A stretch of DNA of 64,000 nt from Mobula hypostoma (Eukaryota), in the NCBI RefSeq assembly GCF_963921235.1, contig NC_086108.1, forward strand, positions 76,324,001 to 76,388,000. Reading direction: 5' to 3'. Below are positions 1 to 64,000 of the stretch, piece by piece. Within the stretch, counting starts at the first letter, position 1. The number at the start of each line of letters is the position of its first letter. The notes beneath the pieces were generated by a model. That model did not search any database and was not told the origin of the DNA. It saw only the letters and a program-made list of their open reading frames with translations. Made by a program: the position numbers and the translations under genes.

Positions 1-2974
1 CTTTTTGATTATAAATTTATACCTAGATTTTTGCTTCATGTAGAACAAAATAGGGCAAAACCCAACATTCATTATCTGTCTTTGTATTTTGTAATTTGAA
101 TAACAACCAACATAAGAATGTTAGAAAATTTCATTCATTAATTAACTATCTTTGGCTGAACTTTGAGGTGAGTTGGTGAAAGCAGGAATATAATTGGCTA
201 ACATACAAAAACATTGTACGCTTATCCATCCATCTGTGAATTTGCATGTTTTGTTTCTGCTTTTTGCGGTTAGAGATCCTATGTGACCTTTTGCAGCTGT
301 TCCTCAGTTAAATTCGTAATAAACTCATCATCACCAAAGGAGTATTTTACCTATTTTCAATTGAGTTTCCTCTTTTAAACCAAAGTCTTACACGTACACA
401 TTTCAAGTTGAGAATCCCATACAGTATTTACTGGAAGTGAATGTAGCAGGATGTTTGAAAACATTGGCAGTCAATCAATCCTATATTAAAACTTATTTAA
501 AATGTCAGACTCCTAAACCTACGTACACTTCTAATCATATTATTAAAATTATATTGCCTGCGTATTTCCAAATGAACTGTGCTACTGGGTAATATCATAT
601 GTTGAACAGACAATATGAGCAGCTTGACTGAGGTATGCTTGTGACCTCATCAGTGGAATAGCCCACTGAGACCAGGATGATCCAAAAATGTCTATGTTAA
701 CGTTCTAACGGTACATCTGTCTGCAGTAATAAAGACATAACATCATTAACTTAGTAAAGGAATAACTTATGGTCATTTTCACCATTTAGCAGAAGAAACA
801 TTTCAATGTTAGACTTTTAATTAACACCGCAAAACACTTCTCCATTCCTCTACGTCTGGAGTCTGAAACTTATTAATAGATGGCACACCATGTATGTCAG
901 AGTTTAGTTTTAACAAAGTTATTACCGAAAGATTAATCTTGTACGATTAAGCATGCTGAGCCCTGCAAGTTTAAGAGAGGATGTTAGCTGGAGTGTGAAC
1001 TCTAGAATGACAGCACTGGCTTTAAGTCAGTATTACATGCTGAACAAAATCATGATCTATCTGCTCAGCATTATTTCCAGTGGACATTTGCTGCACAGTA
1101 GTGCCCTCACTGGTATGGTAGCTGGGATGATTTGCCCCTCCTATTTGCTACTAAGAGGATTTTGGAGGTCTGAGAGCTTTAGCAATTATATAAAAAAAAG
1201 CACTAATTCCATTTCTTGCTGGAGCAGACTTATGGGTTTAAAATATTGCTTTTAAAATATGTGTGTATGTTAAATTTGCAAGACTGCTTCCATTTAATCT
1301 TGTTTGGATGACATTCAATGAGAATGTACTCATTTACTCCAGATGTGAAATTGGTTATCCACTGCTTGCCGCATAGATTATCAGTGATGTGAGCTTAGTG
1401 TCTGTGCTGGTTAGTAATAGCAATCAAATATAAGAGCAAGCACTTAATATCTAAATTAAGAGATATTCTGAATTTGCTTCTCTCACCCTGTTTAAGTAAA
1501 ACTGTGGAAAAACTGCAAGTACTTGTGAAATACAACATTGACATTAAAAGTAACGAAGAATAAAGATTTGCACTTCAGCATGTGTGAGAGAAAAAGAGAA
1601 AGGGAGCAGGTCTGGCAAATCTAAGGAACTGTAAAATCCCAACTTTATTCTGATGGAGAGAAAGATACATGAAATATAATGACTGACATGTATTTTAGAT
1701 ATGGATGGATGCAGTCATTGGTTCTGAGACCTGAGCGGAAAACAGGGAACTAAAACCCATTTTGCAGCGAAGGAGGTGAGGCATGGGTTACAAACTGTAA
1801 TAGGATGCAATAGATAGAATGATTACATTGGTACTATGATAGATTGTGAGGCAGTAAGATCTGTGATAGATTCAGATGTCTTCATTGTAATCAGAGGACT
1901 CCTGTTGCGATTTAGAGCTACAGATAACATTCAGGCCACCCAGAGTATAAGTTTGAATTACACTAAGTCAGAAACACATGGGTGCATCATGGGATACTGG
2001 TAGGTACAGCTATTCACAAGTGATAATATTTTCATTTTTATGGGAAGGACAAGTCAAATACCTAAGGCAGCCGGTCTGTATTGTCATCCATCTGTTTGTG
2101 CGATAAACTCCTTTGGATCTGACTAATTCTCCGGCAAAATATATTTATAAAAAAGAAAATAAATCCTTTTGCTATCATTATTTTTTCATTGACTTCCAAT
2201 GAGCTTTTATTGTGGTCATCTGTTTACCTGTTTTTCTAGAATTACATTTATTTATAAGCGATTGACTGAAATGAATGAGCCAGTGACTGCTGGTTTGGCA
2301 GGGAATCACCAACATCAGCCACTCCCAGGTCAGTAACTCTGGGAATTACAGCAGATCCATCCAAGAAGCTGGGTTTACATGGTGATAGTGCCCCGTGAGA
2401 TCCGATGCCAAAGTCTTGGCATCCAGGGGAATCCTACTCAATGACCCTACACTGGCCGGACCTGGCATCTGATCAGAATAACCATTCCAATGATTAAACC
2501 TTCCCGAACTGCAGATGAGGAGGAAGATGTTAATGTTTTTTAAAGTTATTTGTACTGATGTTCTTTAATGAATTCATAGTGTTCAATGTGTTATTTATTG
2601 CTTTCGTTTTAATTTTTTAATTAATCCCAGCAATTTTAAATGTTTTGCTTACTTCTGAATATCAGAAGTGTTTAAAACGGTTTTCAAAAATGTCTCCCAA
2701 CTCGAGCAGGATTTGTGGCTTTGTCCTCTGGTTTGGAGGGTGGAGTTGGGGAAGGTGGAGATCCAGCTAATCTAACCCCTCTACTTTCATTCCAGGACGA
2801 ATCCATTCAATTTGGTAAGAATCTCTAAGTTTCTTCCAAATAACCTACTATCTTCAACAATGCGCATAACCACACTTTCTTACAGGCATAACAAAACACT
2901 GAAATTCTCTAGCCATCCAACATACAGTAAGTGAAGCTTCACCACAGTATCGAGAATCCTCCTTTGCTTTCTCC

Positions 2975-3470
2975 CATGGTCCACCATTGAGCACATCTAC
3001 ACAGAGCGCTGTCGCAGGAAAGCAGCATCCATCATCAAGGATCCTCACCATCCAGGCCATGCTCTCTTTTTGCTGCTGCCATCAGGAAGAATGCACAAGA
3101 ACCTCAGGACCCACACCAACAGGTTCTGGAGCAGTTATTACCCCACGACCATCAGGCTGTGAACCAGAGGGGATAACTTCACTCACCTTCACTTACCCCA
3201 TCACTGAACTGTTCCCACAACCTATGGAATTGCTTTCAAGGATTCTTCATCTTATGTTGTCGATATTAATTGTTTATTTATTTATTGTTAGGTTTTTTTT
3301 TCTTTTTGTACTTGCAGTTTGTTGTCTTTTACACATTGGATGGGACTGGTCATTCTTTGATTCTATTGTTTCTTGTATTTACTGTAAATGCCCACGAGAA
3401 ATTGAATGTCAGGGTTGTATATGGTGACGTACATGTACTTTGGTAATAAATTTACTTTGTAATTTGAACT
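2975..3470 (+). mobile_element. Rex1/Babar-type LINE 3' fragment
   Basis: Reads IEHIYTERCRRKAASIIKDPHHPGHALFLLLPSGR, the Rex1-type RT C-terminus, then a T-rich 3' UTR ending aataaatttactttg. Similar to 52860-53332. Confidence 0.8.
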
Positions 3471-3471
3471 G

Positions 3472-3792
3472 TCCTTTCCTATCACGTTCCTTCTTCTTCA
3501 GTTCTTTACCGTTTCCACCCACCATCTTCTAGCTTCTCAGTTCATACTTCTATCTCCACCCACAACCTTCCCCCTCACTGACTTCATCTATCACCTTTTA
3601 GCTTATACTTCCTCTCCTCCCCCACCTTCTTAATCTGGCTCCTTCCTTCTTCCTTTCCAGCCCCATTAAAGGTCTTGAACAGACACATCAACCCTTTATT
3701 CATTTGCATAGATGCTCCCTGACCTACTGAGTTCCTCCTGCATTTTGTGTGCATTACTCTGGATTTCCAGCATCTGCAGAATCCCTTGTGTG
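3472..3792 (+). mobile_element. Degenerate Penelope-like 3' UTR/tail fragment
   Basis: Pyrimidine-rich tract followed by atagatgctccctgacctactgagttcctcc...ttccagcatctgcagaat, matching the tails at 5625-5749 and 62360-62460. Confidence 0.65.
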
Positions 3793-5207
3793 TATCAAGC
3801 AGGTGATGCATCATGACATTTAGAGCAATCGGGGATGAGTAATGAGTACTGGTTTACTCAGCACCATCCACATTCCATAATTGTTTAAAAAAATCTATTT
3901 TTGTACTAGCCAGAGCTGAATGTCTGCAAGAATCTCAAATACATAATGGAATTCTTACTCATGACAAAATTTAGATTATTTGGAAATTTTCCTTTCAGTA
4001 TCTGAGATCTAAAGTATATTATGTAGTAAAATTCTGTCAACAGGCACAAATATCAGATGTCCCCTTCATGTACTAGAATTAGACATGATCCAAGTTTGTA
4101 TGGAATGTTAAAAGCAATCCAAATTTGCGTGAAGTGAATAATTTCCAACAAAAACATTAGAGGTGATGCTCCTTATGATCAAGCAAAATGCCTGATAAGC
4201 ACCGCTGTCAGCTAATTGGAATATTGGAAGTGTTGATATATTTTTGGACAAATCAATCCATTACTCTTTAATATCACAGGGTTACAAAACCAAATTATTA
4301 TTCTTTATTCCTCACCCAGAGAAATGATTTCATTTACAAGTATAATATTTTTCTCATTTCCAGATAGTTCATGGCTTTCGTTATTTTAAAATGAATTAAT
4401 ATATTTGCAGCAAAATAACCATTAAAGAATTGAATTAAGTTTTGTAATGTTTGATTTGAAAGTGTGCAAATTATTTAAAATTTTATGTGTTGCTTTTTCT
4501 CTCCTTTAAATCTCTTTGTGATATGCAACACGCATTGCATCTCTTTTGCAATACACAAAGGCATGGAAAGAAACAGATAAAGTTGTGATGAAGTCTGCTA
4601 AAATCCATCTAATTAAATGAAAATCATGACATTTTTCCAAAGCAAATTAGATAAAATGAGAATTTTTCAGTTCAGACAAGTCTATGCCTCTAATTGCAAT
4701 AAGCAAAAAGAATAGTTCACATTAATGGTATACCACTGGACGCAAGATTTTTGAAATAATTTGGAGGTTTCATGTATTCTGTGCTAAAGGATTAATTGTA
4801 ATCCAGAAAACCTAGAATAAATCCTTATTGCATTTAGAACCTCATTTTCTTTAACACAGACAAATTTTGGCATTCCTAAATCAGATCAAAGAATTGGTTT
4901 GTGACAAAATAATATACAAGAATATCACTTATTCACAAAAATAAGGAAAATAGCAGATAGTAATACAAAAAAACAAAATATGGGTGAAAGAAAGTAAGGA
5001 CTGAGTCAAATTTAAAAAGTGAGAAAAAAAGAAAGAATGTAAAAAACATGAGCAACATGAAATGATGGAGGTCACAATATACTGTCCTCTACATAGGACC
5101 ATTTGCATTGAAAGATTTAAAATATTACAATAAATTAGAAAATGTGATTTTGCAATACAGGCATGAGATTAATTTCAATTCCTTGAAAGTACCACTAGTT
5201 ATATAAA

Positions 5208-5749
5208 CAACACACATCAAAGTTGCTGGTGAACGCAGCAGGCCAGGCAGCATCTCAAGGAAGAGGTACAGTCGACGTTTCAGGTCGAGACCCTTCGTCT
5301 AGTCCTGACATAGAAACATAGAAACATAGAAAATAGGTGCAGGAGTAGGCCATTCGGCCCTTCGAGCCTGCACTGCCATTTATTATGATCATGGCTGATC
5401 ATCCAACTCAGAACCCCGCCCCAGCCTTCCCTCCATACCCCCTGACCCCTGTAGCCACAAGGGCCATATCTAACTCCCTCTTAAACATAGCCAATGAACT
5501 GGCCTCAACAGTTTGCTGTGGCAGAGAATTCCACAGATTCACCACTCTCTGTGTGAAGAAGTTTTTCCTAATCTCGGTCCTAAAAGGCTTCCCCTCTATC
5601 CTCAAACCGTGACCCCTCGTTCTGGAAGGGTCTCGGCCTGAAACGTCGACTGTACCTCTTCCTAGAGATGCTGCCTGGCCTGCTGCGTTCACCAGCAACT
5701 TTGATGTGTGTTGCTTGAATTTCCAGCATCTGCAGAATTCCTGTTGTTT
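5208..5749. mobile_element. Fold-back (inverted) Penelope-like tail pair with nested CR1 fragment
   Basis: 5208-5296 is a near-perfect reverse complement of 5625-5713, and both match the Penelope tail at 62372-62460. Imperfect flanking duplication actagttatataaa (5194-5207) / actagtttataaa (5750-5762). Confidence 0.85.
5310..5624 (-). mobile_element. CR1 LINE 3' end
   Basis: Minus-strand frame TRGHGLRIEGKPFRTEIRKNFFTQRVVNLWNSLP is the CR1 ORF2 C-terminus. Tail appears as (atagaaac)n on the plus strand at 5310-5333. Confidence 0.92.
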
Positions 5750-7744
5750 ACTAGTTTATAAAATCTTTTTTCAGTTTAACCTCTTTTATACATAATGATT
5801 TTTGACATTATAGAGATTTTACAATTCAGATTAGCAATGATTTGCAGGATCATCATCTAATATCCTGACAATGAAGTGAATCTCTTCATTTCATACTCAT
5901 TAGTATGACGACTATTATACTCAGAGTACACATAATCAACTTCTACAACTGACAACAGCAGTTCCAGGAGTTAGGACTGATCCAAAAAGAATTATTAAAA
6001 TTTAAATTATGAGGACCAGGAAATTCTCTCATGTGATGCAGTTATATTATGGACTACATGAAGGAATTTAATCAAATTGTTTTCTGTGTGCATGTCCTAC
6101 GTGTCACTAAAGTGGTATGGGACCCTTCAACGTATGCCATGTTAACGCACCAATGTTTCTAGTGCAGCAACGTCAAAAGGCTTTCAATGTATGTTTTGGA
6201 GTTGAACAACATGGGTCATACAGCAGCAAGCCTTCACAAATCCATTAAAGCCTGCTTGAACACGAATTAAAAGGAACCAGCCGTATTGAGTCTGCCTCTT
6301 GGATTTTTCCACAGGTTGGTCTACTTAAGACTTATACTTGCATTATACTAACTTTACATATTTCTCACCCTTTCACTGGAAGTATGATTTGAAATTTTAC
6401 CATCAAATCATATGCTAATGATTCTACACACATGCTCGCCAACAATGCTCCTGATCCAATCATATCCTTCACCCTCATGTTGCTACATAGTCCCAAAGTG
6501 ATAAATACAATGACAAAGCAAGGAGAAGAAAGATCTTGGGCCTCATCCACAATAATACTACAACAACAAACTATGCATTACACATGTATGACCTATGTCA
6601 TGCCTTGTATCTGAGCTCTGTAAGAATTTATAGCCCAAATTGTTTAGCTGAAATTACTTCACTTACTATTACACCTAATTATATTATAGCTTATTACTTA
6701 TTATTATACCTAATTCAATTGCACAATTATGTATTGGGATTTAAAAGTTTGGCTTGGATTTATAGTCATTGTCAAAACAAAAGGATTCCTTGTGACTTCA
6801 AATTTGCTCATAAAGATCCCTGTAATGTCAGACTCAGATGTGGTATTTCTGATGACAAAGATGTACAATGTTATTAATCACATCAGAGAAATTCTCAGAT
6901 ACCAAAAATGGGGGAAAAAAATTAGCTGATACTTTAAACGTTTTACAGAGCTGCAAACAAGATTGGAACACACACAAAGAAAAGCAGAAGCTGTAATATC
7001 ATAACTTAGTTTTATTTTCAGCAATTTCACTGGCAAATTAGGGACCCTGGAGTCTAATAGTGGAGTAAGAGTTTTCTGGAGTCCCACAACATTTACATAG
7101 CTTGAGCAAGATCTGCAAATCCATTTATTGGATGCAAGATTTTACCACTGTGAGTAAGAAAAGAACAAAAGGTCATTTGCATTTTTCAAAATATTTACAG
7201 TATAATATTTATTAATTATTTAATGTGTTTTAAAAGCATTTGAGATTTAATTTTAATATATCTTTTATTTTTAAACGTGTTTATTTCATTTATAATTTTT
7301 AAGTATTTTTGAATGATGGCGTTGACAAAGCTCTGCCATCTATGTTTTCCTGATGACCTTCATGGATAAGAGTTATACAGTTGCATCACACAAAGCCAAC
7401 ATACTCTGCAGTCTCATTACTTTGCTCCAGGACGGCCTTGGCCAGTTCAGATACATTTGCTGATGGACCAAAGACACTGCGATATTACTTCTGCAAAGTA
7501 CGTAGGAAATGTGGCCCACTCACAATAAACTAGGCCTTTAAAACTTCCATGAGAATTTTGATCCTATTCACAAATGAGAATCTAACTACGTTTTCACAAA
7601 TGCGTCAAAAATGTATTTATCAGCAGTGTGATATAACTAACGCCTAATATGAGAAAGATTCCTTGAAACCCAAAGCCAGTAGCTGATATGGCAGCCATAT
7701 CATCACATGCAGTGAAAATGTTTTTCTTTAAGATTAAATTCTTT

Positions 7745-7958
7745 ATGTCTGTAAGGGATTTCTACATCCTCCCTATGACTATGTGTGTTTCCTCCCACAT
7801 TCTAAAGATGTACGGGTTAGAGTTAGTAAGCTGTGGGCAAGTTATGTTGGTGCTGGAAATGTGCCAACACTTGATGACTGCCCCATCACAATCTTGACAA
7901 TTTGATGAAAGCAACGTATATTTCGAAGCGCATGTGCCAAATAAAGCTAATCTTTCTT
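7745..7958 (+). mobile_element. V-SINE/HE1-like SINE, 5'-truncated
   Basis: gtctgtaagggatttctacatcctccctatgact...tttcctcccacattctaaagatgtacgggttag...aaataaagctaatctt aligns by eye with 34993-35312. Confidence 0.65.
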
Positions 7959-9357
7959 TCCTTATCAGCCTTGCAAAAGAACACAGCCATCTACACTGAA
8001 TTAGATCCTGTTTGTTGACAAGAATGGAACTTAGGAATTTTTGTTGGTTAATCAAATTCAGGTCTTGGGTTGCGTTCAAAACAGATTGTGTTTAAAGAAC
8101 ACGGTCAATTACTGAAACCTGGAATTAGAGTGTCTGAGATAGATCAATTTGCATTGGCACAATAAGATAAGAATTTCACACATCTAAAATGAAGAGGAAA
8201 CAAAATATTCTGATATGTCAAGCTATTATTCAAAGAGATCTTGAAGTAATGATGGAACCAAGCTCACTTATAAAGGTTATAATAATCTTTCAAGCGTGGG
8301 AAACAACGTTTTCCTCAAATGAGAGGAACAAAATAACTTGTGTTATTGTGTGAAATCTATAATGGTTTGTATCTGACCAAAAGCATGTCTTGCATGATGC
8401 TAGTTGTTTTAGCCATAGTATTACAGGTATTGTAGGATAACACCAGTTGTCAGCTAGTCTGTATAGTGAATTTGAAGAACTCTGGAAAAATCTGGATTCT
8501 TGAGAATAAAAGCAGTTGCAACATCAGCTGGATTTTCTACAATGTAATTTCATCAAACTGCAGTTTGATTCACCAGGTGATACAGCACAACACAAGGACT
8601 CTGAATACTTTATTAATTTTATGAAGACTAATCTCTTGTTTTTTTGATTTAGGAAATAGCTGCCATGCAGCCATTTCATATCAATGTGCTTTCTCCTTAC
8701 CTTCCATGAGGTTGTAATTGCTTCAGGGTACCAGTTAACCCATTTTGTAGGGTCCTGATGTGAAACGTTAAAAATGTAGCAGCAAATCACGCATCAGAAG
8801 GTCTGTGCTAAGCAGTATGTCAAACAGAAGGACATTTTCCTCCTCAGAACCCTTAGGGCATAATCCACCTATGTTCAATTTATATTTCACTACACATATT
8901 TCTGTTCAGGCTTGTATTTTTTTTATTGTCAAATTATGGGACTGATAACATGGAACTGATGTGATGGTAAACGGCGCCATAACCTCCAGGAAGCCTTCGT
9001 CTCCTTTCACACAAAACCTACAACATTTTACTCAAATGTCAACAGGGTGTATAGAAGGCCCTAGGTACAATATTCTGTACCCAAGATGTAATATTGAATG
9101 ACAGCTAGGGTCAGGCAAAATCAGTGAAGTGGTCAGTCATGGTTTTTATTATAAATCTCCTGTTTTCACTGTGTGCACCTGATATATTATAATGACATGC
9201 ACCAAACCAGAGTAACCCATCAGTACAGAGATCTAATTAAACACTCCTTCACAAAATTGCAAGAAGTGCAAGTATGAGGCAATGTAAAGTATGGCTTTAC
9301 TACTCTATGTTAGACAACTGGGAGGAAATATGGAATAATAATTGAAGGTAAAAAAAA

Positions 9358-9700
9358 AGACTTGTATTTACATAGTGCCTTCTAAGGGCTCACAGCATTC
9401 CCATGCACTTCGCAACCCATAAAACATTTTCTAGGCAGTCAGTGGAGTAGAAAATTTTAACACAGCAAGTTCCTGCAAGTCGTATAAGCAAATAATCACT
9501 TTAGCTTAAAGTGATGTTGATTGAGGGATAAAAATATTGGCAAGCCACCAGGGATAAATCTTCTTTGAAAACAGTGCTGTATAATCTTTCAAGTTAACTT
9601 GTGAGGCCAGCATTTAATATCAGGCTAGTCTTTTGAGATATCTTAAGCAGTGTCACTTCTTCAGGCTGTTGTGTAAACTGCAAACTTGTCCTCTAAAGGG
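9358..9700 (-). mobile_element. DeuSINE (SacSINE1/AmnSINE1-like) relic
   Basis: gacttgtatttacatagtgcc...gtgatgttgattgagggataaaaatattggc is the reverse complement of the Deu-domain/tail motif as I recall it; related to 16670-16935. Confidence 0.6.
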
Positions 9701-9932
9701 CATATTGATTCAAGGTACGGGTAATGGCTTTGGTTTATCACTGATCTTAACCGATCTTTATCAATCTACCTGTTGCAAATGCATCTACCCCTGAGAGAAG
9801 GAGTGACGATGAAAAAATCCTTGTGGAAACAGAACCTCATCTTCACATCAACTACAATACTCACTGTATTGTATGGCAAAAAATAGGTTCAGATTTGATC
9901 CTGAGTCTAATGGCAGCAAGGGTACCAATATA

Positions 9933-10423
9933 CAGTACTGTTCAAAGGTCTTTGGCCCATACATACCGCTAGGGTGCCGACAATCTTTGCACAGTACTGT
10001 AGTAATTTTATATATTGCACTGTACTGCTGCTGCTAAAAAAAAGAAATTTCATGACATACTGTATGTAAGTGATGATAAACCTGATTCTGATATGGGTTC
10101 CTATTGCAGCCTGAGAGTGGGAAGGGGGCAAGGAGAGGGGAATCATGATTGGGAAAAAGGGAAGAAAGAGGGGAGGGAGCAGGAAGCACCAGAGAGACAT
10201 TCTGTAGTGATTAATAAACCAATGTTTGGAATCAAAAGATCTTCTCCTGGCTCTCCTTCTCTGCCACCTGTCTTCCTCCCCTCCCACGGTGCTCCACCCT
10301 CACCATTCCTAACATCCTCTGCTCCTGCCAGATTTACAAACTCACTCTTCACTCCATGTTGACAAATACATTATTGTGCCACCCTAGCTATACATATGTG
10401 CCTACGACCTTTGCACAGTACCA
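9933..10423 (+). mobile_element. Composite Tc1-like non-autonomous element, copy A
   Basis: TA|cagtactgttcaaagg...tttgcacagtactg|TA hairpin (9933-9999), then a LINE tail, a purine-rich core and a degenerate right hairpin ending ttgcacagtacca|TA. Homologous to 23864-24416 and 15337-15583. Confidence 0.75.
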
Positions 10424-10454
10424 TAGAAAATCTGAATTGAAAATGGATAATGCT

Positions 10455-10660
10455 TAAACACTCAGCAGGTCAGATGGCATTGATGGTGAGAGAGCCAGAG
10501 TGAACATTTCAAATCCATGTTCCTTTTTCAGAACTGACAAGTCATTGATCTGAAACGCTAACTCTGGTTTTCTTGTCATGGATGCTGCCTGGTCCAGTAA
10601 GCATCTCCAGTAATTTAAACTTCCTTTTTTCAAGTTTTCAATATCTACAGTTTTTTTTTG
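10455..10660. mobile_element. Old inverted pair of Penelope-like tails
   Basis: Reverse complement of about 10455-10514 (gatttgaaatgttcactctgg...) aligns with about 10547-10606 (gatctgaaacgctaactctgg...). Confidence 0.55.
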
Positions 10661-10919
10661 TTTTTACACTTAGATTCAAAACGGGCATGTTTCAGGTGCC
10701 GTGAACCATCAGCACAAGACATGCACACTCCCACAATTTGACAATTAGTAATCTCATGGCCTGGCATATTACTCACTTTACTGTTACTATCAAGAAAGGG
10801 GAATCAACTCTGGCTCAATATACAGTGCAGAAAGGAATGCTGATGGTAGCACCAGGCATACTTAAAATGAAAAGTCAGCCAAGTGAAGCTACAAAATATG
10901 TGTTCCAAATGCCCTTTAC

Positions 10920-11455
10920 TAATCAACCTGGCCTCCATAGCTGTCTGTGGCAATGAATTTCATAGATTCGCCACCCTCTGGCTAAAGAAATTCCTCTTCA
11001 TCTCTGTTATAAAGGGATGTCCTTCTATTCTGGGTCTGTGCCCTCTTGGTCCTAGATTTTCCCACTATAGGAAACATTTTCTCCATATCCACTGTATCTA
11101 GGCCTTTCAATATTCAGATCCCCTCCTCATTCTTTCAAATTCTGGTGAGTACAGGGCCAGAGCCATCAAACGCTCCTCATACCCTTTCATTCCCAGGACA
11201 ATTCTCGTAAACTTCCTCTGGACCCTCTCCAACGCCAACATATCCTTTCTTAGATATGGGGCCTAAAACTGCTCATGCTACTCCAAGTGATGCCTTATAA
11301 AGTCTCAGCATTACATCCTTGCTCTTATATCCTAGTCCTCTCAAAATTATTGCTAATATTGCATTAATTTTATCTTTTCTCTCCTTACTGCTTTTTAGTT
11401 GTCTTCTGTTGATTTTCAATTGTTTCCCAATCTGTTAGCTTCCCATTAATTTTTA
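10920..11455 (-). mobile_element. CR1 LINE fragment (degenerate, internally deleted)
   Basis: ctgtggcaatgaatttcatagattcgccaccctctggctaaagaaattcctc aligns with the CR1 copies at 17.5, 42.4 and 45.1 kb. Confidence 0.85.
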
Positions 11456-13514
11456 GAAGCTCCAACCATTCTCAATAAGGTCAATAATATCTGGTACAGT
11501 GCGCTTGATTGGCTCATATACTATCACCCTAAGCATTCATCTCCACCACTACTAGTGCATCATGCCTGTAGTATGTGCCGACTATAAACACTAAAGATGA
11601 ATCTAAAATGTAATCTGCATGGGGAACATCTTACATTTATTGAATCTTCCCCATTTTTGCAGGATGTCCCAGGATGATAGAAGAAGTGGTAGATTTCTTT
11701 ATGTGAATTCTTTTAACCACTGGCTGGTTTTTGTATACCAGCCACTAAGTTTAAGCAGAGTCATTGTCAAGGAGAATCCAAGACCAGGGTCTGCACCAAC
11801 TTAGCACATGCATCTTGGTGACAAACCATATTCCAACCACACACAAACATTCAGATAAAAGTTTTCTAGTACCTACACACTAAGACCCTTATTATTTTAT
11901 ATTGCTCTATCAACATCCCCCTCCCCACCCCACTGGCCACACCAAGAAAAACAAACACAGCTCTACTCATAACTGAAGTGCTCCATCCTGGGAAGATTTT
12001 ATGAATGTACATTGGGGAGACCAGATTCCACATAGTACACTGGATATGAACAAACCAATAATTGTATAAATAATTGTATTATAACCTCCCAGCTCTTATG
12101 TACTTGCTATTGAAGTGAAGTATCCAGTGTGCTTTCTTCCCTATCTTATCTATATCCCCTCTTTTACTGACATTTTGAATCTGCCTTAGAATTCTCCAGC
12201 AATACAAGTAATGTTCTATCAATTATATGAAAATATTTCTATAGCTAATGCTCACTTTAAAGCAAAAAAAAACTACTTACACTAAATTTTCCTAATAAAA
12301 TATATGAATTTTCAGACTTGCAGAAAAATTACTTATGTCCACAGGGCAAGGATTGCCTACAATTAAAGTTTTCACTCACTCGTGGGAGTAGTGTGAATTC
12401 ACATAACAGAACTATAGATGGCACATGCTGGGGGGCAAGACAAGCTACATAAAGGGTGCTGCAAATGGTGGATGAAAACTCTCACAGCCCAGCATCCCTT
12501 ATGATTTACTGCAATTTCCTGAATTACTTACAATATAGATCTGTAAAAGATAGCGGGTACACAGTAATGGAAAGATTTTTTAAAAAGTGGAAAAGGCAAA
12601 TGTAAAAAGTTGGAGGATTTCAAACTAAATTGGGCTATGCTAAACTTTCAGCAATTTTCATCTCTGCAGTAAAAATAAAAGGTGCACTAGATAAAAAGCA
12701 AAACTGCAAAAGATTTATCACATTAGGAGTGATAAATGACTACTTAATTTGCTTGCTTACAAATTTTCTGCAAATCATGAAACATAATTTTTTTCCCTGA
12801 ACATAGGGATCTGTTCTCAGAATGTGTCATCACAATATACTTTTGCATTATCAGACTAATCACTATTAAATTAAGTACTGCATAGGAGTGAGATCATGCC
12901 ATTTATTATTTAATACAGTTCTTTATTCATAGCTTACAGGTAGTAAGCAGTATGCTTTCATTTCTAGGCCGGGGCTGTAAATCAAAGAGGCAGGGTTTAT
13001 GGGATGTGTCAATTACTCTTCTTTGTTCAATTAGTAATGAGGCTTAATATCTGCTGCTCAGGCAGCTGGATGGAAGGAAAGCCCTTAGGTAGAATTAAAA
13101 GTACTAAAAGCTCCAGGGAAAGCCATACTTTAAGAGAATAAGAAGACAATCTCCATATTACATTGAGTTCTGTTTTTCATGAGGTATTGAGTGTCATGTC
13201 GCTTTATTTATAACTACAGATACTACGTTCCATGCACAATAGATCTATTCAAAGAACCACTGTTGAAAAGACAGAGATATAACTATATCTAACTGGCATA
13301 AGAGAAAAGGCAGTTGTGATTCTCAGGGGATGAAATACATATAAGGAAATATTCTATCAGTTATTTATGTAAATAATTTTTACTAATGTAAGTCTGCATG
13401 CTAAATTAATGGGCGTGAGAAGACCAGCTAGCTCAAGGAACATGGTTTCTTAATCATACCACGATGGTTAAATAATTCATCCCAGGATATCTGTTCATAC
13501 AGTGCCAGGACATT

Positions 13515-15703
13515 TTACCCCAATTCCACCAACACGTCATCATGGCCACTAGGGGAACAAACCATGTTTATACAAACAGACATGGTACTTCCAAAGCCTC
13601 ACCAGGTCCTCAGCCTGGCCTCTCTGATGTTAATCCTAGCACACTGACCGCTACAGATAAATAGAGGTACTAGTCAAGATGACCATCATTACACAGACCA
13701 ACTGGCAGACGTTCAAAGAGGCTGTCTCAAATGGGGGTAGACACAGACCTCGAGGAATATGCCTCAACAACCATTGACTATGTCAGTAAGTGCGCAGACA
13801 ACGTTGGTACATCAAGAATGGTCATCTTACGGGCCAACCAGAAGTCCTGGCTGTACGCTGAGTTGCACTCCCTACTAAAAGCCTGGGACACTGTCTTCAA
13901 GTCTGGTGACAGAACAGCTCTCACAGCAACCAGGAGAAACCTCAGCTTAAGCATCAGGAGGCCAAAGACCACCTATGCACAATAAATTTAGGAACACCTG
14001 ACAGATAAGGTTCCTCAGCATATGTAGCTGGGCATCAAGGGCATACTGACAACACAAGAAAAAAACAACATCAGCTGTACCAGTGAAGCCTCCCTCCCTG
14101 ATGCTCTAAACAACTCTTATGCATGCTTCAAGGCATGTGACCCAACAAGCTACTCCCCTCCCAGGTGAGCAGCCACTGTCTGCAACAGCAGCAAACGTGA
14201 GCGGAGAAAGACAGTCAACGAGAGAGTCAATCCCCGTAAGGCGGCCAGGCCAGACAACATTCCAGACTGAGTACTCAGGGACTGTGCACACCAGCTCACT
14301 GACGGCTTCATGGGCATTTTCAACAATTCACTCATCCAGACTGCTGTGCCCGCATGCTCAAATCAGCAATAACCATCCCTGTACCAAAGAACTCTACACC
14401 ATAAGAAATAAATTTCTACCGCCCAGTGGCACTGACGCCAATCATCATGAAGTGCTTTGAACGGCTGATACTGGCACACATTGAAACTCCTTTCCTGCCA
14501 CGTTAAACACTCATCAATATGCTTGCCGACAGAACCGCTCTGCGACAGATGCCATAGCATCTATCACGCACCTGGCCCTGACACAACTGGAAAACAAGGA
14601 CACTTCTGTCAGAATGCTGTTTCTGGATTTGAGTTTGGCATTCAACACTACTGTCCCACAAACTCATACTTCTTGGTCTAAATACACCACTGAGTATCTG
14701 AGTGTTGGACTTCCTAACGAACAGACCTCAGATAGTCAGGATGCATAACTGCTCCTCCCTCCCCATCATCCTCAACACAAGTGCCAACACCCAACCTCAA
14801 TAACTATGTTTTGAGCCCACTGCTTACACATGACTGCATGGCCAAACACCTGGGCAATCACATCATCAAATTCGCCGACAACATGGCAGTGGTGGGGCTC
14901 ATCACCAACAATGATGAGATGGCCTACAGAAGTGGAGGAGCTGAGGCCTGGTGTCTGGCAAATAATCTCTTCCTTAATGTCAACAAGACAAAGGAGATGC
15001 TTAGCGACTTCAGGGGAACTCACACCACTCACACCCCACTTTACATCGGCGGCACAGCAGTGGAAATTGCAAGCAGTTTCAAACTCCTGGGAGTGCACAT
15101 CACACACAACCCCTCATGGTCCCAGAACACTTTCACAAGCTCACCAACACCTCTGTTTTCTGAGGAGGCTCAAGACAGCTGGACTTTGCCCATCCATACT
15201 CATGTCATTCTACGGATGTGCAGTGGACAGCATCCTAACAAGCTACATCACTGCAGCAGACAGGGAGGCTCTACAAAGGATAGTCAAGACTTCACAAAGC
15301 ATCATGGACTCCAGCCTACCCACCATCTTGGACATACAGAACTGTACAAAAGTCTTAGGAACATACATATAGCTATGGTACCTAAGACTTTTGCACAGTA
15401 CTGTAGTAATTTTATATCTTGCACTGTACTGCTGCCGCAAAAAAAAATGACGTTTGCTAGCGATGATAAACTTGATTCTGATATTGGTCTACTGCGGACT
15501 GAGAGTGGGAAGAGGACAGAGAGAGGGGAATCATGGTTGGGAAAGGGGGAAGGAGCAGGAAGCCCCAGAGGCACATTCTGTATTTATTTTTATATTTCTA
15601 TTTATTGTGTGCTTTTTAAATTTTATTATTATTATTATTGTGTTCTTTATCTTGTGGGCTGCAATAAATCTGGAGTAAAAATTATTTTGTTCTCCTTACA
15701 CCT
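13515..15703 (+). mobile_element. Rex1/Babar-type LINE, long degenerate copy (RT pseudogene) interrupted by a Tc1-like composite
   Basis: Fragmented frames NQKSWL..LHSLLKAWDTVFKSGD, VLSPLLTHDCMAKHLGNHIIKFADNMAVVGLITNNDE and HQHLCFLRRLK, with many frameshifts. 3' UTR at 15584-15703 resembles 57805-57895. Confidence 0.88.
15337..15583 (+). mobile_element. Composite Tc1-like non-autonomous element, copy C (right half lost)
   Basis: TA|cagaactgtacaaaagtcttagg...cctaagacttttgcacagtactg|TA (15337-15403), followed by the same LINE tail and purine-rich core as copy A. Confidence 0.75.
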
Positions 15704-15724
15704 TTCTCAGAAAACTTGTTATGA

Positions 15725-15858
15725 TATCCTGATGAAGAGTCTCAGCACAAAACGCCAACTCTTTATTCCTTTCCCTAGATGCTGCCTGACTTACTGAGTT
15801 CCTCTATCATTTTATGTGTTGCTCCGGGTTTCCAGCATCTACAGAATCTCTTGTGTTT
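15725..15858 (+). mobile_element. Penelope-like tail with degenerate hammerhead motif
   Basis: tcctgatgaagagtctcagcacaaaacgccaact...tagatgctgcctgacttactgagttcctc...ttccagcatctacagaat. Confidence 0.7.
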
Positions 15859-16246
15859 ATGATTTGGTGTGATGGGTTGTGCTTATGACCAATAGCTTTG
15901 ATACTTTCAGAAGTAAATTGGATTTGTACCAAAGAAAAATACTTGAGAGAAGAGCTGTTGAGCTGAGGTGAGAAAGGTGCAATGACAGAAGAAACACACA
16001 CTTTATCTATACTGTATATGCTATATACTGTACAGTCATCTACATCTTGAAAATGCCTATTTTACATTTTAGGGTAGCTATGTGATATGAAGCACTCCTC
16101 AGCCTGATCTGACACAGCAAAATGGAGACAGGTATGTAATAGAAGTCTCTAGAGTTTCCAAACAGAGAATTAGGCCTGAGAGGGAGTTTTATAAAAGCAT
16201 GATGACTAAAGACAACTGCGCTGCTCCAAAGACTGCTATATGAGGT

Positions 16247-16461
16247 CATTCTTACCCTCTTCCATTAGGCCTTATAATGAGTCAACCTGTAGTGGGGAAG
16301 TGATGACCCCCTCCTGTTAGAATGTTTTAGGTAACTTATTTTTTATTCTTTCTTACTTCTCTTCTAATATTTGTATATCTGTGCACTTGTAATGCAACAG
16401 TGATATTGTAATTTCCTTTGGGACCAATAAAGTAACTATCTATCTATCTACCTATCTATCT
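16247..16461 (+). mobile_element. Rex1-type LINE 3' tail ending in (TATC)n
   Basis: aatttcctttgggaccaataaagta followed by tatc repeats, analogous to the tail at 30595-30632. Confidence 0.6.
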
Positions 16462-16669
16462 AACCATTCAAATATGGTGAGAAACCATTCTTTAATTTCA
16501 GAAATGCACAGCCCACAAGAATGGTGAAATCTTCAATAATGCTTCCAATACCTTTCTGTTTGCAATTAGGGTTAAAGACCCTATCCAAAATTGGTTGGAA
16601 CTGACTGCATTACAGTTGGGTATACTCCAGAGTGATCTTGCAGCAGGGCTGAACTGAGGCAGCCAATGT

Positions 16670-16935
16670 CTTTTGGATAAAACATTAAATAGAAGCTCCA
16701 GTTACAGTCGCTCCTGGTCATAATAGGAGTGTGGTGGTGTTACCTACTTTGCCCTGGCCAATATCGACTACTCAGTCAATGTCACCATGTAGCTATGATC
16801 ATCTTGTTTTTTCTTGGGAAGTTGCTAATCTCAAGTTGGCTGATTTCCTATATTACAACAGTGATTACACTTTGGAAGTATTCATTAACTATAAATTGCT
16901 TTAGTATGCTCAAAGGTCATGAAAAGTGCAAGTGT
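16670..16935 (+). mobile_element. DeuSINE (SacSINE1/AmnSINE1-like) relic
   Basis: ccctggccaatatc...ttggctgatttcctatattacaacagtgattacacttt...ggtcatgaaaagtgcaagt resembles the Deu domain and tail as I recall them. Confidence 0.6.
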
Positions 16936-17351
16936 TTGAGTATTCTTAAGCAATTAGCAGCTAAAGTAGTAATCCTTTTATTCTGACTCTGGAACATTTT
17001 GCTTTAATTAGTTTACTTAACTTGGCGGAGCTGGGTGAAGAAGAGTTCTCTCATTGCATTCATGGAACACTGCCAACTGACCAACTTCTTGGTCTTTATG
17101 ATCTTTGTGTTGGCATCAGAAGTGGGTAATCCTGGGTCACTCTGCAGGATTGGCAAACTGCTTCTGGGGCTAAAGCCGGTGGCTTCATCAATGACTGTAA
17201 GTATTAAGGCTGAAGGACTAATCTCACATGGTATTAACTGATACTTACAACTTCTTGCACAAACTCACAAAAAACATGGACATTTCATCCTAATTTCTAG
17301 GCATTAGTTTTTGGAAAGAAAATGCAGCCTAATTTCTTGAAATTTTTATGA

Positions 17352-20278
17352 TCATAAGCATAGGAGCAGATTTAGGCCATTTGACCCATTGAGTCTGCTC
17401 CACCATTCTATCGTGGTTGATTTATTATCCCTCTCAACCTCATTCTCCTGCCTTCTCCCCAAAACCCATGACACTCTGACAAACTAAGAACCTACCAATC
17501 TCTGCTTTAAATAGTTATATCTAATATCTCCAGAGCTGTCTGTGGCAATGTATTTCATTGGTTAAAGAAATTCCTCTTCCTCTCTGTTCTAAGTGGGAGC
17601 GCCTCTATTCTCAAACTGTGCTTTCTAGTCATAGATTCCCCTCCTATAGGAAATATTTTCTCCACGTCCACTCTATCTAGGCCTTTCAATATTCAATAGG
17701 TTTCAATGAGATCTTTCCACATACTTCTAAACACCAGTGAGTATAGGCCCAGAGCCACCAAACACACCTGATACATTAACCGTTTATTTCTAGAATCATT
17801 CTTGTGAAACCCCTCTGGAACTTCTCAATGCCAGCACATCTTTGCAGACTTCCTGCTTCCTCAATACCACCTGTCCCTCCACCTATCCTCACATTGTGGC
17901 CACAAAGCCACCAATCCTGTCATCCAAATCATTGATGTATAATGTGAAAAGAAGCAGATCCAACATCAACCCCTATGGAGAACTACTTGTCGCCAGCAGC
18001 CAAACAGAAAAGGCCTCCTTCACTCCCACTCTATGCCTCCTGCCAGCTAGCCAATATCCGATCCATGCAAGTATCTTCCCCACAATACCATGGACTCTTT
18101 ATCTTGTTAAGTAGCCTCACGCGCAGCATCTTGTCAAAAGCCTTCTGAAAATCTAAGTAAAGAACATCCACTGACTCAATCCTGCTGGTTATTCCCCTGA
18201 AAGAATTCTAATAGATCTGTTCAGCACGATTTTCCCTTAAGGAAACCATGATGACTTTGGCCTATTTTATCATTTGTTTCCAAGTACCCTGGAACCTCCT
18301 TCTTATTAATGGATTCCAATGTCTTCCCAACCAGTGAAGTCAGACTAACTAGTCTATAATTTCCCTTCTTCCACCTCCCTCACTTCTTAAAGAGTGGAGA
18401 GACATTTGCAATTTTCCAGTCCTCCAGAACCATTCCACAATCTAGTAATTCTTGAAAGATCACTAATAATGCCTCCACTATCTCCTCAGCTCCCTCTTTC
18501 AGTACCCTGGGGTGTAGTCCATCTGGTCCAGGTGTCTTATCTACCTTCAGACCCTTCAGCTTCTCAAGCACCTTCTGCTTAGTAATAGCACTACACTCAC
18601 TTCTTCCTCCTGACTCTCGAATTTCTGGCATATTGCTGGTGTCTTCCACATTAAATACTAACGTAAAATACTTATTAAGTTTGTCCCCCATTGTTACTAT
18701 CTCTCCAGCTGTTCAATATCCACTCTCACCTCTCCTTTACTTTTTATTTACTCTTAATAAATTTGTGGAATTTGTTACCACAGGCAGCTGGGGAGGCCAG
18801 GTCATCGGGAGTACTTAAGGCAGAGCTTGATCAGTTCTTGATTGGACATGGCATCAAAGGCTACAGGGAGAAGGCTAGGGAGTGGGGCTGAGAAAGGGAA
18901 AAAAGGATCAGCCATGATTGAATGGTGGGGCAGACCCGATGGGCCAAATGGCCTAATTTCTGCCCCTGTCTTATGGTCTTTATGTATCTGAAAAAAATTC
19001 TATCCTCTTTTATATTATTGGTTAGCTTACCTTCTTATTTCATCTCTTCTCTCCTTATAACTTTTTTTAGTTGCCTTCTGTTGGTTTTAAGAGCTTCCCA
19101 ATCCTCTAACTTCCAACTAATCTTTGCTCTATTATATGCCCTCTCCTTTGCTTCTATGCTGTTTTTGACTTCCTTGTCAGCCACAGATGCGTCATCCTCC
19201 CCTTGGAATACTGCTTCCTTTTTGGGAAATGTCTATCTTGTCCCATACGAATTGCTCCCAGAAACTCCAGCAATTGCTGCTCTGCCGTCATCCCTAATGG
19301 TGTCCCCTTCCATTCAAATTTCTCTTCTCTCATGCCTCTGTAATTCCTTTTACTCCACGGTAATGCCAATATATCTGAGTTTAACTTCTCCCTCTTAAAC
19401 TGCAGGATGAACTCTGATCACGTATTATGATCACTGCCTCAAAGGGTTCCTTTAGTTTAAGCTCCCCAATCAAATCCGGTTTATTACACTACACCCAATC
19501 CAGGATCACCTTTTCCCTAGTGGGCTCAACCACAAGCTGTTATAAAAAGCCATCTCCTAGGCATTCCACAAATTCTCTCTCTTGGGATCCAGCACCAACC
19601 TAACTTTCCCAATCTCCCTGCATATTGATATCCTCCCTGACCATCGTAACATTCCCTTTTTTTACAATCCTTTTCTATCTCCCATTGTAATTTGAACCCC
19701 ACATCCTGGCTACTGTTCAGGGGCCTATATATAAATCTAATTAAAGTCTTTTTACCCTTACAGTTTATTAACTCTATCGACAAGTACTCTACATCTTCCA
19801 ATCCTATGTCACCTCTTTCTAAGGATTTGAGTTCTATTATTTTACCAACAGAGCCACACCAACCCCTCTGCCTACCTGCCTGTCCTTTCAATACAGTGTG
19901 TACCCTTGGATATTAAGCTCCCAACTGATCTTCTTTCAGCCACAACTTAGTGATGCCCAAAGCATCATACCTGCCAATTTCTAATCGCACTACAAGCTCG
20001 TCTACCTTATTCCGTATACTGTGTGCATTCAAATATAACACCTTCAGTCCTGTTTCCATCACCCTTTTCGACCTTGCCCCCATGATATACTTCAATTTAT
20101 CCCACTGACAGCAATTCTGCCCTTTCCTCTGCCTGTCCTTCCTCACAGTCTCACTACACACTGCAGTTACTTGTATGGCAACTGCCCCATCACTGTGGTT
20201 CCCGGTCCCCCGCTGAATTAGTTTAAACCCTCCCCAAGAGCTTTAGCAAACCTGCCCACAAGGTTATTGGTGCCCCTT
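17352..20278 (-). mobile_element. CR1 LINE, long degenerate ORF2 (APE endonuclease plus RT remnants)
   Basis: Minus-strand frames LKVLYLNAHSIRNKVDEL...ALGITKLWL (endonuclease start) and LNKYFTLVF...KTPGPDGLHPRVLKE...DWKIANVSPLFKK. CR1 3' UTR at about 17352-17480; internal deletions and frameshifts. Confidence 0.92.
18758..18981 (+). mobile_element. CR1 3' end nested antisense in the older CR1
   Basis: Frame NLWNLLPQAAGEARSSGVLKAELDQFL..GIKGYREKAREWG followed by a 3' UTR ending tcttatggtctt. Confidence 0.88.
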
Positions 20279-21056
20279 AAAAAGTAAGGAGAACAAAAAT
20301 ACACTCAAATTAATGCTGTTTTACTAGGTGAGTATGTATTGATTTACCTTAGCTCTTTAATTTTCTTATATTGTACAGATTAGTTCAATTCTACATCTAA
20401 GAAAATGCTATACTTCTGGACTTCAGTTCCATTCTGGATTTAATTTCAAATGAATATAAAGTTACATGAACTCTTTAAGCAAATGTCATTCCTACTACCT
20501 CCAGGAAAACCATAACTAATTGACAAAGTGCACAGGTTGAAACGTCTTGATATTAGATTTTTCCAATTTAGTGACCTGGGACAACTCATATGGGAGAAAA
20601 GAAGTAAGAACTTAAAAATGAAATTATTTGAATAAGATTCAAAATTATGATAAAAAAAGTCACATGGGTGGTGTGGGAAATACAAGAGAGAGAGAGTGAG
20701 ACAGCATGCACATGCATTCAAATGCAAGTTGGGATCTGAATTTGGAAATGAGGCACATTGTCAGGGAATAGTTTAAATACCATCCGGCATTCTGTAGCCT
20801 CACTTGGAAACACAATTTAACTGGGAACTCAGAAGTAGAAAAAAAAGTCTTATATTAACGCCTATCACATTGATAGTTATTTTTAAAATTAACACGTCAT
20901 TTGAAACAAAAAATGTAAGTTGTCCCTTGTGGACTCAAAGATATTTAATAATAGCTAGCCTTTCAAAAATGTATATGAATTTAAGCTTGTAAATCTCTTT
21001 TGACCCAGCAGAAGGAAACCACAGATATTCCTCCTGGGTCACACCAATTCTCAAAG

Positions 21057-21389
21057 TTTACACTTATACTTTATTGTCGTCAAACAATTGATACTAGAAC
21101 GTACAATCATCACAGCGATATTTGATTCTGCGCTTCCCACTCCCTTGATCACAAATATTAAATATTAAAAATATTTTTAAATAGTAAAAATTAGTAAATA
21201 TTAAAAATTTAAATTATAAATCATAATTATAAAAATGGAAAGTAAGGTAGTGCAAAAAAACTGAGAGGCAGGTCCGGATATTTGGAGGGTACAGCCCAGA
21301 TCCAGGTCAGGATCCGTTCAGCAGTCTTACCACAGTTGGAAAGAAGCTGTTCCCAAATCTGGCTCTACGAGTCTTCAAGCTCCTGAGCT
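21057..21389 (-). mobile_element. Rex1-type LINE 3' end
   Basis: Reverse complement reads LRSLKTRRARFGNSFFPTVVRLLN, then an AT-rich UTR and caataaagtataagt. Confidence 0.72.
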
Positions 21390-23863
21390 TGATACACATT
21401 CATACACAACTGGAATAAAATTCATTTGCAAATGATCTTAAGCTACTTTGCTTTCACAAGGAAGTAGTTTTAAAAATGAATAAATTTTATATGATTCAGG
21501 CATGCAATCTCAGTTGGGTAATTTGGGAGAAAGCAATAGGTGAAAAGCACTTCACCTCTGTTCAAATGGGAATAAATTGGAATGAGTTTCTTGATTTGTT
21601 CTTCTGTCATTTCCTGTGACTTCCTAATGAGTAGAAGGGGTGTGATAAAGTGGCACTTAAAATGGAATAAAAACTGAGTTCCTATGTGGCTGAAGAAAAA
21701 TTAAAGTGTTCTAAATAAATATGACTCTTAATGTAACTTTCTCCCTTCAGTAAATCTAATGTAAATGCATCTGTTCAATATTCCTTAAGTGATGGACTCT
21801 TCCAATCAAAATTTTAGGGTTCAAACAGATAAGTATAGAAATATGATAATGAATGATGCTAGGAATACATTTTCAGGACATCATTCTTTGATATTATGAA
21901 TACTTTAATGGAGGGCTTAATTCCTATATTACATAAAAGAATACTAGCAAAAATTATGATCAATTCACAATAGGCTAGCCATTATAACTATTTATTCAGA
22001 GAGATATTCATTGTCAGACTAAAGAGTGAACTTTCTCTATAGACTAAAAGTGATCTTGCATCACCATCCACAAAATCAAGATCTGTCATTACATCAGTTT
22101 TTTGCTTGTCAAGTGTGCTGAGGTCAGATTAAACAATAAGTTTGACCCTGGTGGTGCCTTACAATTATTTTCCTTCAAGTTTCAGTTTTGCAACCACATT
22201 CACCCCTGTAACCCAGAGATTTTTGATTTCCTGGTAACGGCCCTAAAAACCATGGGAATAATAATATCAGATCACCAGACAAAATTGTTTCTGATAGGAA
22301 TCATGACCACTCTTTACATACCACTCTAACAGGTTGTCTGTCCTTGTAAAGATCAAATGAATTGATAAAATTAACAGATTTGTAAATAATGCCTCAGAAT
22401 ATCAATAAATCTGGTCAAACTAAAATTGATTTTTAGTAGCATTGCCAATATGTATCATTCTTTAAAGTATTTGTAAAACTAAGGTTTGAACTGATTACAC
22501 AGTTTATCAAATTCACAGAAATCTATTTTTTAAAATCAATTGTTTACAGAGATTCCTTATGAATTATACTTTTCACTCAAGACACTCATCCTTAGATATT
22601 AAACAGTAGGTAACAGTATTATAAAAATTCAGTATGCAAAAGCATTTAAATAGTTCTTACCTACAGTACATTAATCTTGAAGTACTGTTTTAAGACTTAT
22701 AATAACCAGGCAGGGAGATCTTAGACCAATAAAAGTGGCTGTCAAATGACCTTTTTTCTGCTCTGCAGACCATGGATGAATTGAATGCTTAAATAAATGA
22801 ATGGACAGATTAAAAGACAAATGAATCAGCCAAGAAACAATAAAAAGGTCCCTGGTATCTTTTAGACAACTAAAACTAACTGCTCTTTAAGAAAAGCACC
22901 ATCTCATTGAGCTGGTCTAAGTAGGCTATATATCAACATCTACACAGTACCTCCCTTTAAAAAAGGGACATAACGGGCTTTCTTGTAGCATACATTTAAG
23001 CAACTATTGAAATAATTCATATCTATTAAAACTCATTTTTAAATCAGAATCCAATTCTGGATAATTGCAACCTTTGGTGATCATGTCCAGAAAATCATGT
23101 GCCATAGTTTCAACAACATTGACAGCCTTACAGATGCTGTCAATTGTACAAGCTCCAAAGCCAAGATTCATTACTTTATAACACATCTATACAAGTTTAA
23201 TATTTTGTGTATTTATTTAGCAACCATGAACTTGAACAGTCAGATTTCTACCAGCTTTCAGTGCCTCAGTATATTTAAAACAAATTCACATCATTGGATT
23301 TAATTTTTTATTGGTCTCAAATCCCTGATTTACTATTACAAAAATCTTAAAAAGCACTTTAGTATTATTGTACTATAGTTTAGGACCATGTAAAGGCTTT
23401 TGTATTTTAAAATGTCTTTAAAATATTCTAACTACTTTGCAATATCTATGGTTAAATGTTGTAAGTAAAAAGTAAAATGGAACATTCTAAAGAATAATAC
23501 CCATTCATTATGCTGATGCAATTCCTAAAGATCGCTTCAGTTTAACCGCATAATTGTATTTTAACAAACACCTATACAAGAATGGAGAACATGCTGGAGA
23601 AATACAAAGTATGACCCATAGTTCCAAACAAGAATAGCACTTATTAGTGACTTGGTGGTATGAGTCTGTATTTCGCTAAGTACATTTTGGAAAACTGTGT
23701 CTGGTTTCTGTGGGATAGGATGGGGAGGACTGTGATGTGTGTGGATGCACAGCTGAAATTTAAAAGGTATAATCCTTCTTCAAATTAGCTATTAGATATT
23801 CACATACAATCATCTTGTATGATTTCATGCAGGCCACTTTGAACTTAGGCATATATGTATATA

Positions 23864-24416
23864 CAGTACTGTGCAAAGGTCTTGGGAGCATATACTGTAT
23901 ATAGCAAGGGTGCTCAAAACTTTTGCACAGTACTGTATTTGTCAACGTGGAGCAGACATCGAGTTTGTAAATCTGGCGGGAACAAAGGATGCTGGAAATG
24001 GCAAGGCTGGAGCGTGGCGGGAGGGGTGTGAGACGAGTGGCAGAAAGGACTGCCAAGGGCAGGGGATGGCGCGGGTGCAGACACACCCAGCCCTAAGTCA
24101 CCAGGCAAGGTCATTTGATTCCAAACAATTGGCTTATTAATCATTACCCAATGTCTCTTTGGTGCTTTCCACTCTCACCCCTCTCCCTTCCCCTTTTCCC
24201 AACCATGATTCCCTTCTCCCTGTCCCCTTCCCATTCTCAGTCCACAGTAGAGACCCATTTCAGGATCAGATTTAGCATCACTCACATATGTCAAGAAATT
24301 CATTTCTTTTGTGACAGCAGTACAGTGCAATACATAAATTTACTACAGTTCTGTTGAAAAGATTTAGGCACCCAGGCCATATATACTGTATGTGCCTAAG
24401 ACTTTTGCACAGTCAT
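23864..24416 (-). mobile_element. Composite Tc1-like non-autonomous element, copy B (most complete)
   Basis: Hairpin 23864-23935 (TA|cagtactgtgcaaagg...cttttgcacagtactg|TA) and hairpin 24346-24416 flank a core that is the reverse complement of the copy A core. Confidence 0.8.
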
Positions 24417-27400
24417 TAAGCAATCTTGCTTTCTTAAAATATGCCATTTATTACTATGATTTTGATTTCATAAGCAGGTGTGATTGACTCATTATATAAA
24501 AACTCCACCAAACAAACTGCTAAAAAATTCTGCTGATAGAATGGAAAATAAGTTAAGTCTGTGTCATTAAATTTAATTTGCCAAGTGATGTCTGCTAAAA
24601 TTGAGATTCAAACCCTAATATCACTTTTTAAGACAAATATACTGTATAAGAAATCAATTTCTAAATTTAGGCTCTTCAAGGTAAATACAAAAGTTGCCAG
24701 TAATGTTAAGATATAAACATGGTGTACTATGCTTTCCACTTAAAATATTTGCAGCTTGTTGCATATGTTCTCAAAAAACAAACTAATTTTGAGGTTCCAG
24801 TCATTTAATCAAATGTAAATAGAGCGATAAGGACTGCTGAAATTCAGTTTGAAATGCACAGGCATGAATGTCTGCAAGATGACAAAGGAGATTTGCATTG
24901 GTTAGTTCCAGAAGACAGCAGATGGAAAAATATGAAAAAACAACTTTTGCCAATTGGAAGACAGACAATCCTACCACATAAAGCTGGAATTCTTTGAATC
25001 AAGTATACTATTTATTATAAAAGTTAATTCATTAAAAAACAATTTAACAGCGTGCACAGATATCAAACAAATTGAAGTAGTTCATGAAACCGAGGACATT
25101 AGTTATTTAGATGAACAGACACTGATTTCAAAACTCAGAAATGACATGATTTAAATAGATCTAAAGTTTGTCACAGTATCAGCTCCATACTTTGAATTCA
25201 GCTACACAGAAGATTCCCATCTCTTCCACAACAATGATCTATCATAGGTTGATTACCCTTTAGAAATTCTTTTTGACTAATTTTCTGGCTCTGAGTCTAA
25301 ATAAGATGGTCTCCAGTAAGATATTGTTAAGCTAAGAGAATTGAGTTTTTTCCCCATATGTAAAGATGTCATTAACAATTACAACTATCTAGCTCTCACA
25401 CAGTATGTAGACAGAAAGAAAATAAGTAGAAGATTCATTCAGAATCATACCTATTTGTCCCTTGGTTTGGCAGAAAATGGTCAGAATGAGCGTCTTTGTG
25501 GTCTGCACCCTGTGTTAATTTTATACACACCCAGCTCTTTCAATAGCTATAATTTCTTTATCTTTGGCAATAAACCAGAGTAGGTCTTTCTCCAGTCTGG
25601 TATTATTTCCATGAGTTCTCAGTGACATGCTCTACCACAATGATATTATTCTTAGTGAACCTCAACAGGTTGGATGTAGAGATATGCCTCCATTTGTAGT
25701 GTTCACAAATTATTCTGCATAATCTTGAATGTACTGATTTACCTGCTGGCACCAAGGAGAGGCTGGTGCAGCATTCATTTCCTAGATGACCTATTCTCCT
25801 TGAATGTAACATTTTAAATGTCTCCATTACAGCATTAGTGACAATAGCTATATCTTCTTCTAACTCCTGGGACTCTCCTGAAATTGGTAGTAATATTACT
25901 ATGTTCTCCATAATGCACTGAGAGCATAAAATAATATGCTGAAAGTAAAAAACCAATGATATGTACTGCACTGTCATCAGAAACTTTTGTTTCATGTACA
26001 ATGGGCTGAATGGTCTTCTGTATCATAAATTTTCCAAGGACATTAAAATGTTTTAGAAATAATTTTTAGATAACACATCCAAAAGTAGGCTATTATACAT
26101 TTGGATTATTAGTTAAGGACATTTTAATAAATATTTGCAATTGGCAATAAGTGGCAGAATGTGATACAATTGAAATCTAACTTATGTTTCTCTTGCATTT
26201 GCCACCCTCCTGTGGTAATTTCCTAACCAATTAAATTCTGAAAGGGTTAAAGGTTTTGTAAATCAATATGCCTGTTAAAGTAGGTTTATAGTTCTGTGGG
26301 AAATTTGTACATTTGTATTATATTGCCTAGCTTATAAAACATACCCTCCTTTTAGAGAAATCACAATTAATCTATCATAGGCTAGAAGGCTTGCTTCATT
26401 AGTCAGCAGAGATAAGAATCATCAGCTAGTCTGTATGATTTGTCTAATTAGCTGCAGTTCATTTGTCATTTTCATTTTCTTTGCGCAATGCATAGCTGAA
26501 TAATCGTTGCCTTCATCAGTTGCTGAACAATGCGCCCCTTTCAAGCCATCACCATCAGTGTTGTCACTTTATCCATTATAAGATTTGGGTTTCATTTAAC
26601 CAGTAATTAAACATTACAGCCTGCACACTATTACAACAGAGGATAAGGAAGTTACTAATTACATCAGAAATGAGCCAACATTTATCTCTATTTTTTTACA
26701 TGATTTTTTTTTCCTCTGGTGTGCAAGCACATAGCTAATTTACCATTTTGAAATAATGATGACTTTCCTCCCTTGCATCTAGTACTAGTCATTTAAAATG
26801 TGTTGCCACAAAGGTAATGCACCTGAGCTGATTACTTCACTTCACCTAGAGTGAAAGGTCAATTAATTAATTCATTAACAAATACAGTTATGTTGAAAAA
26901 GATTTGAGTATTAATAAACCACAATTTATTTTTATATTAAAAATTAATAAACTTTTAGGTTTCTCATCAAAAATAACATCTCATAATATTTTCCAAATAA
27001 GCATTAATTAATATAGGTATGTGAAAATATCTATTGCTGAATATTAGTGTCTTGAAATCAGCTGCCACAAAATACCAAGTTCATTCTTGGTCTCCTGTGC
27101 TCCAGCTGCCATGAATGACTGATGGTCATGTGACAATGTGGTCAGGGCAGGGAGGTGTGCCCCAGTGAAACATTAGTTACCCATGTTTAATATTCCTTGC
27201 CTACAGAGCATAATTTTGAAGCTTTGCATAAAAAAGTACAAGTTAAAAAAATACTCAACAAAGTATTGTGTTAAATCACCTTACTGAGATATTAGGGATT
27301 TGTACCTACCTCGCTCTTTAACAGGTTTTAAAAATGTCCATACAGTGAATGACTTCAAAGTGCAAGGATGTTGCTTTTGGCATGCAATCAGATTTTACAA

Positions 27401-28044
27401 CAGCGATGAAATACATTCCAAGATTTTAAAAGATCTTTTACAGATTCATGTGTAGTTGCATATTTCAAGATAATCTACTTTTTATGTGATAGCTGAGGAA
27501 GAATTGTTGGCCACGGCACCAACAAAGCTTCTCAATTTGAACATTTTCTCTAACAAGCAGATGACAACTTAGTTTGACAATACATTGAAAGAACAGAAGC
27601 AGAATCAGAATCAGAACTCAATCCCTTTCAATACAGTAAGGAAGTGACAACCACAGGAAGAATAGAAAATTAGTCAGCAGTACTAAAGAAAATGAGAAAA
27701 ACAACTTTGGAATTTTTGCCAAAAAACATGTATTCTGGCATGCAGTTAGCACCACATACTAAAAGATACAACAGACTTAACCCTCTCTTTATGGCCAAAC
27801 TTTCCAATCTCTAACAACATTAGTAATTATTTCTAAAATGTACTGTTTAAATGGATGGTAGTAATAGATTGTATAATAGCTTTCAAAAAAAAAAATCGAA
27901 CCTATCCTGGTAAAAATATTGTTTAGAGGTTAGTGAGGAAGAGCAAGGGAGTTGGACCAACTGGATCGCTCTTTCAAAGTACCAGCACAAGCATGATGAA
28001 CTGAATGTTCTTCTGTCCTTTTCATATGCAAAAGAAAGGAATAA

Positions 28045-28185
28045 CAAGGTAGTGTTCATGGGTTCAAGGACCGCCCATAATCAAATTGTGGAGGGAAAGA
28101 AATGGTTCCTAAATCACTGAATATGGGCCTTCAGGTTCCTGTACCTCCTCTTTGATGGTAGTAATGAAAAGAGCGCATGTCCTGT
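28045..28185 (-). mobile_element. Rex1-type LINE 3' fragment
   Basis: Reverse complement caggacatgcgctcttttcattactaccatcaaagaggaggtacaggaacctgaagg matches the GHALF.LLPS.RRYR.L motif. Confidence 0.65.
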
Positions 28186-28531
28186 AACATCCACAGTCTT
28201 GCGTGTCTTCCGATGCTGGGAGATGATGGGTGGAAACAACAAAGGGCTGCAGATTATGGAATTTGATAAGAAAAGGGGAGGACCGGAACCAGATAAGATT
28301 GGGATAAATTGGGATAGTGTGCAGATGGGAACAGAGGGGAGAGGGGAAGGGATAGGGGTCTGATTGTACTAAATATTTCATGCATTCACCAACAAAGTAC
28401 AAATGTCATTAATGTTTTCACCCCAAGCATTGCATCAGTGAAGTGTTCGAGAGTGTTTTACATAGGCCAAGCCCCTCAGTGTTCAGTAGAGGCAGCATGT
28501 TTCCTCATAGAGCCTTAATGGTGGTGGCACC

Positions 28532-29409
28532 TGTTAGATACCCCATGGGTATCTTGTGACTGTCTTATGAGCATGATGTAATGGTCTTGCAGAGGTCATG
28601 ATGTAATTTTCCCTCCAGTGTGAGGTCACATGATGACCTGTTCTCAACAGGTATATAAAGGGAGACCCCGGGGTGACGCAGTTAGTTTTTCCAGTTCAGT
28701 TTTGTGTTACTTCGTCAATTACTCCATATTGCTGCGTATTCGTTTTATGACGCAGTTTCATTTTAAAAGGAGTTTTACTTTCTATTGTAAGGTAAAAAGG
28801 TTGTGCTGGCAGTTTCACAAATCGCTGCCAGCTTTGTTGGTATATCTTTGATTTACCTTTTCAGTAGTATTGGAGAGTGAAGGCTTTATTAAAGGACAGG
28901 AACCTGAAGGATCCGAATAAAGTTGGAGTCGTTGGGCGGCTTTATAAAGGATCGACCTTATTGAGGATTCGTTTCAGAAATGGTGACCTGTATCTGAGAT
29001 AACTCAAGCAAGAGCAGGAAAGTTTGAGCAGTGTCTACTTTCCAGCAAAAGGTCAGTTTTATTTTAAGCCGTTTTATTTCCTTCGTCGTGAATCCTTTGG
29101 AGAATCAGCAGTAACATCACGTCTTTGAAGAAATCTGTTTCCAGAGAAGTCTCTCCTTGTTGACTGTGTAAATCACTTGGACTCTCGAATTTACCATTTT
29201 AAGACAGGGTTCGAATTTACCACTTTAAGAACTGTTTTCGCATTTACCCTTTTAAGAACTGTTCCAGAGTTGCCGTATAGCAGTTAACTTCCGGTTGAGT
29301 TAGTCGCTTGAATACTTTTCACTATTTGTTGAGCAGAGTTTAATAAATGTTTACATTTGTTTATAAAATCTGCCTCAATTCATAATTCATTGTTGCCGAT
29401 CACGTAACA
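28532..29409 (+). mobile_element. Solo LTR (about 878 bp)
   Basis: Inverted termini TGTTA...TAACA; flanks cacc (28528-28531) / cact (29410-29413) form an imperfect 4-bp TSD; TATATAAA at 28652; AATAAA at 29342; visibly more CpG than the flanks. Confidence 0.75.
29185..29263. repeat. Tandem repeat, three 26-27 bp units inside the solo LTR
   Basis: Units tcgaatttaccattttaaga..., tcgaatttaccactttaaga..., tcgcatttaccctttta... start at 29185, 29211 and 29238. Confidence 0.8.
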
Positions 29410-29802
29410 CACTGAACTTCAGTATATCACATTCAACTCTTCTGTGCCTTGGAATGCGAGCATCTCCTTGCACTGGTTGGTAAGAGTTTATCTTTAAAGA
29501 CTAATACCAAATACGATCATTTTAATTCACATAATTACCAAGAGTACTAACTGGTGCTCTGTAACTGAAGGGCTATGGAAGATCTGCTGTTCAGTGAATA
29601 CAAGATAGAAATTGACAGAATTCGAGATATTAACTCAATCCAGGGATATGGGGACAGGGAAGGAAAAGACTGAGGTACAAGACTGGCATAAGTTTGACAA
29701 TACCACATGGTATACTCCTGCTCCTAATGCTCATGTTCCTTGATTCTGCTCTAAATTCTAAAATAAAGTTCATGCAAGAAAAGCAAACCCACAAAACCAT
29801 AA

Positions 29803-30025
29803 AGTGGCTAATGGACGCGGTGGGACGCGACCTGGACTTTGCATTCAGCTATTTGGATGACATCCTCATAGCCAGCAGTAGTCGTCAGGAGCATCTGTCC
29901 CACCTCCGCCAGCTCTACTCCCGCCTGAGTGAATTCGGCCTTACAATCAACCCGGTCAAATGCCAGTTCGGACTCGACACCATTGACTTCCTGGGCCACA
30001 GGATTACTAAAGACAGGGCAACCCC
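29803..30025 (+). mobile_element. Isolated Gypsy RT fragment
   Basis: LMDAVGRDLDFAFSYLDDILIASSSRQEHLSHLRQLYSRLSEFGLTINPVKCQFGLDTIDFLGHRIT contains the YLDD and FLGH motifs. Confidence 0.92.
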
Positions 30026-30632
30026 AAACTGGACTGGTCAAAGAACACTGAGGCTGACTACAAGAAGGGTCAGAGCCTGAGGAGACTGAGGTCCTTTAAC
30101 ATCTGCCGGATGATGCTGAGGATGTTCTACGAGTCTGTGGTGGCCAGTGCTATCATGTTTACTGTTGTGTGCTGGGGCAGCAGGCTGAAGGTAGCAGACA
30201 CCAACAGAATCAACAAACTCATTCGTAAGGCCAGTGATGTTGTGGGGATGGAACTGGACTCTCTCACGGTGGTGTCTGAAAAGAGGATGCTATCTAAGTT
30301 GCATCCCATCTTGGTCAATGTCTCCCATCCACTACATAATGTACTGGGTGGGCACAGGAGTACATTCAGCCAGAGACTCATTCCACCGAGATGCAGCACA
30401 GAGCGTCATAGGAAGTCATTCCTGCCTGTGACCATCAAACTTTACAACTCCTCCCTTGGAGGGTCAGACACCCTGAGCCAATAGGCTGGTCCTGGACTTA
30501 TTTCATAATTTACTGGCATAATTTACATATTACTATTTAAATATTTATAGTTCTATTACTATTTATTATTTATGGTGCAACTGTAACGTAAACCAATTTC
30601 CCCCGGGATCAATAAAGTATGACTATGACTAT
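30026..30632 (+). mobile_element. Rex1/Babar-type LINE 3' end
   Basis: KLDWSKNT...LRRLRSFNICRMMLRMFYESVVASAIMF...HRKSFLPVTIKLYN; tail aataaag(tatgac)n. Confidence 0.9.
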
Positions 30633-32089
30633 CTTCAATCCACACTTCACTCTCACCACCATCCCAACCATCATCTGCCCCTACCCCATCTCCACCCGCT
30701 AAAATCATTATAATGGTCTTCAGCACAAGAGACAAGCAGCATACAAAAAGAAAACTGTACACTTTACCAAGAGTTAGAAAAATGAAAACAAGTCAAAAAC
30801 ATACAAAGAACACAAAAGTATGTTCATTATAATAATGTAAAATATGAAGACACTGACATGGCTTCCAGTGGGATTTGTATTTGTGAATATATTTCTGCTT
30901 GGTCCAATTTGTCTTCTACAGTTTTGATTTCTAGTGCAGCTTAATAAAAACCTTCACAAATATCCAGGCTTCCTTTAAGACAAAGAACAACAAACAAAGG
31001 CTGAAGGGGAATTGTGATGTGCAAATAATCTGCATGTGTTGATAGCAAAGGAACCAGTGTCAACTTTGTGTGCTCATTATAATAATATCAGCTTTCAGCC
31101 AGTAGTAACTGCGCCATTGGTCAGACTCACCAACAAGGGGCCAATGCCATGACAGCAAGTGCACTTGTAAAGTTTATAGGCAGTGCAACTGACATCTTAG
31201 TGAAGGACTTGCAAAACAAAACAGATCAATTGCAGTTTTACAGGCTGAGAAGCTCCAGTGAAGTCTACTTCTGTGCTTCACCTATAGCAGCACCAGCAGA
31301 AACCTACTTTAACAGGATAGAAGGCTGAGTCAGCACTCAACAGTATGCAAGATATGCCAGGAACTCGCTGAAAATTTGTGTTTTTGCCTCCAATCACACT
31401 TGAAGGGATCGAGAAAATGCTGAATGCAAGCTGTGGACTATGAAAATCAGAACAATGAAGTTACAGTGGGTTTTGCTTTGCAACTATGGCTTTGTGGAAT
31501 ATTTCTACCTCGAAAGAGCTAGTCTTCATATTGATTTTATAGTGACTCACTGAGTCTGAACTATGTCCTGAGAAGGGTATATATATATAGATCCGTAAGG
31601 ATCAAAGGAAATTCTTCAGTTGTTATTGGTTGTAACAGTGAGTTACTGCCTCAGCCACAGAGTTACTATAGTCAGGATAGGCTGCAGTAAGGAGAAGGGG
31701 TTAGTCACTACCAAAATACCACCGGAACACAGGCTGTAGTCAAGAAAAGGAGCTAGCTATTCCTTAAGAACCGAAGGACCACCCGGACAGAAGATAATTG
31801 AGGTGTAGTCAGGAAAGTGAAATGGCTGTTCATGGAAAGTAATTTCACATGATCGATAGAAAAATCTTGATTTTAGCTCACAGCATAGTGAGCTAAAGAG
31901 TCTAAAAGGAAATCCTGGTGTCAGTTGTTTGTTGCTAAGATTGGAACAATCACTCAACCTCAAATAAATGTATTTCTCTGTAGAATAAGGAATTTTGGTT
32001 TGTTTTCATTTACTAAAAGATCCCAAGCTGGACCTCTGTTTAGCAGATGTTAATTACCAATCTGTTGTAAAATGATTTTAACTTAAAAA

Positions 32090-32313
32090 TACAGCACAAT
32101 AACAGGACCTTCTAGTCTGGTGCCCAACTACATCAATGTGATCAATTAACCTACTAACACATACGTCTTTGGAATGTGGAAGGAAACTGGAGCATATGGA
32201 GGAAACCCACGTGGTCATGGGGAGAATGTACAAACTCCTTACAGACAGCGGTGGAATTGGACTCGGGTTGCAGGTGCTGTAATAGTATTACACTAAAAGC
32301 TATGCTACCATAC
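32090..32313 (-). mobile_element. V-SINE/HE1-like SINE
   Basis: tctttggaatgtggaaggaaactggagca...ggaggaaacccacgtggtcatggggagaatgtacaaactccttacagacag is the reverse complement of the V-domain motif; tRNA-like head at the right end. Confidence 0.8.
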
Positions 32314-32444
32314 CGAAAATTTAGGATACAGGTCCCATACAACCTTTGTATAACAAAATCCTGTGCACCATTTGCCTTCTTAAATTGCTTGCTTTAGTAA
32401 ACTAACATTAGCTTGTTTCTCAACTATTTAAAATGTAAAACATA

Positions 32445-32549
32445 AACACAAGAGATTCTGCAGATGCTGAAAATCCAGAGCAACAAACACAAAATGCTGG
32501 AGGAATTCAGCAGGTAAGGCAGCATCCATGGAGAGGTTTCATCAGGACA
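32445..32549 (-). mobile_element. Penelope-like tail fragment
   Basis: agattctgcagatgctg...aaaatgctggaggaattcagcagg...gcagcatc...ttcatcaggac is the reverse complement of the tail with an internal deletion. Confidence 0.7.
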
Positions 32550-34992
32550 TTTAATGCACTTAAAATGAATTTTCCAAGAAAATATTTGACATCTCAAAGC
32601 ATGAAGGTCGGATGGTTGTGTAAATCAGATGGTGTTGTTCAAGGGTCTGCCACTAAAGCGTGAGAAAACATGGACTTTTGAAAAGACATTGCAAATGCAA
32701 GGTCTTTCCTTTGCAAGATCTTAAGCTGTTGATGAAGTCAGAGCCAAGGTCAGCTCTGAGGAGAGCTGTTGCAGGGGCAATGTAAGGACAATTCATGAAC
32801 AAGAAAATGGTCGCATATTCTGAGGGAGGATGAGAGATGGGAATAGTCACACCAAAGGAGTCAGGATGATCAGTAATTAGGGACTTGAGTTTTTGGTTGG
32901 CTGAGAGGGGTGGTATGATCTGCAAGTTGGGTTAGGTGGGTGGGGATGGTGGGAGATAACTAAAGGAGACAAAGGAACATTTCTAATTTTAAAAGGGGAA
33001 CTCGTTGGGTTTCCAGCATTATTAAGTGAACTGTGCAGCAACACTCCCTCTAAGCTATTTAGAAGCATGATTCACAGGACTGTAGAAAACTACTGCTGCA
33101 CAGAAACTTGCAGGTTGACTGTGCAAGTGCCGTTGTAGGTTTTGGACTTTTGTCCATCTAGGCATATGCTTCAAGCTTTTAAATTCAGTACCATTGCATG
33201 TGTTTAAGAAACCTAGATAGTAATAGGTAAAACCTGGACATTTATTGTTAAGGAATTTGTTTGTCCATTAAGTAAATAAGATGTACTGAGGACATGCAGA
33301 GTCTGAACAATGATACATTTTCCACTCTTTCCTTGATTTCACTGATTCTGGCTGCACTCTTTATAGCACGTCAGCTATTTTATCTTTTGTCACGATTTGC
33401 ATAACATCTCATTTTCCTCTGAATCAAATACAATAAAGACCTTCACAGCAAATATGAATGAGTCCCTAATGTCTGCAGCAAAACATAGCTGAGAGCTGTA
33501 ACCAGCCATCTTTATCAGTGTAAGGTAAATTCACTGTGTATGCAGTCCCAATGCAAAGTTATCTCCAAAAGGAATGCAACTTACAAAATTGAAGCTCTGG
33601 CATTGTATGTGGTAGCAAGAAATTTATTCCATTATTTAAATACCATGAATGTCTAAGTCAATTTTAATTACAAAAGTTTTTCATTTCTTAAATCATGCTG
33701 GCTTGCATCAACAACACTTGCATATATACACGTATAGTGCCTTTTGTATTGTAGTACTGTATATCCAGAGACAATTAAGATCTACTTAATTAGTTAGCAT
33801 GTTGTATGAATGAGCAAAAAGAGACTTCTGAGCATTTAAGCCACCTAATTGGGTGGTTAGAGGCACATTCGCATTGCCAACAGCCTGTCATTAAAACTAA
33901 TTTTTGTTTTCTTCTTTGCTAAGAAGGAATGATAAAATGCCATTCTACCATGTGGATGCAAGTCACATCAAACAAAACACAAACTCTTAAAAGGATTGAT
34001 TATTTACCAGATGTAGTCATTTTGGTTTGATACCAACTTTGGAAGAAATGGAAAGTACTTGACTAAGGTAATAAGTCTATTTAATTAATGTAACTAGAAA
34101 TTTAGTCATTATCCTCAGGTGAATTTACAGTTTTTGTTCTGTTGCATGCATATTTTATAGCTTTCCAACTTACTTTTTTCTTCAAAACAATTCCCCATAC
34201 AATGCCACCAATATTTGTGACTTATACAGTAATAATCACATATCAAGAATATAAATTGTAGTGTACAGGATACTGCTATACTACCATATTGTCAGAGTTT
34301 CTGTATTTTAAAAGGTGTCGGGAAACAGAATCCTCTTGTCTTTGGGCTGTGAATTTAAATCCAGTTTGTAATGATGTTATACATGCTGTTTATCATCTGT
34401 TGAAGGGTTAAATGAAATGCATTTGGGGAGTTCCTACTGGGTGCAGGTCAGTAGTGCAAACATTCCCATAATTCAAATCCAGCTAGCAAATCCATTGAGA
34501 GAGGACTTAAGAAAAATAGAAATTGGCAATAAATAAAATGCCTAATACTTAACAATACACAATAATACAAATAAAAACAGACAGAGTTTTAGTGGACAGA
34601 ATAATGAATTCTTCAAACAAAAACAGGTGGATGAGAAATTTAATGCCATTCTTAACCACTTGTTTGGGCGTAAATTTTTTTTTGTCTTTCAAATTTCAAT
34701 TTATCATTTTCTTGCAACTGGTATTAGAAGCAGGCACCTTTTAGAAGTCAAGGATACCTCAGGGAGATAAGCAAGTTCCTTCTTCCTTACTTTCGTTACA
34801 AAGTCTGCATTACACAAGCACAACCTAATAAAAGCAAGTGTTTTAGCTACCAATACTTCAATTAGCTAGTCAAAGTTGCTCACTAAATGAACACAAAGAT
34901 TTTTCATATTACATTTCTGTGAAGCAAGGTGGATTATGGATGCTTCTAGATTCTGAAAATACTGAGATATGTTACTGTCTTCACGCACACAA

Positions 34993-35312
34993 TGGCACAG
35001 TAGTGTAGTGGTTAGCTTAACGCTCCACAATACCTGCTGTAAGATGAGGGTCCAATTCATGCCACTGTCTGTACGGAATTTTCACGTTCTCCCTGTGACC
35101 GCATGGATTTCCTCCTGGTTCTCTGGTTTCCTCACTTTCCAAAAACATACTAATTAGGGTTAGTAAATTGCGGTCTTACTATATTGGTGCTGGAACCATG
35201 GGGCAACACTGTGGGATGCCCCAGCACATCTCAGACTGCATTGGTTGTTCACACAAACAGTGCATTTCACTCAATGTTGTGATGCACTTGTAACAAATAA
35301 GTCTAATCTTTC
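34993..35312 (+). mobile_element. tRNA-derived V-SINE/HE1-like SINE
   Basis: Box A-like tagtgtagtggtt, box B-like gggtccaattc, V-domain acgttctccctgtgaccgcatggatttcctcc...ggtttcctc, tail aaataagtctaatctt. Confidence 0.8.
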
Positions 35313-37615
35313 TCCCTGCTCTGATCCCCAAGTCTTCCATTCCTCCTCCTCTTTCTACTCTCCATTCCCTATACTCCTCCTATTACCTTAACTCATGCTT
35401 CCTTTCCCAAACAGACCTGCTCATTTGTTGCAACTCAATGGACAAGCTGCATCAAATTGCCAGCTTGGAAACTATGGGTTGCTACTGTCACTTAAATGAG
35501 GCAAAAGCCTGTCAAGGTTCAGGCCCCTTGTTAGCACACAGACTCTTATTTCCATTTTGTACTCAGTGGCTAATGCAGCTTGAATTTCTGACCTCTATAT
35601 TCAATATATGACCAAGTAACCACTGATAAATCCAGCTATAACAGTTTTTTTTAAAAATCAACTCACTCAGTTTTTTCCCTGAATCAACCTAAAAATACAT
35701 TCCAGAATTTAAATACTATTTACATCTCACTTTAGTTATCATAATTTTTAATTGAAGAACAAGAACTGTGATCTGAAATAGCAGATCTAACTCTAAATTT
35801 ATTCACAGTGCCTAATTGTACTAACCTCTCACCTTCACTTTGATTTAGCTCTAAACATGCATAATAACATTCTCCTTTAAAGGATGAAGACCTCCTTTCC
35901 ACTAACTAGCAGCCATATTCTACTCATTAAAAACAATGCACTCTATTTTCAAATCCTTCATAAGGTGAGGATTCCAATTTGTACCCAGCATCGCTGCCTT
36001 ATTATAGAAGCCTTTTTTTTAAACCAATGACATTGCTGCTAACCTTGAACTAGAGTTTAGTGATGAGTTGAGAATATTGATAGTTAAGAACAAAAGGGAG
36101 AGTTAAATTTAAATGAATAAACCTAAATGAAGTTCAATTATCTCCCATCTCTGGTTTTGTTCATAATCCGTTGCTTGCCTACTCGCAGGCCACAAATGAA
36201 TCCTACACATCACCTTATCTCTTCTGTCAATCAGGCCTTAGACCATTATGCCTCAAATCGCACCATCAGATGGAAGCAATTTGCATAATATTGCCTGTGA
36301 AGACAGAGGGATCAACAGGGGTCAGAGTCGAACATCACCAGTGCAGTCTATCTCCTCAGCTAATTTGGCCCTTACTGATCTCTCTCTGATTTTTTTTTGT
36401 CATTTTGTCTGTAATATGTGATGTCCAAAAAGGAGTGAGATTGCAGGGACCGATGTCTTTAACTAAAGACTAATCCAGGTACTCTGTTCAGGGTCCAAGA
36501 ACCAAGACATCCTAATTATCTCTTTTTGATGAGCTCCAAGACACAGTAGCAGTAACTTGTAAGAATTTAGTGAGAATAAAAAAGGACTTCTAAAGCATAT
36601 CCTTCTGTTCCTTTTCCCCTTTCTGACATTGTGCCAGTTGTTAATTAGACCTGTGACACTAACTAAATGTGGCCTGGCTGCTTTGTGACTAATATTGTCA
36701 GAAGTTTGCTCCCGAGCACCAAAGTGGAAGCTGAATCACATTAGATGACTGCAATGTCACTGATGACCCATGCAGATACAAGGTCTGTGCAGGCTAAACT
36801 TTTTACTTTTAATCAGAGGTTTTGGATAGTGCATTTAAATCAATGTCCAAATATGCCCACTGACAGACCTTGTGCTGTACTGTAAATAGCATCAAATGGA
36901 GGGAAACGCCACAAAGAACTGCCACACTTTAGAGTAAACTTCACTAGCAATAGGATCAGAAATGATAAGACAGAGATTTAAAATAATTGGCTAAAGAAGT
37001 GGAAGCACCATAAGGAAAAAAATCTGTAGCAGGCTGTTATTATCGGGCATGCACTGCCTGAAACGACAGAAACAGATTCAATAGTGAGTGTTAAAAGATA
37101 ATTGAATTTATAGTTGAAGGGGAAATATTTCAGGAAAGTGGGACTAATTGGACAGCATGTTCAAAGAGATGACACAGATACAATGTGGCTAAATAGCACC
37201 TTCTCCTATAGATAATTTAATGATTCCATTAATTTCCAATTCTGTACAAAAGAATTCATACATCCACATGCTATGGATGTAACATAGGATTACCTTCCAA
37301 AATTGGACAATTACTTAATCTCAATATTAAACCGGCATCCCTTTGTGGTTAACATAACACTTTACAGCACCTGGGTTGATTGTAAATTGTGGGCCTGTGT
37401 AAGCTAGGTATAGCATAATAATTCAGGTACACACTTCTCTTCACAAACATTGACTAATCTGATCTCTCATACATGCTGATTGGTCTGTTTAAAAGATATA
37501 TCAATTATGTTCCACTTCAGATCTTTAGCACTTGCTATGTTTTACACTTTGCTTAATCAATTTGCACAATTTAATCATAATGTGTTCAGGTATTCTTTTC
37601 TTGATGTAATGATGA

Positions 37616-38351
37616 TGAGATGCAACGGGACTTAGGAGCCCTCGTACAGGATTCCCTTAAAGTTAACCTCCAGGTTGAGTCAGTAGTGAAGAAGGCAAAT
37701 GCAATGTTGGCATTCATTTCTAGAGGAATAGAGTATAGGAGCAGGGATGTGATGTTGAGGCTCTATAAGGCGCTGGTGAGACCTCACTTGGAGTACTGTG
37801 GGCAGATTTGGTCTCCTTATTTAAGAAAGGATGTGCTGACGTTGGAGAGGGTACAGAGAAGATTCACGAGAATGATTCCGGGAATGAGAGGGTTAACATA
37901 TGAGGAACGTTTGTCCGCTCTTGGACTGTATTCCTTGGAGATTAGAAGAATGAGGGGAGACCTCATAGAAACATTTCGAATGTTAAAAGGCATGGACAGA
38001 GTGGATGTGGCAAAGTTGTTTCCCATGATGGGGGAGTCTAGTACGAGAGGGCATGACTTCAGGATTGAAGGGCGCCCTTTCAGAACAGAAATGCGAAGAA
38101 ATTTTTTATTCAGAGAGTGGTGAATCTATGGAATTTGTTGCCACGGGCAGCAGTGGAGGCCAAGTCATTGGGCGTATTTAAGGCAGAGATTGATAGGTAT
38201 CTGAGTAGCCAGGGCATCAAAGGTTATGGTGAAAAGGCGGGGCAGTGGGACTAAATAGGATAAAATGGATCAGCTCATGATAAAATGGCGGAGCAGACTC
38301 GATGGGCCGAATGGCCTACTTCTGCTCCTTTGTCTTATGGTCTTATGGTCT
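37616..38351 (+). mobile_element. Young CR1 LINE, 5'-truncated
   Basis: MQRDLG...LYKALVRPHLEYC..WSPY...RRMRGDLIETF; tail tcttatggtcttatggtc. Near-identical to the reverse complement of about 44901-45635. Confidence 0.95.
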
Positions 38352-40445
38352 AAACTAATACAGCACATGTTGATAATGGTCCTCTACCAATAAAAGCCTG
38401 TTTGACATACAAGGCATCACAGAATTAATCAGCCAGAATATGCTAGGAATTAGCAACAAATATGCAAGTTCTAAACAGTGCTGCTCTTTTCTGGAGTTTT
38501 GTTATTGTGTCTATGATGCTGAATTCCTTATGACAGCCATGACCTTATTGAATCACAGAGAAGATTTGGTCTTCTCCTGCGCCTGTTCCTTATGTTCTCA
38601 ATCCTTCACTGTCCTACTCTGCTATTATTCACATTTACTCTTCTGAGGGGCAAGTGGCAAAAGGCAGAGATCCTCATACCATCAATACTTGCTGTTAGAT
38701 CCCACAAATTGATTGTATATGCTTTTGAATTCAATTTCTTTAAAACAAAGCTATATTAAAATGAAGACAGAAACATCTTTAATACATTTATGTCCATTTT
38801 ATAACACTAAATAGACTACAAAAAATATTTCATCAGTTGGGAAAAGTCTGTATGTTCTAAGGTAATGAAAGTCTGCCTTTCTCAATTCTCAGCATTCATT
38901 CTTAGTTTTCTCTCAGTGTTTAATTCTGAATCACGGGTGTAAACCAGCTGTATTGGCAGGAAAACATGGATGAGAAATAAGATGGCATCAGAATTCAACT
39001 GGAGCTTTAGTTGAAGCTGATTTAATATGAAAGAAGATATACAATCTCTTCCTTCATTTTCTTACTTTGTCCTTCCTGGTTCATGAGCAGCAACACCTCT
39101 GCCTTTCACATTCTAAAGCTAATAATGACACACAAATAAAGGCACTGCATAATAAGAAAGTGGTCAACCGGTTACAGGAAGAAAAAGGAGTGAAGAAAAT
39201 AACTGTGGAAAAAAAAGCAGCATCTAGATTTGTAGCAATGAAACTTAATGAGATACTTGCAAAAGGATTAATGTTTGTGGCATAATCATTGTAAATTGAT
39301 GAAGCAGTAGGTTGCATTCATTATGTAAATCTATAATCCATTGCTGCCAGTGTAGAGATTCCATACTGATATCTACCATAATTATACTGACATTGATCCA
39401 ATATTTTCACACATCTCTAGTAACCACAATTTTGTTTTAAAAATAACTACACTGCTTCACACTTCCAGTGTGGTAATGCAAGTCAAATTAAATTTTCATC
39501 TATGCAATAGAGTAAGAAGCTAAATCAGAATGTACCCAACAATAGTTGACCATTATGTACAGGTCAGTGACCCATTATTTCACTTGCTGGTAGGACTTTA
39601 ATTTGACGCCACCTGCTCTATTTACATGGAAGTCTGAGCAGTCGGCAGTGACTACACTGCTCACTGCCCTATTACTCCAATGGAGAATCAACAATGCAAC
39701 TGTTAAGCGATCTTTATAGGGAGCCTTTGCAATTTAATGACAACATATTTCTCTTAAAGTGAAGGTGTACTGGCTGTAAGTAAAGCTGACCTTGCAGACC
39801 TTCGAGAATTATATAAATGGAGATAAAACAGCTGTATGATTTTCCACTGCTGCACTAGAGATCTTGAGGATGGAGTGTCTCAACTCGACATTCCTATCTT
39901 GTGGTAATCTTGCATTCCCCTTATCATCGGGAATCTTAGTACCTGTATGGTGGAGATTCCAGAGCTCAGTAATATAGAATGATCCAGTAAATGCTTTACA
40001 AAAGGATGGTGTTCAGGTAATTATGAAAACTACCTTTGATTTTAAAATATTAAAAATCTCTACAGGGTTACTACTATGAGAAAGTGGGTTCCAAGGAGGG
40101 AAAATAAACCTTACCTGCATCTTATTCTTGATCTTTAATTTGTGACTCCTACTCCAAAATTCTCAACAAAAGGAAGTATCCTCTTTACACTACATTGTAA
40201 TAAAGACCATCTCACGTTTCTGGTCTAGCCTATTCAATCTTTCCTCATAAAAAAAGCTGACTGTTCCAAGTATGACAGTAGCAAACTTTCTCTGAACTGT
40301 TTCCTATGTATCAATATCCTTTCTTAAATGAGAAAGTCAGTAATGTACACCGTATTCCATGCCCTGGTGTATTTGCAGAACACCCCGATTATCATGCAGC
40401 AGGGCACACCGATTCCTCTGTATTTCTCACAATTCAGACTACATA

Positions 40446-40954
40446 CACTTAATGGCCACTTTATTAGATATAACTGTACACCTGCTCATGAATGTTAATC
40501 AACCAATTATCATGCAGACATGGTCAAGAGGTTCAATTATTGTTCAGAATGTGGAAGAAATGTGATCTAAGTGATTTTGATTGTGGAATAATTATTGGTG
40601 CCAGATAGGGTGGTTAGAGTATCTCAGAAACTTCTGATCTCCTGGGATTTTTACACATAACAGTCTAGTATTTACAGTGAATTCTGCAGGAAACAAAAAG
40701 ACATCCAGAGAGCAGCAGTCGTGTGGGGAAAAATGCTTTATTAATGAGAGAGGTCAGAGGAGAATGGCCAAACCGGTTCAAGCTTACAGGAAGGTGACCG
40801 TTAACTCAAATAATCAAACATTACAATAGTGGCGTGCAGAAGAGCACCTCTGAATGCACAACACATTCAGCTACATGAGCTAAAGACCATGAGCATACTC
40901 TCAGTGGCCACTTCATTAGGTATAGGAGGTACCCAACAAAGAGGACACTGAGTG
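40446..40954 (+). mobile_element. Tc1-derived non-autonomous element with transposase N-terminal (HTH) remnant
   Basis: TA|cacttaatggccactttattag ... caacaaagaggacactgagtg|TA termini. Interior reads KKCDLSDFDCGIIIGAR.GG.SISETSDLLGF...NERGQRRMA..VQA.RKVT, a Tc1 transposase N-terminus with stops. Confidence 0.85.
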
Positions 40955-41119
40955 TACATACAGAATGCCTGACCTCTCTCTATATAGACATGTCCAGTTA
41001 TCACCTCTGACTAATTCAGGAATGATGAGAAATTAAAATAAAAGGTATTACATTTACAAGAGAAATCACATCTTTTTGGCATGTTTCAAATTATCTCATG
41101 ATAATTACTAAATCACAGC

Positions 41120-41344
41120 TGTTTAGGAACAGCTTCTTCCCCTCCACCATCAGATTTCTAAACCAATAATGAACCCAGGGACACTATCTCAGTAAGTTTG
41201 CTTTTTTTTGCACTACTTAATTATTTTAATATATATTTCTTATTGTAATTTATGGTGATATTTTATGTACTGCACTGTACTGCTGTTGCAAAACAACAAA
41301 TTTTATGACATATGCCAGTAATAACAAACCTGATTCTGATTCTA
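41120..41344 (+). mobile_element. Rex1-type LINE 3' tail
   Basis: tttaggaacagcttcttcccctccaccatcagattt (FRNSFFPSTIRF)...tgcactgtactgctgttgcaaaacaacaaatttt...aaacctgattctgattct. Confidence 0.78.
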
Positions 41345-42240
41345 TCAGTGCTCATAGGCATATCGTCCATTTATCTAACAGCAATATGTAAAAGACTCCT
41401 CCCAGATTGTGAACAGCTTGGTTTACTTACATGGCTAAAAAAGTTATTGAAGAAGTCAATGCAAATGGTATTCTGGTCTTGAAAAAATTTTATTAAAACT
41501 GTGACCCAGGTCAATTCAACTACTGCAGGTAATCAGCTTATCTGATTTGCAAATATAGAGAACTTATCATTGAGGTCATCTTGAGCAATTGAGTAACAGA
41601 CTGAAATGAACTGACCTTTTTATTAAGGAAGGATACTGTACATCTGGCATCAAGTCTGCAGAATGACACAGACGACTAAAATGAAAGTCCATAAGAATGC
41701 TTAGATTTAAATATATCTGGAAGGGGTTTATAAGTTGAACAGATAAGTTCTTCAGAGGAATAAGCAGATATTGGGAAAAAAAGACATTCCTTCATCCCTT
41801 GGGCACACATCTATAAATAATATTGCCAGTAATATATGTTAACAAATTTCACGACACATGCTGGTAATAATAAACCTGATTCAGATTCTGATTCTGAATC
41901 AATTGCTTCACCTACTCAGCAGGGCGCAAGATTTAAAGTGCAGACAGTCTAGCGCTGAATTTTCACTTATTTAAATTCAAGATTATTAGGAAGTTGTGCA
42001 ACTGCTTCTGTGCTCACACTTAATTTCCAATAAGGTAATTCCAACGTTGATGAAATTTAGAAAAATAAACGGAACTTGCTTAAGATCACAAGTAAGCACC
42101 TTCTGAAAGATCCAATGGATAGGTTCAAGGTGTTGGTCTCCCACACAGATTCCTGCCATCTCTAAATTGGAATTGCACAAGTTGTGCAATATGTGGACAA
42201 ATGAGGTATAAATATAAATGGAAAATATTTCTAATATATG

Positions 42241-43640
42241 ACCGTAAGAGATAGCAGCAGAAATGGACCATTCGGCTCATTGAGTCTACTCCACCAATGC
42301 ATCATGGCTGATTTATTTTTTCTCTCTCAACCCCATTCTCCTGCCTTCTCCCTGTAACTTTCGACACACCGACCAATCAAGAACATATCAATCTCTGGTT
42401 TAAACATACCCAATAACTTTGCCATCACAATCGTCTGTGGCAATGAATTCCACAGATTCACCAATCTCTGGCTAAAAGAAGTTCCTCCTCAGCTCTGTGC
42501 TAAAGGAACATCCTTCTATTCTAAAGCTGTGCCCTCTAGTTCTAGACTTCCCCACTTCCAATCCAATCTTCACATCCACCCTATCTAGGTCTTTCATTCT
42601 TCTAAACTACAGAGTACAAACCCAGAGCCATCAAACACTCCTCACATGCTAACCCTTTCATTTTGGGATAATTCTTGTGAACCTACTCTGGAACTTCTCC
42701 AATGCCAAAACATCCTTCCTTAGATAAGAGCCCAAAACTGCTCACAATACTCCAAGTACAGTCTGACCAATGCCTTATAAAGCCTCAGCATCACACCCTT
42801 CCTTTTATATTTCAGTCCACTCAAAATGAAGGTTAACATTTTATTTGCCTTCCTTACCACTGACTCAACCTGCAAATTAATTTTTAGGAAATCCTGCACG
42901 AGGACTCCCAAGTCCCTTTGCAGCTCTGAATATGAGATTTTCTCCTTGTTTGGAAAATAGTCTATGCCTTTTTCCTTTGACCAAAGTGTATGATCATACA
43001 CTTCCTTACACTATATTCCATCTGCCTCTTCTTTTGCTCATTCTCCTAATCTGTTTGTCCTTCTGCAGACTACCTGCTACCTCAACACTACCTGCCTCTC
43101 CACCTATCTTTATGTTGTCTGCAAACTTGGCCACCAAACCATCAAAATCACCATCAAAATTATTGACAGATAACGTGAAAAGAAGTGGTTCCAACACTGA
43201 CCCCTGCAGATCACCACTAATCACCAGCAGTCAACCAGAAAAGGCCTCCTTTGCCTCCTGTCAGTCAACCAATCTTCTATCCATGCAAGCATCTTTCCTG
43301 TAATACCATGAACTCTCATCTTGTTAAGTAACCTTATGTATGGCATTTTTTCAAAGGCCTTCTTAAAATCCAAGTAAGCAACATCCACTGTCTCTCCTTT
43401 GTCTATCTTGCTTGTTATTCCTGCACAGAATTCCAAGAGATTTGCCAGGCAAGATTTCCCCCATGCATGAGAAACCATGCTGACTTTAGCCTATTTTATC
43501 ATGTGCCTCCAAGTACCCCAATACTTCATCCCTAGTAATAGACTTCAACATCATCCCAACCATTGATGACAGGCTAACTGGCCTAAAATTTCAAGTGTTT
43601 TGCCTCTCTCCTTTCTTAAAGACTGGAGTGACGTTTGCAA
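42241..43640 (-). mobile_element. CR1 LINE, degenerate RT-3' fragment
   Basis: Broken frames GKSCLANLLEF...VDVAYLDFKKAFEK, QGSVLEPLLF...KFADNIKIGG and LYKALVRLYLEYC, followed by a CR1 3' UTR. Confidence 0.92.
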
Positions 43641-44307
43641 ACATGACCATGCAAGCAATGGCAAACTATAGAAACAACAGCAACCCAATCTCCATTCCCC
43701 AAAACATGGAGTGGATATTTTGGCAACGCTTCTCCAGATTCAATTATCCACTTTATGCATCTTGGTTATATCAGACAAATACAAACCCTGCATAAACAAG
43801 GCTGTGTTCTGAAGATTTCATAAGAACAAGGTAGGAAAAAATTAATTCCTTATTTGTATTGTATTATGTGCAGATTGAGGGAAATTAAATAAGAAAGGTT
43901 TTATTGATTGATAAAATTGGTATCAAGAAAGATCAGATTCAATATGTTCATAATAATAATTAATTTCATACAAAGTTAAAAAAGTTTCACACAAACTTAA
44001 CAGACATGTTTTACATTAGTTGCTATATATTTAGAAAATATGCTTAAAATTGAAAAGAGAAAATGCAAGATAACAATACAAGATTAGAATAGACATTTCC
44101 AATTTGAATTCTAGTCTAGCACAGACAAAGACAAAATAGTTGGTGGCTTTCTTATCATTGCTGTCCTCTGTACCATGTTTTTATTTTTGTCTTTCAAGTA
44201 TAAAACAATCTATTTTGCGACAACAGAGATTTACAGAAAAAAAGCCAAAAGGATGAAATAATAGTTTAGTACCGTATAGCTAAAGTAGTCAGTATTTATA
44301 TGCATGA

Positions 44308-44509
44308 TGTTGTGTATGTGGCCTGTTTACACAACTATATTATTAATAACAATGCTGGAGATGGGACCTAAGTTTCCATGGTTCTTTACTGGTAGAGCCC
44401 GAACTTTAACACACATATATACAGACCCATACGTGCCTAATAGTGCATGCAACGATGTGTTACTACAACATAAAGTAGTCCCTTATTATAATGTAGGCTA
44501 TATTGTACA
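44308..44509 (-). repeat. Gypsy 3' LTR
   Basis: tgttgtgtatg...ttgtaca, a direct repeat of 49728-49926. Confidence 0.95.
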
Positions 44510-44522
44510 CTCCTCCTCTTTT
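44510..44522 (-). promoter_or_regulatory. Polypurine tract (PPT)
   Basis: ctcctcctctttt, which is AAAAGAGGAGGAG on the minus strand, immediately internal to the 3' LTR. Confidence 0.88.
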
Positions 44523-44900
44523 ATTTTAATAGTGCATCAACTGTTGTTTTTACTGGGGCACTATGCTAAACAAATATATTTACCCTTAACATACAAACGT
44601 CTACCATTTGTTTACAAATTATAACAAACTAACTTGTTAAAATTATAACATAACAAAGTAACTTGTTAAATTATAACAAGCCTTTTTTTTACTTTTTATT
44701 TTTGGTCTAAGACCCATTTATAACTCAAATCTCTGGGGAGGTCTTCTTTGCCTCTCCAGGTAATGTTTGACCTCAAACGCTTGCTTTGGGGAATGAGTCT
44801 CCACAGGTACATCAGGTTGGTCATCAGCACTGATGACAGGCTTATCTGTAGATGAGGCTGATGTGGTCACATCAGGAATGTTTGCTTCTATATCCATAAT

Positions 44901-46312
44901 ACCATAAGACCATAAGACAAAGGAGCAGAAGTAGGCCATTCGGCCCATCGAGTCTGCTCCACCATTTTATCATGAGCTGATCCATTTTATCCTATTTAGT
45001 CCCACTGCCCCGCCTTCTCACCATAACCTTTGATGCCCTGGCTACTCAGATACCTATCAATCTCTGCCTTAAATACACCCAATGACTCGGCCTCCACTGC
45101 TGCCCGTGGCAACAAATTCCATAGATTCACCACTCTCTGACTAAAAAAATGTTTTCGCATTTCTGTTCTGAAAGGGCGCCCTTCAATCCTGAAGTCACGC
45201 CCTCTCGTACTAGACTCCCCCGTCATGGGAAACAACTTTGCCACATCCACTCTGTCCACCCCTTTTAACATTCGAAATGTTTCTATGAGGTCTCCCCTCA
45301 TTCTTCTAAACTCCAAGGAATACAGTCCAAGAGCGGACAAACGTTCCTCATATGTTAACCCTCTCATTCCCGGAATCATTCTCGTGAATCTTCTCTGTAC
45401 CCTCTCCAACGTCAGCACATCCTTTCTTAAATAAGGAGACCAAAACTGCCCACAGTACTCCAAGTGAGGTCTCACCAGCGCCTTATAGAGCCTCAACATC
45501 ACATCCCTGCTCCTATACTCTATTCCTCTAGAAATGAATGCCAACATTGCATTCGCCTTCTTCACTACCGACTCAACCTGGAGGTTAACTTTAAGGGAAT
45601 CCTGTATGAGGACTCCCAAGTCCCGTTGCATCTCAGAACTTTGAATTCTTTCTCCATTTAAATAATAGTCTGCCCATTTATTTTTTCTGCCAAAGTGCAT
45701 AACCATACACTTTCCAACATTGTACTTCATTTGCCACTTCTCTGCCCATTCTTCCAATCTATCCAAGTCTCTCTGCAGACTCTCCGTTTCCTCAGCACTA
45801 CCGGCCCCTCCACCTATCTTCGTATCGTCAGCAAACTTAGCCACAAAGCCATCTATTCCATAATCCAAATCGTTGATGTATAATGTAAAAAGAAGCGGCC
45901 CCAACACTGATCCCTGTGGAACACCACTGGTAACCGGCAGCCAACCAGAATAGGATCCCTTTATTCCCACTCTCTGTTTCCTGCCAATCAGCCAATGCTC
46001 TATCCACGTATGTAACTTTCCTGTAATTCCATGGGCTCTTATCTTGTTAAGCAGCCTCATGTGTGGCACCTTGTCAAAGGCCTTCTGAAAATCCAAATAT
46101 ACAACATCCACTGCATCTCCCTTGTCTAGCCTACTGGTAATTTCCTCAAAAAATTGTAATAGGTTTGTCAGGCAGGATTTTCCTTTAAGGAATCCATGCT
46201 GAGTTCTGCCTATCTTGTCATATGCCTCCAGGTACTCTGTAACCTCATCCTTGACAATCGACTCCAACAACTTCCCAACCACCGACATCAAGCTAACAAG
46301 TCTATAATTTCC
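44901..46312 (-). mobile_element. Young CR1 LINE (uninterrupted RT-to-end frame) nested in the Gypsy integrase C-terminus
   Basis: GNYRLVSLMSVVGKLLE...QHGF...YLDFQKAFDKV...SGVPQGSVLGPLLF...KFADDTK...GYGEKAGQWD with no stops; (tcttatgg)n tail; ataat duplicated at 44896-44900 and 46314-46318. Confidence 0.96.
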
Positions 46313-49300
46313 TATAATTTCAGGGGAGTCTGGGCAAGGTGTTGTTGTGTTTTTCACCTGAGAATCCAGGATTTGGTCCACATGACGTCTCCATACGTCC
46401 TCTCCCACCTTCAATGTATACATCAGTAGCCCGTCTATGGCGGAAGTTGTACCCAGCTGCCACTTTTCAGTCCGGTAATCAGGTGCAAGAAATGACTGTC
46501 CCATACTGAAGCTCCGTGTCGACTTAACGTTCAAGTGTTTGAACTGTCTGTTTTCCACATCCCACTGTACACCTGGCTTGAGAAGATCCATGTGGGACCT
46601 CAGGTTCCTGTTCAGAAACATCATCGCTGGAGTCTGATTAGTGGTTGCATGTACTCATTACATCAGGTAAGGAGGAAGTTGTCTATTTTGTGTTGCAGTG
46701 GTCGATTTTCACTGTCCATTGCCTTGATGGCTTTCTTGAATGTCTGTACAAATCTTTCTACCAAGTCATTTGTGGATGGATGGTAAGGGACAGATGTAAA
46801 GTGCTTGATTCCATTGTTCTTCACAAAACTTTGGAATTCTTCAGAGACAAATTGTCATCCATTGTCTGTGCAGATTTGTTCTGGTACGCCATTCCTGGCG
46901 AACATGGTCCTCAGAACTGTAATGGTCTTTTCCGAAGTGCCTGTCTTCATTTTGATGATCTCTGGCCATTTGGAATGTGCATCGACGGCGATTAAAAAGA
47001 TAGGGTCCATGAATGGCCCAGCAAAGTCGATGTGCACACATTGCCATGGTGATGAGGGCCACTCTCATGGATGGAGAGGGGGTTGTGTTGGTGTGTTGTG
47101 GATCTTTTGACATCCAGAGCAGTTCTTGGTTAAGTCCTCAATCTGTTTATCGATTCCCGGACACCACACATAGGCGCGGGCAAGACTTCTCATCTCCACT
47201 GTACCCTGGTGCCCCTCCTGCAGTTCCTCCAGCACTCTGGTGCGTAGCTTGGGAGGAATCACAACTCGTGAACCACACATTAGTGCTCCCCAACACACTG
47301 ACAACTGCTCCTTCCTCGCTGAGAAGGTTGGGAACAGTGTGTTACCATGTGCTGGCCATCCCTTTACTGTGATGTCAAACACTTTTTACAACATAGGATC
47401 ATTGCGTGCTTCTCTTTCAATGAGGCTGTTTGTCACTGGTAATTGTTCAACTATTGTTGTGTGAAAAACCTTTGCTGAATCCATTTGTGTAGTTATCTCT
47501 GAAGTCAACAGTGGTAAACATGACAAACCATCTGCGTTGCCATGTTGCTTGGTCCCCTTGTGTTCAATGTCATACCTGTGACCTCCTAAGAAAAGAGACC
47601 ATTGCTGCAGCCTTTGTGCTGTCATCACTGGAACGCCTTTCCTTGGGTTGAAGATTGACACGAGAGGCTGATGGTCAGTCAACAGGGTAAACTTTTGACT
47701 ATACAGGTAGTGACTGAATTTCTTGACTCCCCACACGAGCCTCTCTGTCAATCTGTGCATGGTTGCGTTCAGCTGAAGTTAGTGTTCTTGACGCAAAGGC
47801 TATTGGTTTTTCTGAGCCATCTGGAAACTCGTGCGATAACACTGCTCCTATCCCATGGGGCGAGGCACCACAAGCCAGTCGGATTGGTAAGGAGAGGTCA
47901 AAGTGCGCGAGCACCCTTTCCGAAATTATGAGTTTTTTAGTTTCTTGAAACGCTTTTTCACAGCTCTCAGTCCACTTCCATTGTGTCCCTGTCTGTAATA
48001 GTGCATTTAATGGGTGTAGGACTGTGGATAGGTTAGGCAAGAACTTGTGGTAATAGTTCACTAGTCCAAGATATGCTCTCAGCTGAGACACATTTTCAGG
48101 TGATGGTGCCTTAAGCACTGCTTCTATCTTGTCTTGAGACATGTATAAGGCATCCTTGTTGATCACATGCCCACAGTATGGGATTTCCTTTTTGAAAAAA
48201 CTCACATTTCTGTCGATTAGCTCAGAGCCCATATTCTCGTAACCTGGTGAGCACTTGTTCAAGGTTAGAAAGATGTTCGTCGTCATCTTTGCCGATGACA
48301 ATGATGTCATCCAGGTAACACTGAGTCCCTGGAATCCCCTGCAGGACCTGGTCCATTGCCCTTTGCCAGATTGCAGGAGCTGATGCTATCCCAAACACCA
48401 ACCTGTTGTACTGGTAAAGTCCTTTGTGTGTATTTATCGTCAGGTATTTCTTGGATGCCTCATCGATTTTCCATTTGGAGATAAGCCTGGGCCAAATCGA
48501 TTTTTGTGAAATGTTCCCTTCCTGACAGGGAAGCAAAGATGTTCTCAATACGAGGTAGAGGATATTGTACTGTGTGGAGAACTGGGTTGACAGTCTCTTT
48601 AAAGTCTCCACATATGCGCACCCTGCTTGGTTTACCTGGTTTTGTGCTGGAGGTTTTCTTCATCACTAGAACAATAGACGTGGCCCATTCACTCCAATCC
48701 ACCTTTGACAGGACCCCAGTCTGCTCCAGATTTTTCAGCTCTGCCTCTGCTGTAGGACAGATTGCATATGGCACTGGTCTGGCTTTGTGAAATTTTGGAC
48801 ATGCATTTTCCTCAACCTCAGTCTTTGCCTTCATACCCTGAAGTGTTCCTATTCCTTTCATGAACACTTCCTCAGAGTCAGTAAGTATTTGTGACAGTCT
48901 CTCAGATGTAGCCTTGCTGCCCTCCTTTGCTGACACATCTAGTGCTTTGATGGTGTGTCAATCCAGCTGGATTTTCCTGAGCCATTCACATCCCAGCAAC
49001 GGTGGTCCTCCATTTTTCAGTGCATAGAGGTTCAGCTGCTGTGTTTTGTCTCCGTAGGTCACTGTCACTTTAATTTTACCTTTGGGACGCAGTCTCTGTC
49101 TTGTGTAAGTCTTTAGCAGTTGTTTAGTTCGTTTCAGAGGTATGTAAGAAAACAGTCGTTTGTAGTCGTGTACAGAGATCACTGTTAAAGCTAACCCTGT
49201 GTCCAACTCCATTTTCAGTTTCACGCCTGCCACTTCTGGAGTGATCCATATTACTCTTCGATCATCTGTCTCTTCCACGCTGGGAAGTTGCAGACAAGAC

Positions 49301-49714
49301 AAATCACTTTTGTCAGCTGGCTTTTCAGGGGTTAACAAGATCCGTAGCAACCCGTATATTTTTGCTCCCATAACACTGAGTAAGACATTGGCTTTCTTTT
49401 CATCATTAACACAATATAACTCCACTCTTTCAATGTGTGTTACCCAGTTTTCAATGCTATTATCAAATGCTGTAATGGTTCCAATTATCGCCATCTTTGT
49501 TATGTTAATTTAGCCCCGTTTTTCTGTTTTCTTTTCAGCTAGCTCCTTGTAGTCACAGCACGTTTCACTTGACTCATGTGTCCTTTTTGCTAGCACAACG
49601 AGCGCACTCCGTCTAGTTGCGTGTCGCTCGTTTTCATCTCCCTTCTCTCTCTTCTCCTCCAAGTGTCATTATTAACTAAAACACGGCATTCCGATAAGAT
49701 GTAGGTTCATAATT

Positions 49715-49724
49715 CTCGTCGCCA
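49715..49724 (-). promoter_or_regulatory. Primer binding site, probably tRNA-Ser(GCU)
   Basis: TGGCGACGAG on the minus strand, 3 nt inside the 5' LTR. Complementary to the ...CUCGUCGCCA 3' end of vertebrate tRNA-Ser(GCU) as I recall it. Confidence 0.8.
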
Positions 49725-49727
49725 ATT

Positions 49728-49926
49728 TGTTGTGTATGTGGCCTGTTTACACAACCATATTATTAATAACAACGCTGGAGACGGAAACTAAGTTTCCATG
49801 GTTCTTTACTGGTAGAGTCCGAACTTTAACACACATATATACAGATCCATACGTGCCTAATAGCGCATGCAACGTGTTACTACAATGTAAAGTAGTCCCT
49901 TATTATAATGTAGGCTATATGGTACA
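49728..49926 (-). repeat. Gypsy 5' LTR
   Basis: tgttgtgtatg...tggtaca, adjacent to the PBS and flanked by the TSD catga. Confidence 0.95.
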
Positions 49927-52859
49927 CATGAAAAATGAAAATTTTGAGAAAGGTTATCATTCTTAAATTTTTGTTTCTCTCTCCACAGCATGACCTGTTG
50001 TATATCTCCAACATTTCTGTTTTTATGTCAGATTTGCATTATTTACAGTTTTTGATTTTAAAATCAGATAGATAAAATTAATTAACACCTAAAGGTTTTC
50101 AACCTATTAATGTTTCAAGTAAAAGCACATAAACAGCAGATACTGAATTAGTCTCTTGCTAAATTGAATATAATAAGCAGGAGCAAGTACTGACATTTCA
50201 TCTCTTCAACAAAGTTTAATTCTGTAGTTTTAAGTTTGCCAGTTCCAATTAAGTAAACTAGCTTCCCTGTTCTCTTGTGAAATCTCCATTTTCTTCTCCT
50301 ACTGTCCACCCACTAAAGATACAGGACCTTCCAATGATATGCTCAATACAAAGCTAGCAATTTTGCTTCGGCAAGCTCCTAAACTATGCAGGGACTGTCC
50401 TTGAGTAGACTAAGAAGCATATACACGTCTCAGGTTCTGTAACTGAACCTCATTTTCACAATGTCATTTCTCATCTGGCTGCCTTCTAAGTGGTCCATTT
50501 CTCCACTGCCTCTGCAGAAACTCACCCAATTTCCCTTGTGCCCATGCTGACGTCACTATCAACGCCACAAGCAGTGCCCATTACCACTCAGAGGGAAAGC
50601 CATTTAGTTGATCATATATAATAGTCTCTGCATATTTTGTCAAGGCTTGAAAGACTAGGTCATGAAGAAAGTCTATGCAAATTTGGCTTTAAATTTTCCT
50701 ATGTTCAGAAATTTGAGTTGATCTAATTTAATTGTGTAACATAGAAAGAAGTTTAGTAGGTACTGATAAAGTAAGGCCACAACCTTAAAATTAGACAGAC
50801 CATCCAGGAATGAAAATGCTCACAAACGGTGATGAAAATGTAGAATTAATTCCCTGAGTAGATGTGCTTGCTGGATCATTTGAAGTTTTCATAGTTTCGG
50901 TCAATAAATTTCTATTAGAGATGATATCAAGAGGTATTGATCTCAGGCAGGTAAATGGAGTTACAGCTTGATAAGCTGGTAACTGAATGGTGGAATAGAC
51001 TTGGAGTTGAATGGACTGTTCCAATTCCTAATTTCAGCGCCATAACAGTTCAGCTTGCATCGCTATTTCAGGTAGATCATTTCTATTTCTCCATTTCTAC
51101 AATCTCATCAGTTTAAATATTCTGTTGTTTCATTGTTCTGTGCTTTGACTGAGTTTTACAACCAATTGGACGCACATAGTCATTTCAATATTAGAAAAAC
51201 TGAAGCCACTTTGAAGTGGCAGAAAGAAAAAGAAATTGACATAGACACAGAAAGATGCTTATTCAGAAGTAATGATGTTTCAGGTCAGAGAGCTGGATTA
51301 TATGAAGAAACAGAAAGATGGTGTATAGGATGGAGAAGCAGCTGAGTGTGGCCTTCTGAAAATCCATATATCCAAAATACATTACTCCATCAATGAACTT
51401 CATTATTTCTTCAAAGAAATCTTGAGATTTAATGGATGCTAGCTTTTTCACAAATCCTCATTGTCTGCCCTTAATTAACTCAGGCCTTCCTAAGTATATT
51501 TTAACGTTATTAAATATTATGCCCTCTACAGATGTACCAACTCTGGATAGTAGGTGACTGGCCTATGGTTAGTTGATTTATCCCTAACTCCTTTTGTGAG
51601 ATTGATTGGTTTACATTAGCAACCTTCTGGTCTTCTGGCAAAACTTGCTTATCATAAGATGTGTAAAATATTGTGGCCAGAGCTGCTCTCTAAATTCCTT
51701 CAACATTTCAGGAGCCATGTCATCATGGAAGCTGCATTTTTCATTTTAAATTCTCCTAATATTTCAGGACTTCTTTCTTCGTTGTAAGCAATTTTGCCTT
51801 GTGTAATTAATCTTTTTGCACTCTTCAGTCTCACTGGCATAATATTCTGTGAAAAATACTTAATTCCACCACAGTTTTCACTGCAATTTCATGTCATATA
51901 TTACTGATAATAAACATTGATTCCGATTCTGAATGAAGTGAATTTTTTTTTAATGCAAACTCTCTGTAAACATTTTACAATTTGTCTTAGTTTCTGATAT
52001 GTCTGTTATTTTAATTTTAATTTATGTGAAAGGGACATTCCTGGCAAGATTAGTTTTCACTGTCCATCCTATTTGTGTTTTAGAATGTGGTGGTTAGCTG
52101 CTTTGTTGAACATCTGTAGTCTTTGGGAGAGGGATTCTCACAGTGCAAGTAGATGACGAGTTCCAGGATTTGACCCTGTGGTGATGAAGAAATCACAACA
52201 TACATCCTTGCCTGGATAATGGTCAAGTGGTGCAAATATTATTTGCCACTCATCAAACAAAACCTGAATGCTTTCCATATTGCAAGTAAACCTGGCAGTT
52301 TTTGCTCTACTCACTTAATTTCTAAAATCATTTGTTTCACAATTAGATTAAATAGTAAACTTCAGAATAGAAAATAAATTGCTCCTTTATTACCCAATTC
52401 TCATGGGATACCATGAAAAGCAAAGCTGTACAAATAACATGGGAGACTCACAGGTTTGCCCAATATCATTACATACTTCAGAATTTCCCACATAATGGTC
52501 ACATATCCACCCCTGCAAGGGCATTAATAAACTAGTTGTGTTACTAGCATAATCTAGTAGCCATTATGAACTTCCATTAAATGCAACTCAGGAATTAGTA
52601 GCAGTATTGAATTCAGTATTCTAAAAGGTCATGCTGGGATATGAACTCCCAAGCTCTGGGTTACCATACCTTCTAATAAATTGTAACTTAGATGCATTTT
52701 TGGCTAGGTAAAACTACTCATCTGCTCGAAGTATTTGATGGTGAAAAACAAATCAAAAGTAGCAGGAGTTTATGCAGCTTCATCGGAATATTAAAAGTAA
52801 TATGCAGAATATGGATTTAACTTGAATAAACGATTGAATCTCACTGTTATATATGCAGT

Positions 52860-53332
52860 GACAGATATACGGTGGAGAATATCCTGACACATTGCATCAC
52901 AGCCTGGTATGGGAACACCAATGCCCCAGAACAGAAAAAACCTACAAAAAGTAGTGGGTATTGCAAAGCCAATTGTCAAAAAAGCCTTCCTCACCACTGA
53001 ACATGTCTACAAAGGAGCACAGCCACAAGCAAGCAGCATCTCTCACCAAGGTCCCTTACCGTCTAAATTCATGCTCTTTTCTCGCTGATACCATAGGGAA
53101 AGAGGTACTGAAACCATAGGTCCTACACCACCAGTTTCAGGAACAGTTATTACTATATCCATCAATTTATTTAATTTTTGTATTTGAACAGTTTGTCCTC
53201 TTTTGCACATTGGTTGTTTGTCTGTCTTTGTGTGTAATTTTCAATGGATTCCTTCATATTTCTTCGAATCTCAGGGAAGTATATGGTGATATATTGTGTA
53301 TGTACATTGATAATAATTTACTTTGAACTTTG
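52860..53332 (+). mobile_element. Rex1/Babar-type LINE 3' fragment
   Basis: RYTVENILT..CITAWYGNTNAP...KNLQKVV; tail aataatttactttgaactttg. Confidence 0.82.
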
Positions 53333-55112
53333 TTCATGTTAGGAATCTCTTCATAGACCAGCTAATATTTCAGGAACACCTCTTCCAGGTAACACACCAA
53401 ACTTTCTGCCACTTCTGAACTGCTGGTTGTCTGAAAGCAATAAGAGGAATATCCGCCTATCTTTTAGATGGGAATGGTGTAGAGAAAACAGAGAAACTTC
53501 AATAGAGATTAAAATAACATCATAAGTGAGCTTTTTCCGCTAGATCAGTGAACTCATAATTAAATAGTTCATATATAAACTAAGCAGAGTACTTTTCATT
53601 CACTTAACTCTCTACTCAGTGACTGGATTTCTGCATCAAATAGCCATCAAAATTGTTTTGATGAAGAAAAATGTGAGGATTAAGAGATAATTGTTTAATG
53701 TGACAGGATAATAGTTGGCTAAAGCGATGCAGGGAAATGTACAGTATTTAATAGATGTTAAGTACAACCATCCCAAAGAGAAAGATCAGTTTTAAGTAAT
53801 CACTTCACAAATGCGTACAAGCAGAGTCATTCCACTTGACTTCATTTGCTTCTCTTTAGCCTTCTTCCTTCAGAGTAATTTTATAGAAAGTCTGATTTGC
53901 AAGGGCTTCAGATAATTTTTGCATCATCAGTGGTAGATCTTGAAAGAAATAATAAGTTTAATCCACTACAATGTGAAAATTGATGTACTTCACTGTTGGG
54001 AGTAAACTGTACATGCTATGATTTATATTCGTTTTTGTCTGAAAACTAACCTCTTGAGAAGGAGAGTTAAGCTGGAGAACTAAGTTTAAAGAAATATACT
54101 TCAGTAAATAATTATTTCAAAATGACTGAAATGATACAGGGTATTAGAAAGTAAGCATGATGTTTGAACAGAAGCCTATTGTTCTACAGTAAACAGTCTG
54201 ATGGCTTACAAATTTTTCAAAATGTGACTGATTCTGAAACTGCATGTGCCATGTGGCTAATATTGGTTGTTTCAGTTAAAAATGATGCAGTAGATTTCCC
54301 AGAAAATTGTGTTACCAAAAGGATAATAATTTGCAAAATATGTTTCCTGTGGCAAGGACTTGTCAGATTATACATTCCTCTAAGCGAAGTTACTTGCATG
54401 GTCATGACAGACAAATGTTATTAATTTGGATAGGGAACTGAATTAACCCTTTCTATCTTAGGGGGCAGGTCTTTGACACTGCACATAGAAACTGACAGCA
54501 ATCAAATAAACTGCCTTTAAATATGATTGTTGCTGTACTCTATCACATTGCAAAATATGCACTCTGATCTACTTTATATATTTGTAAAGGAATTACTAAC
54601 TAACATATTAAGCTAAAGAATTTCTTCTACGGGCTGGCTCAGCAATCTAAGCACAAATTATACTTTCAATTGTGCTGTAATTCCCACGTTTCTATCATAA
54701 CTCATAGGCACATATGCATAATCTGGAATGTAAGATCATCCACGAACCAGAATAGTCAAGCAGCAAAATGGAACAAAATTATTGTTTTTCCCCCTTCATG
54801 CATTAACAATCACCAACGATTTTATGTACATGACTGCAGTTTTATCAATTCTGTTGAAAGTTGGCTGATAACAAAAGACAACCATTTGTATATCAACACT
54901 TGAGTAAAATAAGATTAGATCAATAAATATGATCAATTTACTTAATAGAATCAGGTTTATTATCACTTACATATGATGTGAAACAGAGCAAGAGATAAAA
55001 ATTATTATTATAGAAATACTAATAAAATAATAACAATAATAAATAAATTATATAAAATGAAATAAAATTAAAGTGAAAAATACTACTTTTATTAGGATAT
55101 GTTGCACTAATG

Positions 55113-55784
55113 CAGGTTGAGTACCCCTTATCCGAAATTCCCTGAAATCTGATCTTTTTTAGCGCTGACTTAACGTCACAAATGGAAGATTCCACAAGGC
55201 ATTGGGAAGGTTCCCAGGCAATGTGTAGGTCTGCACACCACAAACAGTTCTGAGAAGTGACCACACATATGTAATGAACAGAATTAAATGAAAATATAAT
55301 AACACTGCACAAAGCGAAAAATGATCTCAATCATGTATTGAAATAGTGGATTCATCAGCGTCAGAGTGAACATATGCTGCACTTAACTGTATACTGATCA
55401 TGAAACAAGTAAAGATCGATCATGACGAACTGAAAATTGAAGGTAATTGTTTCATGCACAAAGTTATTAAAAAATATTACATAAATCTACCCTCCTCCTG
55501 TCGTAGTTGCTGTGAAAATGGCAGCTGTTTAAAATTGATTGGGGATATGGAGCCAATCATAGCACTGGTTGGGGTGGTCTTATAACTTTGACAGTCGGTG
55601 GAGGACCCAGCTCCATCACATCAACTGTGGACTATTCACTCTGTGAGATTCACACCAATTGTATATGAAATGTATATGTAAATGGATTTCATGTTTAGAC
55701 TTGGGTCCCATCCCCATGGTATCTTATTATATACATGCAAATATGCCAAAATCTGAAACACTTCTGGCTCCAAGCATTTTGGAT
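55113..55784 (+). mobile_element. pogo/Tigger-like DNA transposon relic (Tigger4/Zombi/MER46-like ends)
   Basis: Left TIR caggttgagtaccccttatccgaaa; right subterminal tgtttagacttgggtcccatcccc...gcaaatatgccaaaatctgaaacacttctggctccaagcattttggat; right TIR truncated. Family assigned from memory. Confidence 0.7.
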
Positions 55785-56644
55785 TTACTGTTTAGCAATT
55801 ATCGCTTAACATTTACTATTGTGTATTTACCTAAAAAGAAGAGCATATAATTTTAATTGAATACTCAAATAGCAGAAAACAATTGCATTTGCCACATTTC
55901 ATAATTTCAGTTTGGAGCATGTATTTTTGTTGATAGGGCAATCTGCCATTACAATGTATTTTAAAACTAGGATAAAAGGTACTGGATTGAGGTCAAACAT
56001 GCACCAAAACTCTGCAGCCTTCAAACTTGTTTCGGTCAACTTCAGACATCAATGCAAATCAGCAGAAACTACTTGATGCAGGTCAGATTTCAAGCAATGG
56101 ATGGTATTGCAGTGATGAATAATCTTTGTGTAATAAATACTATTCTGAAATGCTGAGCCAAGGTTCCACCTAAACTTTCACATTTACTGGAATATCAATT
56201 GTAAACTATTTGCCATATCTCTAAAACTTTGTTTTGCATAGTGAATAGAGGAGCAAAAAGGTAAGAAACATAAAAGAATGACTGCAAGAGGATAAAAACT
56301 AGAGAGACTGGAGGGGATGACTAATAATTCAAGTTTACAGCACACCAGTATACTTATACTCTGTGTTTAGATAATTAGCAACATATGAGCCTAATAAAAT
56401 CCTGGGTTTATCTATTGTGATTTTGATTGGAAAAGCAAATCAAGACAAGCAAGTACTAAATTTTTCAGTAGAGTACATCACAAATCAGACTATAAAGCTT
56501 AAACTAACTAAGCCATGGCACAAATCTTTCCATTACTTAGTATTAAATTGGCAATCTCACAGTGAGACACTGTAAGAGCAGGTAGTATTCTACTCAGAAC
56601 CAATCACTAATCTATGCACTTGGAAAACTATTAACTTGGAAGGA

Positions 56645-56750
56645 CTATTTGGGGCCCTGAATGGAGGTGAGGGAAGGGGTGTATGGACAGGTGTAGCACT
56701 TAGGTCACTTGCAGGGATGTGCCTGGAGGAAGATTAGCGGGGAGGGATGA
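56645..56750 (-). mobile_element. Penelope-like internal fragment
   Basis: Reverse complement aligns with about 61625-61730 (Cys-rich linker CKQNKCYTCPY...IQGPKQ). Confidence 0.8.
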
Positions 56751-56789
56751 ATAATTGAGATGACTAAATCCAGGTCAGAATGACCATTA

Positions 56790-57934
56790 TGTGCTGAGTT
56801 CACTGGTGTACACTCTCCTCACACATGACTGCAAGGCCAATTACCCAAGTAATCACATTGTCAAGTTAGTCAATGACACAACAATAGTGGGGCTCATCAC
56901 GAACAACGATGAGATGACCTACTGGGAGGAGGTGGAAGAGCTTGAGGCCTGGTGTAAGGCAAATAACCTCTTCCTCAACAAGAATAACCCGATGGTTATT
57001 GACTTCAGAAGAGCTCGCACCACTCCCACCCCTCTTAACATCAACAGCCCAGCAGTGGAAACTGCGAGAGGCTTCAAACTCCCAGGAGTGAACATTTCGC
57101 ATAACTTCCCATGGTCCCAAAACACATTCTACACGATCTGGAAAGCTCACCAATGCCTCTACTTTCTGAAGAGGCTTAAGAAATCTGGACTATGTGCCAC
57201 TATATGCATGTCATTCTACAAGTGTGCAGCAGAGAGCACACCAACAAGCTGCATCACTGTGTGGTACAGAATCTGCACTGCAGTGGACAGGAAGGCTCTA
57301 CAACAGGTAGTCAAAACTGCCCAACAGATCACAAGCACCAGCCTACCTGCCATCAAGGACATATATAGAGAAAGGTGTCAGAAAAGGGCCAGTAACATCA
57401 TTGAGGATCCCATCCACCTCTGCTCATGGACTGTTTGTCCCACTCCCATCAGGGAAGAAGCTAGGTAGCATCCACAACAGAACCACCAGACTCAAAAACA
57501 GTTACTTTCCCCAAGCAGTAAGGCTGATCAACACCTCCACCTACTAACCCACCCCTTCATACCCCCAACCACCACGACTTTATCATTTCTTGTCAGTCAC
57601 CATATGTACAGACACTTCTGTGCCTAGTGTCACTTTATGGACAAACAATCAATCTATGTACACAAACTATATTACGTATTTATATTACAAACAAGAGATG
57701 CTGGAAATCCGAGCAACACACACAAAATGTTGGAGGATCTCACCAGACTAGGCAGCATCTATGGAAAAAAGTACAATCGACATTTCGGGCTAGCATTTTG
57801 TGTTACATATTTATATTTGTTGTGTTCTTTATCTTATTGTTTTTTTGTGCTGCATCTGATCAGATTAACAATTATATTGTTCTCCTTTACACTCGTATAT
57901 TGGAAATGACACTAAACAATCTTGAATCTTGAAT
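56790..57934 (+). mobile_element. Rex1/Babar-type LINE 3' half, with an antisense Penelope tail nested at about 57688-57791
   Basis: LSSLVYTLLTHDC...IVKLVNDTTIVGLITNNDE...KAHQCLYFLKRLKK...CITVWY; tail (cttgaat)n. Same family as 13515-15703. Confidence 0.9.
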
Positions 57935-60569
57935 CAAGCAGCACTTACTAATAACTGCTCCCTGGTGCTCAGTTTGGGCTTCCCAAGGACCATTGAACTC
58001 CAGACTTTCTTTCACATGTTTCAGTGAACAAATTGATGATGACTTGGGGTTTATTCTCTGTACAAGCACATATAGACATGTTGTCTGCATTCTGCAGCCC
58101 AATGATTAAATTTGGGATGACATTGGATCTGGAGTGAAAGTGATACAGATTGAACAGCTTCCGCTCTGTTAAATAGAGTAGCTCCATCCCAGCAGGAAGC
58201 ATGCTGGAGGCAAGGTGCAGTGGGAAAGATTGAGAAAAACACTGAGGTAATGATGCAGCTTTACTGAACACTATTCTTCACTGAGGCTGGGTCTGTTTTG
58301 GACCCATATCATTATAAAGTAATGTAAGATGAAAATTAATTTCTGTGGACAAACTCATCTCACAAGCTTTGAGACATCACAATCATCATCACCTTCAAGA
58401 AAAGAGACAAATGCAACGACAATAATTGCACAGTGGTACTCTGCTATGTGCCACAGGGAAATTTGTCACATGGGGGCAGGGGGTCTCCTCAAATGGCTCT
58501 TCAGAGTGGAAGAAGCCATTTGTCAATGATGATGTGGACTCTGCCCACCTGGAGACACAATAGACATGGTCTTCACTATCTGTCCATGCCAAAATGAATG
58601 GCAAGGAGCAATATTAATAGTTAAACATGGCTGTTTTGCTTATCTACCTGAAAGGTGAAAAAATATACAAGACACTTATTAAAGGGATGTAAGGAAATAA
58701 ATTTTAACCCCAAGTTTTCTACTTCAACTCTTTCAAAGTTATAAATTAGCACAACAGAAGAAATCTGAAAGTTTCATCATTAAGAAACAACAATTGCATT
58801 TTCACAGTGATTTTGTCAGGTTAATACATTTACTGATTTATCCTCAAGTTACTTCTGGTTATTGGATACTAAAGTATTGAGACTTAACAATATTAACAAA
58901 GCAAAAGCAGCCCTTGATTAAGAAGAAGAACTGACTTAATTGTCATGTATGTATGGATTTTTAAAGCAAAAATGCAGCAAATCCACGAGATTCCTAGAGG
59001 AAGCAGCTACGGTAACTAGAAAATTTGTGTTGTTCCATTTCTCTACATTGAAAACATTTCAAAAAACAAAGGCATTTAAAGTCATCATCATAATGCAGAA
59101 ATAGAGTCTCAACCCTGATACAGGCAAATCAAAATTCTGGTCCAATAAATTTTGTCAGTAACGAAACAATGACGAAATACACATATAGTTTTGAAGTTTA
59201 AATTTGAACCTTGGTTCAAATTTGAGGTTTTACTTCATCATGTATTCATTAAAGAAATTCTGAACATTGGATATCTATTGTATCCCTTTAGGAGGATATT
59301 ACAGAAGATTTCTTCCAACTACATAAAATATCCACAATGAAAATATTCTGTTAAAATATCACAATATACAGAAAAACTTTGTAGAGTAGGAGCTTAAACA
59401 ATGAGGTAACTATATTGCTGCACATCAATATTGTAACCAAATCCATTCTTCAGAAATAGCTAACTAATTAAAAGCTGGTGGGTTCTAAATAATTAATCTC
59501 CTTAACTTGTATTGATTTGACACTTTTGTGGTGGGGGATTACTGCTACTAAATTAAACAGCTTCCTATAGTCACTGTACTGGAGGCAAATCTGAGACGAT
59601 TCAGTGAAACAAAATATACTTCAAAACTAAAAATATTGGCACTTTGAACATTTGATTAATTTTATGGTTTTGAAATTCAGAGCTTAAGGTGCCCTTGGAG
59701 AGAAGAAAAGGAAACAGCATGAGAGTAGCAATAAGTCTAGAAAAAAACATAGAATGAGTCATGGAAACTTGGACAGATGTATATTGAAGATTGAGATAGC
59801 TTTCTTACAACATATTTATTCTGTTCAATATCCATCATCTTTTCCTATTCCTTTCAAATCCTTGTAAAAATGGATCCAATATCTATATAGTATGTTCTCA
59901 AACAAGATAGCAGGATACAAGAAAGTGAACCAATTGTTTCTCTAGCACTTTAAGTGTGACAATAATCTGTCTTCTTCAAACTGCAACATATTTTCTTCCT
60001 AAGTACTTTTTATCTGCCATGTGGGCATGGCAGGAATTTGGACGTTGGCTTAAATGGTTTGAAAATCATGGTTAGCGCATCTAAAATTAAGACATCCATA
60101 TCACTTTTCCTGCTAAAGTAGGCACACTTGAAATTTAATGATTTGAATTGTGTTTTAGAAGCAATGAAAATCAAGAATTATCCAATGAACACTTCTGCTT
60201 TTAATATGCAATGAAGGACAGACATATGTCTACATAAACAAAGCTCAGATGAAGCTATAATTTCAAAAAGTGCCGTATTCAGGTGGATATCTGATATGGT
60301 TTAATGAAACTTATAACTAAAATCAAATAGATATATTAAATCAAATATTAAATATTTCAGCAGTTCAATAACATCTTTATAAATATCCCTCCAAATTTGA
60401 AGGATCAATATATTTCTAAAGCCAACATACTTGAATTAAATATGTCCAAAAAGTAAAAAGTAAACAATTAAAGGTCAATTGAACAGAAAAAAAACAATAT
60501 GCACAATTCCTGAAGAGAAAGGGCTTACTTAGTGAATACAAAGCAATAACAAAAGAATACAAATGTGCA

Positions 60570-62066
60570 GTGTACACTGTACTCTATCACTGTACTTTAT
60601 CACCCCTTGTTCAATCCCTTCCGACCTATGTTCGTGACACTTCTCACGGTCTTAAACTTTTCGATGATTTTAAGTTCCCTGGCCCCCACCGCTTTATTTT
60701 CACCATGGATGTCCAGTCCTTATATACTTCCATCCCCCATCAGGAAGGTCTCAAAGCTCTACGCTTCTTTTTGGATTCCAGACCTAATCAGTTCCCCTCT
60801 ACCACCACTCTGCTCCGTCTAGCGGAATTAGTCCTTACTCTTAATAATTTCTCCTTTTGCTCCTCCCATTTCCTCCAAACTAAAGGTGTAGCTATGGGCA
60901 CCCGTATGGGTCCTAGCTATGCCTGCCTTTTTGTTGGGTTTGTGGAACAATCTATGTTCCGTGCCTATTCTGGTATCTGTCCCCCACTTTTCCTTCGCTA
61001 TATCGACGACTGCATTGGCGCTGCTTCCTGCACGCATGCAGAACTCGTTAACTTTATTAACTTTGCCTCCAACTTTCACCCTGCCCTCAAGTTTACCTGG
61101 TCTATTTCCGACACCTCCCTCCCCTTTCTAGATCTTTCTGTCTCTGTCTCTGGAGACAGCTTATCCACTGATATCTACTATAAGCCTACTGACTCTCACA
61201 GCTATCTGGACTATTCCTCTTCTCACCCTGTCTCTTGCAAAAACGCCATCTCCTTCTCGCAATTCCTCCGTCTCCGCCGCATCTGCTCTCAGGATGAGGC
61301 TTTTCATTCTAGGACGAGGGAGATGTCTTCATTTTTTAAAGAAAGGGGCTTCCCTTCCTCCACTATCAACTCTGCTCTTAAACGCATCTCCTCCATTTCA
61401 CGTACATCTGCTCTCACTCCATCCTCCCACCACCCCACTAGGAATAGGGTTCCCCTGGTCCTCACCTACCACCCCACCAGCCTCCGGGTCCAACATATTA
61501 TTCTCCGTAACTTCCGCCACCTCCAACGGGATCCCACCACTAAGCACATCTTTCCCTCCCCCCCTCTCTCTGCATTCCGCAGGGATCGCTCCCTACACAA
61601 CTCCCTTGTCCATTCGTCCCCCCCATCCCTCCCCACTGATCTCCCTCCTGTCACTTATCCGTGTAAGCAGAACAAGTGCTACACATGCCCTTACACTTCC
61701 TCCCTTACCACCATTCAGGGCCCCAAACAGTCCTTCCAGGTGAGGCATCACTTCACCTGTGAGTCGACTGGGGTGATATACTGCGTCCGGTGCTCCCGAT
61801 GTGGCCTTTTATATATTGGTGAGACCCGACGCAGACTGGGAGACCGCTTTGCTGAACATCTACGCTCTGTCCGCCAGAGAAAGCAGGATCTCCCAGTGGC
61901 GACACATTTTAATTCCACGTCCCATTCCCATTCTGACATGTCTATCCACGGCCTCCTCTACTGTAAAGATGAAGCCACACTCAGGTTGGAGGAACAACAC
62001 CTTATATTCCGTCTGGGTAGCCTCCAACCTGATGGCATGAACATTGACTTCTCTAACTTCCGCTAG
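60570..62066 (+). CDS. Penelope-like RT + GIY-YIG endonuclease (N-terminally truncated; first ~10 codons are flank)
   Basis: TMDVQSLYTSIP, GVAMGTRMGPSYACLF, LRYIDDC, PFLDL, Cys-rich linker, then VIYCVRCSRCGLLYIGETRRRLGDRFAEH. No stop in 498 codons. Confidence 0.9.
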   Translation: MYTVLYHCTLSPLVQSLPTYVRDTSHGLKLFDDFKFPGPHRFIFTMDVQSLYTSIPHQEGLKALRFFLDSRPNQFPSTTTLLRLAELVLTLNNFSFCSSHFLQTKGVAMGTRMGPSYACLFVGFVEQSMFRAYSGICPPLFLRYIDDCIGAASCTHAELVNFINFASNFHPALKFTWSISDTSLPFLDLSVSVSGDSLSTDIYYKPTDSHSYLDYSSSHPVSCKNAISFSQFLRLRRICSQDEAFHSRTREMSSFFKERGFPSSTINSALKRISSISRTSALTPSSHHPTRNRVPLVLTYHPTSLRVQHIILRNFRHLQRDPTTKHIFPSPPLSAFRRDRSLHNSLVHSSPPSLPTDLPPVTYPCKQNKCYTCPYTSSLTTIQGPKQSFQVRHHFTCESTGVIYCVRCSRCGLLYIGETRRRLGDRFAEHLRSVRQRKQDLPVATHFNSTSHSHSDMSIHGLLYCKDEATLRLEEQHLIFRLGSLQPDGMNIDFSNFR

Positions 62067-62460
62067 GCCCCACCTCCCCCTCGCACCCCAGCTGTTACTC
62101 CTTTTTATGCACACATTCTTTCTCTCACTCTCCTTTTTCTCCCTCTGTCCCTCTGAATATACCTCTTGCCCATCCTCTGGGTCAACCTCCCCCCCCCGTC
62201 TTTCTCCCTAGGCCTCCTGTCCCATGATCCTCTCATATCCCCTTTTGCCTATCACCTGTCCAGCTCTCGGCTCTATCCCTCCCCCTCCTGTCTTCTCCTA
62301 TCATTTTGCATCTCCCCCTCCCCCTCCAGCTTTCAAATCCCTTACTCACTCTTCCTTCAGTTAGTCCTGACGAAGGGTCTCGGCCTGAAACGTCGACTGC
62401 ACCTCTTCCTATAGATGCTGCTTGGCCTGCTGCGTTCACCAGCAACTTTGATGTATGTTG
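60587..62460 (+). mobile_element. Penelope-like element (Neptune-type), 5'-truncated, with TSD
   Basis: RT+GIY-YIG frame, pyrimidine-rich 3' UTR and hammerhead-bearing tail. actgtactcta is duplicated at 60576-60586 and 62461-62471. Confidence 0.93.
62362..62399 (+). ncRNA. Minimal type I hammerhead ribozyme motif
   Basis: UAGUC-CUGACGA-AGG-GUCUCGG-CCU-GAAA-C-GUC-GACUG: core CUGANGA and GAAA, GUC triplet, stem I UAGUC/GACUG, stem II AGG/CCU. Confidence 0.8.
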
Positions 62461-63454
62461 ACTGTACTCTAGTTGTGTTTTCTCTTTTACGCTCGTATTT
62501 GAAGCAAAGCATCTACATTCTTATGCTCAAAACTTTGGAATTAAAACTATTAAATCATTTTCTGATTGTTTGTTCTCCCTTAATGTTAACGTTCCCTGTG
62601 TTGTGTAAAGACATAGAGATTTTGTTAATGCAAATGGTTATGGTTTTCAGAACTTTAAAAACATCCTTACTTCTTCTTGAATCTTACTAAAGAGCATAAT
62701 TTTATTAATTGCATATTGCATCTGCCACCTTCTGCCCAAACACTTAATTATTCTGCATCCTTATGCACCACCTTCCTTACACCTTGCTCTTATCCTGCTT
62801 TCCATCACCAGCATAGATATATAACATTCCATCACCACATCTATGTTATTAATATAAACTGTAAATACATTCCAAACTCCGATTTCATAGTAATCAGTTG
62901 CACCCCAATACGATGATTGTTTATTCTGTTTCGCTGTCCATTAAGCAATCCTTAATCCATGCTATTAAATTATCCCCAATCTCATGAGTTCTACTCTTTT
63001 TAAGAAACGTGTGATAGTAAATCCCATGAGTCCACATCTCTGAAAATAAAGTGGAGAAAACTGTAGATATTTGTTAAGAGGATTTATATTGCACAACGGA
63101 TGGCTTGGGAGGGTATTGAGTGGACTCAGAAACTCAAAGTGGAAAAGTCTGTGGTGATAGCAAATAAATCAACACTAAAAAGTGAAATTATGGGGTGCAG
63201 TAGAAAAAAAATGTAAGTAGTACATACATAATGTTTGCAATTTAATACAAACTAGTGCAAAATAGTGGATTCAAGTAAGGCAAGTAGAAAACATGGATAT
63301 TGCATGAATCATCATCAAATAAATATCATAAAAACTAAAAAAAACCAAAAGTCACTCAATATTAAATACTGTAATCAATGCAGGACAATAAATATAAAGC
63401 AAAAGGATGTGAAACCACACTGGAAGTGCAATTGAATAAAAGAATAATCTGTTC

Positions 63455-63545
63455 AAAGGTCACCAATCTGAAATATTAACTCTGTTTTTCTCTCTCCACA
63501 GAAGCTATCTGGTCTGCTGAGTATTTACAGCATTTTCTGTTTTAA
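63455..63545 (+). mobile_element. Old Penelope-like tail fragment
   Basis: aaaggtcaccaatctgaaatattaactctgtttttctctctccacagaagct...ctgctgagtatttacagcattttctgttttta; a similar relic lies at about 49970-50055. Confidence 0.55.
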
Positions 63546-64000
63546 TTCGAACATTATATGGTGCCTGGCCAGGCCATAGTTTTAATATGTCTGCAGTTCA
63601 ATTATCCAGATACAAAAGAACTACTGACATGCTAGATACAATGCAGAAAACAGCAATGAAGCTAATTTCAGGTGGCAGTTTGAGTGTTGAGAAACCCCAA
63701 GAAAAATGCAAAAAAAAAGAAATAGTTTTTAACATGGTCTTCTAAAGTCATAAAAGATCAGCAGCAGTATCAATAATAATTTAAAATGTATGAGTATAAC
63801 AACAGAAAGTAGGTTCAAATATTTGAAAAGCAATTTAAGAACTAATGTACAGAAATTATTCTTGATAAAACCTGTGAAGCAGGCTACAGAATAGAGCTAT
63901 ATGGTAATGTATATTATGTTACAGTAGTATAGATTATGTTATAAAACAAGTAATCCAGAATGATCAGGCAGCAATGCAAGCTTAAATTCCACCAGGGTTA

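Follow-up and report, generated by a model that had tools for sequence, protein, structure and literature searches.

The locus described here raises the question of whether a hammerhead ribozyme left in the genome by a retrotransposon still cuts RNA, or whether it has only been carried along with the insertion. The window (the whole 64,000-nt stretch of Mobula hypostoma DNA that has been analyzed) holds at 62362-62399 a motif in which the original prediction saw an intact minimal hammerhead in the tail of a Penelope-like element (PLE). By every sequence feature examined, the motif is a PLE minimal hammerhead (min-HHR), and the focal motif is very probably a passenger copy of this standard ribozyme. 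Positions inside the motif follow the common hammerhead numbering, and its parts are as follows.

62362..62399, + strand: minimal type I hammerhead ribozyme motif (min-HHR), core letters all present
62362..62366, + strand: stem I 5' arm, partner 62395-62399, conserved part the inner 3-4 bp
62367..62374, + strand: core C3-A9 CUGACGA (62367-62373), then unpaired A62374, an extra A typical of PLE min-HHRs (PMC4209133)
62375..62386, + strand: stem II, 62375-62378 with 62383-62386, 4-nt loop 62379-62382, G10.1.U11.1 wobble in this copy
62387..62394, + strand: G12-A15.1 (GAAA), loopless palindromic stem III ACGU (62390-62393), C17 = 62394

The letters and coordinates first proposed all match the forward strand, with TAGTC (62362-62366) and GACTG (62395-62399) as stem I arms, CTGACGA at 62367-62373, GAAA at 62387-62390, GTC at 62392-62394 and the palindrome ACGT at 62390-62393. 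The core CUGANGA...GAAA...UH is complete, with a predicted cut after C62394 (62394/62395), and the proposed identity, a PLE minimal type I hammerhead of a known class that is active only as a dimer, agrees with the published description (PMC4209133). The pattern CTGANGA-N5-30-GAAACGT has been found once in the 64-kb window, none of 100 dinucleotide shuffles contained it, and a loose descriptor has given one further weak match at 20520, probably by chance. The covariance-model check suggested earlier has returned nothing: no Rfam hammerhead family, Hammerhead_1 included, reached the gathering score in the window or E<=10 within 60000-64000. The folding energy of the motif region is also close to that of shuffles (z of 0.15, 0.25 and -1.04 for three spans). 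Therefore, the case stands on comparison and not on stability. The exact DNA pattern gave no match in metagenome contigs and none in viral contigs, where a protein-based scan likewise yielded 0 of 20 candidates.

For this comparison, 361 related loci have been confirmed in metagenome contigs, and 80 were kept. Among the 29 loci that reach the ORF end with at least 400 nt beyond, several are near-duplicates and the loci are therefore not independent cases; 11 of them carry a strict sense-strand min-HHR within 1.2 kb after the ORF, where 0.02 loci are expected from 50 base shuffles, and in 8 of the remaining 18 a form with one mismatch occurs 90-135 nt past the ORF. Relatives with the motif at the same place share only about 45-55% protein identity and have different yet paired stems. 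In an alignment of the focal copy with 13 relatives (14 rows, of which 13 were chosen by a paired-stem descriptor and one by hand, several being close kin, which inflates the pairing figures), two-sided compensatory changes occur in 7 of 9 pairs, in 33 cells against 12.7 after shuffling. The covariation amounts to 0.725 compared with 0.246 for shuffled rows; it was reached by none of 500 shuffles, and slid registers gave at most 0.10. The compensatory changes support both helices I and II of the type I topology, and the stem covariation named earlier as a check is thus found among related elements, in descriptor-selected rows. The catalytic set C3, U4, G5, A6, G8, A9, G12, A13 and A14 is what stays invariant in the 14 motifs, although the search pattern itself demanded these letters. 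Because distant relatives keep the core after the ORF together with compensatory stem changes, the hammerhead fold must be under selection in active elements.

The same alignment has changed the reading of the stems. The AGG/CCU register proposed for stem II turned out to be a misreading, as stem II consists of G62375-U62378 and G62383-U62386 behind the unpaired A62374. Pair probabilities of 0.87-0.97 are predicted for G62375-U62386, G62376-C62385, G62377-C62384 and U62378-G62383, versus 0.02 for AGG/CCU, whose first pair, A62374-U62386, is possible in 1 of the 14 motifs; this register has been rejected. The G10.1-N11.1 register with unpaired A, which corresponds to the published architecture (PMC4209133), has a pair probability of 0.96 and pairs in 13 of 14 motifs, under a descriptor that admitted both registers; the pair at position 11.1 is G-C in 12 of 14 and G.U in the focal copy. 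In the ray family, C occupies 62386 in 19.9%, 28.7% and 20.6% of the depth of three sequencing runs, which turns the G.U into G-C, and A62374 shows no change among the 40 of 72 variants listed. The letters of stem I stand as given; its outermost pair T62362-G62399 does not, being paired in 4 of 14 motifs, and the conserved stem has 3-4 bp. The stem III centre is CG in 13 of 14.

The hammerhead lies 300 nt past an ORF stop, on the sense strand of an element spanning 60594-62460, which is a 5'-truncated Neptune-type PLE built as follows.

60576..60586, no strand assigned: left copy of the 11-bp target-site duplication
60594..62066, + strand: 5'-truncated PLE ORF, about 490 of ~800 aa, open to the stop
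60999-61010, + strand: reverse transcriptase (RT) motif YIDD, intact
61662-61688, + strand: CX4CxxC linker, intact
61770-61826, + strand: GIY-YIG, motif intact
62067..62361, + strand: pyrimidine-rich 3' UTR / part of the pLTR
62395..62460, + strand: element sequence past the predicted cut, 66 nt, optional ~36-nt tail absent
62461..62471, no strand assigned: right copy of the 11-bp target-site duplication, identical to the left

The PLE homology lies in an open frame at 60483-62066, in which Pfam has recognized RVT_1 (E 3e-05) and GIY-YIG (E 4e-04), both below the curated cut-offs. Among 691 protein homologues, the long ones measure about 800 aa and the best belong to rays and sharks, with 94% over 76% of the query for Mobula and 78-88% for Hypanus. 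The homology sets in at 60594-60597, beside the left duplication, which corresponds to about residue 317 in a homologue of 803 aa; therefore, the copy is 5'-truncated. It lacks the full-length ORF and the upstream pLTR in partial tandem by which autonomous PLEs are defined, and it cannot mobilise; promoter and N-terminus are missing. The CX2-5CxxC linker is described for Neptune and Nematis and as absent from Poseidon (PMC8557442), and Neptune and Poseidon are the only PLEs reported from vertebrates in a recent preprint (bioRxiv 10.64898/2026.07.22.740005). The Neptune-type assignment is our call from the linker and this vertebrate clade distribution rather than from a tree against reference PLEs. 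At the 5' junction, the target sequence is repeated imperfectly (60587-60599), which suggests microhomology or slippage at the truncation point. In public ray genomes, pieces of the PLE ORF have been annotated as isoforms of host genes (P0001 and P0004, under the names divergent protein kinase domain 1C and chitinase domain-containing protein 1), which are probably annotation artefacts.

Motifs of this kind have been described in the pLTRs of PLEs, where they need dimers to act and occur in masses, mostly as solo copies from truncated elements; the monomer has been found inactive and the dimers weak, and fish Xena, Poseidon and Neptune PLEs are among the reported carriers (Cervera and De la Pena, 2014, PMC4209133). 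The focal motif resembles these metazoan min-HHRs in its type I topology, short helix I, extra nucleotide at 9/10.1, G10.1, palindromic 15.2-16.2, missing loop III and location in the pLTR, whereas its helix II measures 4 bp compared with 7-8 bp in the Schistosoma family, and G10.1.U11.1 replaces a G-C pair (PMC4209133). The element that carries it shares with Neptune EN+ PLEs the order of RT and C-terminal GIY-YIG, the CX2-5CxxC linker, CCHH-type cysteines in the GIY-YIG domain, 5' truncation and a pLTR hammerhead, as well as the occurrence of an inverted truncated copy and of a one-ended tail; unlike those, the focal insertion lies outside a microsatellite and has a clean 11-bp duplication (Craig et al., 2021, PMC8557442). 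Naiad PLEs thrive without a hammerhead, and the possibility of parasitism has been raised (PMC8557442).

Functional work has been done on PAc, the Poseidon element of Anolis carolinensis, whose hammerhead is protein-assisted and dispensable for insertion, uncut RNA being the main substrate (Frangieh et al., 2024, PMC11167929). There, rescue by a C3/G8 swap shows true catalysis, catalytic mutants leave in vitro insertion unaffected, and no RNA-seq ends have been reported at the cut site (PMC11167929). As in PAc, insertions of the ray family end past an uncut hammerhead, and two end sites flank an optional tail, of 30-40 nt in PAc and lying between 62460 and about 36 nt further on here; PAc is a Poseidon-clade element with an ORF that begins within stem II, whereas the ray element has a Neptune-type linker and no ATG at that place (PMC11167929). 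The 5' organisation of the focal element falls outside the window. Non-LTR retrozymes likewise have a type I hammerhead derived from PLE pLTRs, and they have been found in the single chondrichthyan sampled; the shortest retrozyme consensus of that study measures 51 bp. They are, however, non-coding tandem repeats, in contrast to the single motif on a coding PLE body found here (bioRxiv 10.64898/2026.07.22.740005). By the non-coding tandem hammerhead units that define it, the focal element does not belong to that group. Of nine frog retrozyme dimers, one has been seen to cut (same preprint). Among the openly accessible papers searched, none was devoted to ray PLE hammerheads.

The fate of inserted copies can be followed in three sequencing runs, which have been compared over 62200-62620 only: two DNA runs (X1 from organism A, X5 from organism B) and one run from another individual that is RNA by the guess of the program (X9). 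On these 421 nt, family matches have been obtained in 86,888 contigs of X1 and 6,135 of X9. The depth summed over X1 contigs, which is not a copy number, is highest over the hammerhead at 12.5 million; upstream it lies at 4-7 million, immediately downstream it is about 9 million, and in the unique flank it falls to 15. Contigs of X1 have loose ends before 62363-62364 (625 and 204) and behind 62398-62399 (199 and 515), so that the motif appears as an island common to subfamilies with different flanks and to short solo tails. A further 415 end behind 62460, a major 3' end of family copies, some of which run into the optional tail, a pattern that is the signature of PLE tails; no peak at the cut site 62394/62395 is present among the loose ends listed. 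We have also observed the joint 62397->62363 (two contigs of X1, one of X9) and the joints 62399->62363 and 62400->62364, which suggests rare 35-38-nt tandem duplications of the hammerhead at other loci, candidates for natural cis-dimers.

Changes inside the motif consist of CpG transitions and the substitution at 62386, among the 40 of 72 variants listed. The essential G8 is replaced by A in 7.5% of depth in X1 and 6.5% in X5, within the span of 4.7-12.6% of the other CpG G>A changes listed for these runs. The CpG changes amount to 8.7/11.4% (X1) and 10.0/11.0% (X5) in loop II and to 8.1/9.2% (X1) and 11.0/12.6% (X5) in stem III, and C17 is changed in 7.6% (X1) and 10.5% (X5). In inserted copies, the loss of G8 accordingly proceeds at roughly the rate of neutral CpGs, if a little below that of the loop II CpG (7.5 vs 11.4% in X1, 6.5 vs 11.0% in X5), and thus the core is kept by selection on active lineages and not on inserted copies. 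CpG-decayed variants are 2-5-fold rarer in X9; the deficit is equal for the CpGs of loop and tail and hence a sign of younger copies rather than of selection on the core.

The insertion itself appears young. In X1, a contig joins the tail to the right flank with zero differences. A 3,711-nt contig of X5 matches 62461-62620 only (3 differences) and continues with 2,673 letters unlike the tail; if it represents an empty site, its predicted end lies at 57903, and a neighbouring repeat ends near 57937, in agreement with a break about 30 letters inside that repeat. From this contig geometry, organism B appears to hold the empty site, and such a site in a related organism supports a recent insertion. 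Both parts of the phrase "young Penelope-like element" in the original prediction are therefore borne out by the target-site duplication, the homology and the apparent empty site; the element is, however, 5'-truncated.

Whether this copy cuts depends on a partner and on its fold. A model built from the alignment has found in the window the focal motif, which it contains by construction, and two broken motifs at 5274-5299 and 5617-5652; no intact second hammerhead partner is present in the 64 kb. In the isolated 38-mer, G5-G8 are predicted to pair with C15.2-C17 in a core-blocking helix with a probability of 0.98-0.99. By nearest-neighbour energies, which exclude Mg2+, tertiary contacts and protein, an active-type dimer is predicted at -11.5 kcal/mol, two blocked monomers at -22.0 and an inactive duplex at -30.3 kcal/mol. 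Nine of the 14 motifs could form the core-blocking helix in full; as the consensus letters already dictate this helix, it is no evidence of design. In the native context, stems I and II are predicted with a probability of 0.0, and an upstream arm is expected to take part.

62348..62360, + strand: upstream arm rich in pyrimidines, predicted partner 62367-62378, would sequester the 5' core, a feature of the focal copy that relatives do not generally share

As a general feature, such an upstream anti-core hairpin has been rejected, since relatives fold variously. The 66 nt kept past the cut site indicate that the template was uncut there (or re-ligated). A 240-nt contig of X9, a probable RNA run, covers the unique right flank (62485-62620) at a depth of 4.9, so the locus may be transcribed. 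Among 532 unmasked frames of at least 40 aa, 40 have splice-like signals; no host gene has been recognized in the 30 frames scanned in Pfam (28 of these 40 and 2 others), whose sole match is a retrotransposon protease at 48961-49509 on the minus strand. This weak match to a gag-polyprotein aspartyl protease marks a remnant of an LTR retrotransposon. The earlier idea of a host intronic transcript accordingly finds no support in these 30 frames, nor does the proposal that this copy processes RNA, in view of the missing cis partner, the uncut template, the inactive folds and the decay of G8. On its own, lacking promoter, N-terminus and cis partner and with inactive folds predicted, the focal copy is most likely silent.

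From these observations, a history may be drawn for the passenger copy. In active tandem elements of Neptune type, as known from the literature and expected for this family, the pLTR would place a hammerhead at both transcript ends; two copies would come together by base pairing of their stem I arms and of their ACGU palindromes and be cut after C17, probably aided by the protein of the element. Selection on active elements preserves core and stems, as the comparison shows. At the focal locus, endonuclease and RT would have primed 66 nt past the cut site on an RNA presumably uncut at the motif; the RT would then have copied through the motif and stopped inside its own gene, a course that fits the structure with its 11-bp target duplication. 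The resulting solo copy would most likely be silent and decay by CpG mutation, as its many siblings do. As such it adds a further copy to a motif known across animal PLEs since 2014 and matters little. The ray family, however, is a convenient system for testing cis and trans cutting, being young and abundant, with defined ends, an apparent empty site and rare tandems.

Other readings differ widely in probability. A chance resemblance could appeal to the silence of Rfam, the shuffle-like folding energy and the weak match of the loose descriptor at 20520, yet 0 of 100 shuffles hold the pattern, and its position in relatives about 45-55% identical, with different paired stems, is not expected by chance; positional enrichment and covariation refute it and leave it a negligible likelihood. 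A reading that we consider possible, if rather doubtful, is that the shape is kept for a non-cutting role, such as RNA dimerisation or a binding site for the PLE protein upstream of the point of priming, or that the ribozyme merely rides along. Insertions that keep the uncut site, the normal in vitro insertion of catalytic mutants (PMC11167929) and the success of Naiad PLEs without a hammerhead (PMC8557442) would agree with it, whereas the invariant letters of the 14 motifs are precisely the catalytic ones, though demanded by the pattern, and rescue by the C3/G8 swap proves true catalysis for the lizard hammerhead (PMC11167929). This reading concerns the class and is compatible with a passenger role of the focal copy.

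It is unlikely, by comparison, that the solo copy acts in trans, with abundant family transcripts supplying a partner, perhaps chaperoned by PLE protein, and the copy cutting its own transcript. Its intact core, the abundance of the family (86,888 and 6,135 contigs), the rarity of CpG-decayed variants and the unique right flank in X9, and the protein-assisted cleavage of the lizard PLE (PMC11167929) may be counted in its favour; they are opposed by the unfavourable dimer energy relative to blocked monomers and inactive duplex, by a decay deficit in X9 that is equal at loop and tail CpGs and reflects younger copies, by the frames scanned, in which no host gene is seen, and by the low dimer activity reported so far (PMC4209133; one of nine frog retrozyme dimers, bioRxiv 10.64898/2026.07.22.740005). 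If solo copies did cut host transcripts in trans, shark and ray transcriptomes would be subject to a large and so far unrecognised influence. Still more speculative, and very improbable, is a transcriptome-wide cutting system of dispersed half-ribozymes, in which solo copies are locked and cut in trans with partner RNA and PLE protein, ADAR editing tunes the pairing, and the 35-nt tandems are constitutively active cis-dimers, shorter than the 51-bp retrozyme minimum. The passenger copy described above remains the preferred reading.

A likely editing signal has been observed next to the motif. In X9, A>G changes reach 2% at 12 places, compared with 3 and 5 places in the DNA runs, and at six sites in 62262-62344, including the AAA at 62335-62337, they amount to 6-9% versus at most 0.3% in X1. 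T>C is not raised in X9. ADARs have known preferences for neighbouring nucleotides. Within 62262-62348, 37 of 85 antisense A's are preceded by a 5' G, a context which may explain part of the strand asymmetry. A-to-I editing by ADAR of sense copies in the 3' UTR (62262-62348) is thus likely, in a comparison with DNA of other animals rather than matched DNA of the same one, and editing of Penelope has been reported in a lizard (PMC5625713).

The window contains a second insertion of the same subfamily.

5208..5750, no strand assigned: second insertion, with an inverted and a direct tail

Its inverted tail (5208-5299) has a core without C3U4 and without the stem I arm. The direct tail (5300-5309 and 5625-5750) starts exactly at stem I, and its core is split as CUGAC|GA by a LINE fragment at 5310-5624, which we take to be CR1-like. 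The part at 5625-5750 carries the optional ~36-nt tail, so that the insertion has this tail at one end only. Before the LINE landed, the insertion would have yielded a ~92-bp hairpin, and an imperfect duplication beginning ACTAGTT flanks it. As a cis partner for the focal motif it has been rejected, as both cores are broken and it lies 57 kb away.

Older, decayed tails of related PLEs are scattered at 15727-15865 (+), 57696-57790 (-), 32437-32537 (-), 3689-3795 (+), 63466-63562 (+) and 56634-56749 (-), with cores broken or missing; one of the six is a fragment of the linker region. Among the related elements outside the window, four (L005, L079, L080 and L073) show a second hammerhead on the opposite strand, corresponding to the inverted pLTR copies known in PLEs, and another (L069, at position 1014 on the minus strand) has a different hammerhead with a TATA stem III palindrome; this hammerhead has G as its extra nucleotide and lies upstream of the PLE match in antisense orientation. 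Finally, the window holds an inverted LINE-like pair at 37616-38349 and 44901-45635. Its members lie 6.5-7 kb apart with 97-98% complementarity along about 740 nt, and the pair would be a likely source of double-stranded RNA if transcribed.
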